From positions 15,104-79,103 of the forward strand of contig JBAWVS010000002.1 of NCBI GenBank assembly GCA_037147175.1: DNA of 64,000 bases. The letters run 5' to 3'. The notes beneath the pieces are model-generated. The model was not told the origin of the DNA, did no database searches, and saw only the letters and a program-made list of their open reading frames with translations. Source of the stretch: a bacterium (GTDB lineage Bacteria; Cyanobacteriota; Vampirovibrionia; Gastranaerophilales; UBA9971). Every line of letters begins with the position of its first letter. Position 1 is the stretch's first letter. Below, piece by piece: positions 1-64,000 of this stretch. A program made the translations under genes and the position numbers.

Positions 1-6
1 TTTTCT

Positions 7-471
7 CTAAGAAGTTCTTTTTATTTTATGCCTTACAAATGAAGCAACTGCTTCGCTAACATTTGCCGGTTCTCTTTTTTCAACTTCCTGATGTTTTTGT
101 TTTTTGATTCTTAACTTCGAGGGTCGTTTTGACTTGATACGCCTGTTAAAAATAATTACACCCGCAATAACAATGATAAGAAGTACCACACCAAAAAGTG
201 TTTTTATCATCTTAAAAAACATCGGGATAAATCCGTGATTAGTCTTTACAGCCCCGCCCGATTCAATATTGGAAGTGCCAGACTCTGAGATTGAAGGAGG
301 CTGAGGTACTGCCTGTTGCTGTTGAACGTCCATAATCTGAGATTGCTGCTGAATTTTAGCAGGTTGCTGCACAACAGGTCCATTATCAGAACATCTTGCA
401 TAATTTATTTGTAAAACAAATGAAATAAAAGTGCACATAAATATAATTAGAAAATTTTTGATAAATTTCAT
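7..471 (-). CDS. hypothetical single-pass membrane protein
   Basis: 154-aa ORF. Hydrophobic N-terminus (FLIIFMCTFISFVLQ) resembling a signal peptide, a Gln/Pro-rich linker, one TM helix (LFGVVLLIIVIAGVIIF), then a Lys/Arg-rich tail. No family recognised. Confidence 0.4.
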   Translation of the reverse strand: MKFIKNFLIIFMCTFISFVLQINYARCSDNGPVVQQPAKIQQQSQIMDVQQQQAVPQPPSISESGTSNIESGGAVKTNHGFIPMFFKMIKTLFGVVLLIIVIAGVIIFNRRIKSKRPSKLRIKKQKHQEVEKREPANVSEAVASFVRHKIKRTS

Positions 472-497
472 TTTCTAAGCCCTCAGTATTTCTTTAT

Positions 498-2603
498 TTA
501 ACTTTCTGTATCTGTTGGTATATTTTTTGGACTCTTGGCGGGAGTTCTGCCTCTTTGTGCAGATTGTCTTCCGTCTGTCTTAATAGGTCGTCTGCCGCCT
601 CTTTTTTTAGCTATTTCTTCTTTAGGAACAGTTTTTTCCTCTACAACGGGAGTTTCTTGTATTTGCGGCTGTTCTTGTTGCTGAGGCGGTATATGTTGTT
701 GCACCTGCGGCTGAGGTTGTACTTGAGGTTGTGCCTGAGCCTGCGGCTGTTCTTGTTGCTGAGGTGATATTTGTTGTTGCACCTGCGGCTGAGGTTGTAC
801 TTGAGGTCTAATTTGCGGCTGCACTTGCGGTTGTAAATATTGCTGAGGACGAGGAACTACTCCTGTTTCCGCAGGTCTTTGCTGTGGTCGTAACGGAGGT
901 GCAGACTGAAATTCTCTTCTTTGATTCCCCCCTCTATAAGGTTGTTGCGGTTGTCTTGGTATAACCTTCTCAACTCCGGTCTTTTCTTCAGCAGGAACAC
1001 TCTCTGCTGTTTCCAACTCCTGCAATATTGTAAACACATCAGGTGTGAAATCTTTACCTAAATAGTTTCTGGCAATTGATGCAGGTACAGCATAATATCT
1101 TATAAGTTTTGAAACCTTAGGCATATATGCTGATTCAGCAAAATAGTCTTTTATTAATTCATTATTTATAGTGAATAATTTTTTTTCTTCAAGTTGAACC
1201 GGCTGTTTAATAGCAGATGCTGTCAAAGATGGACTTGTTTCTATTTTTTTAACGGGTGAAGGCATTATTCTTGTCTGAACAGTGCTTTGAACCTGCTTTT
1301 TTGCTTCATTAATTACTAAATTATTTTTATTTATAGGTTTTGTAAATTTCATTTTTGAAGTTTTGACAACGGTTTCACCCTCTTGAGGAGGAGCTGAGAA
1401 ATTAAAATCTTCAATAATAACGCCATTTCCATTGCAGTTAGCGCATTTTTTGGTAAATATTTCTGCAAGACTCTGCCCTTGTCTATGTCTTGTCAACTCA
1501 ACAAGTCCAAGATCGGAAAGTTGCCCTATTTGCGGTTTTGATTTATCTGTTTCAAGCGCAATTTCAAACTCTTCCAGAACAGCTAGCTGGTCAACTCTGT
1601 TTTCCATATCGATAAAATCAACAATAATCATACCGCCAATATTTCTGAGTTTTAGCTGTCTTGCTACTTCTGCAACAGCTTCCAGATTGGTTTTTCTGAT
1701 AGTTTCGTCCTGCGTTGCTGAACTTGTAAACTTGCCGCTGTTAACGTCAATAACAGCAAGAGCTTCTGTTGTCTGGATATAAAGATATCCGCCGCTTGGA
1801 AGATTAACCTTTGTTTGAAGAGCATTTCTGATTTCTCTATCAACGCCCTTAGCAACAAGTATAGAATCTGTGCCTTTATGTACGGAAACATTTAACTTGT
1901 GCGAAATATTCCAGCTTTGCAAAAGCTGTGTGGCTCTGTGATAGCCGAAAGAAGTATCAAGAATAATTTCATTGATATCATCTGTAACAGCTTCTCTTAT
2001 AACTCTATATAAAAGATCCTGATCCCTATGAAGCAAGCTTGGTGCTGTTACGGTATCAGACGCTGTTATTATGCTATTCCACTTTTCAAGCAAAAATTCC
2101 AGATCTTCCTGAATCTCAGCTTCTGATTGATTTTCTGCTTCTGTTCTTATGATTACACCTACACCGGCAGGTTTTAAAAGACTGACTATTGATTTTAGCC
2201 TTGCTCTTTCTTTTACGGAAGATATTTTTTTACTTACGTTAACTCCCTTTTCATCAGGCATAAGAACAAGAAATCTTCCGGGAAGACTAATTGCCATAGT
2301 CACTCTCGGACCTTTATGTCCTGTAGGTTCTTTAACTACCTGAACCATAATACTTTGTTTAGGCTTGATTCTTTCTTTCAAAGCACCTTTGCCAGTAACA
2401 TCAGAAGCATGAAGAAATCCCATTTTATCACTTCCAACATGCACAAAAGCCGCATCAATACTTGGCAAAATATTTTCAACTTTTGATAAATAAATATCAC
2501 CTAATAAAATATCACCACGATGGATAAAAAATTCTAATACTCTTCCATTTTCAGAAATTGCTGCAATATTATCGCGCTCTGAAATAATGATGGATTTACT
2601 CAT
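498..2603 (-). CDS. rne: ribonuclease E/G family endoribonuclease with low-complexity C-terminal extension
   Basis: Catalytic-core motif ALAVIDVNSGKF...NIGGMIIVDFIDM matches the RNase E/G core as I recall it from E. coli (AIDINSARAT...GGLIVIDFIDM). S1-like N-terminus. The last ~200 aa are PQ-rich repeats plus a basic RGGRRP tail. Confidence 0.9.
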   Translation of the reverse strand: MSKSIIISERDNIAAISENGRVLEFFIHRGDILLGDIYLSKVENILPSIDAAFVHVGSDKMGFLHASDVTGKGALKERIKPKQSIMVQVVKEPTGHKGPRVTMAISLPGRFLVLMPDEKGVNVSKKISSVKERARLKSIVSLLKPAGVGVIIRTEAENQSEAEIQEDLEFLLEKWNSIITASDTVTAPSLLHRDQDLLYRVIREAVTDDINEIILDTSFGYHRATQLLQSWNISHKLNVSVHKGTDSILVAKGVDREIRNALQTKVNLPSGGYLYIQTTEALAVIDVNSGKFTSSATQDETIRKTNLEAVAEVARQLKLRNIGGMIIVDFIDMENRVDQLAVLEEFEIALETDKSKPQIGQLSDLGLVELTRHRQGQSLAEIFTKKCANCNGNGVIIEDFNFSAPPQEGETVVKTSKMKFTKPINKNNLVINEAKKQVQSTVQTRIMPSPVKKIETSPSLTASAIKQPVQLEEKKLFTINNELIKDYFAESAYMPKVSKLIRYYAVPASIARNYLGKDFTPDVFTILQELETAESVPAEEKTGVEKVIPRQPQQPYRGGNQRREFQSAPPLRPQQRPAETGVVPRPQQYLQPQVQPQIRPQVQPQPQVQQQISPQQQEQPQAQAQPQVQPQPQVQQHIPPQQQEQPQIQETPVVEEKTVPKEEIAKKRGGRRPIKTDGRQSAQRGRTPAKSPKNIPTDTES
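664..807. repeat. 78-bp in-frame tandem duplication inside the rne C-terminal region
   Basis: tgcggctgttcttgttgctgagg...gttgttgcacctgcggctgaggttgtacttgaggt occurs at 664-729 and again at 742-807 with a few mismatches. Period 78 bp = 26 codons (PQVQPQPQVQQxIxPQQQEQPQ). Confidence 0.85.
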
Positions 2604-2871
2604 AATTAATTAATTTCCTCATCAACAAAACTTATAAAACTTTTAATACTATTCATAAACTTTAAAAAACCTTTTTTAACTTTTTATTTTCATCTTCATA
2701 CTGCGCTGCCGTTATGAAGATTTGTCCCTTTTGGGGTTATCGCTGTAATTTTAATTATATAAATTCTCGCATACTGCATGGTTGCTGAGAATAACAGCTA
2801 CACTTTTATTAAAAATCAATATTTTAAAAAAATCTTAAATATAAAATAAATTCACTCCATTTAAATCAGAT

Positions 2872-5562
2872 TTATAACAATTCATTAAATTCAAAATCCA
2901 AAAGCTTTTCTCTAACTATATCCCATTCTATTTCAGGAATTAAAATATTAAGAAAATGATCAGCCCTTAAAGTGCTGTTAGATACCTCTATTTTACAGTC
3001 AGAAAGACTATTTTCAAGACTAATAACCTTAACGGGTTCTCTATCCTGCCCTGCTTTTAAGATAAAATCTAATTCATATCGACCATTTGATTCACATATA
3101 TTTAGCGAATGAATTGCTGGTCTTATATCAACTTTTTTTAAGCAATTTTTTTTAGAAATCTTTTCTATTACTATATTGTCTTGTAATAAACAGTTTTTGA
3201 CAATACTCTTTAAGTCGATTTTTTCAATTTTTTCCTGCTCCACAGGGAAAGCCTTGTATTTTGCCCAGTATACAGCTTTTTCAATTGATATTTTATCTTT
3301 AGAAATATTAACAATTTCCAGAATTTTTGAATTTTCAGGCAAAAAGGTATTTAATCTTTCTTTTATTTTTTCCGGAGAAATATTTTCCTGAAGTTCGATA
3401 TCTGCGCATTCAGCAATCCCTTCTACAAAAATCGGCAATGCAACCGCCAAAGAGATTTTAGGACTAGGATTAAACCCCTGCGTAAAATTAATTTTCAAAC
3501 CTGCTTTGCGAATTGCGGCATAAAGCAATTTTTGCCAATCAAGATGAGAAATATATTTTAATTCGTTTGTTTTTTGAATTTTTATTCTGTATCTATGAAT
3601 ATCATCGTCATTGCGGGAAAGCGCAATGCACTGACCCGACAACCTGTCCCCCTGCGAATTATTTTTCCGAGGAAGATCTGCAATTGGTTGTACTTGTTCA
3701 GGCTCACAAGAGTCCAGCTTATGACCTCTCAAAGAAGGTTCTGTCTGCAAATTCTGACAAACTCCGCAGCTTGAGCAAACTTCATCGCAAGGATCGGAAT
3801 TTTTAAAATCAAGCGCATTTTTGTATTCAGCAATCAACCAGCTTTTATCAACCCCGACATTAAAAATATCCCATGATAATTCTTCGTTTACATCAAATTC
3901 TTTAGCAGAATAATCACTCAAATTTATTGAAAGCGATTCCGCTGTTTTAAGCCATATATCTTTGTTAAAATGCTCATTCCACGCATCGAGATAAGAACCG
4001 TTTTTATAAACTTCTTCTATAAGTCCGTTTAACTCCCTGCCCCCCCTTGAAAAAACCGCTTCAAGCTGGCATAAAAAACTGTCATGAAAATTAAGTTTCA
4101 AATCTCTTATTGGTCGTGCTTTTTGGCGAAGATATCTTATTTTATCTTCAATTACCTCTAATTTGTCCTGAGCTGCCCACTGAAAAGGGGTAAAAGGCTT
4201 TGGAACAAAAATAGATACAGTGCATGTAATGCTCAAAAATGTCCTTAGTTTTAATTCATTTTTAATTTTTGAAGCACTCGCCTTTATTTTTTGCAAAAGA
4301 TTTATAATTTCGTCTAAATCTTCATAAGTTTCTGTCGGAAGCCCTATCATAAAATACAGTTTAATCTTACTCCAGCCTGTTTTATAGACAGAAAGTACCG
4401 CTTCAATAATTTGCTCTTCGTTTAAATTTTTGTTTATAACATCTCTTAATCTCTGGCTTCCTGCTTCCGGTGCGATAGTTATTGTGCTTTTTCTCACCGA
4501 ATTAACCAGTTCTGCCAATTTTAAACTAAATTTGTCCGCTCTCTGGCTGGGAAGAGAAATTGAAACCCCTGAACAGGCATGTTTTTCATTAAGAATGCCT
4601 ACAAGTTTTTCTATATTAATATAATCGTTAGAAGATAAAGCCAGAAGCGAATATTCATCATAGCCGGTATTTTTCAAAACGCTGTCAACGATTTCCACAA
4701 CATGCTCGGGAGATCTTTCTCTCACCGGTAAATTTACAAAACATGCCTGACAAAAACGGCACATTCTTCCACATCCGCGTCTTAATTCAATTACTGCCCT
4801 ATCATGCACTGCTGTGCTATAAGGAATAGGAAATTTTACAGGATAATCCCTATTATCAATATTATCTATCCTTTTTGTTATGACAGCAGAAAATTCTTCA
4901 CTTACAGGAATTAATTTTGTCCCGTTTTCATTTTTATAAAATCGGGGAACATAAACTCCTTCAAGCTTAGCAAGATTCTTTAAAGTTTCTTCTCTTGATA
5001 ATTTATTGGATTTTGCATTCTGTATTTCTTCCAAAAGCTTAATAATTATAGTTTCGCCATCGCCTATAAGAAAAACATCTATAAATTCGGAAATTGGCTC
5101 AGGATTATAACTTCCCGGGCCACCCGCCACTACTATTGGGTTAAATTCATTCCTGTCCGCTGATTTTATGGGAATATTCGCCATCTCCAACATAGACAGA
5201 ATGGTTGGATAGCTCAACTCATACTGAAGAGAAAAAGCTATCATATCAAAATCATTAAGAGGTCTAAAGCTTTCTAGTCCATAAAGAGGAATATGATTTT
5301 GCTGTAATTCTTTCTTAAAATCAACTTCCGGCGCATAAACTCTGTCGGCCAAAAAGTTTCTTTTGTCATAACAATTAACTTTATCGTATAAAATTCTTAA
5401 ACCTAAATTAGAAATACCTATTTCGTACAAATCAGGAAAAGCAAAAGCCACCCTAGCTTCTGCGGAAGCCCAGTCTTTATTGAAACTCCCGATTTCTTTA
5501 CCTATATATCTCGAAGGTTTATTTACTTTTTTTAAAATTCTTTGAATCTTTTCTCTCATCAT
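2872..5562 (-). CDS. radical SAM protein (B12-binding-like N-domain, C-terminal DUF2344-like module)
   Basis: CX3CX2C motif in RGCGRMCRFCQA. At 896 aa its size and layout fit the fused TIGR03960/TIGR03936-type radical SAM proteins that often sit next to rne/rng (from memory). Confidence 0.75.
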   Translation of the reverse strand: MMREKIQRILKKVNKPSRYIGKEIGSFNKDWASAEARVAFAFPDLYEIGISNLGLRILYDKVNCYDKRNFLADRVYAPEVDFKKELQQNHIPLYGLESFRPLNDFDMIAFSLQYELSYPTILSMLEMANIPIKSADRNEFNPIVVAGGPGSYNPEPISEFIDVFLIGDGETIIIKLLEEIQNAKSNKLSREETLKNLAKLEGVYVPRFYKNENGTKLIPVSEEFSAVITKRIDNIDNRDYPVKFPIPYSTAVHDRAVIELRRGCGRMCRFCQACFVNLPVRERSPEHVVEIVDSVLKNTGYDEYSLLALSSNDYINIEKLVGILNEKHACSGVSISLPSQRADKFSLKLAELVNSVRKSTITIAPEAGSQRLRDVINKNLNEEQIIEAVLSVYKTGWSKIKLYFMIGLPTETYEDLDEIINLLQKIKASASKIKNELKLRTFLSITCTVSIFVPKPFTPFQWAAQDKLEVIEDKIRYLRQKARPIRDLKLNFHDSFLCQLEAVFSRGGRELNGLIEEVYKNGSYLDAWNEHFNKDIWLKTAESLSINLSDYSAKEFDVNEELSWDIFNVGVDKSWLIAEYKNALDFKNSDPCDEVCSSCGVCQNLQTEPSLRGHKLDSCEPEQVQPIADLPRKNNSQGDRLSGQCIALSRNDDDIHRYRIKIQKTNELKYISHLDWQKLLYAAIRKAGLKINFTQGFNPSPKISLAVALPIFVEGIAECADIELQENISPEKIKERLNTFLPENSKILEIVNISKDKISIEKAVYWAKYKAFPVEQEKIEKIDLKSIVKNCLLQDNIVIEKISKKNCLKKVDIRPAIHSLNICESNGRYELDFILKAGQDREPVKVISLENSLSDCKIEVSNSTLRADHFLNILIPEIEWDIVREKLLDFEFNELL

Positions 5563-5591
5563 CCTTAAATGATAGCATAAATAAAACGCCT

Positions 5592-5631
5592 AAAAGAAAA
5601 GAGAGTCATTTGAATGACCCTCTTTTCTTTT
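5592..5631 (-). terminator. hairpin terminator downstream of the RHH gene
   Basis: aaaagaaaagagagtcat / ttga / atgaccctcttttctttt: 18-bp arms with one mismatch and A/T-rich ends. Confidence 0.55.
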
Positions 5632-5652
5632 AAAATCATTTAATTTAATTGA

Positions 5653-5838
5653 TTACAGTAGTGTTTCAAGTAATGCAGCATGTCTTGTTGCTGTAGCAGC
5701 AGTTCTGATTCTTCTTTTGTTTACATAAGTTCTGAGAGCTTCTCTAATGAGTTCGCTTCTTGAGCGTTGTTCATCATCAGCAACGTTGTCGATTGTGTTT
5801 AAAAATTCGTCCGGCATTGAAATAAGCACTCTTGCCAT
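5653..5838 (-). CDS. ribbon-helix-helix (CopG/Arc/MetJ-type) DNA-binding protein
   Basis: 61 aa. MARVLISMPDEFLNTIDNVADDEQRSRSELIREALRTYV fits the RHH pattern (beta strand, then RSRSELIREAL helix). Strong SD GGGAGGA upstream. Confidence 0.7.
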   Translation of the reverse strand: MARVLISMPDEFLNTIDNVADDEQRSRSELIREALRTYVNKRRIRTAATATRHAALLETLL

Positions 5839-6030
5839 AATTAATCTCCTCCCAATAAATTTTACCTTGTTATACCACCAATTAATTTTTATTTACTCCT
5901 CTTAATATATAAAAAACATTTGATTTGAGAAAATTTCAATAATTCGAGCTTTTTGTTACATAAATTAATATAAGTAGTATATAAAAAATAAATTCTATTG
6001 TTTGATTTGCGATATATTCGCAATAAAAAA

Positions 6031-6293
6031 GCCGTGCCCTACGCTTTGACAAGACTGTTAAAGTAGTACAACATTATTGTCCTCCATCCGGCAAACTGAC
6101 TACACCCGAAAGTTACAACTTATGGCTGCTGCGTTCCCGCCCTGACCAGGTTCATCGGCTTCCGCCGTGTCAGACCAAACTTCATCGAACAAAAATATTG
6201 TCGATCTTTACCAATCGAGCCTCATGGTAGGTTGTCCACCCCGCTAAAGCGATTGCGGGCTAAGGGCATCGCTAGTTCCCCGTGTAGCACGAC
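6031..6293 (-). ncRNA. ffs: signal recognition particle RNA, long (Alu-domain-containing) form
   Basis: The minus strand reads ...GAACCTGGTCAGGGCGGGAACGCAGCAGCCATAAG..., matching the SRP domain IV core (E. coli GGUCAGGUCCGGAAGGAAGCAGCC) with a GGAA tetraloop. The 5' end gtcgtgctacacg pairs with the 3' end cgtagggcacggc. A U6 run follows the 3' end. About 263 nt, and G+C is well above the surrounding DNA. Confidence 0.85.
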
Positions 6294-6297
6294 TGTA

Positions 6298-6327
6298 AAT
6301 ATATTAACATAAACCACAAAATTTCAA
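6298..6327 (-). promoter_or_regulatory. sigma-70-type promoter of the SRP RNA
   Basis: Minus strand: TTGAAA (6322-6327), 18-nt spacer, TATATT (6298-6303). The predicted start falls at about 6291-6293, where the terminal helix begins. Confidence 0.5.
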
Positions 6328-6421
6328 CCTCATGAACAAGTCTATTTAAACCCTCGGATTGATTTATTTTCTCTAAACAAAACATAAAATGAATTTAGGC
6401 TAGATTTGTTAGGGGGTGTTT

Positions 6422-7213
6422 ATGGAAATCGTCACAGACGATTTAATGTCACAAAAAATCAGGATTTTTGTCAATATAGTAAATAACAAAATTAATACTC
6501 CTGAAGAACTTATATACAAGCATCTCATCAATGCTGATGCGCTGAGAATGAAAAATTATTTCTGGGAATCTATAGATGAATACCTGCTGGTAATCAAGCA
6601 CGATAAAACCTGCCTTGACGCACACAAAGGGCTGGGTTTTTCTTATAAACAAACAGGATATACACGTGATGCGGTAAATGCATTTAACGAAGCTAAAAAG
6701 CTGAGCCCCTTCGACAAAATTTTGTATTATGAGGCAGGATGCTGTTATTGCATGGATAAAAAATACGATAAAGCCATAAAAGAATACAAAAAAGCTATAA
6801 AAATTTGTCCCGAATATGGAGAAGCAAAGCTAAATCTTGCGCTTGCTTACGAGCTGAACAATCAATTTGATATGGCAATTAAAAATTATCTTAAAATTAT
6901 CAAAGCTACTCCGGAAAGTGTTTCGGCACATAATGCGCTTGGCAGTTTGTATATAAAATTAGAAATGTACTCTAAAGCAATAAAAACATTCAGACATATT
7001 TTAAAAATAAACAAAGAATATTCCAGAGCTTATCTGGGAATTGCAATAGCTTTCGATAAAATGAACTGCAATAATGATTCTATGAGATATTACAAAAAAT
7101 ATATAAAACTTAAGCCAAACTGCGGAAATTTACCTTTTATTCTGGACAGACTAAAAGAATTAAGAAATGAAATAATTCCCAAGAAAAAATCACATCTAAA
7201 ACTCGTATCATAG
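6422..7213 (+). CDS. tetratricopeptide repeat (TPR) protein
   Basis: Repeated 34-aa TPR-like units (AHKGLGFSYKQTGYTRDAVNAFNEAKKLSP; AKLNLALAYELNNQFDMAIKNYLKIIKATP, and others). ATG 6422 is preferred over GTG 6416 because SD AGGGGG lies 5-6 nt upstream. Confidence 0.75.
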   Translation: MEIVTDDLMSQKIRIFVNIVNNKINTPEELIYKHLINADALRMKNYFWESIDEYLLVIKHDKTCLDAHKGLGFSYKQTGYTRDAVNAFNEAKKLSPFDKILYYEAGCCYCMDKKYDKAIKEYKKAIKICPEYGEAKLNLALAYELNNQFDMAIKNYLKIIKATPESVSAHNALGSLYIKLEMYSKAIKTFRHILKINKEYSRAYLGIAIAFDKMNCNNDSMRYYKKYIKLKPNCGNLPFILDRLKELRNEIIPKKKSHLKLVS

Positions 7214-7225
7214 TAAAACATTTTT

Positions 7226-7756
7226 TTACGATAATTTCTCTTTTTCGCTTAATGCAGCTAAATTTGTTAAATTTTCTGCCACTTGCGCAAAATTGGCAAT
7301 ACTTTCAACTTCATGTAAATCAAGAAAATTATCAGGATCAAGAAGTATTATTAATCTGTTTTGAAATTTTCCGATTCCGAGAATAAAATCCCGGGATTCG
7401 TCTGAATTAACGGGTGAATCCTGAATATCTTTTGTTTGGAGATGTATAACTTCAGAAACTGAATCTACAGTGAGCCCTACTGTGTTTTTTTCAAGTTCAA
7501 GTACCATAATTCTGGTTTCCTGAGTTTCTTTTGTGAGTTCAAGACCAAAACGTTTTCTTCCGTCAATAACAGGAATTATACTTCCTCTAAGATTAATGAC
7601 TCCTTCAACGAATTCAGGAGATCTTGGTATTTTAGTTTTTTCCTGCGGCATTATAATTTCTTGAACACTGGTAATAGATACCGCATATTCTTCTTTTCCC
7701 AGTCTAAAAGCGATAGCCTGCAACTCTTCTTGTTCTAAAATATTTTTACCGGACAT
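7226..7756 (-). CDS. cheW: chemotaxis coupling protein CheW
   Basis: EYAVSITSVQEIIMPQEKTKIPRSPEFVEGVINLRGSIIPVIDGRKRFGL is a typical CheW-domain signature. 176 aa. Confidence 0.85.
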   Translation of the reverse strand: MSGKNILEQEELQAIAFRLGKEEYAVSITSVQEIIMPQEKTKIPRSPEFVEGVINLRGSIIPVIDGRKRFGLELTKETQETRIMVLELEKNTVGLTVDSVSEVIHLQTKDIQDSPVNSDESRDFILGIGKFQNRLIILLDPDNFLDLHEVESIANFAQVAENLTNLAALSEKEKLS

Positions 7757-7810
7757 AAAGAATCTCCTTAATATTTAATCACTTTTTAATAGAATAAATT
7801 TTTTAATAGA

Positions 7811-7836
7811 AAAAGGCAAATTGTAATTGCCTTTTT
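7811..7836 (-). terminator. hairpin terminator after hpf
   Basis: aaaaggcaa (7811-7819) / 7-nt loop / ttgcctttt (7827-7835), flanked by A/T runs. Confidence 0.55.
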
Positions 7837-7865
7837 CTGTATGATTAATAATCAAATTATAAATT

Positions 7866-8276
7866 TTAAGAATTCAAGTCAATTACAACTGAAGTTTCTC
7901 CTTCAAAGACTTCTTCCTCTTCTTCTTCGAGAACTTCTTCCGGCTGAGCTTCGGTTCTGATTGATTTTCCTGCTTTATTTCCGATAAGTCTTTCTTTAAT
8001 TTCTTTAACTTTTCTATCAAACCTGTCAGCTAAAAGATCAATAGCAGCATACATTGATTCTGCATCTTCCGTTATTTTTATTACAGAACCGTTTAAAAAG
8101 CATGTAACTTCTGCTGTATGACTTTTTTTAACACTTTTATTTTTGGTTACGCTGAGCGTTACTTTTATGTTTATTATCTGGGAATTGTGTTTTACTATTC
8201 TACCGATTTTTTCTTCAACATAATCTCTGATTGCCTTGGTAATTTCAATATTACGCCCGTTAAGGGTAAGACGCAT
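7866..8276 (-). CDS. hpf: ribosome hibernation promoting factor / RaiA family
   Basis: MRLTLNGRNIEITKAIRDYVEEKIGRI...HTAEVTCFLNGSVIKITEDAESMYAAIDLLADRFDRKV matches the sigma-54 modulation protein / S30EA fold pattern. Acidic C-terminal tail. Confidence 0.85.
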   Translation of the reverse strand: MRLTLNGRNIEITKAIRDYVEEKIGRIVKHNSQIINIKVTLSVTKNKSVKKSHTAEVTCFLNGSVIKITEDAESMYAAIDLLADRFDRKVKEIKERLIGNKAGKSIRTEAQPEEVLEEEEEEVFEGETSVVIDLNS

Positions 8277-8454
8277 AAGCGTTCCTCCTAATTCTCTATA
8301 AATATTTCAACTTTTTGATTATAAACCATTTTTTTTTCAGTTTAAAGCTATTTTAATTTTTATTTAACAGTTTAAATTAATAATTTTATCCGTGCATAAC
8401 TTGAACATTATCAAAATTAGCTGTTTTTCTTACAGATAAAGTGTTTTTATTTTT

Positions 8455-8498
8455 AAAAAAGAGAAACCTTCGCAATTTGCGAAGGCTTCTCTTTTTTT
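8455..8498 (-). terminator. bidirectional-type rho-independent terminator after ppdK
   Basis: A6 run, then a 14-bp stem gagaaaccttcgca / att / tgcgaaggcttctc (one mismatch), then a T7 run. Confidence 0.75.
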
Positions 8499-8511
8499 AT
8501 TCAGATATTAA

Positions 8512-11178
8512 CTATGCTGTAACTAGAGATTTTGACCCTTTAGCTTCGATTACTGCTTGAGCAGCAGCTAATCTTGCTACAGGAACTCTAAAAGGTGAAC
8601 AGCTTACATAATTTAAGCCGATTCTATGACAGAATTTAACGCTTTCAGAATCTCCGCCATGCTCACCGCAAATACCAAGTTTAATGTTTGGTCTAACGGA
8701 TTTACCTTTTTCGATAGCAGTTTTCATAAGCTGACCGACACCTTCTTGATCCAATGTTTCAAAAGGATTTGAAGGAAGGATTTTGTTTTCAACATAATCG
8801 TTAAGGAATTTAGCTTCAGCATCATCACGGCTGTAACCGAAAGTCATCTGAGTTAAATCGTTTGTACCGAAGCTGAAGAATTCAGCATATTCAGCAACCT
8901 GATCAGCAGTTAAAGCTGCTCTAGGAATTTCAATCATGGTTCCGAATTGATAATCGATTTCGGTTCCTTTTTCAGCCATAACTTCTTTTGCTACTCTTTC
9001 AAGTACGTTTCTGGCTTCTTTAAGTTCGTTTACGTGACCGATTAAAGGAATCATAACTTCAGGTTTAACTTCAAGACCTTCTGCTTTAAGATCGCAAGCA
9101 GCTTCAAAAATAGCTCTAACTTGCATTTCGTTAATTTCAGGGAATTTAAGGCCTAATCTACATCCTCTTAAGCCCATCATAGGATTTGATTCGCTTAATT
9201 CTTCTACTTTGTGTAAAAGAGATTCTTTAGCTGAATAATCTTGTTTAAGAGCTTTTAATGTAGCAACTTCAGCGATAAGTTCGTCTTTATTAGGTAAGAA
9301 CTCATGAAGAGGAGGATCAAGAAGACGGATTGTCATCGGTAATCCTTTAAGAGCTTTGAACATATCTTTAAAATCTTGATACTGCATAGGAAGAAGTTTA
9401 GCAAGAGCTTCTTTTCTTGCTTCTACTGTTCCTGCAACGATCATTTGCTGAACAACAGGAAGTCTGTCTTGAGCCATAAACATATGCTCTGTTCTGCAAA
9501 GACCTACGCCTTTAGCACCGAGTTCAACAGCTTTTTCTACATCTTCAGGGGTATCAGCGTTAGCTCTTACTACAAGAGTTTTAACTTCGTCAGCCCAGCT
9601 GAATAATTTTTCGAATTTATCATCCATTTTAGGTTCAACTGTAGCGAGTGAACCTTCAAAGATTTCGCCTTCGCCGCCATCCATAGAGATAACGTCATTT
9701 TTTCTATAAACTGTTCCGTCAGGAGTTGTAAGTGTTTCATTTTTAAGATCGATTTTTAATGCTTCACAACCTGCAACGCAAGGTTTGCCCATTCCTTTTG
9801 CAACAACCGCTGCGTGGGAAGTCATACCGCCTCTGAGTGTTAATACACCCTGAGCTGCGATCATACCGTGAATATCATCAGGACATGTTTCAATTCTGAC
9901 AAGAATTACTTTTTCGCCCGCAGTTCCTCTTTCAGCAGCTTCATCTGTATTAAAGATGATTTTACCTACAGCAGCACCGGGGGAAGCAGCTAAACCTGTT
10001 CCGATAAGTTTGCCTGATTTTTTAGCTTTCGGATCAAAGCTAGGAAGCATTAATTGATATAATTGAGTAGGATCAACAAGCTGAAGAGCTCTTTCTTTTG
10101 TGATGATTCCTTCTTCACACATTTCAACTGCGATTCTTACTGAAGCAGCAGATGTTCTTTTTCCGCTTCTTGTTTGAAGGATATATAATTTACCTTTTTC
10201 GATGGTAAATTCCATATCCTGAATATCTTTGTAGTGTTTTTCAAGTTTTTGAGCAATATCAATGTACTCTTTATAAAGAGCAGGCATTTCAATAGCGAGT
10301 TCAGAAATTTGTTTTGGGGTTCTGATACCTGCAACAACGTCTTCGCCTTGAGCGTTGGTTAAATATTCGCCATAAAAAGCGTTTTCTCCGGTAGAAGGGT
10401 TTCTTGTGAAGGAAACGCCTGTAGCGGAATCAGTTCCCATGTTTCCGAATACCATTGTTTGAACGTTTACAGCTGTTCCGTAGTTGTGATCAATTTTGTA
10501 GTGGTTTCTGTAAGCAACTGCTCTAGGAATATTCCAGCTGCTGAATACAGCTTCGATAGCCGCTTGGAGTTGTGTATATGGATCTTGAGGAAAATCTTTT
10601 CCTGTTTCTTCTTTAATTATAGCTTTGTAAGCAGGAATCAAGGATTTTAAACCGTCAATGCTAACTTCTGTATCAAGTTTAACGCCTTCTTTTGCTTTTA
10701 CCTGATCAAGAACGTGTTCGAATTTTTCTCTTTCAATATCAAGAACAACGCTTCCGAACATGGTTAAGAATCTTCTGTAGCTGTCAAAAGCGAATCTTTC
10801 GTTGTTTGTAAGAGCAATTACACCTTGAATTGTTTCATCATTAAGTCCGAGGTTCAAGATGGTTTCCATCATGCCGGGCATGCTTAATCTTGCTCCTGAT
10901 CTTACAGAAACGAGTAAAGGATTGCTTGCATCACCGAATTTTTTACCGGCTTGCTGTTCAACAACAGAAAGCGCTGTTTTAACTGAATCCATTAATCCTG
11001 CTGGCATTTCATTTCCGTTGTTAATATATTCCATGCAGGTTTCTGTTGTAATAGTAAGTCCCGGAGGAACAGGAAGTCCTGCATTTGTCATTTCAGCAAG
11101 GTTTGCACCTTTTCCGCCAAGAAGGTTTTTCATTTCTGTATTACCTTCTTTGAACAAATAAACTCTTTTTGTTGTCAT
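8512..11178 (-). CDS. ppdK: pyruvate, phosphate dikinase
   Basis: Phosphohistidine motif RGGMTSHAAVVAKGMG, C-terminal PEP-utilising TIM-barrel motifs (GICGEHGGD), about 888 aa. Start set at ATG 11178 (MTTKRVYLF) with SD AAGGTG, not the upstream TTG of the ORF track. Confidence 0.95.
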   Translation of the reverse strand: MTTKRVYLFKEGNTEMKNLLGGKGANLAEMTNAGLPVPPGLTITTETCMEYINNGNEMPAGLMDSVKTALSVVEQQAGKKFGDASNPLLVSVRSGARLSMPGMMETILNLGLNDETIQGVIALTNNERFAFDSYRRFLTMFGSVVLDIEREKFEHVLDQVKAKEGVKLDTEVSIDGLKSLIPAYKAIIKEETGKDFPQDPYTQLQAAIEAVFSSWNIPRAVAYRNHYKIDHNYGTAVNVQTMVFGNMGTDSATGVSFTRNPSTGENAFYGEYLTNAQGEDVVAGIRTPKQISELAIEMPALYKEYIDIAQKLEKHYKDIQDMEFTIEKGKLYILQTRSGKRTSAASVRIAVEMCEEGIITKERALQLVDPTQLYQLMLPSFDPKAKKSGKLIGTGLAASPGAAVGKIIFNTDEAAERGTAGEKVILVRIETCPDDIHGMIAAQGVLTLRGGMTSHAAVVAKGMGKPCVAGCEALKIDLKNETLTTPDGTVYRKNDVISMDGGEGEIFEGSLATVEPKMDDKFEKLFSWADEVKTLVVRANADTPEDVEKAVELGAKGVGLCRTEHMFMAQDRLPVVQQMIVAGTVEARKEALAKLLPMQYQDFKDMFKALKGLPMTIRLLDPPLHEFLPNKDELIAEVATLKALKQDYSAKESLLHKVEELSESNPMMGLRGCRLGLKFPEINEMQVRAIFEAACDLKAEGLEVKPEVMIPLIGHVNELKEARNVLERVAKEVMAEKGTEIDYQFGTMIEIPRAALTADQVAEYAEFFSFGTNDLTQMTFGYSRDDAEAKFLNDYVENKILPSNPFETLDQEGVGQLMKTAIEKGKSVRPNIKLGICGEHGGDSESVKFCHRIGLNYVSCSPFRVPVARLAAAQAVIEAKGSKSLVTA

Positions 11179-11359
11179 AAAATTCACCTTTCTTATGTAA
11201 TTCACTGACTGTATCAACAATAAATGTATGAAATAATATACCCTTTTAGTTTAATTTTGTTATAACACAAAGTATTTTCAGTAACAATAAAGTTTTAATT
11301 AATGATTTCAACGCCTCCAACGAAATTAATCATCTTTCTTTCCGCGTTCAGGCTCTTGC

Positions 11360-12037
11360 TCAGCAATGCCTGAATTTTAATAACTCCTGTATTTTTTCTT
11401 CAGGCAATTCCGACCTCTTGCCCAGTAAGCCTGAATACAAATAAACCCTCGAGTAAAATTCAAGGGTTTCCAGTTTATAAAAAGTTTCTTTCAAATTACG
11501 ACCGCACACTGTAACGCCATGATTTGCCATTAAGACAGCATCATTTTTTTCAAAATACTTTGCGACTGCTTTTGCAAGTTTTATAGTAGAAGGTGTTTCA
11601 TATTCAACTACAGGTATGCTGCTTCCAAATGTTACAACAGGCTCTGCAAGAATTGCCTGCAAATTCTTTTCTCCGGAAACTGCTAATGCCGTAGAAAAAG
11701 GCGGGTGGGCATGTATAACAGCATTTATCTCGGGTCTGATTTTATAAATTTCTACATGCATCATACTTTCTGAAGATGGTTTTATATTATTATTTTCAAC
11801 AATACTTCCTTCTTCATCGAGTAAAACAACTTCTGTCTCGTTCATTTCTCCAAGACAAGTGCTGGTCGCAGTTATATAGATTTGACCATTTCGAGTGGAT
11901 AAATTCTGTTCTTCAGGCTCAATTTTCACTTTGCAGCGACAACTTATATTCCCTGATATTCCGGAGGTAAGACCGCTTTTATACAGTCTTTGACCAATCT
12001 CAAGAATATTATTTTTTATATCTTTTTTATCAAACAA
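11360..12037 (-). CDS. class II aldolase/adducin-family protein (fuculose-phosphate aldolase / MtnB-like)
   Basis: GLTSGISGNIS near the N-terminus, metal-binding His cluster VIHAHPP, and MANHGVTVCG, all typical of the class II aldolase family. TTG start. Confidence 0.7.
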   Translation of the reverse strand: MFDKKDIKNNILEIGQRLYKSGLTSGISGNISCRCKVKIEPEEQNLSTRNGQIYITATSTCLGEMNETEVVLLDEEGSIVENNNIKPSSESMMHVEIYKIRPEINAVIHAHPPFSTALAVSGEKNLQAILAEPVVTFGSSIPVVEYETPSTIKLAKAVAKYFEKNDAVLMANHGVTVCGRNLKETFYKLETLEFYSRVYLYSGLLGKRSELPEEKIQELLKFRHC

Positions 12038-12090
12038 GACTAAATTTCTCTGCTGTTTGTTATTACTTTTTTGTCTGTTTTTATAGCTTA

Positions 12091-12119
12091 TTTATCACAT
12101 AAACATATTTAACTTTCAA
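12091..12119 (-). promoter_or_regulatory. candidate promoter of the aldolase gene
   Basis: Minus strand: TTGAAA (12114-12119), 17-nt spacer, TGtGATAAA extended -10 (12091-12099). Confidence 0.35.
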
Positions 12120-12204
12120 GTTTTTAACTCCCGCTTCGCGCTTGAATGAGTTCAGCCTTACAAGCTGACAAAGTCGCCTTTCAGGTTTTAACTCCCGCTT
12201 TGCG
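12120..12204. repeat. two copies of a ~20-nt GC-rich direct repeat, 65 nt apart
   Basis: gtttttaactcccgcttcgcg (12120-12140) and gttttaactcccgctttgcg (12185-12204). The proximal copy abuts the putative -35. Confidence 0.8.
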
Positions 12205-12210
12205 TGCAAT

Positions 12211-12236
12211 AAAAAAGCCTGTTTTTCAAAACAGGC
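12211..12236 (-). terminator. rho-independent terminator of the 255-aa gene
   Basis: Minus strand: GCCTGTTTT..AAAACAGGC followed by T6. Confidence 0.75.
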
Positions 12237-12296
12237 ATTATACTACACACACTACATACATTTCCTTACTACTAAATTTACCTACATTATATTTTA

Positions 12297-12380
12297 TTAA
12301 GAGCCTATCCTTTAGGGACTGCGGTTAAAATCATAAACGGCTTGTTTGACAAGGCGGTTTTGATTTTAACAAGACAGCTT
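12297..12380. repeat. conserved intergenic hairpin element, copy 1
   Basis: The 65-nt core at 12316-12380 (ggactgcggttaaaatcataaacggcttgtttgacaaggcggttttgattttaacaagacagctt) matches 27331-27395 at 64 of 65 positions. The left flank ttaagagcctatc is also shared. Confidence 0.9.
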
Positions 12381-13148
12381 CTAAGTTTTTTTTGTTGTTA
12401 AAACAGGAAATCCTGTTTTAACTGTATCAGCAGCAGCCGTATCTGTTTTAGCAGTAACAGCAGTAGTTGTATCTGCCTTAGCTGTGTTCACAGAAGCTGT
12501 ATCTGCTTTAACTGAATCTGTTTTAGTTGTATCAACAGCAGTTTTATCTGTTTTAGTTGCAGCAGCTGTTCCTGTCTGATTTGCTGTTACAACTTGTCCT
12601 TGTCCCAAAGTAGCTGTACTTCCGGTAACAGCCGCATTTTGAGCAACAGTATTAATATTGTTTTTTACTGAAGTTACAACTGATCCAAGCGAATTATTTT
12701 TAGATACATTGATTTTTGAGAGTGCTTCATTGGCTCTGGCAACGGTATTGTTTATAGTAGCTAAGCCATATTGAATAGCTGATCCCATACTACTGTTAAG
12801 AGAACTTATTGCGGAATCTGATATTCCGGAAATCCCTGCAATTTCTTGAGAAGCTGAACCTGTCCATGAGACTAAAGACTGTAAATCAGCCACGTTTGAA
12901 TTAACATCAGAACATGAACCAACAACCTGATTTTGATTTTTTTGAGCAACTTGACTGCTTACATCATTACATTTTCTGGCCTGTTCTCTTATTGCCGCTT
13001 CTATTTGTGCGCTAAATATAGAAATACGTGAAGCAGTTGTATCAATATTATTAGATGAACTTGAATTTTGTTTTTTCATTGCATTTTGAGTAGCAGCATT
13101 AATTATTATAGCTTGTTTTTGAGAATCCAAAGACAAATTAAGACCCAT
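12381..13148 (-). CDS. hypothetical low-complexity protein (Ser/Asn/Thr/Ala-rich, C-terminal KTD/KADT repeats)
   Basis: 255-aa ORF with good SD (GGAGGAG). C-terminus reads TKTDKTAVDTTKTDSVKADTASVNTAKADTTTAVTAKTDTAAADTVKT. No signal peptide and no recognised family. Confidence 0.5.
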   Translation of the reverse strand: MGLNLSLDSQKQAIIINAATQNAMKKQNSSSSNNIDTTASRISIFSAQIEAAIREQARKCNDVSSQVAQKNQNQVVGSCSDVNSNVADLQSLVSWTGSASQEIAGISGISDSAISSLNSSMGSAIQYGLATINNTVARANEALSKINVSKNNSLGSVVTSVKNNINTVAQNAAVTGSTATLGQGQVVTANQTGTAAATKTDKTAVDTTKTDSVKADTASVNTAKADTTTAVTAKTDTAAADTVKTGFPVLTTKKT

Positions 13149-13541
13149 AATTATGACTCCTCCACTTAATTTAAATTAACCCCAATTCTTAACACCAAAT
13201 AAACAAATGTTCTTTTAACCTATAACCAATATAAAAAACGCAATTTAAATCAATAAATCAAAAAACTTTTATTATTCCTCCTCAGACATCTTTCATAAAA
13301 CCCTGTGTAATCCACCTTAATAATATAAAAACAAGCAGCATTTTGTTATTTCAAGAATACTCTTTTTCTTAACAATTAGTTACAAAAACAAGACAAAAAT
13401 ATTACGTCAATATGGCTGAAAACCATAGGCAGTAAATCTATTGCCAATTCAATTACCGGTTAACTCGAATTGCTAAATCGCCAAAATCGTCATTGCGAGC
13501 ATAGCGAAGCAATCTATAACTTGAAGGACTGCAATTTAATA

Positions 13542-14741
13542 TTATTTTATAAAATCAATAATTTTATTTATTATTGAAGTCCAGTCATATTCGGAATTTA
13601 CCAGATCTTTATAATTAATATCAGAATATTTATCTTTATTTACAAGAAAATATTCTATTTTTTCTGCTATATCTTTTGACAAATGACTTTTTGTAATTAA
13701 ATTCTTATCAAATTTTTCAAGAATTTCAGGAGTCGCTCCTCTGGGAGTTCCAATTACCGGCACATTATAGCTTAAAGCTTCTATTGTAACGATACCAAAC
13801 CCCTCCAGTTGCTCCGTCGGCAAAATAAAACAATCAGCAGCACTGTAATAATAATGCAATAAATCATTATCAACGAACCCTAATAAATTTATTTTATTTT
13901 GCAGGTTTAATTTTTTTATATATTTATCAAGCTTGCCGTATAATTCGCCTTTTCCTACTATTAACAATCTTGCAGAATTATTTTCTATAAGACTAAATGC
14001 TTTTATCATGTTGAATAAACCCATTCTCGGGACTAATCGCCTTACGGTAAGAAATAAAGTTTCATCAGTGTTTAATTGCAATTTTTTTCCGGCTTCCTGT
14101 TTGGATATTGGTTCTAAATTTTTTATTTTTGAAACCCCTATTGCAGAAACCAAAACCTTGTCTAAAAATTTATCCCCAAAAAATTTTGTTACTGTATTTT
14201 TTACATATTTACTCATTACAATGATGCTATCAGCATATTTAAATGAATTATATTCAAATATATAACTAAGAATAAATTTGACAGGAAAGACTGCCAGCTC
14301 TCTATAATTAATTGCCCCAAAAGACAAGTATTTTTGCATATCAAATAAAAGTTCATAAGTATGAACAGCATGAAAAGTTGAAACCAATTTAAAATTGTAT
14401 TTCTTTTTTCTTTCTCTTAAAAAATTCAAATTTAACAAATAAGCTGTGTGCGTATTAACAACATCGAAATTATTGTTATCTATTAAAGACAAAAATTTCT
14501 GCGTTAATAAATTTCTGTTTTTAACTCTTAATGGACCTATAGAACCTTCTTTGACGTAAATTCTATATATCTCAAAATTATCGAATTTTTCATATTCAGG
14601 ACAATCTGTTCTGTTTGTTGAAACCAGTAATACGACTTCATGTCCCAGTTCTATTAATCCTTTAATGAATCTTTCTATATAAATGACGTTACCACCGACC
14701 ACATCAGGAATATATTTATCAATAATTATGAGCCATTTCAT
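13542..14741 (-). CDS. glycosyltransferase family 4 (GT-B)
   Basis: C-terminal EGFGIVTIEALSYNVPVIGTPRGATPEIL (E-x7-E-type GT4 motif). N-terminal VGGNVIYIERF. Confidence 0.8.
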   Translation of the reverse strand: MKWLIIIDKYIPDVVGGNVIYIERFIKGLIELGHEVVLLVSTNRTDCPEYEKFDNFEIYRIYVKEGSIGPLRVKNRNLLTQKFLSLIDNNNFDVVNTHTAYLLNLNFLRERKKKYNFKLVSTFHAVHTYELLFDMQKYLSFGAINYRELAVFPVKFILSYIFEYNSFKYADSIIVMSKYVKNTVTKFFGDKFLDKVLVSAIGVSKIKNLEPISKQEAGKKLQLNTDETLFLTVRRLVPRMGLFNMIKAFSLIENNSARLLIVGKGELYGKLDKYIKKLNLQNKINLLGFVDNDLLHYYYSAADCFILPTEQLEGFGIVTIEALSYNVPVIGTPRGATPEILEKFDKNLITKSHLSKDIAEKIEYFLVNKDKYSDINYKDLVNSEYDWTSIINKIIDFIK

Positions 14742-14771
14742 TTTTTACTATCTCCAACATTTAACAGATTT

Positions 14772-15680
14772 TTATAAACGATTTGACTTTTTTGCTGATT
14801 CTATAGACGCTGTCTTGTTAAAATCAGCTCTTCGATAAATTAATGGGAAGAACAAACATCTTAGTATATTTTCAAAGATATGTATTAGATTAATCAAAAA
14901 TTTCTGTTTTTTCCCATAACATTTTTCAAAAAACAATAATTCACTTTGTTTGACTATTTTTATTTTATTAAGCGATTTTTCTGTGGAAGCTTCTTTAAAA
15001 TGTATAATTTGAGCCTGCGGAATAATAGCCGATTTATACCCTTTTTTATACATTCTGTAAGTTAATTCTGACTCCTCGTAATAAAGAAAAAAATCTTCAT
15101 CAAACAAGCCGGTTTCTTCAAGCACAGACTTCCTTAAAAACATATCTGCCCCTGTTATATAATCAACCTCAACGATATATTGACTTAACTCACAGCTTCC
15201 CATGTCAAATTTTTTTTTGTAATAATTTTTAAAAATTTTATGAAGAAAAAATCTTGTAAAGAATATTTGCTCAATAGTCGGGAAGTTTCCATACGAATGC
15301 TGCGGGGTTAAATCTTCGCCATACAAAGCCCCGCCGCAACAAGCTATTTTTTGATTTTCCTGTTTTTCCATAAAATCAAAAAATATTTTTATTGCGTTAT
15401 TTAATAAAACAGTGTCTGAATTGAGCAAAAATACATATTTGGCGTTTGATTCTCTTATTGCAATGTTATTTGCAGCACCGAAACCTTTATTTTCCTTATT
15501 TTTCAACAATTTAACCTGTGGAAAATCCTGTTCTATCATTTCAGAAGAACAATCATGAGAATTGTTATCAACAACACATACCTCAAAATCAACTCCCTCT
15601 GTTTTTTCAAAAATCGATTTCAGACAATTTCTTGTGAGTTCTTTTGTGTTGTAATTTACTATTATTATTGATATATCCAT
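14772..15680 (-). CDS. glycosyltransferase family 2 (GT-A)
   Basis: ISIIIVNYNTKELTRNCLKSI...VVDNNSHD...GFGAANNIA...LLNSDTV is the canonical GT2 layout. Confidence 0.85.
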   Translation of the reverse strand: MDISIIIVNYNTKELTRNCLKSIFEKTEGVDFEVCVVDNNSHDCSSEMIEQDFPQVKLLKNKENKGFGAANNIAIRESNAKYVFLLNSDTVLLNNAIKIFFDFMEKQENQKIACCGGALYGEDLTPQHSYGNFPTIEQIFFTRFFLHKIFKNYYKKKFDMGSCELSQYIVEVDYITGADMFLRKSVLEETGLFDEDFFLYYEESELTYRMYKKGYKSAIIPQAQIIHFKEASTEKSLNKIKIVKQSELLFFEKCYGKKQKFLINLIHIFENILRCLFFPLIYRRADFNKTASIESAKKSNRL

Positions 15681-15715
15681 CTGTTTTATACTCTTAAATC
15701 TTCTCTTTTTAGCTG

Positions 15716-17047
15716 TTAGTCTACATTGTAAATAATTTCACCGGTATTTATTAATGATTTTTCCGTTTTATCAAGGTTTAGCAGTAACTTTTCTGCATAA
15801 TTTTTATAAATTATATAATTTATAAATTGCGCAAATAAACCTCCAACAGCAATAGAATATATGCCCATGCTGCTTTTCAGCAAATATACAAAAACAAAAA
15901 ATGTTAATATAAACAAGGTATTTGCCATGATAGCTATTTGACTTTTTTTAGCGGTAAAAATAGTTAAAATATAAGGAGCTTCAATTAAAACAACTAAAGA
16001 CCACGGACATAAAGACAAAAAGATGTAATTGATATTTATGAGATCATTGTCAGATAATTTTCCCATAGAAATTATTTTTAACGCTGTGGGTATCGCAAAA
16101 AAAGATAAAACAATTCCAATAAACATTAAAATAATTGAACCTTTCAAGAATTTTCTCATTTCTTCTTTTATTTTTCTTACATTTTTATCAACCCAAAAAT
16201 TTGTCAGGTTCGTCTTGAGAATTTTTGAAGACGGACCAATAGTTAACAGTTTTAATGTGTCAATAATTTTTTTGGCATAATAAAAATATGATACAAAGCC
16301 GGCTGGCATGGTTACAAGCATATTATTAACAGCTATTGGCAGCAGTACATTATAAATATTATCTCCTAATCGAGTGCTGAAACTATTTTTAAAAAAAGGT
16401 TTTACCTCGGAATGATAAAAAACAAATTTAAACGGCACAATTTTTTTTGCTATAAAAATAGTTCCTGCTACAGCTGCTAAAACCCAACCGAAAACTTGCC
16501 CGTATGCAAGATAAATTATATTGTTGCAGTTCAAAAAATAAACTGTCAGCTGTGCAATAACAATAAATAAATTTGGTAAAGAAGATAAAATATAAGGAAT
16601 TGAAAACCTCATTTCTGCATTCAAAAGCCTTTCATTGAGGGCATTAACAGGCATAAAAACCAAACCTGACAATAATATCGGAAATATGTTTTTTAAGGAC
16701 TCAAGCCGCTGCGGATCTATATTGAAAACAAAAACCTTAAAAACAAAATTTCCAAGTAAATACAAAATTACTATGGAGACTATCCCGATAACACAAGATA
16801 AAAACAAATTGGCGTTATAAAAATCATTTGATTTATCAACAGCTGTCTTTTTTAAGTCCGTATAAAAAACCATAAATTGCTCAAAAAATACCAGCTGAAG
16901 AAGTTGGATTGTCATCACAATTGAAGTTGCTAATAAATAAGCATCAACCTGTTTTGATATCCCGAAAACTTTTATTAAAAGCAATGCATTTACGGCATTT
17001 AAGAGTATTTGAATTAAGATCAAAAAATTATATTTAATATTAAACAT
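15716..17047 (-). CDS. MOP-superfamily polysaccharide/lipid-linked oligosaccharide flippase (MurJ/Wzx-like)
   Basis: 443 aa and polytopic (about 12 predicted hydrophobic helices). The N-terminus FGISKQVDAYLLATSIV...EQFMVFY resembles the MurJ/MviN start. Confidence 0.6.
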   Translation of the reverse strand: MFNIKYNFLILIQILLNAVNALLLIKVFGISKQVDAYLLATSIVMTIQLLQLVFFEQFMVFYTDLKKTAVDKSNDFYNANLFLSCVIGIVSIVILYLLGNFVFKVFVFNIDPQRLESLKNIFPILLSGLVFMPVNALNERLLNAEMRFSIPYILSSLPNLFIVIAQLTVYFLNCNNIIYLAYGQVFGWVLAAVAGTIFIAKKIVPFKFVFYHSEVKPFFKNSFSTRLGDNIYNVLLPIAVNNMLVTMPAGFVSYFYYAKKIIDTLKLLTIGPSSKILKTNLTNFWVDKNVRKIKEEMRKFLKGSIILMFIGIVLSFFAIPTALKIISMGKLSDNDLININYIFLSLCPWSLVVLIEAPYILTIFTAKKSQIAIMANTLFILTFFVFVYLLKSSMGIYSIAVGGLFAQFINYIIYKNYAEKLLLNLDKTEKSLINTGEIIYNVD

Positions 17048-18422
17048 TGAGTTTTCTCTTTTTTATTGCTTCATTCAGAAAATTTTCTTTTGCCAAAACC
17101 ATTCCGAATAGTATATACATCATTATTTTCATATAAGTATTATAGTAAAAAAACCCTCCGATACTGCTCGTAAAAATAGTTATAAGAAATAAGAAAACCG
17201 ACATATTTAATTTTCTATAATAGCCTTTATATTTTTTAAAATTTTCAAAAAACTTTTTACACATAAAAATAAAAAAGGAAAACAAAATAACTGCACCAAT
17301 TATCCCCATTTCTTCAACCGCCAGCAAATAATAATTATGCGCAAACATATATCCATGTTCCTGCGCAAAAATATTTGGAGGTAGCAATGGATCAATAAGT
17401 ACCCAGTATGAATTTAATCCCGCACCAATCCATAAATATTTAATATTATTTGTAAATGCAGCTATCGGATAACTCCAAATGAAAAATCTGTCAGATACAG
17501 TTGTTTCGACTGTTTTAACAAATGATGTATTTGCCACTATAACCGAAACAATTGAGGTTATAGTGGCAAATACAGCTACTTTGCCTAAAGCTTCCTTTCT
17601 ATCCTTACTGTTATAATAATAATAAATTAATCCGCATACAAAAAGAGCTAATATGCTTTCTTTTGAATATCCCATATAAATTGCAACCAACAATATTGCC
17701 GGAATTATATTTCTTTTTTTTGTATTAATGAACTTCAAAAAAGGAAGAATCAAAAGTAATATATCTACTAAAAATTCCGGCAGCATTCCATTTCCTCCAA
17801 AAGTTCCCCATGCATGCCAAACAATTTTAGGACCTATTCCCAAATAACCCAAATATCCTCTTTCCGATTGAAATGTTGCGCCAAATTCACCAGTAGTAGA
17901 TTGTAATATACCTATTAGTGATTGAAATAATGCTGTAAAAAGAAAAGCCTTAATAATTTTAGACCAGGAAGTTTGTTTTGTTCTTATCAGGTAAACAGTA
18001 ATATAAAAAACAAATATAGCTTCAAGAAATTTAAACGAAGTCAGTATGCCTGTGTTGGAAAGAGAGGTAATTCCGGTAATGAAATATAATATTAAAAGAA
18101 CTATATTCCATTTATCTATACTTGTTTTCAAACTCACCCGCCGGTCATTAATTAATAAATTTAACCCTACAGAGAGTATGCAAATTAAAATTAAAATATC
18201 ATTTGCCGAAAAACTAATCGGCAGAACTCTTAATCTATCTGGAAAAGTAATTGTGAAAATTACTAAATAATAGCAATATTGAGGCTTAACAAGAAGAAAA
18301 ACAAGGACGAGGGCGCCCAAAAAAGAAAGCAATAGGTAATGGACAGGAAAAAACAAAATTAACGATCCGAAAACAAATGCTATAAGAATAAATATTTTAT
18401 CCAGCTTATTAAATTTATTCAT
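17040..18422 (-). CDS. O-antigen ligase/polymerase-like (Wzy_C family) membrane protein
   Basis: 460 aa and polytopic, with a large loop containing HAWGTFGGNG / HNYYLLAVEEMGIIG typical of O-antigen ligase-like proteins. Overlaps the flippase gene by 8 nt. Confidence 0.65.
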   Translation of the reverse strand: MNKFNKLDKIFILIAFVFGSLILFFPVHYLLLSFLGALVLVFLLVKPQYCYYLVIFTITFPDRLRVLPISFSANDILILICILSVGLNLLINDRRVSLKTSIDKWNIVLLILYFITGITSLSNTGILTSFKFLEAIFVFYITVYLIRTKQTSWSKIIKAFLFTALFQSLIGILQSTTGEFGATFQSERGYLGYLGIGPKIVWHAWGTFGGNGMLPEFLVDILLLILPFLKFINTKKRNIIPAILLVAIYMGYSKESILALFVCGLIYYYYNSKDRKEALGKVAVFATITSIVSVIVANTSFVKTVETTVSDRFFIWSYPIAAFTNNIKYLWIGAGLNSYWVLIDPLLPPNIFAQEHGYMFAHNYYLLAVEEMGIIGAVILFSFFIFMCKKFFENFKKYKGYYRKLNMSVFLFLITIFTSSIGGFFYYNTYMKIMMYILFGMVLAKENFLNEAIKKRKLNV

Positions 18423-18542
18423 AAATTATTATGTACTTATTTAATTTTTTGCTTAAGTTATACAAAAATTAAAAACTGTTTTTCAGCTTAAAACTATTAT
18501 CGATGCATAAAATAAGTTTGTCAAAATAATTTTCTATGAAGC

Positions 18543-18605
18543 AACTCTGGACAATCTTTACACAAGTCTGGAGTACTTATACATAAGTCTGGACTATCTT
18601 TTCAT
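18543..18605. repeat. three tandem 21-bp repeats in the divergent promoter region
   Basis: aactctggacaatctttacac / aagtctggagtacttatacat / aagtctggactatcttttcat. Consensus AAGTCTGGAnnAnCTTnnCAT. Contains stop codons in frame, so non-coding. Confidence 0.85.
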
Positions 18606-18779
18606 AAATTATAATTTTTTTCAGCTTATACAAAGTCTTTAGGCATAAATAAATTCTTAACCAATTAAACTATCTTAACGCTTTATTCCCTAAATAGCAG
18701 GTATTTTGCCATGTGTTACCCTGAAGCTGTAGTTATATTTACAAAAAATTTTTATTTTTATTTAAGAAAGGCGGTTTAA

Positions 18780-19283
18780 ATGTTCGGGTATGATTCACTT
18801 TTTAAGGCTATTTACGATGCGCTGGGTTCTGATGTTAACTTATCAGCTATTAAAACAAATACTGATAATATAGAAACTCGTTTAAGTAATGTAGAATCAG
18901 ATTTAACAACATTAAAAATACACACCCCATGGGCGGAATTAGCAAGCACAGGTGTTTTAATACCTACTAATTACGGTAAAGGCACTATAAATTCTGGTTC
19001 ATCAGCTATGGTGCAACCCGAATATGTTGTACCAGCAGGTCATGTTTGTTATGTTAAAACTGTTGGCTGGGCAACAACAGGATTTGCTACTGTAAGACTT
19101 GATATTATAATTGATTCTGTTACAACTGGTATATATTTAGGTGGCGGAACGCAGGGTTCAGCTAATTTAGACGGAGTTATAAGAGTTCCTGCCGGTGGCG
19201 CAATAAGATTATTTATAAATAATGAAGCAGGTGCTACCATAAGCCAAATTAGCAGCCTCATAGCAATATCGGTAGCCGAATAA
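18780..19283 (+). CDS. hypothetical protein, phage tail-fibre-like (N-terminal coiled coil plus beta-rich C-domain)
   Basis: 167 aa. SAIKTNTDNIETRLSNVESDLTTLK resembles the short trimeric coiled-coil segments of phage fibre proteins (recollection). SD AAGGCGG. The stop overlaps the next start (TAATG). Confidence 0.5.
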   Translation: MFGYDSLFKAIYDALGSDVNLSAIKTNTDNIETRLSNVESDLTTLKIHTPWAELASTGVLIPTNYGKGTINSGSSAMVQPEYVVPAGHVCYVKTVGWATTGFATVRLDIIIDSVTTGIYLGGGTQGSANLDGVIRVPAGGAIRLFINNEAGATISQISSLIAISVAE

Positions 19284-21571
19284 TGACTTTTATACAACCT
19301 AAAGCTTACCAAAACTGTATAGTAGATTTAAGAGCAGGTCTTGATGCAAATAACGGAGTCTTATATAACTATGCAAAAGATTATAACCCTGCAAATGCGG
19401 CAGGAGATGCCATTATTTCAGGTTTGCCAGCACCTTATGTCAGCGGAAACGGAACAGATTCCCCTTATTATATAAGATTATTAGGTGACGGCAGTAAAAT
19501 TTCCATTGACCCATCCTCTAAACTGCATTTAGGAAGTACCGTAACAGTTGAATTTATCTTTGCCGTTGAAGACGATTTAATGGAAAAATATAATGATTAT
19601 GATGTTAATAAGGAATATTTTCATTGTATGAAGGCAGGTTCGTGGAGTTTATTACAAAATGGTATTCAATTTTATGCTTCCGTACAATCTATTGGTACTT
19701 TAATCGGCTATGGTTCTGAAAAAAGCACTTATGCCAATGAAATTAATCAATATGCAATAACCTATGATAATAATAATCTATTACAATATTTTAACAGAAT
19801 GCCTGTAATGGAAACCCATGTAGCAAGAGATATGACTTATCTTAACGAAGGCGATGGGATTATTATACAAAGTTTTTATGGAAAACCTTTGAGGGTATAC
19901 GGATTAAGAGTTTACAATAAAATTTTAACCACTGAGGAATTAACATACAACTATAATCTTATTTTTAACACGAGCCAAACAAGCGATTTACTGGTTTCCA
20001 ATGAAATTACAAAGACATTGCCTGATAATTTTGTCGGAACAAATTGGTTCGGTCCGTGGGAAGATACAGACCTTGCAAAAATACTTATTGATAATTTAAA
20101 CAGCAAAAACCAGATGGATATTTTCGCAAAAAACATAAAATTATCAGGATTTGATGTAATAAGATTCCCTGGAGGAGCATCGGTTACTTATACTCACTAC
20201 GGAAAACCCTATAGTGACCTGTGTCAGGGCGTACATAATTTTTGTGTAAATAATGATTTGCCTGACTGTACCCCGAAAACCGAATCATCAATAATGTTTC
20301 CTGATGCTGTACTTGATTTTTGCAAAAATCATAACTTTAAAGTCCAATATCAGCTTAATATTGACACATATTTTGACAGTCAGGACAATACCGTTAAATA
20401 TATAAAAAATGATAATGTTATAGAGGGCTCTAGAGATTACGGTTCTGGAACTGTTGACTGGACAAAAATGGAGATTGCAAGTAATACCGCAAAGGCTCTT
20501 GTTCAACACATTGTAGATTCAGGCTATAGTGATGTTATTTATAGTTTTGAAATAGGCAATGAGAACTATGGTTCTTGCGGTGGTTGCGGGACTTATAGCG
20601 GTTCTGAATACGCCAGAATTTGCGATTTATTTATTTCAAAAATAAGAGAAATAAGTCAGGATTTTAAATTTACTGTTATTGCTAATGATAAATACGATGT
20701 CCCCACTGACCCTGCTAGAGCTTATATAACAAATCCATTTTTTACAAGAGATTTGGTTAATAGTTCTTATTTTTCTCCGTACAAAAATGATGACAAAATA
20801 ATCTATTCGCCTCATCACTACCCTATGAAGCCTTACTATTTGTCTTCTAGCCAAACAATGACTAATTTTGACAGATATTGCGATATTATTCTTAACGGAT
20901 CTGTTTTTGACTGTAGAGAAGTAGACAAGTATCTTTCAGAATTAGGGGTTACAAATCCAAATATTGTGGTCGGAGAATTTAACTCTATTAATACAGGAAC
21001 TGCATTTTTTCAGACGTGGGCTTCTGCTCTGGGAGTTGCCAGATTTATTATTTCAGCGGCAAATAACAGCGGAACATTAAAAATATTGCACTTCAACCTT
21101 TTTAAAACGTGGAGAGGTATAACTTTTGATGGCGGTTCTTTTGGAACAATGCAATATTCAACAAATAAGAAAGATTTAGCAAGTTTATTTGTCAGATTCC
21201 CTGTTAGTTATGTAATATCACTGCTCAATAAATATATATTTAGAAATATACTGAATAATAATTCAAAAACACAGGGTGTTGAGTCTGTAATAAGCAGTCA
21301 GGGCAACTATTACAGTATCGTAATTTTCAACGGCAATATTGACAGAACAATAGCACTTGATTTAGGCGGTTTAAATTTAAATTTTGTTCAAAAAATTGTA
21401 CTGGGTGAAGATGTTCCGCTTAGTTTTGCTCCGCTTTCTAGTGCTGATAATAACGACAATCCTGCCACTATCAAGACAATGAAAACAAAAATAGATAAAA
21501 CCCCTATAGACATTAACAGTATTAGCCTAAAAAGTAATACTTTGACGGTGTTGTTATTACGTAAACAATAA
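19283..21571 (+). CDS. LamG/concanavalin-like domain fused to a clan GH-A (TIM-barrel) glycoside hydrolase-like domain
   Basis: The N-domain ends with LRVYGLRVYNKILTTEELTYNYN (LamG-type terminal strand). The C-domain has FEIGNENYG (acid/base GNE) and IVVGEFNS (candidate nucleophile). No signal peptide seen. Confidence 0.55.
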   Translation: MTFIQPKAYQNCIVDLRAGLDANNGVLYNYAKDYNPANAAGDAIISGLPAPYVSGNGTDSPYYIRLLGDGSKISIDPSSKLHLGSTVTVEFIFAVEDDLMEKYNDYDVNKEYFHCMKAGSWSLLQNGIQFYASVQSIGTLIGYGSEKSTYANEINQYAITYDNNNLLQYFNRMPVMETHVARDMTYLNEGDGIIIQSFYGKPLRVYGLRVYNKILTTEELTYNYNLIFNTSQTSDLLVSNEITKTLPDNFVGTNWFGPWEDTDLAKILIDNLNSKNQMDIFAKNIKLSGFDVIRFPGGASVTYTHYGKPYSDLCQGVHNFCVNNDLPDCTPKTESSIMFPDAVLDFCKNHNFKVQYQLNIDTYFDSQDNTVKYIKNDNVIEGSRDYGSGTVDWTKMEIASNTAKALVQHIVDSGYSDVIYSFEIGNENYGSCGGCGTYSGSEYARICDLFISKIREISQDFKFTVIANDKYDVPTDPARAYITNPFFTRDLVNSSYFSPYKNDDKIIYSPHHYPMKPYYLSSSQTMTNFDRYCDIILNGSVFDCREVDKYLSELGVTNPNIVVGEFNSINTGTAFFQTWASALGVARFIISAANNSGTLKILHFNLFKTWRGITFDGGSFGTMQYSTNKKDLASLFVRFPVSYVISLLNKYIFRNILNNNSKTQGVESVISSQGNYYSIVIFNGNIDRTIALDLGGLNLNFVQKIVLGEDVPLSFAPLSSADNNDNPATIKTMKTKIDKTPIDINSISLKSNTLTVLLLRKQ

Positions 21572-21579
21572 CAGCTAAT

Positions 21580-22299
21580 TTATGCCTTTTTGTTAAATAT
21601 TTCGTTGTTTAAAAATTCATTCACAACTTTAAGACTATTTGGAAAATACAATTCAACAGTTTTTGAATTATTTACTTTGTTAAAAGCCAATCTGAACAAT
21701 TCTGCAAAAGTTTCAGTGATTGCTGTCTGTCTGATTTGCTTTGGTTTATTATCCTGTACAAAATGTCTTAGACTTAGATTTTTGTCATTTTTTATTATTT
21801 CATAATTTTTTTTAAAATCTTTTTCATACGCATTGATAAACTCTTGAGTGCTGGAGTAAGTCAAATCTTTTAAATCATTTATATTTCCAAAATTTTTGTA
21901 TGCATCAATAAAATGCCCGAGTTCATGATATAAAATTGCTCCTATATGTTCTGTTTTTAAATTTTTTGAAAAAAGTACAATTCTTCTAATTTCATCACTC
22001 ATAACACCGCGTGATTCTTCGTCAAAATCAATTTTATATCCATAATTATTGTTAATTGTTTGTTCCAAATAAATGTCAGAAAACTTATAACCGACAAAAA
22101 CGGACATTGTTTTATCAAGAAACAGTTTTGTGATTTCAATATTTAAATTTTTTAATTCATCTATTAGAGTTTTTAAAAATTTTTCATCAACATTTAACCC
22201 ATTTTGAATTTCAAGAGGAATTTTTAAATCATTATCAATGATAACTTTTGGATTATCAAAGATTTTTAAATTATATTTAGAATTATTCCAATTTTCCAT
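21580..22299 (-). CDS. ATLF/PPEP-like zinc metalloprotease-domain protein
   Basis: LYHELGHFIDA (HExxH), then SSTQEFINAYEKDF and ETFAELFRLAF (downstream Glu ligand motif), as in the anthrax lethal factor-like / Pro-Pro endopeptidase family (from memory). Start placed at ATG 22299 (MENWNN) because a terminator hairpin abuts the upstream ATG at 22350. Confidence 0.55.
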   Translation of the reverse strand: MENWNNSKYNLKIFDNPKVIIDNDLKIPLEIQNGLNVDEKFLKTLIDELKNLNIEITKLFLDKTMSVFVGYKFSDIYLEQTINNNYGYKIDFDEESRGVMSDEIRRIVLFSKNLKTEHIGAILYHELGHFIDAYKNFGNINDLKDLTYSSTQEFINAYEKDFKKNYEIIKNDKNLSLRHFVQDNKPKQIRQTAITETFAELFRLAFNKVNNSKTVELYFPNSLKVVNEFLNNEIFNKKA

Positions 22300-22351
22300 A
22301 TTATTACCATTGAGATTTTGTTTAACAACTCTAATTTGCCATAATAACATA

Positions 22352-22379
22352 AAAAGCTCAGCATTTTGTTGAGCTTTTT
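22352..22379 (-). terminator. hairpin terminator after tRNA-Arg
   Basis: aaaagctca / gcattttgt / tgagctttt. Confidence 0.5.
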
Positions 22380-22406
22380 ATGAAAAATATAAATTAAATT
22401 TATATA

Positions 22407-22480
22407 CACGCTTGGAGGGATTCGAACCCCCGACCTTCTGGTTCGTAGCCAGACACTCTATCCAGCTGAGCTACAAGCGC
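22407..22480 (-). tRNA. tRNA-Arg (anticodon ACG)
   Basis: The reverse complement GCGCTTGTAGCTCAGCTGGATAGAGTGTCTGGCTACGAACCAGAAGGTCGGGGGTTCGAATCCCTCCAAGCGTG folds as a 74-nt cloverleaf. Anticodon loop CTACGAA, T-loop GGTTCGAAT. CCA is not encoded. Confidence 0.95.
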
Positions 22481-22606
22481 ATAATCTATTTAATTTTTCT
22501 TAAAATAAATATAGCATAAACATATAGACACAATCATGATAAAGAAAAAATTTTTACTGTAAAACGAAGAAAAGATGTTTACACAAACTTATAGTAAAAT
22601 GTTTTT

Positions 22607-24607
22607 ATGTCCAGACCTTTACAAGTTATATCAAAATATGCTCCTGCAGGCGATCAGCCGAAAGCCATAAACGAACTTTCGGCGGGGATAAAATTTGGCT
22701 ACAAAAATCAAACTTTGCTCGGAGTTACCGGCTCCGGAAAAACTTATACTGTTGCACATGTTATTCAAAATATTCAAAAACCGACTTTAATAATTGCCCA
22801 CAATAAAACACTTGCAGCACAACTTTATAACGAAATGCGAGAGCTTTTCCCCAATAATGCGGTTGAGTATTTTATAAGCTATTACGACTACTATCAACCT
22901 GAAGCTTATATTCCGAGAACAGATACTTACATTGAAAAAACCTCCAGTATTAATGATGAAATCGACCGTTTAAGGCACAGTACTACAAGAAGCCTTTTTG
23001 AAAGGCAGGATGTAATTGTAGTTGCGAGTGTAAGCTGTATTTACGGACTGGGTTTACCCGAAAATTATTTTAAAGGCTCCATAAAAATTTCTGTAGGCGA
23101 TTCTGTAGATAGGGATGAGCTTTTAAGACATCTTGTAAACGTGCATTACGAAAGAAATGATATTGAACTGGAACGAGGTTGTTTCAGGGCAAGAGGTGAT
23201 TTTGTAGAAATAAAACCTGCTTATGAAAATATAATAATAAGAATACAGTTTTTTGGCGATGAAATAGAGAAAATTTCACGAATTAATCCAACGACAGGTG
23301 AAATTATTGAAATTTGCGCAAGAGTTGTTATTTATCCCGCTGTTCATTATTTATCAGGAGATGAGGATACTAAAGAAACCTGTCAACTTATTAAAAATGA
23401 ATTAACTGAACGTGTTAACGAACTTAACAGCCAAAATAAGATTCTGGAAGCCCAAAGACTTCTTCAACGAACACATCATGACTTAGAAATGATTAGAGAA
23501 GTCGGATATTGCAACGGAATTGAAAATTATTCAAGAATTTTTGAAAGAAGAGAAGCGGGAACACCTCCTGCAACTTTGATTGATTATTTTCCCGATGACT
23601 TCTTGCTTATAATTGACGAATCACATGTAACTATTCCACAGATAAAAGCAATGTATAACGGCGACAGAGCAAGAAAAGATGTGCTTATAGATTATGGTTT
23701 CAGGCTTCCATGCTCAAGAGATAACAGACCTTTAAAAGCAGAAGAATTCTGGAAAAGAATTCAACGGGCAATATTTGTCTCTGCGACACCGGCGGAATAT
23801 GAACTGGGTATTTCCGAACAGGTGGTCGAGCAAATCATTAGACCTACAGGGCTTATCGATCCGGAAATTGATATTCGCCCTATAAACAATCAGGTTGATG
23901 ATTTAATTGTGGAAATCAAAAAAAGAGCTGACAAAAAAGAGCGCATACTTATTACCACTTTAACCAAAAAAATGTCTGAAGACCTTACGGATTATTTTTT
24001 ACAGCTTGGAATCAGGGTAAGATATTTGCACAGCGAAATTCAATCTCTTGAAAGAGTGCAAATCCTTAGAGATTTGAGGCTTGGGGAATTTGATGTCCTA
24101 ATCGGGGTAAATCTTTTAAGGGAAGGTCTTGATTTGCCGGAAGTAACCCTTGTTGCAATTATGGATGCTGACAAAGAAGGCTTTCTGCGGTCGGAAACAA
24201 GCCTTATTCAGACAGTGGGAAGAGCCGCAAGAAATTCTTACGGAAAAGTTATAATGTATGCCGATAAAATTACTAACAGCATCAAAAAAGCCACTGAAGA
24301 AACCGATAGAAGAAGAGAAATTCAGAAAGAATATAACAGAATCAATAATATTACACCTAAAACTATTGTTAAACCCCTTTCTAACAATCTTTTAGAGATG
24401 GTAAACAGTTTTCGCAGTCTGGAAGATGTTATTGCAGAAAAAATGGTTGAAATAGACGCAAAAATAAGCGATCTTCCCAAAATAATAGAAAAACTTGAAA
24501 AAGAAATGCATTCCGCCGCTAAAATTCTTGATTTTGAAAAAGCTGCAGAAATTCGTGATAAATTAAAGCAGCTCCGAGAAATGCACAAAGCTTTTTTGAA
24601 TAAATAA
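22607..24607 (+). CDS. uvrB: excinuclease ABC subunit B
   Basis: Walker A GVTGSGKT, beta-hairpin region [10 protein letters not shown], helicase motifs and the C-terminal UVR domain ([14 protein letters not shown]). Confidence 0.97.
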
Positions 24608-24635
24608 ACCGATAATTATTGTAAAAACCGTCTTG

Positions 24636-25037
24636 TTAAGAGCAAAATCTGTTCTTAAGATTTTGAGGGATTTTACTCATGTGCATAATTTTATTAATAG
24701 TTTTTAAAAGCGTCTCAGAGGTTATCGGTTTTACAAGAAAACCTTTTGCTCCAATTTGAATTGATTCAATTATCAGGTTTCTCAACGCCGTTGAAGAACA
24801 AATAATAACATTTGCATTTTCGTCCTGATTTATTATTTGATCTAAAATAGCAATACCGTTGGCGTCCGGCATAACTATATCAAGCAGAACAATATCAGGA
24901 TTTAAGTCTTTGTACAAGGCTACCGCATCTTGCCCATTTTTTGCCTCGCCAATAATTTCATGTTGTTCTTTTTCGAGGAACTTCTTTAAAATAGTTCTCT
25001 GTACTGTAGAATCATCAACAATTAAAACTTTAGCCAT
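24636..25037 (-). CDS. single-domain response regulator (CheY-like receiver)
   Basis: MAKVLIVDDS...DIVLLDIVMPDANG...GAKGFLVKP: receiver-domain Asp pocket and conserved Lys. 133 aa with no output domain. Confidence 0.85.
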   Translation of the reverse strand: MAKVLIVDDSTVQRTILKKFLEKEQHEIIGEAKNGQDAVALYKDLNPDIVLLDIVMPDANGIAILDQIINQDENANVIICSSTALRNLIIESIQIGAKGFLVKPITSETLLKTINKIMHMSKIPQNLKNRFCS

Positions 25038-25194
25038 TCCTAACCTCTAAATTTAGTTACTGCCTCTACTATATATAGAATTCCCAAATTTTTTATAAAA
25101 TAACCCCTATATTTTCGGTTTTTATATATTTTACATTTGTTAATAATTTGTATACGTTTGTTGTTATATAAATATATATAGCATTAACAGCTTT

Positions 25195-25779
25195 TTAGTA
25201 TTCAATACCTTTGCGTGCAGTAACACCTATGTCCCAATAATGTTTAATAGGGCAGATTTCCGAAACAAGATGCGACAGTTTTATTATCTCAGGATGGGCA
25301 TGCCTACCTGTAAGAACAATTTCAAGAGCCTCCGGTTTATTTTTAAGAAAATCTTTCATTTCTTCAAGACTTATTAACCCCAGCTCTATAGCAATGTTAG
25401 CTTCATCAAGCACGATAAGATCAAACTCTCCTGACGCTGCAGCCTGTTGTGCTGCTTTCCAGCCGTAATTAACAGCGTTTTTATCTTCATCAGAGAGATT
25501 GTTTTTATAGACAATTCTGTCTATTCCTGCCTGAATTATTTTTAACTGATTCATAAGTTTCGGGCTGAGTTCTCTGAAAGAAAACAACTCTCCATATCCA
25601 TTCCCGCCTTTGGCGAACATGACAATAAGAACTTTCCAACCTCGACCTAATGCTCTCATTGTTAACCCGAGAGAGGCAGTGGTTTTTCCTTTGCCATCAC
25701 CGGTGTAAACCTGAATATAGCCAATTTTATCAAACTTTGGATTAAACAGTTCTTCTGATGAAAGTTTTTCATTATGCAT
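25195..25779 (-). CDS. cobO: cob(I)yrinic acid a,c-diamide / cob(I)alamin adenosyltransferase (CobA/CobO/BtuR type)
   Basis: YTGDGKGKTTASLGLTMRALGRGWKVLIVMFAKG...LIVLDEANIAIELGLI...TGRHAHPEI matches the family pattern. Confidence 0.85.
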   Translation of the reverse strand: MHNEKLSSEELFNPKFDKIGYIQVYTGDGKGKTTASLGLTMRALGRGWKVLIVMFAKGGNGYGELFSFRELSPKLMNQLKIIQAGIDRIVYKNNLSDEDKNAVNYGWKAAQQAAASGEFDLIVLDEANIAIELGLISLEEMKDFLKNKPEALEIVLTGRHAHPEIIKLSHLVSEICPIKHYWDIGVTARKGIEY

Positions 25780-25820
25780 GACTTAAAACCTTATGAAAAA
25801 TCATGTTCATGATATGGCTC

Positions 25821-25860
25821 AAAAAAAGTCAGGTCAAGTATTCTTTTGTCCACACTTGAC
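25821..25860 (-). terminator. possible terminator of the 410-aa gene
   Basis: Minus strand: GTCAAGT / 14-nt loop / ACTTGAC, then tgacTTTTTTT. Confidence 0.35.
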
Positions 25861-25929
25861 GGGCAATAGTCATGAAATATTATTTTTTTGAAACCATGCA
25901 GTATTTTTCTTACTTGTTAATAACTGAAA

Positions 25930-27162
25930 TCAATATTCATTGGAATCATAATTTTGTGCAGCGGGTTCATTTGATAACCCGTCTGACGAGTCACCTTGAG
26001 ATATAGAAGGTTTAAGAACAGCGACCATTGAAGATATTGCTGCATCTGCTTCTTTTTTTCTATTTATAGTTTCATTTATTTTAGCTATTTTTTGCAAGAC
26101 TTCAGGATTAAGAGGAGTCATTGCTCCATCTATTGCTGCTTTTGTAGCCTCTGTAATAGAAGTCCCTTGTTCCAGAGCATCTGTTACTATAGCCTTTGCT
26201 ATGCCTTTTCTTGCTGCGGCTATATTGGGGGCATGCTCAGCGGTTAGTTCTGTCATCCTGGCTTCTACATCTTGTACTATTCTTGCTACATCTTCAGCGA
26301 CCGAATCACCTTCTGTACTGGCAACAGTATCTGTAATTTCTGGTGCTGCACCTCCTATTCCTGCGGCTGCCGCTGCTCCACGGACAAATCCAGGTTTGGT
26401 TACGTTAGAAAGGATTTCCTGAAAAGCGTTTGGAATATTTTTAATACTTTGCCATGTAGCTTCAATAATATTAAGATTTTTTCCTGTATTTATGCCGGCT
26501 GAAGTTAGAGCCGAATTTGCAGAATATACGGAAATACCGCCAATACAAGTACCTGCCCCAATATCATAAAAAGATTTTTCTTTTTCGATATGATCTTTAG
26601 CCTTATTAAATTTGCGAATACCTTTATATGCCTGATATGCACCGGTTGCAAGACCGAACGCCACAAGCAATATTCCTACTGGACTGTGTCCCTTTGCATT
26701 TTTGCATTTGGCATTCAAAAATGTTATCCCTGCAATAGCACCAGCACCAACCGCCATATTAGTCGGACTGGAAATCAAAGTAGTTGCCGGAGATATTGCA
26801 CCTTTGCCAAAATTCTTTGCCGCTTCTTGCCAATTTATATTATCTTTTTTAACATGTTTTTTTGAAGATTTTTCTTTTTTTACTTCATTATCAGATTCTT
26901 CTTTTACTTTTTTTGAAGGTTTTTCGCTTTTAACTTCGTCATCAGATTCTTCTTCGCTTGCTTTTTTTGAAGATTTTTCTTCTTTTACTTCATTATCAGA
27001 TTCTTCTTTTACTTTTTTTGAAGTGGAAAGGTCCAGTTTATCTTTTTCAGCTTCATCTTCACTACCTTTAAATCCCACTTTTAAAGGCTGCTTAGGAGTA
27101 TTATTTATTGATCTTATATTTGTTCTAAATGTTGGTGTATTCAGAACCAAGTTATTCATCAT
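25930..27162 (-). CDS. hypothetical membrane-associated protein with acidic/lysine-rich tandem repeats
   Basis: 410 aa. N-terminal repeats KKVKEESDNEVKEEKSS / KKASEEESDDEVKSEKPS / KKVKEESDNEVKKEKSS, central Gly/Ala-rich hydrophobic segments (MAVGAGAIAGITF, VGILLVAFGLATGAY), Ala-rich C-terminal half. No family recognised. Confidence 0.55.
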   Translation of the reverse strand: MMNNLVLNTPTFRTNIRSINNTPKQPLKVGFKGSEDEAEKDKLDLSTSKKVKEESDNEVKEEKSSKKASEEESDDEVKSEKPSKKVKEESDNEVKKEKSSKKHVKKDNINWQEAAKNFGKGAISPATTLISSPTNMAVGAGAIAGITFLNAKCKNAKGHSPVGILLVAFGLATGAYQAYKGIRKFNKAKDHIEKEKSFYDIGAGTCIGGISVYSANSALTSAGINTGKNLNIIEATWQSIKNIPNAFQEILSNVTKPGFVRGAAAAAGIGGAAPEITDTVASTEGDSVAEDVARIVQDVEARMTELTAEHAPNIAAARKGIAKAIVTDALEQGTSITEATKAAIDGAMTPLNPEVLQKIAKINETINRKKEADAAISSMVAVLKPSISQGDSSDGLSNEPAAQNYDSNEY

Positions 27163-27266
27163 TTTTTCTCCGATGCTTTAATTGACTTCTTTCCAATTAG
27201 TTAAAGTGCTGTAAAAGAAAAAATTGCTATTTTGCCGCCTTAAATTTTACATAAATTTACAATTAT

Positions 27267-27395
27267 TTAAGAGCCTATCTTGTTAAAAATATAAAAATCG
27301 AGATATACAAGTTTGATAGGCTCGTTTTAAGGACTGCGGTTAAAATCGTAAACGGCTTGTTTGACAAGGCGGTTTTGATTTTAACAAGACAGCTT
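27267..27395. repeat. conserved intergenic hairpin element, copy 2 (with an extra ~50-nt hairpin)
   Basis: The core at 27331-27395 matches 12316-12380 at 64 of 65 positions. Between the shared left flank (ttaagagcctatc) and the core lies an extra inverted repeat gagcctatc...gataggctc (27271-27323) that copy 1 lacks. Confidence 0.9.
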
Positions 27396-27414
27396 GTAAA
27401 CTTATTTTCTGCAT

Positions 27415-27447
27415 AAAAAAAGAGATGAGAAAAAGCATCTCTTTTTT
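27415..27447 (-). terminator. rho-independent terminator after lemA
   Basis: A6, agagatg / 8-nt loop / catctct, T5-6. Confidence 0.7.
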
Positions 27448-27462
27448 ATGATTTATATTTTC

Positions 27463-28053
27463 TTAAAATTGCACGTTTGGAGAGGATTTTTTAGCTTCAT
27501 CAGCCTGAAAATATTCTCTTTTTTCAATTCCGATCATTCCTGCAACAATATTTGTCGGGAAAACTCTTATTTGGCCGTTTATAATCTGAACATTGTCGTT
27601 AAAATCCTTTCTTGCAACGGCAATCCTATTTTCTGTTCCGGCAAGTTCATCCTGAAGATTAATAAAAACTCTGTCAGCTTTAAGTTGAGGATAATTTTCA
27701 GATATTGCAAGCAATCTTGAAAGAGCTCCAGACATTTCGCCTTCTGCCTGACCGATTTGTTTCATATTTCCTGATTTAATTGCACCTGAAAGCTTTGATC
27801 TTGATTCAGCCACAGAAATATAAATGTCTTTTTCGTGTTTTGCGTAGCCTTTAACTGTACTTACAAGGTTTGGAATTAAGTCGCCACGTCTTTGCAGTTG
27901 GTTTTCTACCTGACTCCAATTAGAGTTGACCGATTCATCGAGAGTTTGAAGTCTGTTATAAATTCCTATAAAATTCATAAAAGTAATCACTAATAGAAGT
28001 CCTATTACTCCTAAAACTATCAAAACAGTATTTAAAGCGCCTTTTCTTTTCAT
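27463..28053 (-). CDS. lemA: LemA family protein
   Basis: N-terminal TM helix followed by YNRLQTLDESVNSNWSQVENQLQRRGDLIPNLV...YPQLKA, the LemA signature. Confidence 0.85.
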   Translation of the reverse strand: MKRKGALNTVLIVLGVIGLLLVITFMNFIGIYNRLQTLDESVNSNWSQVENQLQRRGDLIPNLVSTVKGYAKHEKDIYISVAESRSKLSGAIKSGNMKQIGQAEGEMSGALSRLLAISENYPQLKADRVFINLQDELAGTENRIAVARKDFNDNVQIINGQIRVFPTNIVAGMIGIEKREYFQADEAKKSSPNVQF

Positions 28054-28056
28054 TTT

Positions 28057-28767
28057 TTATTCTCCTATTTCTACATCATTTATAAACTTATAAAGCAGAT
28101 CCGTACTATTTACAGCCCTTTGTACAAGCCCTTCGATTTTTTGCGGCGTGAATTTTCTTTTGTTTTCCTTTGCGGATAGTATTTCAACAAAAATTTCTCC
28201 GTCAAACTTTGCTTTTTCGGCTATTTTTTGTATGACTTCGCTGTATTCATCTGGAGCCGTGACATCAAAAAGATGTAACGCTGATTTTAAAATTCTGATA
28301 AGCTTTGAGGAAAGTTCTTCCAGATTTTTTACAATAAACTTGGGATTATCACTATTTCCAAGATAAATTTGTCTTATTCTCACAAGAAGATTTTTGATTT
28401 CATATTCGCATTGAAGCCTCAAGTCATATTTTGAAACAGATATAGGATCTACAACATTTTTACCGTAAAGAATTTCATAATTATTTTTAATTTCGATGTA
28501 CTCTATGGGATAAACATCTGCCGAATTCTGCCATTCGCTTTCGCTCATAATAATAGGGAGAGCATTTTTCGCTTTTATCCATTTTTTTATTGCCACAATG
28601 GCATTTTTTATGTCAGAAGCTTCCAGCTTATTGAAAATAACGATAATGTTTTGCCCTGATTCCTCTTTATATTGTTCACTATCTGTATTTTGACCGTAAA
28701 GTATTACCGAAAGAAGATTTTCGCCATAAATATCTTTTAAGTCTTTAACTAAAATTGTACTGCTCAT
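28057..28767 (-). CDS. hypothetical protein, possibly a degenerate nucleotidyltransferase-fold protein
   Basis: 236 aa. LLSVILYGQNTDSEQ...NIIVIF loosely resembles the MNT/KNTase N-terminal pattern without a clear DxD. Helical C-terminal half. Lies between the TPM and LemA genes with 3-nt gaps. Confidence 0.3.
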   Translation of the reverse strand: MSSTILVKDLKDIYGENLLSVILYGQNTDSEQYKEESGQNIIVIFNKLEASDIKNAIVAIKKWIKAKNALPIIMSESEWQNSADVYPIEYIEIKNNYEILYGKNVVDPISVSKYDLRLQCEYEIKNLLVRIRQIYLGNSDNPKFIVKNLEELSSKLIRILKSALHLFDVTAPDEYSEVIQKIAEKAKFDGEIFVEILSAKENKRKFTPQKIEGLVQRAVNSTDLLYKFINDVEIGE

Positions 28768-28770
28768 AAT

Positions 28771-29559
28771 TTACCAGCCTCCTGAAGCGCCGCCGCCACC
28801 AAAACCACCACCGCCAAAACCGCTAAAACCACTTGAGCTTCCACCAAAACCTTCTCCGTAGTTGGTGTAGCCTCCTATGAAAAGACCTCTGCGCGGCAGA
28901 ACGATAAAAAGAATTATAAATATTAAAAATATAAAAATATCCGAGCCTGATGTTTTTTCCGGATTTGTTTGAGAAGATGACGGCAAATTTGATAAAGAAT
29001 TAAACTCGGAAGGCATTGTAACATTATAAGCTTTTGAAATTTCAGAAGCTATAGCAAAAGTTCCGTTAATAATCCCTTTTTCCGTTTCTCCCTGTTTAAA
29101 AAACGGAATCATGTAATCATCTCTGATTCTCCCTGCTTTACCGTCGGGGATTATTCCTTCAAGACCATAACCTACTTCTATGCGCATTTTCTTATCGCCT
29201 GTTGCAACAAGAATAACAACACCGTTGTTTTTTCCTTTTTTACCGACTCCCCATTTGCGACCTGTATCAAGAGCAACATCTTCAATACTATTGCCTTTTA
29301 GCGAGGGAAGAGTAATAACGGCTACTTCTGCACCCGTTTTTTTATCAAGTTGTTTAAGATAAGAATCTAAATTATTTTTATTTTCAATTGAAATTACACC
29401 CGCAAAATCATTTACATACCCTGCTTCAGCGGGGATTTTTAATTGTGATTTAGAGAGATTATTATTTTTGGAGTTATTTGTTATTAAAGAAATTATTACG
29501 ATGGCTAAAAATACTATAATAATTAAGCCAAAAGCATTTCCTTTTTTTCTTTGAAACAT
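28771..29559 (-). CDS. TPM-domain (YgcG-like) membrane protein
   Basis: Signal/TM N-terminus, then VNDFAGVISIENKNNLDSYLKQLDKKTGAEVAVITLPSL...GVVILVATGDKKMRIEVGYGLEG (TPM phosphatase domain), a TM helix and a Gly-rich tail GGGGFGGGGASGGW. Confidence 0.85.
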   Translation of the reverse strand: MFQRKKGNAFGLIIIVFLAIVIISLITNNSKNNNLSKSQLKIPAEAGYVNDFAGVISIENKNNLDSYLKQLDKKTGAEVAVITLPSLKGNSIEDVALDTGRKWGVGKKGKNNGVVILVATGDKKMRIEVGYGLEGIIPDGKAGRIRDDYMIPFFKQGETEKGIINGTFAIASEISKAYNVTMPSEFNSLSNLPSSSQTNPEKTSGSDIFIFLIFIILFIVLPRRGLFIGGYTNYGEGFGGSSSGFSGFGGGGFGGGGASGGW

Positions 29560-29723
29560 AATCAGACATTTATTTAAATAGTTTACTCAATTAAATTGTA
29601 GCAGATTTTTAAATAATCGGAGGGAAATCTGCAACTAATTTATAAAAAACTTTTTGTTATCTTTTTGTTGCGGTAAAATGTTTTTATCAGGAAAGAAAAT
29701 GTAAAAGATAATATTGGATTTTT

Positions 29724-30290
29724 ATGAAATCAAAATTTATAGAACATGAAATTTGTTACACAGGAAAAGAACTCGCGCCTCACTGGATATACAAAAATTT
29801 TAATATTAAGGGAGATGCTGTTGTTGGCTTTATAGGGGAATGTGAAGTTAAACTTCCTGAAATGGTTGATATTTCCGATGTGCTTTCAAACAGCCCTATT
29901 TATAGTAAAAAAATGGTTCATTTTATCGTGGAACATTTTAATATTGCTCTTGTTGAAGGAGTTTTGAGGCAAAGACTACTTGTAAGTATTGCCGGAGAAG
30001 TCATTGGGTCTAATTTGACAAATAATGATAAATTAATACGAAATGGCGATGATTTGTTTTATAATAATGGAAAGTTGTCAGTTTCTATTGCGGGAAAGTC
30101 TTTGAATTCAGTTTTAATTCATCTGGGAATAAACATTGATTCGGTTGATGCACCTGTAAAGGCTGCAGGTCTTGAATCAGAGATGAATATTAAAAATCAT
30201 GAAGAAATTGCACAACAAATTATGCTAAATTACTGTAAAGAATGTGATGAAATAATAAATGCTTCCTGCAAAGTTCGAGGAGTTTTTTAA
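29724..30290 (+). CDS. conserved hypothetical protein (DUF366-like by recollection)
   Basis: 188 aa. Motifs HWIYKNFNIKGDAVV, MVHFIVEHF, LRQRLLV, GDDLF...KLSVSIA, LIHLGINI. Confidence 0.4.
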   Translation: MKSKFIEHEICYTGKELAPHWIYKNFNIKGDAVVGFIGECEVKLPEMVDISDVLSNSPIYSKKMVHFIVEHFNIALVEGVLRQRLLVSIAGEVIGSNLTNNDKLIRNGDDLFYNNGKLSVSIAGKSLNSVLIHLGINIDSVDAPVKAAGLESEMNIKNHEEIAQQIMLNYCKECDEIINASCKVRGVF

Positions 30291-30293
30291 AAC

Positions 30294-31076
30294 ATGAACA
30301 CTAAACAAATTGATAAAAGATCAAAGAGCAAAGATAATTTGCAAAATAAAAACAATTTAAAACCTTTAATTTTTACATTTTTAGGAACTTTTATAGTTTT
30401 CTTTTTTGCCTTTACTGTATTATTGCCAATTTTAACCCCTCAAGTTAATATCCCTGCGCTTACAGATGAACATTCGATGGATTCAGTAACAAGCAATGAT
30501 TTTAAAGGAAGGATTGATCCCCGCCTTAGTTCTATTGAACAGGAAGAAGATGCAGCTCCTCCAAAATTAAAAATGGAAATTCCTGCTAAAGATCAGAAAG
30601 CTCAGGACCAGCAAACTTCTTCTGCTCAACAAAATGTTGTTGATGAAGACTCTGTAATAGATGATCCGCAGGAACCGCAGGACTCTATTCCTGCTGAAGC
30701 AAATAATCCTGATTATAATGTTCCCGATAATTATACAAAAGCTCTCCCACCTCAAAAAACACCTAATAAAGTTGTAAAATCTGCGGCTATAGCAAATATT
30801 CCGCCAAGACCACAACCTTCTCAACAATATGCAGGGGAAACGGCAAAACCTGTAACCATGTCCAAAGTCGTCTTAGGAAGCTACGCCACTCCTATGCAAG
30901 CAAGACTTGTTTCTGATACTTTAATTGAAATGGATTTAAACGTTGCACCGTTTATTAAGGAAAAAAACGGCAGGTACGTGCTTCAGGTAGGATCTTTTTC
31001 GGACCCTGCAAAAGCTGAAAGTCTTATTCAGGAACTTAAAAGCAAGGGATTTGATGCCAGAGCCGTTAACGAATAA
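30294..31076 (+). CDS. SPOR-domain peptidoglycan-binding protein
   Basis: N-terminal TM anchor, a long disordered Pro/Gln/Asp-rich linker, and a C-terminal SPOR-like domain (VVLGSYATPMQARLVSDTL...RYVLQVGSFSDPAKAESLIQELKSKGFDARAV). Confidence 0.75.
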   Translation: MNTKQIDKRSKSKDNLQNKNNLKPLIFTFLGTFIVFFFAFTVLLPILTPQVNIPALTDEHSMDSVTSNDFKGRIDPRLSSIEQEEDAAPPKLKMEIPAKDQKAQDQQTSSAQQNVVDEDSVIDDPQEPQDSIPAEANNPDYNVPDNYTKALPPQKTPNKVVKSAAIANIPPRPQPSQQYAGETAKPVTMSKVVLGSYATPMQARLVSDTLIEMDLNVAPFIKEKNGRYVLQVGSFSDPAKAESLIQELKSKGFDARAVNE

Positions 31077-31087
31077 AGTGTTTTTTT

Positions 31088-31363
31088 ATGACCAATTTGA
31101 TTTTAATGATAATTATTATAGTGGTAGGCAGTTATTATAAAAACAAATACAATAAAGAATATGCTTTACCAATTGTAGAAGAAAATGCCGACCTTTCTTT
31201 TATCAGTAAAGCCAGCATTATTATGCTATTAATAGCAGGCATTTTTGCTTTTATAAGTCCAAAAGTAACTTTTTTAATTCTGATATTATTAATTCCTTTT
31301 GTTTTATATCTCAATTTAAAAACGACTTGGCTTGCTTTTATCAGAAAAAATAATAAACAATAA
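31088..31363 (+). CDS. small hypothetical membrane protein
   Basis: 91 aa with three hydrophobic segments. No family recognised. Confidence 0.4.
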   Translation: MTNLILMIIIIVVGSYYKNKYNKEYALPIVEENADLSFISKASIIMLLIAGIFAFISPKVTFLILILLIPFVLYLNLKTTWLAFIRKNNKQ

Positions 31364-31370
31364 GGGCATT

Positions 31371-32732
31371 TTACTTATTATCGAGGAGTCCGAAATTAAT
31401 TGATTTTGTTTTAAAGCACTTCCAGCCAGCTTTAGCATCAGATAAATCAATTTCTCCTTCGTAAATGCCGAAAACAGAAGGTCCGCTTCCTGACATCAGG
31501 CTATTTTTGCAACCTTTTTGAGTCAAATAATCTTTAATTTCTTTAATCTCGGCATAATCCGGCAAAATAGCTTCTTCAATGTGGTTTTTTAAAAGCAGGG
31601 CAATTTTATTTGAATTATTTTCACAAATAGCCGATTTCATTTTTTCAAGTCCTTTGATTCCAGGTTTTTGAGGAAGCGCGGCATATTTTGTATAGGCTTC
31701 TTTGGCCGAAATAAAAAGATTTTTTGGTTTTATTATTGCGATATTCAAATCAGGTGTTGAAATTTTTGATAAAAGTTCTCCTCTTGAAGTTGCAACTTGT
31801 GTTCCTCCTTCAAGACAAAAATTAATATCGGAACCCATTTGAGAAGCAAGGTTGTGAATTTCTGAAGCGTTTAAAATATTATCAAAAAGCCGGTTTAATC
31901 CCCATAAAGTGCCTGCCGCATTTGAACTTCCTCCGGCTAGGCCTGCCGCTACAGGAATATTTTTTTCTATATGAATCTTGACTTTATAACCGTTTAAATC
32001 AGCTTTTTGTAAAAATAATTCCGCAGCCTTATAAACCAAATTATTATTATCGTAAGGTATCAAGTCGGAATTTCCGGATAATTCAATGACGTTTTGAGGA
32101 GGGTTTAAATTTTTATTATTAGCTGATATAATATGTTTAGAAATCGTCGATGACCCTGCCCTTGTTCCGGCAGGTAAAGCATCGACGATTTTGGTTTCAT
32201 AATTTAAATTGTAAAATAAATGTCCAAATGTGTTTTTGGCTATATTAACAATAACTGTTTTGTTTTCTCCATTCAGATTAATGGATGCCTTAATGTATCT
32301 GAAACCAACGATTCCATCAGTTCTGGTTTTCAGAGGCTGATGCAGTTCACTTACTTCGCCTTTTTCAATTATTTCTTTTAATTTCGGTAAAATTTTTAAC
32401 TTTGTTATATCAGCACTCGAGTTTATTACTTTTTTAATTCCTTTATTGCTGAATTGAATTTCTCCTAAATAAGAATGGGTTAATTTTTGTCCCTGTATAT
32501 TTTTTTTATAATGATTTATCGAAGACTTTCTTAAAGATTTCAAATCATCTCCAAAATCGCCAAGTTCTTTGCCTGTGAGACAAATTGATACCTGCTCAAC
32601 TTCTATAGTCAAATAATCATAGAGACTCACCGTCTGCATTATGCTCTGAATTTCATGAAAACCGTCTGCTCTTTTTTTGAGGATTTCAAGACTCAGATTT
32701 ATTTTTGCAGGGGTTTTAACTTGAATTTTCAT
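31371..32732 (-). CDS. ispE: 4-diphosphocytidyl-2-C-methyl-D-erythritol kinase carrying a ~160-aa internal insertion
   Basis: GHMP kinase motifs TPAKINLSLEILKKRADGFHEIQS, NLVYKAAELF, PVAAGLAGGSSNAAG and SGSGPSVFG. Immediately follows rsmA (conserved rsmA-ispE pairing). 453 aa against a typical ~285 aa; the extra residues are about 51-213. Confidence 0.85.
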   Translation of the reverse strand: MKIQVKTPAKINLSLEILKKRADGFHEIQSIMQTVSLYDYLTIEVEQVSICLTGKELGDFGDDLKSLRKSSINHYKKNIQGQKLTHSYLGEIQFSNKGIKKVINSSADITKLKILPKLKEIIEKGEVSELHQPLKTRTDGIVGFRYIKASINLNGENKTVIVNIAKNTFGHLFYNLNYETKIVDALPAGTRAGSSTISKHIISANNKNLNPPQNVIELSGNSDLIPYDNNNLVYKAAELFLQKADLNGYKVKIHIEKNIPVAAGLAGGSSNAAGTLWGLNRLFDNILNASEIHNLASQMGSDINFCLEGGTQVATSRGELLSKISTPDLNIAIIKPKNLFISAKEAYTKYAALPQKPGIKGLEKMKSAICENNSNKIALLLKNHIEEAILPDYAEIKEIKDYLTQKGCKNSLMSGSGPSVFGIYEGEIDLSDAKAGWKCFKTKSINFGLLDNK

Positions 32733-32734
32733 AA

Positions 32735-33580
32735 TTACCTGTTTAATAACCGGTTAATACAATCTGTTAAAATTTTATATTCCTGCATTGAAAGAGTTTC
32801 TCCCCTTCTGTCAGGAATAATTCCGCTTTCTTCAAAGGCTTTTGAGAGAACTTCACCGGAAAATCCGCCCTGCAAAAGGGCATTTTTTAGGGTTTTTCTT
32901 CTTGTTCCAAAAGCTGCTTTAATTATTTTCCTGAAAAGTTTCGGATTTTCCAGATCGATAATAGGTTTTTGTCTTATTTTGAATTTTATAAGTGCAGAAT
33001 CTACTTTTGGAGCGGGATAAAAACTCTTTGAGGGAACTTTGCATATAAGTTCTGTTTCTGCCCAAAAATTTACAAGTATGGATAACAGTCCATAATCTTT
33101 TGAAGGGCTTTTTTCATTTGCTATAATTCTTCTTGCAACTTCATATTGAACCATTAAAATGATTTCTTTTATGCACTGCCTGTTTTTATTGTTAAAATCA
33201 TCAATTTCTCCCAGTAAATGCACTATAATAGGGCTTGTTATATAGTACGGAATATTTGCTATGATTTTAACGGGGCTTTCTATAAGTTTTGAAATGTCTG
33301 TTTTTAATATGTCTTGATGAATTAGTTCAATGTTTTTGCAGGGAAGTGCTTGTAAGACCTCAATTGCATTTTCGTCAAGCTCAATGGCTATAACTTTTTT
33401 GGCAATTTCTGCAAGTTTTTCTGTTACAAAACCCGCCCCTGCTCCTATTTCAATAACTGTATCATCAGAATTTAAAGCGGCTTCATCAATAATTTTTTGA
33501 ATAATCTTTTCATTAACCAGAAAATTTTGCCCTAAACGCTTTTTTGTCTTAAATTGTTTTGCTCTTTGGATATAATTCAA
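32735..33580 (-). CDS. rsmA: 16S rRNA (adenine1518/1519-N6)-dimethyltransferase
   Basis: KRLGQNFLVNEKIIQKII...VIEIGAGAGFVTEKL...NIPYYITSPI is the KsgA/RsmA signature. Confidence 0.93.
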   Translation of the reverse strand: MNYIQRAKQFKTKKRLGQNFLVNEKIIQKIIDEAALNSDDTVIEIGAGAGFVTEKLAEIAKKVIAIELDENAIEVLQALPCKNIELIHQDILKTDISKLIESPVKIIANIPYYITSPIIVHLLGEIDDFNNKNRQCIKEIILMVQYEVARRIIANEKSPSKDYGLLSILVNFWAETELICKVPSKSFYPAPKVDSALIKFKIRQKPIIDLENPKLFRKIIKAAFGTRRKTLKNALLQGGFSGEVLSKAFEESGIIPDRRGETLSMQEYKILTDCINRLLNR

Positions 33581-33681
33581 AATAATTAGCCTTATTTACT
33601 AAGAGTTTTATGTTTTATGATAATGTATTATTTAACAATAAAAATTAATCAAATAAAAGAAATCAATTAATAAAGGCAAAT

Positions 33682-35004
33682 ATGATTTACGATAAATCCC
33701 AATTTACTGAATTATTTAAAAACGGCTGCAAGTCTAAAGAGAATTTCAGAATAGGTCTTGAGTTTGAAAAATTGGCGGTGGATTCTAAAAGTTACAGAGC
33801 TGTTCCATATTCAGGAGAAAAGGGAATTAACTGCTTTTTATCCGGTTATAAAGCTTTTAGCGAAATGGAAGAAGTTATTATAAACGATAATCTGTTGGGA
33901 TTAAAAGAGGAATTTGCGTATATATCTCTTGAACCGGGCTGTCAAACAGAAATAAGCACATATCCGTATAAAAAAATCTCGGAAATAGCTTCTAAAATTG
34001 AGGAATATAACCAAAAAACAGCTATTATCGGTGAAAAACTTGGTATTGATTGGATTGGATACGGAATTCAGCCTGTTTCCACCTTTGATGATATAAAAAT
34101 AATTCCCAAAAAACGCTATGAAATAATGACAGAGTATCTTCCTAAAAAAGGAGATAAGGCTCTTGTTATGATGAGGGAGACAGCTGGAATCCAAACATCT
34201 ATTGACTACGAATCAGAAGAAGATGCGGTAAATAAAATCAGAGTTTCTCTTGCAATTTCGCCAATAATTACTGCAATGTTCGCAAATTCCCCTATTAGAG
34301 GAGGAAAAGAAACAGGATATAAGTCTTATAGGGCTTCTGCATGGCTAAATACAGATAATGACAGATGCGGGCTTATAAGTAAAAAAATATTTGAAAAAGA
34401 TTTTTCTTTTGCTGATTACGCGGAATATCTTTTAGACGTACCTATGTTTTTTATAGAAAGAAATAACGCTATTATAAATGCTACACATCTTACTTTTAGG
34501 GAGTTTTACAATAACGGTCTTTCGGAATTTACTGCTAACATTGATGATTGGGATTTGCACATGTCAACAGTATTTCCTGATGTTAGATTGAAAAATTTTA
34601 TTGAAATAAGAAATTGCGACTGTCAGAGAAAAGACATGATTTTTGCTCTTCCTGCTATGGTTAAAGGAATTTTGTATAACGAAACTGCTATGTATCAGGC
34701 ATGGGATTTAGTAAAAGATTTCAATTGGCATGAATTGGAAGAAATAAGGCATTCCGTACCAAAATTGGGTCTTAAAACTACAGTAAAAGGGATAAAAATT
34801 GCCGATTTGGCAAAAGAGTTAGTTAATATAGCGGAGTTTTCTCTTCTTTCTGATCCGGAAACCGCAGAGGAAACTGTTTATCTTGAAAAATTAAAAGAAT
34901 TAGTTGAACAAGAAAAAACTCCGGCCGATATAATTCTAAAAAACTGGAATTCAGGCTGGAATAAAAACATTGAAAAACTTATTGAATATTCAAAATTAAA
35001 TTAA
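33682..35004 (+). CDS. gshA: glutamate--cysteine ligase, GCS2 / plant-type family
   Basis: RIGLEFEK...SLEPGCQTEIS...MMRETAGIQTSIDY...WDLHMSTVFPDVRLKNFIEIRNCD matches the GCS2 family pattern. Confidence 0.8.
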   Translation: MIYDKSQFTELFKNGCKSKENFRIGLEFEKLAVDSKSYRAVPYSGEKGINCFLSGYKAFSEMEEVIINDNLLGLKEEFAYISLEPGCQTEISTYPYKKISEIASKIEEYNQKTAIIGEKLGIDWIGYGIQPVSTFDDIKIIPKKRYEIMTEYLPKKGDKALVMMRETAGIQTSIDYESEEDAVNKIRVSLAISPIITAMFANSPIRGGKETGYKSYRASAWLNTDNDRCGLISKKIFEKDFSFADYAEYLLDVPMFFIERNNAIINATHLTFREFYNNGLSEFTANIDDWDLHMSTVFPDVRLKNFIEIRNCDCQRKDMIFALPAMVKGILYNETAMYQAWDLVKDFNWHELEEIRHSVPKLGLKTTVKGIKIADLAKELVNIAEFSLLSDPETAEETVYLEKLKELVEQEKTPADIILKNWNSGWNKNIEKLIEYSKLN

Positions 35005-35026
35005 AGAACTAAATAAATAAAAGCTT

Positions 35027-35062
35027 GGCTAAAACGATATAAACATTTATATCGTTTTAGCC
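35027..35062. terminator. bidirectional hairpin terminator between convergent genes
   Basis: Perfect 17-bp stem ggctaaaacgatataaa / ca / tttatatcgttttagcc. Confidence 0.7.
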
Positions 35063-35106
35063 ATTTTGTCAAAATCAACTCTTTCTATAAAAAACTTTTA
35101 TAATAT

Positions 35107-35487
35107 TTAAGACAAAACTTTTTTTGATAATAATGATAATCTACTTGGTATCTTATTGATTTCATGGAGAATCATTTCAGGATATTTTTTGCTTAATCCT
35201 GTTAATAAGTCTAGCAAATTTTGTTCATTTTTTCTGTATTTCCCTCTGTTAGGGTACTCTAAAATCGTTCTAATTGCATTAAATGATTTTTCGGGACTTG
35301 TACAATATAGTTCTTGGGTGCGTTTTGTTTTTGGAGGACATTTAGTTACAATTTCAAAAAAGTCTTTTTCTAAATTTTTTATTACTGGCGATTGACTATC
35401 AACCCATGTAAAAGAATGTTGTAAAAGTCGGGGGGGGGGAGATTTAATGTTTTTGTACATACCCTTTACGGCTTCTAGAATTGTCAT
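35107..35487 (-). CDS. hypothetical protein with an internal poly-C/G tract
   Basis: 126-aa ORF. Codons 16-19 (SPPPR) are encoded by the G10 run at 35430-35439. No family recognised. Confidence 0.4.
   Translation of the reverse strand: MTILEAVKGMYKNIKSPPPRLLQHSFTWVDSQSPVIKNLEKDFFEIVTKCPPKTKRTQELYCTSPEKSFNAIRTILEYPNRGKYRKNEQNLLDLLTGLSKKYPEMILHEINKIPSRLSLLSKKVLS
35430..35439. repeat. G10 homopolymer (C10 on the coding strand)
   Basis: gtcg + ggggggggg + a, counted directly. It is the longest G/C homopolymer I saw in this AT-rich window. Confidence 0.95.
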
Positions 35488-35608
35488 TTGGTTTTCCTTT
35501 CTTTAATTTATTGATTTTTTTGTTATCTAAATATAGAAAGTATCTCCAAGGAAAAAATTGCTAATAAAATTCAAAAATTTTTAAATTATTTATTAAAATA
35601 TAGGGCAT

Positions 35609-35650
35609 ATAAAATAATGGTAGAAAATTTTTATTCTACCATTATTTTAT
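35609..35650 (-). terminator. hairpin downstream of metX
   Basis: Perfect 17-bp inverted repeat ataaaataatggtagaa / aattttta / ttctaccattattttat. Confidence 0.55.
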
Positions 35651-35714
35651 ATTTCTTAATATAAATTTACATAAATTTCATGCTTTGAGTATCAGGGTTT
35701 ATAAAATAGCCGTT

Positions 35715-36842
35715 TTAAGCATTAACACCTTTAAGGAAGTTTTTCAAAATCTTTGTCTGGTCTTCAACTTCCAAAAGAAAGGAGTCATGTCCGTAAGGTG
35801 AATCAATATTGCAGTAAGTGATTTCTTTTTCAAGGCTCATGAGAGTCCTTGCAGTGTTTTTAAGCTCTTCCGGAGGGAAAAGCCAATCCGTAGAAAAGGT
35901 AATAAATAAAAATTTGGACTTGCTGTCCTTAAAGGCATGTGCAAGTGAGCCGTATTTTTGGTGAAGATCAAAATAATCCATAGCTTTTGTTATATATAAA
36001 TAACTATTCGCGTCAAACCTGTCTACAAAGCTTTGTCCCTGATACCGCAGATAACTTTCCACCTGAAAATTAATATCAAAGTTGAAATCAGGCTTTAGTT
36101 TGTCCTGAAGCTTTCTGCCGAATTTTTGGTGCATAGATTCTTCGCTTAAGTAAGTAATATGTCCTATCATTCTGGCAAGAGCAAGACCTGTTGCAGGAGT
36201 TTCAGAATCATAATAATTGCCATTTTTCCAGTTAGGATCAGAAATTATTGCATTTCTGCCGACTTCGTTGAAAGCAATGTTTTGAGCTGATAATCTGCTT
36301 GCAGAAGCTATTGCAACGCAAGATTTAACCATATTAGGATACTGAATAGCCCATTCTAAAGCTTGCATTCCTCCCATAGAGCCGCCCGCAACGTTCAAAA
36401 GTTTTTTTATTCCGAAAAAATCTATAAGTTTTTTTTGAACTTTAACCATATCTTCAACTGTTATTACAGGAAAGCTTGTCCCGTAAGGCTTACCTGTTTC
36501 AGGGTTTATAGAAGATGGACCTGTTGTGCCTTTGCAGCCTCCGAGAAAATTTGAAGAGATTATAAAATATTTGTTTGTATCAAAAGCTTTTTCAGGACCT
36601 ATCATATTATCCCACCAGCCGGGTTTTTTGTCTTCCGATGAATGGTAGCCTGCCGCATGTGCATCTCCTGAAAGTGCATGCAAGACGAGGATAGCGTTGC
36701 TTTTGTCTTCGTTAAGTTCGCCATAAGTTTCATAAGCAACAGTAATCGGACCAAAATCCAGACCGTTTTCAAGATTTATTTTTTCATCAAACGAAAAATA
36801 TTTTGTTTCAACTATTCCAACTGAATTATTCAAACCAATCAT
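35715..36842 (-). CDS. metX: homoserine O-acetyltransferase
   Basis: Alpha/beta hydrolase with GGSMGGMQALEW (nucleophile elbow), LHALSGDAH and PYGHDSFLLE. Start set at ATG 36842 (MIGLNNSVG). Confidence 0.9.
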   Translation of the reverse strand: MIGLNNSVGIVETKYFSFDEKINLENGLDFGPITVAYETYGELNEDKSNAILVLHALSGDAHAAGYHSSEDKKPGWWDNMIGPEKAFDTNKYFIISSNFLGGCKGTTGPSSINPETGKPYGTSFPVITVEDMVKVQKKLIDFFGIKKLLNVAGGSMGGMQALEWAIQYPNMVKSCVAIASASRLSAQNIAFNEVGRNAIISDPNWKNGNYYDSETPATGLALARMIGHITYLSEESMHQKFGRKLQDKLKPDFNFDINFQVESYLRYQGQSFVDRFDANSYLYITKAMDYFDLHQKYGSLAHAFKDSKSKFLFITFSTDWLFPPEELKNTARTLMSLEKEITYCNIDSPYGHDSFLLEVEDQTKILKNFLKGVNA

Positions 36843-36953
36843 TTCTTCTTTTTTATTTACCTCAAAACAAATAAACAATTCATGTTAATTAATTTTTATG
36901 ATATTAATTTTTTCATGCTTTATAAAATAAATCAAAAAAAGGATAAATAAATT

Positions 36954-38603
36954 ATGACAATGGAAATAACTATAAGTGAATATCTTATCCAAAGTCTTCA
37001 AAAAGCGGGGATTGGACATATTTTTGGAATACCCGGTGATTATGTCATTAAATTCTTTGGCGAGCTTGAAAAAAGTTCGTTGGAAACCGTTGGAACATGT
37101 TCAGAGCAGGGTGCAGCTTTTGCAGCAGATGCGTATTCTCGTGTAAACGGGCTTGGTGCGCTATGTGTAACTTATTGTGTCGGAGGACTTAATACTGTAA
37201 ACGCCGTAGCAGGAGCTTATGCAGAAAAAGCCCCTTTAATAGTAATAAGCGGAGCTCCCGGAGTTAATGAAAGAAATAATGATTACCTTCTTCACCACTC
37301 AATAAAAGATTTTAATTCGCAGCTCAATATTTTTAAAGAAGTAACTGTTGCGCAATGCGTGTTAGATGATACTTATAGCGCTCCTTATGAAATAGACAGG
37401 GTTATAGCTGCATGTATAAAGCATAAAAGACCTGTATATATAGAATTTCCAAGAGATATGATTCATTCAAAATGTCTTATCCCTCCTCCAAAAAAAGAAA
37501 TAATTTCTTCAAAAAACAATGAAATTTTTAGCGAAGCGCTTAAAGAAGCGGTAAAAATGATTAAAGCTGCAAAAAAACCGGTTATTTTAGGCGGTGTCGA
37601 AATAAGAAGATATGGTCTTGAAAAAGAATTTCTAAAACTTCTTGAAAATACCGGTTATCCCTACGTAACAAATATTCTCGGAAAATCTGTTGTTGCTGAA
37701 TCGCATCCGCAGTTCCTCGGGGTTTATATGGGAAAAATGGCCGAACCTGAAGTAATAAAATATATGGAAGAAAGCGATTGCACAATTATTTTGGGTGCTT
37801 TGATGACTGATACTGATACAGGAACAGCCGAATTAAATATTTCCAAAACAATTTATGCTTCCGCGGATGAGTTTTTTATCAAACACCATTATTTTAAAGA
37901 TATAGATCTTGGAGAATTTATACAAAGACTTGCTCAAGAATTTAAGTCTGACAGAGAACAGAAAAAAGATTCATTTCTTCCTGAAATAACAAAAAACAAC
38001 AAACTTGATGAATATATTGCTCAATCTGAAACGCCTATGAAAATAAAAAGATTTTTTGATAGGTTAAATACTTTTATTCCTGAAGGAAGTCCTGTTATTT
38101 GCGATGTTGGCGATTGTTTATTCGGTTCTGCAACTCTAAAAATCCCAAAAGATTCTGTATATTTAGGTCCTGCTTTTTACACATCAATGGGTTATGCCAT
38201 ACCTGCAACTTTAGGTGTTTTGATAAAAAACCCTGATTTAAGACCTATAGTAATTGTCGGAGACGGGGCTTTTCAGATGACAGGTCATGAACTTTCGTGT
38301 TTTGCCCGTTATAACTTAAAACCAATAATTTTCGTACTTAATAATAATGGCTATACAACCCAAAGATTCTTAAAAGACGGTAAATACAATGATATTCAAA
38401 ATTGGAATTATCATTTATTCCCTCAAATAGTCGGGGCAGGTCTCGGGCTTGAAGTTAACACAGAAGAAGAGTTTGAAGATGCTTTGCAAAAAGCGGAAAA
38501 TAATACTGAAAGCTTTACTATAATTAACATTCACTTTGATAAATACGATAAATCCGATACTCTGTTCAGGCTTACCAGTATGCTGGGAAAAAACGTCGAA
38601 TAA
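36954..38603 (+). CDS. thiamine-diphosphate-dependent 2-keto-acid decarboxylase (indolepyruvate/pyruvate decarboxylase family)
   Basis: N-terminal GIPGDY...SEQGAAFAADAYSR, TPP-binding motif GDGAFQMT...NNNGYT, about 549 aa. Confidence 0.8.
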   Translation: MTMEITISEYLIQSLQKAGIGHIFGIPGDYVIKFFGELEKSSLETVGTCSEQGAAFAADAYSRVNGLGALCVTYCVGGLNTVNAVAGAYAEKAPLIVISGAPGVNERNNDYLLHHSIKDFNSQLNIFKEVTVAQCVLDDTYSAPYEIDRVIAACIKHKRPVYIEFPRDMIHSKCLIPPPKKEIISSKNNEIFSEALKEAVKMIKAAKKPVILGGVEIRRYGLEKEFLKLLENTGYPYVTNILGKSVVAESHPQFLGVYMGKMAEPEVIKYMEESDCTIILGALMTDTDTGTAELNISKTIYASADEFFIKHHYFKDIDLGEFIQRLAQEFKSDREQKKDSFLPEITKNNKLDEYIAQSETPMKIKRFFDRLNTFIPEGSPVICDVGDCLFGSATLKIPKDSVYLGPAFYTSMGYAIPATLGVLIKNPDLRPIVIVGDGAFQMTGHELSCFARYNLKPIIFVLNNNGYTTQRFLKDGKYNDIQNWNYHLFPQIVGAGLGLEVNTEEEFEDALQKAENNTESFTIINIHFDKYDKSDTLFRLTSMLGKNVE

Positions 38604-38701
38604 AAATTAAATAAACATTAAATTTGTCGTAGAACGTAAACTATTGAATTATACTTAAAAGTCAATTAAAACAACTTTAATAAAGCAAAGGAAGGTATAA
38701 A

Positions 38702-39085
38702 ATGACGGCTGAAAGATTTGATGTCTACAAATGCGATCATTGCGGAATAATTATTGAAGTACTTGGCGGAGGAGCAGGGACGCTTGTTTGCTGTAATACT
38801 CCTATGAGGCTTTTAAAAGAAAACGCAACCGATGCGGCTATCGAAAAACATGTTCCTATTATAGAAGTTATCCCCAATGGTGTTAAAGTGTCGGTTGGCA
38901 ACGTAGCCCATCCTATGTTAGAAGAACATTATGTAGAATGGATTGAAATAATTGCCGACGGTAAAATCTATCGACAGTATTTAAAACCACACGAAAAACC
39001 TGAAGCCGTATTTAACATACAGGCTGAAAATATTGTTATAAGAGAGTATTGCAACTTGCATGGTTTATGGAAGTTAGAAAAATAG
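38702..39085 (+). CDS. dfx: desulfoferrodoxin (2Fe superoxide reductase)
   Basis: Desulforedoxin-like N-domain YKCDHCGIIIEVLGGGAGTLVCCNTPM, then SOR-domain His ligands (EKHVP, HPMLEEHYVEWIE) and CNLHGLW. Confidence 0.88.
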   Translation: MTAERFDVYKCDHCGIIIEVLGGGAGTLVCCNTPMRLLKENATDAAIEKHVPIIEVIPNGVKVSVGNVAHPMLEEHYVEWIEIIADGKIYRQYLKPHEKPEAVFNIQAENIVIREYCNLHGLWKLEK

Positions 39086-39095
39086 GAGAAAAACA

Positions 39096-39605
39096 ATGCT
39101 TATATCAAGAATAGAAAAAGAATTAAACAAACAACTAAATAAAGAATTTTTCTCGGCGTATCTTTATATGTCAATGTCTGCTTATTTTCAGTCGGTTGAT
39201 TTGTTGGGTTTTGCAAACTGGATGAATATTCAGGCAAAAGAAGAAATGCTTCATGCCGAAAAATTTTATAATTTTATTCAAGAAAGAAACGGAAAAGTTG
39301 TTCTTGAGCAGATTGAAAAACCTCAGACAGATTGGGCTTCCCCTCTTGCTGCTTTTGAAAATTCTCTGGAACATGAACTTTTTATTACAGCTTCAATTAA
39401 TGAGCTCGTAGATGCGGCTCTTGAAGAAAAAGACCACGCCACAAACATCTTTTTACAATGGTTTGTAACAGAACAAATCGAGGAAGAGTCCAACTCAACT
39501 GAAATTATAAGAAAACTCAAACTCATGAAAGATGCGCCGGGTGGAATGTATATGCTTGATAAAGAACTTGCAGCAAGAACTCTTGTTTTACCGCCGACCG
39601 CGTAA
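39096..39605 (+). CDS. ftn: ferritin (non-haem)
   Basis: Four-helix ferroxidase residues in SAYLYMSMSAYF, EEMLHAEKF, EHELFIT and QWFVTEQIEEE. Confidence 0.85.
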   Translation: MLISRIEKELNKQLNKEFFSAYLYMSMSAYFQSVDLLGFANWMNIQAKEEMLHAEKFYNFIQERNGKVVLEQIEKPQTDWASPLAAFENSLEHELFITASINELVDAALEEKDHATNIFLQWFVTEQIEEESNSTEIIRKLKLMKDAPGGMYMLDKELAARTLVLPPTA

Positions 39606-39613
39606 TAAATAGT

Positions 39614-41170
39614 TTATTCCCACTCAATAGTGCCGGGGGGTTTTGATGTAATATCATAAACTACGCGGTTTATACCTTTTACTTCATTAATAATTCTGTT
39701 AGAAATTATTGAAAGAACTTCGTAAGGGACTTTTGACCAGTCTGCCGTCATCCCGTCTATGCTGTCAACAAATCTTACAGCGGCTGTGTTTTCGTAAGTT
39801 CTTTCGTCTCCCATGACTCCAACTGACTTTACAGGCAAAAGAACTACAAAAGCTTGCCAGATTTTGTTGTAAATGCCTGCTTTTTTTATTTCTTCAAGTG
39901 CGATAGCATCCGCTTTTCTTAAAATATTGAGTTTTTCTTTTGTAACATCTCCGAGAACTCTTATGCCTAAGCCCGGTCCGGGAAAAGGATGCCTGTAAAC
40001 TATTTCATCGGGCATATCAAGCTCTTTGCCGACAAGTCTTACTTCGTCTTTAAAAAGCTCTCTAAAAGGTTCGACAAGTGAAAGTTTCATTTTCTCGGGG
40101 AGTCCGCCAACATTATGGTGGCTTTTTATCGTTGCAGAAGGTCCTTTAAAAGAGACACTTTCTATTACATCAGGATAAAGAGTGCCTTGTGCAAGAAATT
40201 CGGCGTCTTTTATCTTTTTTGCTTCTTCTTCAAAGACTTCTATAAACTCATAGCCGATAATTTTTCTTTTTTTCTCAGGCTCTGAAACTCCTTTGAGTTT
40301 GTTTAGAAATCTTTCTTCAGCGTCTACATATATTAAATCTATTTGAAAGTTGTTTCTAAAGACTTTCTGTACTTTTTCAGCTTCATTTTCTCTTAAAAGC
40401 CCGTTATTTACAAAAATACATTTAAGCTGGCTTCCTATAGCTTTGTGTAAAAGAACAGCAGCTACCGAAGAATCTACGCCTCCGCTTAATCCGCAAATTA
40501 CTGTTTTGTTACCAACTTTTTGTCTTATTTCTTGAATCTGTGTTTCTATAAAGCTTTTCATATTCCAGTTAGAAGAACATTTACAGATAGAAAACAGAAA
40601 GTTGCCAAGAATTTTTTCGCCTTGATTTGTGTGGACAACTTCAGGATGGAACTGTACACCCCAAAAATTAAGCTCCGGATTCATTACCGCTGCATAAGGA
40701 CAGTTTTCTGTGGAGGCAATTGTAATAAAGCCTTCGGGAATTTCTGTAACTTTATCGCCGTGACTCATCCAAACATCAAGATTTTCAGAGGAATTAAATC
40801 CGTTAAAAAGCCCTGCATTTTTATTTATATTAATACTGGCTCTTCCGTATTCTCTTTCGTTGGAACATTCGACTTTTCCACCCAGCACATGAGACATAAG
40901 CTGCATTCCGTAACAAATTCCGAGAGCAGGAATTCCTAAATCAAATAACTCCTGTGAAACCATAGGAGAGTCTTTGTCATAAACACTTGAAGGACCGCCG
41001 GAAAGAATTATTCCTTTAGGGTTAAACTTTTTAATTTGCTCCATATCATAATTAAAAGGGTGAATTTCGCAATATACGCTGTGTTCTCTGATTCTTCTTG
41101 CGATTAGCTGCGTGTACTGCGAGCCGAAATCCAGTATTAAAATTTTATCTAAAGCTGTTGCAACAGTCAT
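39614..41170 (-). CDS. guaA: GMP synthase (glutamine-hydrolysing)
   Basis: GATase domain [11 protein letters not shown]-PPase motif [11 protein letters not shown]-terminal dimerisation domain ending PPGTIEWE. Confidence 0.97.
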
Positions 41171-41219
41171 ATATTTATTTACTCCTTTAAGTATGTTTAT
41201 TCACAAATGAAATAGAGTA

Positions 41220-43066
<1,847 letters not shown>

Positions 43067-43352
43067 TGATTTAAGCTTTTATTTGTTTGGAAAAACCGTA
43101 AAAAAATATTGCTATTCTGACCGCTATAAAATTTATTTTATCAGGAATATTAAATAATTAGTAATCTAAAAAAATAGAAATATAAAATCTGCTTGCGGAA
43201 AAATGTCCTAAATCTCTTTGATTACGCAATTATTCTTGAAAAATATTAAAAATTTGTTGATAAAATTCGATCAAATAATTTTTATTAAAAAAATAGTCTG
43301 TTGTCCTCTAATAATGCTAAAATAAAACAGGAAAGACTTATTGAGGATTTAG

Positions 43353-45044
43353 ATTATTAAAGTTTTTGGCAAATTAACCGGTTTAAAAAAGCAGCAAATT
43401 GCTCGTCTTGAAAGATTATACAGAAAAAAAGTTCCTGTTAATCAGATAATTTCTTTTGAGCTGGCGGAATTGGTTGCAGAAATCAGCCATGAAATAAATA
43501 AAGAAATTGCGCTTTTAATCAACAGGCGCGGGCAAATTGTTAATATCAACGTTGGTGATCATAACAGCGTAGATATCGAAAAATTCAAAAACACAAGAGA
43601 AAGCCAGGCAAGGCTTTGCGGGTTAAGGTGCGTCCATACTCATCCGGGAGGGATTCAATTTCTAAGTAAGGCCGATTTAACTTCGCTTTCGTTATATAGA
43701 TTTGATGCAGTTGCCTGTATAGGAGTAGATTCTACAGGATTATACAGCAAAAGCAGGGGTGATACGGTAAAATTTGCTGATTCAATGCAGATAGCTTTTC
43801 TTACCTCAAAGCAGGAATCGTGGCGGGTACTTGAATCAACCACCGTCAGAAAGGCTTGTGAAGAAAATTTTATAGAACTTCTGGAAGAAATCGAAAGAGA
43901 ATTTGCATCGAATAAAGATGTAATAATTTTGGACAACAAAGAAAAAGCCATACTTGTCAGTTTGCAAACAGATAATTTTGGAGAAAATTCAGCGAAGGAA
44001 TCAGTTTCAGAACTTGAACAGCTTACAGATACAGCAGGAGCGGAAGTTATAGGCTTATTATCTCAAAAAAGGCATTCTCCTGATTCTTCTACTTATTTAG
44101 GAAGCGGTAAAGCACAAGATCTGGCGCTTATGGTTCAAGTAAAAGGTGCAAATATTGTAATAGTGGATGCAGAACTTTCTGCCCGCCAGCAAAAAAATCT
44201 TGAGGCTGTTTCCGGGGTAAAAACAATAGACAGAACAGAATTAATTCTTGATATTTTTGCTCAGAGGGCAAAAACAAAGGAAGGAAAGCTTCAGGTTGAG
44301 CTTGCACAGCTTAAATATCTTTATCCGCGTCTTGTGGGATCAGGCTTGTCTCTTAGCCGTCAGGGCGGAGGAGGAACTGGCGGCGGAATAGCCACAAGAG
44401 GTCCCGGTGAAACAAAGCTTGAAATTGACAGGCGAAGAATCAAAGATAGAATTAACGCGCTGGAAAGCGAAGTTGACGAAATAAAAAGCCATAGGGCTCA
44501 ACAGAGAAAACTTAGAGCATCAAACAACATCCCTGTTGTTGCAATTGTAGGATATACTAACACAGGAAAATCTACGCTCCTGAATGCACTGTCAAATTCT
44601 GATGTGCTTGCGGAAAACAAACTTTTTGCAACATTAGACCCTACAACAAGAAAAATAAAACTTCCTGAAATGTCTGATATTTTGTTGACAGACACAGTCG
44701 GATTTATTCAAAGGCTTCCTACTGCTCTGGTTAAAGCTTTTAGGGCAACTCTTGAAGAAGTTACTCAGGCTGATGTTATTTTGCATGTAATTGACCCGAT
44801 ACATCCTAATTGTGATGAGCATATTGGTACTGTTTATGATATTTTGAAGCAGCTTGATTCTGATAAAAAGCCTATCATTACTGTTATAAACAAGATTGAT
44901 GCTGTTGAAGATGAATATTTGCTTGAAAAATTTATGCATGAACTTCCAAATCCGGTTAAAATTTCTGCTCTTCAAAGGAAAAGATTTGGGGATTTGCTGG
45001 TTAAAATTGAAGAAGTCATAAAAACCAGAGAACCAGTAGCTTAA
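43353..45044 (+). CDS. hflX: GTPase HflX (probable ATT start)
   Basis: G-domain motifs GYTNTGKST, DTVGF and NKID, plus the HflX N-domain. The conserved N-terminal segment (GKLTGLKKQQIARLERLYRKKVP...) lies upstream of the TTG at 43470 used by the ORF track and contains no ATG, GTG or TTG after the in-frame TAG at 43350. SD GAGGA at 43343-43347. Confidence 0.8.
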   Translation: MIKVFGKLTGLKKQQIARLERLYRKKVPVNQIISFELAELVAEISHEINKEIALLINRRGQIVNINVGDHNSVDIEKFKNTRESQARLCGLRCVHTHPGGIQFLSKADLTSLSLYRFDAVACIGVDSTGLYSKSRGDTVKFADSMQIAFLTSKQESWRVLESTTVRKACEENFIELLEEIEREFASNKDVIILDNKEKAILVSLQTDNFGENSAKESVSELEQLTDTAGAEVIGLLSQKRHSPDSSTYLGSGKAQDLALMVQVKGANIVIVDAELSARQQKNLEAVSGVKTIDRTELILDIFAQRAKTKEGKLQVELAQLKYLYPRLVGSGLSLSRQGGGGTGGGIATRGPGETKLEIDRRRIKDRINALESEVDEIKSHRAQQRKLRASNNIPVVAIVGYTNTGKSTLLNALSNSDVLAENKLFATLDPTTRKIKLPEMSDILLTDTVGFIQRLPTALVKAFRATLEEVTQADVILHVIDPIHPNCDEHIGTVYDILKQLDSDKKPIITVINKIDAVEDEYLLEKFMHELPNPVKISALQRKRFGDLLVKIEEVIKTREPVA

Positions 45045-45120
45045 TAAATCTTTATTTTTCTTATTTTCTTGTTTATTATTAATTGAAATAAAGCATAAAT
45101 GATTTTTTTAGGAGTTGGTA

Positions 45121-45987
45121 ATGCGTATAATTTTTACAAGATTTTTAATTTTAATGTGTTTTTTATTATCTTTTTCCGCATCGGTTTTTGCAGAGCAGTT
45201 AAAGTTTGTGCAGGTAACGGATGTCCATTTGTCTTTAAACGGTTCGAATTATCAAGGCAGAGACCTTGAACATTCATTAAAAATTTTGCAAACCGCCATT
45301 GAGTCTATAAATAAACTTCAGGATATTAATTTCGTTGTATTTTCCGGGGACAATATAGATATTTCAAATGAAGATGATTTAGTAAAGTTTTTAGAAACGG
45401 TAAAAACCTTGAATAAACCTTACTATATTAGTGTTGGTGATCATGACATATTCAAATCAGGCGGTTTAACAAAAAGTGGATATATTGAAACAGTAAAAAA
45501 ATATAATAAAAACCAGAAAAGTAATGATACCTACTATTATTTTTCCCCGAATAAAGACTTTGTAGTTATAGTTATGGATGGAGTTTTAAGCGGAACGATC
45601 ACAAGTTCTCATGGCGGCTATTCGGAAGAAGCTATGGCATGGCTGGATGAAGTACTGACAAAAAATAACAACAAAAAGGCCATAATTGTACAGCACTTTC
45701 CTTTAATCGAGCCTTATGAAAGCAAAACCCACAGAGTCAGAAATCCTGAAGAATATTTTAATTTGTTATCTAATCATAAAAACGTAATTGCGTTAATTTC
45801 CGGTCATTATCATGGTGGCGATAAAGTTACTTTACAGGATGAAATTTATCATATAAGTTCGCCTGCACTGGTAAATTCTCCGGATAACAAATACAGAATT
45901 ATTGAAATAAATTATGATCATGATTCTTTATTTCAGGAAACCCCTAAATTCGACTTGAAAACCGATATCATTCTTCTCAAGCCATAA
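45121..45987 (+). CDS. secreted calcineurin-like metallophosphoesterase
   Basis: Signal peptide, then TDVHL, SGDNID, GDHD, QHFP and SGHYHG motifs. ATG 45121 with SD GGAG. Confidence 0.8.
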   Translation: MRIIFTRFLILMCFLLSFSASVFAEQLKFVQVTDVHLSLNGSNYQGRDLEHSLKILQTAIESINKLQDINFVVFSGDNIDISNEDDLVKFLETVKTLNKPYYISVGDHDIFKSGGLTKSGYIETVKKYNKNQKSNDTYYYFSPNKDFVVIVMDGVLSGTITSSHGGYSEEAMAWLDEVLTKNNNKKAIIVQHFPLIEPYESKTHRVRNPEEYFNLLSNHKNVIALISGHYHGGDKVTLQDEIYHISSPALVNSPDNKYRIIEINYDHDSLFQETPKFDLKTDIILLKP

Positions 45988-45991
45988 AAAC

Positions 45992-46141
45992 CTAATCAAA
46001 TAAATTAAAACTTATTTTAGAGTGCGGATTTCTTTCGAAAGATACAAAATTTTTTACATTTATTTGAAAAATAATTGCCAGATAAGTGTAAACTACAATA
46101 ATTGCTATTAAATAAAATTCTTTTTTAGTCAATTTCACCAC
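45992..46141 (-). CDS. possible small membrane protein
   Basis: GTG start preceded by GAGGA at 8 nt. One TM helix (FYLIAIIVVYTYLAIIF). Weak call; the longer 80-aa version in the ORF track lacks an SD. Confidence 0.25.
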   Translation of the reverse strand: MVKLTKKEFYLIAIIVVYTYLAIIFQINVKNFVSFERNPHSKISFNLFD

Positions 46142-46345
46142 CCGCCACTTCCTCTGTTTTTTGGGTTTTAAAAGAAAACAGCAAAGCTCTGCTCCAACCT
46201 TTATAGAGGAACAGAACTTTCTCTCATCCCTCACAATTTTACTTTTCTGTATGTAGGAAAGTTATGCTGTTTCGCGCCTTAACGTATATTATATTGGACA
46301 TTGTTTAAATTCATTACCTTGAAAGATAATAAATCAGTCTTGTAC

Positions 46346-46354
46346 TGGTATAAT
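46346..46354 (+). promoter_or_regulatory. extended -10 promoter element immediately upstream of tadA
   Basis: TGgTATAAT at 46346-46354. The ATG is at 46362, only 7 nt downstream, and no SD is present. Confidence 0.4.
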
Positions 46355-46361
46355 AATTTTT

Positions 46362-46814
46362 ATGAATGATTATGATATAAAATTTATGAAAACTGCGCTG
46401 CGAGAAGCCAAGAACTCTGACAAAGATGTTCCTGTCGGGGCTGTACTTGTTTTTAATGATGAAATTATTGCAAAAGCACATAACTGTAAGGAATTTCAAA
46501 ACGATGCCACTTTGCATGCAGAAATTATTGTCATAAAAGAAGCCTCTAAAAAAATCAAAAACTGGAGGCTGAATAATACTATTCTTTATGTTACTCTTGA
46601 ACCATGCCCGATGTGTGCGGCTGCAATTTTATACAGCAGGATTCCAAAAATTGTTTTTGGTGCGTACGATTCATTATATGGTGCTTTCGGGTCTACTATA
46701 AATATGTGCGATTTGATTAAATTTAATCCCGAGATAAGCGGTGGAATTCTTGAGGAAGATTGTTCAAATCTTCTTAAGGATTTTTTCAAGAATCAGAGAA
46801 ACTCAAAAGGCTAA
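46362..46814 (+). CDS. tadA: tRNA-specific adenosine deaminase
   Basis: Zinc-deaminase motifs HAE and PCPMC, 150 aa. Confidence 0.92.
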   Translation: MNDYDIKFMKTALREAKNSDKDVPVGAVLVFNDEIIAKAHNCKEFQNDATLHAEIIVIKEASKKIKNWRLNNTILYVTLEPCPMCAAAILYSRIPKIVFGAYDSLYGAFGSTINMCDLIKFNPEISGGILEEDCSNLLKDFFKNQRNSKG

Positions 46815-46817
46815 AAA

Positions 46818-47816
46818 ATGTTTCCATCTTATATAATTTTAAGACTCCTGATTATTCTATCTTCACTTATGATCTTTGGCACAGTGGGGTTTATGCTTAT
46901 AGAAAAATGGAGTTTTCTTGATTCATTGTTTATGAGCGTGGAAACTCTTGCTACCGTGGGTTATGGTATCGTAAAACCGCTTTCCGAAACAGGAAAAATC
47001 TTCACTATTATCTACATATTATTTGGAGTAATATTGTTTTTGTATATTGCTGCTGAATTTGCAAACACCGTCGTTAATGTTAATTTTCAAAAAATACTTG
47101 GCAGGAAAAAAATGGAAAGCAAACTTAAAAATCTTAAAAATCATTTAATTCTTTGCGGTTATGGAAGAACCGGATTAGAAATAGCCAGCCAGCTCAAAAA
47201 TAATAAACTTCCTTATGTCGTAATTGATAAAGATCACTCCATAGAAGAAATTGCGCTTGAGGAAGATTTTTTGTTCATTGCGGGAGATTCTACGGATGAT
47301 CATATTTTGCAAAGAGCAGGTATCGAGAGGGCAAATGGTGTATTTTGTGCCTTAAGCGATGATGTGGACAATCTTTATCTTACATTGTCAGCAAAAAACC
47401 TTAATCCTGATTTGAAAATAGTTGCCAGATGCATTAAAGCCGCAAACGAAAAAAAATTCAAAAAAGCGGGCGCTACAACGATAATACTTCCTTATGAAAT
47501 TAGCGGAAGAAGGATGGTTTCTTCAATTATAAAACCTGATGTGGTTGATTTTCTTGATGTTGTAATGCATAGTCAGGGCATAGACCTTGAGCTTAAGATG
47601 GAACAGTTTTCTGTGCCGGAAAATTGCTGTTTGGAAAACAAAACTATCTATTCATCAGAAATAAGACAAAAAAGCGGCGTTATCATTGTTGCAATAAAAA
47701 GAAACGGTAAATTCATTACAAATCCTGAATCGGATACTATCCTAAAAGCTCACGATTATTTAATAACTCTTGGAACAACTCAGCAATTGCAAAGTTTTGA
47801 AAAGTTTGTAAAATAA
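46818..47816 (+). CDS. potassium channel with TrkA-N/TrkA-C (RCK) cytoplasmic domain
   Basis: Selectivity filter TVGYG between two TM helices, Rossmann LILCGYGRTG, C-terminal TrkA-C-like domain. Confidence 0.85.
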   Translation: MFPSYIILRLLIILSSLMIFGTVGFMLIEKWSFLDSLFMSVETLATVGYGIVKPLSETGKIFTIIYILFGVILFLYIAAEFANTVVNVNFQKILGRKKMESKLKNLKNHLILCGYGRTGLEIASQLKNNKLPYVVIDKDHSIEEIALEEDFLFIAGDSTDDHILQRAGIERANGVFCALSDDVDNLYLTLSAKNLNPDLKIVARCIKAANEKKFKKAGATTIILPYEISGRRMVSSIIKPDVVDFLDVVMHSQGIDLELKMEQFSVPENCCLENKTIYSSEIRQKSGVIIVAIKRNGKFITNPESDTILKAHDYLITLGTTQQLQSFEKFVK

Positions 47817-47856
47817 GGAATATTTGATAAATATATTTTAGGGAGATGAGGCGTTT

Positions 47857-48879
47857 ATGAAGACAAAAATTATTTCAATTTCTATAATAACCCTTTGTTT
47901 TTTAAGTATTATTGTCGGAATTATAAATACTTCAGTAAAAACAAGGGAAGTTGAAAAAAAATCAGAGCAAAGATCTTCGAATTTTTTTAACAGTTTCTCT
48001 TCCGAAGGAAATAAAATAGCACTCATATCACTACAGGGACCTATTTCTGCCGATACATCAAGCAGTTTGATAGGCGAGCCCGATTCTGCGGAAGGGGCTT
48101 TAAAAGCTCTTGAAAGAGCTTCTGATGATGATTTCGTAAAGGGCGTAATCTTTAGAATAAATTCTCCCGGCGGAACAGTTGCGATGTCGCAGGAAATTTA
48201 TGAAACCATAATAAGACTCAGGGAGAAAAAACCTGTTGCTGTCTCAATGGCAGATGTTGCAGCAAGCGGAGGTTATTATATTGCCAGCGCTGCAGATAGA
48301 ATTTATGCTGATCCAGGCACTCTTACAGGAAGTATCGGTGTAATAATGGGGACTTTGAACGTACAGGAACTTATGACCCAAAAACTCGGAGTTAAATCTG
48401 TTGTTATAAAAAGCGGGAAATTTAAAGATACAGGCTCAATGTACAGACCAATGACCACAGAAGAGCAAAAACTTCTTCAAGATCTCGTGAATTCTGCTTA
48501 TCACCAGTTTTTAAATGCGATTATAGATGGCAGAGTGAAGAGAAAAGACAATTATAAAACAGAAAAAGTTGCTCTTAGTGAAGATATTTTAAAAAAATAT
48601 GCAGATGGACGAGTTTTGACGGGGGAACAGGCTAAAGATCTTGGCTTTGTTGATAATCTCGGGGGACTTTATAAAGTTAAAACAGATATACGCAAGATGG
48701 CAAAAAATAAATTCCCGTCAATAAATGAAGATATTCCGGTAACTTCTTATAATAAACCCACAGGTTTTGGCGAAATGTTATTTGGCGCGACAGAATCGAT
48801 TATGCCGCATAAAAATATCGAATCATATATGCCGCTTAGCTTAAGTTACCCTCGCCAGCCTTTATTTATGTGGGAGTAA
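47857..48879 (+). CDS. sppA: signal peptide peptidase SppA, 36K type
   Basis: TM anchor, INSPGGTV, ASGGYYIASAADRIYA, GSIGV, KSGKFKD. Confidence 0.88.
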   Translation: MKTKIISISIITLCFLSIIVGIINTSVKTREVEKKSEQRSSNFFNSFSSEGNKIALISLQGPISADTSSSLIGEPDSAEGALKALERASDDDFVKGVIFRINSPGGTVAMSQEIYETIIRLREKKPVAVSMADVAASGGYYIASAADRIYADPGTLTGSIGVIMGTLNVQELMTQKLGVKSVVIKSGKFKDTGSMYRPMTTEEQKLLQDLVNSAYHQFLNAIIDGRVKRKDNYKTEKVALSEDILKKYADGRVLTGEQAKDLGFVDNLGGLYKVKTDIRKMAKNKFPSINEDIPVTSYNKPTGFGEMLFGATESIMPHKNIESYMPLSLSYPRQPLFMWE

Positions 48880-48883
48880 CTAT

Positions 48884-49447
48884 ATGAATAAATTTATTGA
48901 TAATTTTTACGGAGTTTTGTTTCATCCCGCTGAAACTTTTAATGAATTAAAAGAAAATCCTCGCATGATTCAGGGGTTTATAATAGTTGTTGTTATAAGT
49001 ATTTTAAGCCCTGTTTTGAAATTTTCTATAAATTCAGGACAAAACCCTTTTCTGCAAGGATTTGAATTGATTAATGCTTCTTTTTGGGGGCTTTTAAGCT
49101 GGTTATTTTTTGCGTTATTCCTTGAAATAGTAGCAAGTATTTTTAAAAAAGGCGGTAAAACAAAGATTTTTTTGTGTTTATCCGCATTTGCTCTTATCCC
49201 GTGGCTGTTTTTAGCTCCTGCCTGTTTGTTTAAAACTGGAGGACTTTTATTTAAAGCTGTTGGGATTCTTATAGGTCTTGCGTGCTGGTTGTGGAGTACT
49301 GTTCTTATGGCTTTTGCGATTATGAAAACTTATGAAATATCTCCTCAAAGGGTTATTACTTTTATTCTTATTCCTTTTCTGGGTGGAATTTTAGGATTTT
49401 ACTGGTTTTTCGGATTTTTCTCAACTTTAATTCAAATAATTCAATAA
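48884..49447 (+). CDS. Yip1-domain membrane protein
   Basis: FYGVLFHPAETFNELKENP N-terminus followed by five hydrophobic helices, a typical Yip1/YIF layout. Confidence 0.6.
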   Translation: MNKFIDNFYGVLFHPAETFNELKENPRMIQGFIIVVVISILSPVLKFSINSGQNPFLQGFELINASFWGLLSWLFFALFLEIVASIFKKGGKTKIFLCLSAFALIPWLFLAPACLFKTGGLLFKAVGILIGLACWLWSTVLMAFAIMKTYEISPQRVITFILIPFLGGILGFYWFFGFFSTLIQIIQ

Positions 49448-49515
49448 ATTTTGACAGTTTGTTTTATAATTCAGATAAAGACTGAAACAGGGTAAAAGTT
49501 GAGAGAAAAAAGCTT

Positions 49516-59778: not shown

Positions 59779-60219
59779 TTATTTTGAAAATTTATCAAGT
59801 TCTTCTTTTAGTAAATAAATATTCTGGAATTTTGAATTATCGATCTGAATTTTTTTGTTTTTCTTAACAAGAAATAAAGACGGATATGATTGTATATTGA
59901 AATTTCTTACAATGCGTTCGTTTTTTGGATCTTCGCAGTTGATAAAAACAAAGCTGTATTTTGAGCCGGTTTGTTGTCTTAATTTATCAAGAATAGGAGC
60001 AAATCCCTGACAGAAATGGCACCAGTCTGCATAAAAATTAACGACTATGGGTTTATTAAGCTTTTGAGCTTTTTCCCAGGTTAGTCCTGTTGTGTAATCA
60101 GATGGTGTTAAATTTATTTTGGGAGGAACAGCAGATGCAAATTGGAAATTTGAAAATATTGCCGCGAAAGTTGCAGCTATTATTAAAATTGATATTAATT
60201 TTTTGTGCAGAATTCTCAT
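59779..60219 (-). CDS. secreted thioredoxin-fold protein
   Basis: Signal peptide (ILIIAATFAAIFSNFQFASA), WCHFCQ active-site CxxC. 146 aa. ATGA overlap with the glgC stop. Confidence 0.8.
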   Translation of the reverse strand: MRILHKKLISILIIAATFAAIFSNFQFASAVPPKINLTPSDYTTGLTWEKAQKLNKPIVVNFYADWCHFCQGFAPILDKLRQQTGSKYSFVFINCEDPKNERIVRNFNIQSYPSLFLVKKNKKIQIDNSKFQNIYLLKEELDKFSK

Positions 60220-61448
60220 AAAATTGCTCCTTTTGGTACTACAGTAATTCCAGAGTCAGTAACTTCAAAGCCTCTGGCAATATCATCTTCTCTATTATAA
60301 CCTATTTCAGCATAAGGAGGAACAAATACTCCTTTATCTATAATAGCCTTGCTTATTTTAGCGTATCTTCCAATGTTAACGTCTTCCATTAATATAGATT
60401 CTTCAACATGGGCAAAGCTGTTAACCCTTACGCTAAATGAAAGAACGCATCGATTAATCTGACCGCCGCTTATTACACAACCTTCTGAAACAAGCGAATT
60501 GGTTGCCATACCTATACGTTCTGATTCATTCCAAATAAATTTAGCAGGAGGCAGGTTATGGTTTTCTGTTCTAAGAGGCCAGGCTTGATTATATAAGTCA
60601 AATTCGGGAAGTGCTTCTAATAAATCCATATTTGCTTGCCAGTAAGCATCTATTGAACCGACATCTTTCCAGTAACCTTTTTCTGTTTCGGTCATTCCTT
60701 GTATATGATTTCGGCTAAAGTCGTATGCATAGATATTAGCCCTCGTGTACATGTTGTTAATTATGTCATGTCCGAAGTCATGACTTGTTTCAGGATTTTG
60801 CGCATTAGTTTCAAGTTCTCTAAGAAGGACGTCTGTATTGAAAATATAATTACCCATTGACGCAAGAACCATATCAGGTCTTCCCGGAATTGTCGCAGGA
60901 TTTTCTTTAGGTTTTTCCTGAAAGCCTATAAGTTTCCAATCTTCATCAATAACCATAACCCCGAAATCTTTTGCCATTTCAACAGGAACAGGAATAGCGG
61001 AAATTGTAAGGTCTGCATTTTTTTTCCTGTGATATTTCTGCATATGCCGAACATCCATCTTATAGATATGATCTCCGCCAAAGATACAAATATATTTTGG
61101 CTCGATATCATAAATTATATTCAGGTTTTGATAAATTGCATCAGCTGTTCCCTGATACCATTCGCCACCGGTTCTCATTTGTGCAGGAACAAGGTCAATA
61201 AATTGTCCGTAAATCGGTGTAGCAGGCCAAGTACGAGAAATATGTTTATTTAAAGAATCAGATTTAAATTGTGTCAGGACTTTTATTTTGTAAAATCCTG
61301 AATTGATAAAGTTATTCATTACAAAGTCGATAATTCGATAGCGTCCGCCAAAAGGCACCGCTGGTTTTGCTCTGTCTTTAGTTAGCGGATAAAGTCTTTT
61401 GCCTTCTCCACCGGCCATAATCATTACCAAAGTATCATCTGTATGCAT
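60216..61448 (-). CDS. glgC: glucose-1-phosphate adenylyltransferase
   Basis: MAGGEGKRLYPLTKDRAKPAVPFGG, WYQGTADA, C-terminal left-handed beta-helix region. Confidence 0.95.
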   Translation of the reverse strand: MHTDDTLVMIMAGGEGKRLYPLTKDRAKPAVPFGGRYRIIDFVMNNFINSGFYKIKVLTQFKSDSLNKHISRTWPATPIYGQFIDLVPAQMRTGGEWYQGTADAIYQNLNIIYDIEPKYICIFGGDHIYKMDVRHMQKYHRKKNADLTISAIPVPVEMAKDFGVMVIDEDWKLIGFQEKPKENPATIPGRPDMVLASMGNYIFNTDVLLRELETNAQNPETSHDFGHDIINNMYTRANIYAYDFSRNHIQGMTETEKGYWKDVGSIDAYWQANMDLLEALPEFDLYNQAWPLRTENHNLPPAKFIWNESERIGMATNSLVSEGCVISGGQINRCVLSFSVRVNSFAHVEESILMEDVNIGRYAKISKAIIDKGVFVPPYAEIGYNREDDIARGFEVTDSGITVVPKGAIL

Positions 61449-61452
61449 GTTT

Positions 61453-63246
61453 TTATTCCTCTAAGCTTAAAACAGCCATAAATGCTTCCTGCGGAACTTC
61501 AACTTTGCCTACTGCTTTCATTCTTTTTTTACCGGCTTTTTGTTTTTCAAGCAGTTTTTTCTTTCTTGTAATATCGCCGCCGTAGCATTTGTCAAGAACG
61601 TTTTTGCGCATCGCTTTTACGTTTGTTCTTGCGATTACTTTTCCGCCAATTGATGCCTGAATTGGGACTTCAAACATTTGCCTCGGAATTATTTCTTTGA
61701 GCTTGCTTGTAAGTTTTTGTCCGATATAAGACGAATTATCTCTGTGTACAATTGTACTTAAGGCATCAACAATATCACCTGCGAGCAGGATATCAAGTTT
61801 TATCAGATCAGATCTTTTGTATTCGCTGAATTCATAATCCATGCTTGCATAGCCCTTTGAACGGGATTTCAGTTGGTCATAAAAGTCTGTAACAAGCTCG
61901 TTTAAAGGCATTTCGTATTCAATATCAACTCTTGTGTCATCAATATAGCGCATGTTTTTGAAGATAGCGCGTTTCCCTTGTGCTAAATCCATTAAAGCGC
62001 CAACATAGTCATTAGGTGTGAAGATATTTAACTTAACGTAAGGCTCTTCAATATGATCTAAGTATTGCGGCAACGGTAAATTTGCAGGGTTGTCAATCTG
62101 AATCATTGTCCCGTCAGTTTTATAAATATTATAAATAACGCTGGGCGCAGTAGTTATAAGTGAAAGGTTATATTCTCTTTCAAGACGTTCCTGTGCAATT
62201 TCCATGTGCAAAAGTCCGAGAAATCCGCATCTAAAACCAAATCCAAGAGCAGAAGACGTTTCCGGCTCAAAAGTAATACTTGAATCATTAAGTCGGAGTT
62301 TTTCAAGGGAATCTTTAAGTTCATGGTACTGGTCATTGTCTACGGGATACATTCCGCAAAAAACCATAGGAACTGCCTTTTTATAGCCTGGAAGAGCTTC
62401 TTTTGCAGGATTTTCGACTAATGTAACCGTATCTCCGACAAACTGACAAATTTCTTTTATCGATGCGGCAAGATAACCTACTTCTCCTGTTTTAAGTTCG
62501 TTTGCAGGGCATCTTTGCGGTTTCATATAGCCAAGTTCAATGATTTCAAAGTCTTTTTTGTTCGCCATAAATCTTATTTTATCGCCATTTTTGATATTTC
62601 CGTCCATGACTTTGAAGTAGGCGATTGTTCCTAAGAATGGATCGTAATAACTGTCAAAAACAAGCCCTCTTAGAGGTTTTTTTGATGTATCTTTAGGAGC
62701 AGGAACGTATTTTACGATTGCTTCAAGTACATCTTCTATTCCAACACCTGATTTTGCACTTACAAGAACAGCATTAGAAGTGTCAATACCTAATATCTCT
62801 TCTATTTCATGCTTAACCCTTTCAGTATCGGCACTTGGAAGGTCAATTTTATTTATAACAGGAATTATCTCAAGATTTTGTTCTATCGCAAGATAAACAT
62901 TCGCCATTGTTTGGGCTTCTACACCTTGAGTTGCATCAACAACAAGAAGAGCTCCTTCGCATGCTGCAAGACTTCTTGAAACTTCATAACTGAAATCGAC
63001 ATGCCCGGGTGTGTCTATAAGGTTAAAAATATATTCATTTCCATCTTGAGCTTTGTAATTCATGCGAGCTGCCTGAAGCTTGATGGTAATTCCTCTCTCC
63101 CTCTCGATATCCATTGTATCAAGAAGCTGTTCCATCATATCTCTTTTTGCAATGGTGCCTGTTTTTTCAAGCAAACGGTCAGCCAGGGTTGATTTGCCGT
63201 GGTCTATATGTGCTATTATGCAGAAATTTCTAATATTTTTTATCAT
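61453..63246 (-). CDS. lepA: translation elongation factor 4
   Basis: [29 protein letters not shown], and the LepA-specific C-terminal domain ending in a KKRMK...VPQEAF pattern. Confidence 0.97.
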
Positions 63247-63317
63247 AGTCTCTTCTATTTACGAATAATTACTACCTTTCCCTTGTAGTATACAAGGAAA
63301 GAATAACTTTGACCATA

Positions 63318-64000
63318 TTATTCTGTTTTAAGTGATTTTGAAACTGCATCTAAAGCATGTATTTGCAAAGTATTAAATAAAGGAATTGATGCGGATTTAA
63401 TCAAAAGAGGAATTTCCGTACATCCTAAAATAACACCTTGGGCACCTTGCCCTTTCAGTTTATTTATTATTTGTAAATATTTTTCTTTGGAAGAGTTTTT
63501 TATAATTCCCTGACATAACTCTTCGTATATTATTCGGCTTATTTCTTCTCTATCCTCTTTTTCGGGAATTATAGTTTCAATGTTGTAATCTTTTAAAAGT
63601 TTTTTGCTGTAGAAGTCTTCTTCCATTGTAAATATAGTGCCAAGAAGCCCAACTTTATTGAAAGTATAATTATTAATTTCTTGAGCAACACTATCAACAA
63701 TATGAATTATGGGAATGTCAATATTTTTTTGAATTTCCGGAGCAATTTTATGCATTAAATTTGTGCAAATTACAATATAGTCAGCATTGCATTTTTCAAG
63801 ATTTTGAGCTGCTTTGGATAATTTTTTTGTTAATTCATCCCAATTATTTTGAAATTGTAAATCTTCTATTTCCTTGAAATTAAAACTTTCCATAATGATT
63901 TTAGCTGAAGATGTTTTACCTAAAATTTCTCTGACTTTTTGATTTATAATTTTATAATACTCAACGGTTGATTCACAGTTCATTCCGCCAAGTAAGCCTA
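63318..64000 (-). CDS. aspartate racemase family protein (5' end outside the window)
   Basis: Asp/Glu racemase pattern (GGM.CESTVEYYKIIN, ICTNLMH, ILGCTEIPLL). The frame stays open to the window edge (upstream residues ...GLLGG), so the true start is beyond 64000. Confidence 0.8.
   Translation of the reverse strand, partial: GLLGGMNCESTVEYYKIINQKVREILGKTSSAKIIMESFNFKEIEDLQFQNNWDELTKKLSKAAQNLEKCNADYIVICTNLMHKIAPEIQKNIDIPIIHIVDSVAQEINNYTFNKVGLLGTIFTMEEDFYSKKLLKDYNIETIIPEKEDREEISRIIYEELCQGIIKNSSKEKYLQIINKLKGQGAQGVILGCTEIPLLIKSASIPLFNTLQIHALDAVSKSLKTE

What the first reader, a model, noticed from the sequence alone, without database searches (positions are those of the whole stretch)
32094..32582. 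Essential MEP-pathway kinase IspE interrupted in frame by a foreign ~160-aa domain
This ORF is 453 aa, whereas IspE is normally about 280-300 aa. The GHMP N-terminal segment (PAKINLSLEILKKRADGFHEIQS...LTIEVEQ) and everything from NVIELSGNSDLIPYDNNNLVYKAAELF onward are collinear with canonical IspE. Residues ~51-213 are inserted between them. Both junctions look like the same beta-strand (VSICLTGKE and NVIELSGNS), as if the strand had been duplicated around the insert. The insert is Lys-rich, with a pattern (KGIKKVI...LPKLKEIIEKGE...GFRYIKASINLNGENKTVIVNIAKNTFGHLFYNL) that reminds me of small alpha/beta modules in phage or conjugative-element polyvalent proteins; that is recollection only. A domain graft into an essential single-copy enzyme suggests an added regulatory, sensor or moonlighting function.
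Basis: partly seen in the sequence, partly recalled or inferred. Interest (0 to 1): 0.65.

Follow-up and report, generated by a model that had tools for sequence, protein, structure and literature searches.

The report
Mobile phage-type domain inside essential kinase
An essential isoprenoid-pathway enzyme (IspE) of an uncultured Melainabacteria bacterium carries, in a surface loop, a complete folded domain otherwise known from phage 'polyvalent' proteins. Closely related modules sit in-frame in at least six other protein-coding genes of related bacteria and are swapped or lost between close relatives, so the insert behaves like a movable protein-domain cassette rather than a built-in regulator.

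Summary
ORF 31371-32732 (-) is a 453-aa IspE split after residue ~47 by ~167 residues. The insert is a complete LPD3 module (Pfam PF18798, E 8e-20): a 130-aa alpha/beta core, a disordered linker encoded by a strong DNA/RNA hairpin, and a 16-aa tail (..NLNP). It is not an assembly error, because the identical CDS occurs in three independent assemblies. IspE looks functional: motifs are intact, the fold gives TM 0.84-0.89 to solved IspE, and dN/dS is 0.12.

The 'duplicated strand' is wrong. VSICLTGKE is the N-terminus of the LPD3 module itself.

The insert is dispensable. A same-species allele (flanks 96-98% identical, same synteny) has 28 nt in place of 499 nt. Relatives carry four different LPD3 subtypes at the same loop. 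The nearest relatives of these subtypes are solo LPD3 genes or in-frame LPD3 inserts in TlyA, FolC and DUF2344; CbiG, a GNAT protein and a histidine phosphatase carry such inserts too. Three lineages keep only scars. Thirteen of fourteen modules examined, phage ones included, have a hairpin right after the core.

Best reading: a phage-derived, cassette-like in-frame domain element. The function of LPD3 and the mechanism of movement are unknown.

The parts
31371..32732 (-). ispE CDS (453 aa) including the insert
   Evidence: ORF list. TIGR00154 scores 221.8 bits against a cut-off of 138.7. The AF2 model matches solved IspE structures with TMt 0.84-0.89.
32592..32732 (-). IspE N-terminal segment, residues 1-47, with the conserved K10 and N12
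   Evidence: Aligns to residues 6-58 of M. tuberculosis IspE. Nearly invariant columns.
32097..32595 (-). Indel segment: 499 nt present here, replaced by 28 nt in the same-species empty allele (L095)
   Evidence: blastn and alignment of window against L095; flanks are 96-97.8% identical.
32199..32591 (-). LPD3 core, residues 48-178, topology beta-alpha-beta-beta-alpha-alpha-beta-beta-beta
   Evidence: Pfam PF18798 E 7.8e-20. AF2 pLDDT above 90. BFVD LPD3 domains E 2.6e-11. dN/dS 0.125.
32139..32198 (-). Linker, residues 179-198, disordered in the models and encoded by a palindrome
   Evidence: pLDDT below 50. dN 0.18 and dS 0.155, both low, measured over residues 179-214 (linker plus tail).
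32143..32189 (-). Hairpin ATCGTCGATG-cttta-CCTGCC-ggaacaag-GGCAGG-gt-CATCGACGAT
   Evidence: -28.7 kcal/mol, z -6.99, 0 of 200 shuffles as stable. It is the most stable 54-nt window of the CDS. It is unique in the window.
32091..32138 (-). Tail, residues 199-214 (KHIISANNKNLNPPQN). This is the C-terminal motif of LPD3 modules and is retained when the core is swapped.
   Evidence: 76-96% nt identity between IspE alleles whose cores are only 50-61% identical. Solo ORFs end ..NFNP-stop.
31371..32090 (-). IspE residues 215-453: strand NVIELSG, GHMP motif II (PVAAGLAGGSSNAAG), Asp302, motif III (GSGPSVFG), and the stop codon
   Evidence: Pfam GHMP_kinases_N and GHMP_kinases_C. PDB alignments. dN/dS 0.119.
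32735..33580 (-). rsmA/ksgA-like gene immediately upstream. The conserved neighbourhood is GCS2 / rsmA-ispE / small ORF / SPOR / DUF366.
   Evidence: ORF list. The same synteny holds in filled, empty and other-subtype alleles.

Best explanation
The gene is a working ispE that carries, in the surface beta3-beta4 hairpin of its N-terminal lobe, a complete LPD3 module. The module corresponds to the whole ORF of a small solo LPD3 gene without its start and stop codons. It has three parts: a folded core, a hairpin-encoded flexible linker, and a tail ending NLNP. The long disordered linker returns the chain to the host loop, so the kinase fold is not disturbed. This is inferred from the models.

The module belongs to a phage-derived family that, in Melainabacteria (Vampirovibrionia), behaves as a cassette. 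Three behaviours are shown: closely related copies sit in-frame in loops of unrelated protein-coding genes; the core plus hairpin is exchanged between loci while the tail and host flanks stay the same; and the module is lost by deletions that leave scars. The module is dispensable for IspE.

Why it persists is inferred, not shown. It is either a tolerated selfish or neutral passenger kept foldable by selection, or a non-enzymatic binding module with a role of its own. The conserved hairpin right after the core is the best candidate for the nucleic-acid feature that makes the module recombinogenic or mobile, but that step is speculative.
For: Identity and integrity.

Not an artefact: the CDS is identical (0 differences) in L002 and L003 from independent samples, and seven 90%-identity clusters of IspE+LPD3 exist.

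Complete module: the solo ORFs P0134 and L001 run from xLTGxELG to ..NFNP-stop.

Other hosts interrupted in-frame: TlyA/FtsJ, CbiG and DUF2344; FolC; a GNAT protein and a His_Phos_1 protein.

Polyphyly at one site. IspE subtype A is nearest to the solo gene P0121 (54-58%). Subtype B is nearest to the TlyA insert (66%) and the DUF2344 insert (56%). Subtype C is nearest to the FolC inserts (51-53%). Subtype D is nearest to the solo gene P0134 (52%). Between subtypes identity is only 27-46%. At the same host divergence (~85% aa), core identity is 77% for an A/A pair and 44% for an A/B pair.

Mosaic structure: host parts are 76-89% nt identical between the five IspE alleles compared, the tail 76-96%, the core 50-61% between subtypes, and the linker cannot be aligned.

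Same-species empty allele: P0291, seen on at least 24 contigs, with the same synteny.

Scars: P0016 (subtype A hairpin plus tail), P0014 and P0015 (subtype C hairpin plus tail), P0008 (left end plus tail).

Selection: dN/dS is 0.125 for the core and 0.114/0.119 for IspE.

Hairpin: in 13 of 14 modules, one of the three most stable windows of the gene lies right after the core. z is -3.6 to -7.1, and 0 of 200 shuffles are as stable. Compensatory changes include a nonsynonymous pair, P->S with G->E.
Against: No transposase, recombinase or nuclease is associated with the module. LPD3 has no conserved catalytic-looking residues.

No target-site duplication, terminal inverted repeat or host target consensus was found.

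No two near-identical copies at different loci were found; the closest inter-locus pair is 66% aa identical. Movement is therefore inferred from phylogeny, not caught in the act.

Purifying selection on the core as strong as on the enzyme fits a useful function at least as well as a passenger.

Within-subtype covariation of the hairpin rests on three sequences per family and is not statistically strong.

Genome-wide copy number could not be measured. The window holds only this copy.
Confidence: 0.6

Rival explanations
1. Adaptive graft. LPD3 is a binding or adaptor domain that gives IspE, and the other enzymes that carry it, a shared new property. Examples would be recruitment to a common partner or scaffold, or acting as a decoy or sensor for phage polyvalent effectors that use the same domain. 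The polymorphism and subtype turnover would then reflect diversifying or balancing selection in a phage-host conflict.
For: dN/dS of the core is 0.125, as low as the host enzyme. The fold is well conserved (pLDDT above 90). LPD3 otherwise occurs in phage proteins deployed early in infection. Several subtypes are maintained at one site.
Against: A same-species allele without the insert is the more often sampled one. The core has been lost independently at least three times. The hosts have no obvious functional link. There is no hit to known defence families. No partner is known.
Confidence: 0.22
2. Device for expressing LPD3. The hairpin, together with the in-phase U_UUA_AAU heptamer at the end of the core, causes -1 ribosomal frameshifting or pausing. 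Part of the translation would end two codons later and release IspE(1-47)+LPD3 core as a separate product.
For: In the window the heptamer lies at 32202-32208, an ~11-nt spacer follows, then the -28.7 kcal/mol hairpin, and the -1 frame reads TTA TGA. The same layout occurs in 7 of 14 modules.
Against: The heptamer is absent from the phage modules (AAC TTA AAT), from subtypes C and D, from CbiG and from P0006. In an AT-rich genome, N/D-L-N is expected to be written xxT TTA AAT. The spacer length varies.
Confidence: 0.07
3. A single ancient insertion inherited vertically. The subtypes would be fast-diverging orthologues, and the inserts in other genes would be unrelated events.
For: The tail and the insertion site are shared by all IspE alleles.
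Against: At equal host divergence, core identity is 77% in one pair and 44% in another. The nearest relatives of subtypes B, C and D lie in other genes or in solo ORFs.
Confidence: 0.05
4. An intein-like or self-cleaving element that is removed from the mature protein.
For: In-frame insertion in an essential gene. This allele happens to begin CLTG and the insert ends in Asn.
Against: The first residue is C, S, D, F, L or K in homologues, so there is no conserved nucleophile. There is no His-Asn, and the +1 residue is V, I, K or T. There is no Hint or intein Pfam hit. The fold is LPD3.
Confidence: 0.03
5. Assembly chimera, or a decaying pseudogene backed up by another ispE.
For: None beyond the unusual length.
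Against: The CDS is identical in three assemblies. The frame is open, all motifs are present and dN/dS is ~0.12. Synteny is conserved. There is no second copy in the window.
Confidence: 0.01

Closest known systems
LPD3 domains (Pfam PF18798) of phage and conjugative-element polyvalent proteins (Iyer et al. 2017, PMC5512222)
   Same: Same sequence family and same predicted fold. The same N-terminal xLTGxELG motif, linker hairpin and INIIxD..NFNP tail occur in phage DUF2213-LPD3 proteins.
   Different: Here the module is nested inside chromosomal protein-coding genes such as ispE rather than being a bead in a giant injected protein. The paper lists LPD3 among domains of elusive function and does not describe such insertions.
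Inteins
   Same: An in-frame element inside an essential gene. It shows presence/absence polymorphism between close relatives, recurs in several host genes, and leaves degenerate derivatives.
   Different: No Hint fold, no splice-junction residues and no homing endonuclease. The module most likely stays in the mature protein.
Rickettsia palindromic elements and other MITE-like repeats inserted in-frame in coding genes (reviewed in PMC10969869, listed; the comparison below rests on my own knowledge, the paper was not read)
   Same: In-frame insertion into surface regions of conserved proteins that remain functional. There is a palindromic DNA component. The same IspE family also has a second hot-spot with short palindromic in-frame inserts.
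   Different: Those elements are short (30-50 aa), multi-copy at the DNA level and encode no autonomous fold. This element encodes a 130-aa folded domain under purifying selection and is unique in the window.
Ordinary nested domain insertions in enzymes
   Same: A domain inserted in a loop with the parent fold preserved.
   Different: Such insertions are normally fixed and lineage-wide. This one is polymorphic within a species, swapped between subtypes and repeated in unrelated hosts.
Hairpin-dependent DNA mobility (integron cassettes with attC; IS200/IS605 and PATE ends)
   Same: The variable unit is an ORF followed by an imperfect two-tier hairpin, with the right-hand exchange point at the 3' foot of the hairpin.
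   Different: No GTTRRRY core site at the hairpin foot, no second-end hairpin, and no integrase or TnpA nearby. This is a resemblance only.

Membership tests
IspE (4-diphosphocytidyl-2-C-methyl-D-erythritol kinase, GHMP superfamily) | Equivalog HMM score above the curated cut-off | tested here: met
   TIGR00154 scores 221.8 bits against 138.7.
IspE (4-diphosphocytidyl-2-C-methyl-D-erythritol kinase, GHMP superfamily) | GHMP motifs and conserved substrate or catalytic positions (Lys10, Asn12, P-loop motif II, Asp of GSD, motif III GSGP) | tested here: met
   K10, N12, G264-S270, D302 and S414-P418 fall in nearly invariant columns.
IspE (4-diphosphocytidyl-2-C-methyl-D-erythritol kinase, GHMP superfamily) | Two-lobe IspE fold | tested here: met
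   The AF2 model against 4emd, 3pyd and 1oj4 gives TMt 0.84-0.89 and rmsd 2.2-2.7 A for the best entries.
IspE (4-diphosphocytidyl-2-C-methyl-D-erythritol kinase, GHMP superfamily) | Kinase activity on CDP-ME | not testable with these tools
   Inferred only from conservation and dN/dS of 0.11-0.12.
LPD3 (PF18798) | HMM score above the gathering threshold | tested here: met
   71.6 bits against 27, covering profile positions 2-114 of 114.
LPD3 (PF18798) | Fold shared with phage LPD3 domains | tested here: met
   BFVD E 2.6e-11, TMq 0.67. No significant PDB match, best E 0.019.
LPD3 (PF18798) | Context: part of a large polyvalent protein of a phage or conjugative element | tested here: not met
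   The host is a chromosomal ispE in a conserved housekeeping neighbourhood.
Intein | Conserved Cys/Ser at position 1; His-Asn at the C-terminus followed by Cys/Ser/Thr | tested here: not met
   Position 1 is C, D, S, L, K or F. The insert ends P-x-Q/E/P-N, followed by V, I or K in IspE alleles (T in one insert-free allele).
Intein | Hint domain | tested here: not met
   No Pfam intein or Hint hit. The fold is LPD3.
In-frame palindromic repeat element (RPE/MITE-like) | Many near-identical DNA copies in the genome | tested here: not met
   blastn and pattern search find only the one copy in 64 kb. The rest of the genome was not available.
In-frame palindromic repeat element (RPE/MITE-like) | Palindromic or TIR structure spanning the element | tested here: inconclusive
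   Only the linker is palindromic. No terminal inverted repeats were seen at the junctions.
Integron gene cassette | attC hairpin with an R' core site GTTRRRY at the crossover point, and an integrase | tested here: not met
   No GTTRRRY at the 3' foot of the hairpin (sequence read). The hairpin is ~47 nt. No integrase in the flanks.
-1 programmed ribosomal frameshift signal | In-phase X_XXY_YYZ heptamer, 5-11 nt spacer, stable downstream structure | tested here: met
   U_UUA_AAU at window 32202-32208, an ~11-nt spacer, then the hairpin of -28.7 kcal/mol.
-1 programmed ribosomal frameshift signal | Signal conserved among homologues beyond what codon usage gives | tested here: not met
   The heptamer is present in 7 of 14 modules and absent in the phage copies and in subtypes C and D.

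The most novel reading that the evidence does not exclude
LPD3 modules are a previously unrecognised kind of mobile element: a protein-domain cassette that moves at the DNA level as an ORF without start or stop codons, made of a folded core, a conserved hairpin and a tail. It would survive inside essential genes not by splicing, as inteins do, but by folding as an independent domain tethered by a flexible linker. The conserved hairpin would be its recombination or mobility signal, and the same mechanism could underlie domain shuffling in phage polyvalent proteins.
Probability: 0.3. Interest if true: 0.9.

Novelty: new variant of a known kind. Interest (0 to 1): 0.72.

Why it matters
If the reading is right, essential enzymes in a whole bacterial class (the non-photosynthetic sister group of cyanobacteria) are colonised by a phage-derived folded domain. 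This would be a route of protein evolution and of selfish-DNA persistence distinct from inteins, introns and short palindromic repeats.

It gives a natural experiment, with filled, empty, swapped and scarred alleles of the same gene, for studying how domain insertion is tolerated.

It offers the first handle on LPD3, a widespread phage domain of unknown function.

It reveals a conserved intragenic hairpin that may explain how polyvalent-protein modules are shuffled.

Practically, it warns annotators that over-long housekeeping genes in these MAGs are real.

Tried and rejected
- Second copy of the insert or of ispE in the window: none found by tblastn, blastn or six-frame hmmsearch.
- Strand duplication or protein-level target-site duplication: rejected. 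The first 'strand' belongs to the module.
- Intein: rejected.
- Known RNA family for the hairpin: only sub-threshold chance hits in Rfam.
- Intrinsic terminator: the scanner does not call one at the hairpin.
- Integron attC or IS200-type ends: no core sites, no left-end hairpin, no enzyme nearby.
- Target-site consensus or TSD across hosts: none seen. The empty allele has an AGAAGTTGA direct repeat 15 nt apart that I could not interpret.
- Divergence peak around the indel, which would indicate an old balanced polymorphism: not seen.
- -1 frameshift as the conserved role of the hairpin: not conserved.
- PHROGs gives only unknown-function families; PADLOC gives nothing.
- Literature: no function for LPD3.
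- Metagenome scan for more copies: returned only strain variants of the TlyA and IspE inserts.
- Viral scans: few relatives, so the hairpin covariation statistics stay weak.
Full report
**1. The observation**

The window has an open reading frame at 31371-32732 on the minus strand, 453 aa long. It starts 2 nt after an rsmA/ksgA-like gene. It is IspE: NCBIfam TIGR00154 scores 221.8 bits against a cut-off of 138.7, in two stretches, and Pfam finds GHMP_kinases_N and GHMP_kinases_C. Solved IspE chains align to residues 3-55 and 217-420 and to nothing in between. GC content does not change across the insert. Neither the insert nor ispE has a second copy in the 64 kb.

**2. It is real and the enzyme looks alive**

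Exactly the same CDS, with 0 differences, occurs on contigs from two other samples in addition to the NCBI MAG. Seven 90%-identity clusters of IspE+LPD3 exist, 54-100% identical to this one and named Melainabacteria where named. One is from Candidatus Caenarcanum. The neighbourhood GCS2 / rsmA-ispE / small ORF / SPOR / DUF366 is the same for all of them.

The catalytic and substrate-binding positions fall in nearly invariant columns. An AlphaFold model (mean pLDDT 85.7) has the IspE part superposing on solved IspE structures with TMt 0.84-0.89. The insert is a separately folded domain followed by about 32 disordered residues. Between this gene and its 79%-identical orthologue in Melainabacteria GWA2_34_9, dN/dS is 0.114 and 0.119 for the two IspE parts and 0.125 for the LPD3 core.

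**3. Anatomy of the insert**

Alignment with solo LPD3 proteins, phage proteins and inserts in other hosts shows three parts.

- A core of about 130 aa begins with a short strand and the motif xLTGxELG. Its topology is beta-alpha-beta-beta-alpha-alpha-beta-beta-beta, with pLDDT above 90 when modelled alone.
- A variable, disordered linker of about 20 aa follows.
- A tail, (I/V)NII.D...N(L/F)NP, ends the module.

Solo ORFs end with a stop codon directly after ..NFNP. P0134 does so, and in locus L001 the tail lies one frame off, after a 1-nt change in an A run. The insert is therefore a whole solo LPD3 ORF without its start and stop codons.

VSICLTGKE is the module's own N-terminus, and the native IspE strand is NVIELSG.

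Foldseek finds nothing significant in the PDB (best E 0.019, NTF2/cystatin-like curved sheets, TM about 0.3). It does find LPD3 domains of phage polyvalent proteins (E 2.6e-11, TMq 0.67). The family's nearly invariant residues are Gly and aromatic residues. Iyer et al. do not list LPD3 among the potentially enzymatic LPDs. No paper found assigns it a function. PHROGs and PADLOC add nothing.

**4. The insert is dispensable and polymorphic**

The 90% cluster of this protein also contains a 296-aa member, P0291, seen on at least 24 contigs of up to 669 kb. Its locus (L095) has every neighbouring gene at the same length. It is 96-97.8% identical in nucleotide sequence to the window on both sides, right up to the junctions. 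The only difference is that CDS nt 138-636 (499 nt) are replaced by 28 nt encoding KLLLQEVDS. One species therefore has both filled and empty alleles. There is no peak of divergence around the indel.

In a tree of the IspE parts alone, insert-bearing and insert-free alleles are interleaved. Three kinds of scar exist next to their filled sisters:

- P0016 keeps the subtype A hairpin linker plus tail.
- P0014 and P0015 keep the subtype C linker plus tail.
- P0008 keeps 12 residues of the left end plus the tail, while its near-twin P0013 is clean.

**5. The module is not specific to IspE**

An exhaustive profile search found 1591 LPD3 relatives. The closest, after IspE itself, are LPD3 modules sitting in-frame inside other chromosomal proteins, with the host domain matched on both sides. 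The hosts are:

- an S4+FtsJ (TlyA-like) methyltransferase, CbiG and DUF2344
- FolC
- a GNAT protein from Melainabacteria GWF2_37_15, and a histidine phosphatase

Source names, where given, are Melainabacteria or Gastranaerophilales.

The IspE inserts fall into at least four LPD3 subtypes:

- A (this window, P0002, P0003): 76-79% identical to each other; nearest outsider is the solo gene P0121 at 54-58%.
- B (P0004, P0006): P0004 is 66% identical to the TlyA insert and 56% to the DUF2344 insert.
- C (P0007): 51-53% identical to the FolC inserts.
- D (P0005): 52% identical to the solo gene P0134.

Between subtypes identity is 27-46%. At the same host divergence (about 85% aa), an A/A pair has 77% core identity and an A/B pair 44%.

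At nucleotide level the genes are mosaics. Host parts are 76-89% identical across the five alleles compared. The tail is 76-96% identical, so it behaves like the host. The core is 50-61% identical between subtypes. The linker cannot be aligned. The core plus linker has therefore been exchanged between loci or re-inserted at the same place, while the tail stayed. This step is shown. How it happens is not.

**6. A conserved hairpin**

The linker of this gene is encoded by ATCGTCGATG-cttta-CCTGCC-ggaacaag-GGCAGG-gt-CATCGACGAT (window 32143-32189, minus strand). It folds at -28.7 kcal/mol with z -6.99, and 0 of 200 dinucleotide shuffles are as stable. It is the most stable stretch of the CDS and is unique in the window.

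In 13 of 14 LPD3-coding genes examined, one of the three most stable 54-nt windows of the whole gene lies in the 18 codons right after the core, and in 7 it ranks first. The set comprised IspE subtypes A-D, TlyA, FolC, DUF2344, CbiG, the solo gene, a scar allele and two of the three phage DUF2213-LPD3 variants from IMG/VR; the third (L109) has the same hairpin. The one exception is P0006. Five further hairpins, from subtype D, the scar allele, the solo gene, a phage gene and the TlyA insert, gave z from -3.6 to -7.1.

The hairpin sequences differ between subtypes, so it is the structure that recurs. Within subtype A one pair changed on both sides through two nonsynonymous changes (CCT to TCT gives P to S; GGG to GAG gives G to E). 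In the phage set two pairs covary. With three sequences per set these counts are not statistically strong. The linker-plus-tail segment (residues 179-214) has dN about equal to dS, and both are low (0.18 and 0.155, against dS near 1 elsewhere). This fits constraint on nucleotides rather than on amino acids.

Rfam has no matching family, and the hairpin is not called as a terminator.

**7. What it most likely is**

I read the evidence as a phage-derived, cassette-like in-frame domain element that has colonised loops of housekeeping and other chromosomal genes in this bacterial class. IspE tolerates it because the module folds on its own and the long linker closes the loop. The module can be replaced or lost.

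What is shown: domain identity, autonomy of the fold, an intact host enzyme, dispensability, recurrence in other genes, subtype replacement, scars, and the recurrent hairpin.

What is inferred: that the hairpin is the feature that makes the module recombinogenic or mobile, and whether the module is a passenger or useful.

Purifying selection on the core is as strong as on IspE. This keeps open the rival view that LPD3 is a binding domain with a role of its own, for example in phage-host conflict.

A third idea applies to this gene in particular. An in-phase U_UUA_AAU heptamer (32202-32208) lies about 11 nt upstream of the hairpin, and the -1 frame stops two codons later. This looks like a -1 frameshift signal that would release IspE(1-47)+LPD3. 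However, the heptamer is present in only 7 of 14 modules and absent from the phage ones, so it is probably a by-product of AT-rich codon usage.

Intein, artefact, pseudogene and purely vertical-descent readings are contradicted (see the rival explanations).

**8. Comparison with what is known, and novelty**

- The domain is a member of LPD3 by sequence and fold, but not in its defining context of giant polyvalent proteins.
- The behaviour resembles inteins (in-frame, in essential genes, polymorphic, degenerating), but without any splicing machinery.
- It resembles Rickettsia-type in-frame palindromic repeats, but with a 130-aa folded domain under selection rather than a short multi-copy repeat.
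- The arrangement of ORF plus hairpin, with exchange at the foot of the hairpin, recalls integron cassettes or IS200-type ends. None of their defining sequence features or enzymes is present.

I found no description of LPD3, or any folded phage domain, nested recurrently in housekeeping genes. I rate the finding as a new variant of a known kind, namely in-frame insertion elements. It would be categorically new if a dedicated mobility mechanism were shown.

**9. Limits**

- Only the best 150 of the 1591 relatives could be inspected.
- The trees are neighbour-joining without support values.
- Two structure libraries were offline.
- No coordinates or PAE were available to place the domain relative to the active site.

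Noticed in passing
IspE homologues, region equivalent to window residues ~349-378 (window ~31599-31688, minus strand); L093 aa 347-364; L108 aa 239-256: There is a second in-frame insertion hot-spot between the two GHMP lobes. P0003, P0006, P0007, P0015 and P0016 carry 4-26 extra residues encoded by strong palindromes (-27.1 and -23.7 kcal/mol), with peptides such as HCEQNEAIHLLSNRKWIASSQAPRND. The window allele has none. This suggests that short palindromic elements also land in-frame in these genomes.
   Followed up: partly
window 32202-32208 (-) together with 32143-32189 (-): An in-phase U_UUA_AAU heptamer, an ~11-nt spacer and the -28.7 kcal/mol hairpin form a textbook-looking -1 frameshift signal. 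The -1 frame stops after two codons (TTA TGA). The heptamer is not conserved across the module family (7 of 14).
   Followed up: partly
L095 10138-10165 (empty allele of the same species): The 28 nt that replace the insert create a direct repeat of AGAAGTTGA 15 nt apart (ATAGAAGTTGA-AAAATTATTATTACA-AGAAGTTGA-CTCA). This could be a deletion or excision footprint or a small duplication. It remains unexplained.
   Followed up: partly
L001 6952-7470: The 'solo' LPD3 gene lies between bipA and mscS in a related chromosome. It stops inside the hairpin because of a 1-nt frame change in an A run. The linker and tail (NELVNDLPRTKQGSFTSSNDNITDYDLNFNP*) continue in another frame. This is either a sequencing error or a recent pseudogene.
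   Followed up: partly
window 12324-12370 and 27339-27385: There are two copies of the same 47-nt palindrome, GTTAAAATC(A/G)TAAACGGCTTGT...ACAAGGCGGTTTTGATTTTAAC. This may be a small repeat family or a shared terminator.
   Followed up: no
window ~35084-35716: This stretch does not align with the otherwise 96-98% identical same-species locus L095. In that gap an independent same-species filled-allele locus (L002) has a called small ORF of 126 aa, where L095 has one of 98 aa. Perfect inverted repeats lie at 35026-35063 and 35607-35652.
   Followed up: no
window 2896-3597 (-): This is a DUF2344 homologue, the family that carries an LPD3 insert in P0130. Here it aligns continuously, with no insert.
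   Followed up: yes
P0009 (IspE, 78% identical to the window protein): The loop at the insertion site is 16 residues (EEIDSHVALRMTKDRN) instead of the usual 6-8. It could be another scar.
   Followed up: no
phage and solo LPD3 proteins (P0124, P0135, P0143, P0149, P0163, P0171 and others): A recurrent motif F.E..HPRD..GKF lies directly upstream of many phage LPD3 modules. A VN(I/L)F(I/F) strand motif replaces the NFNP tail in others. Their roles are unknown.
   Followed up: no
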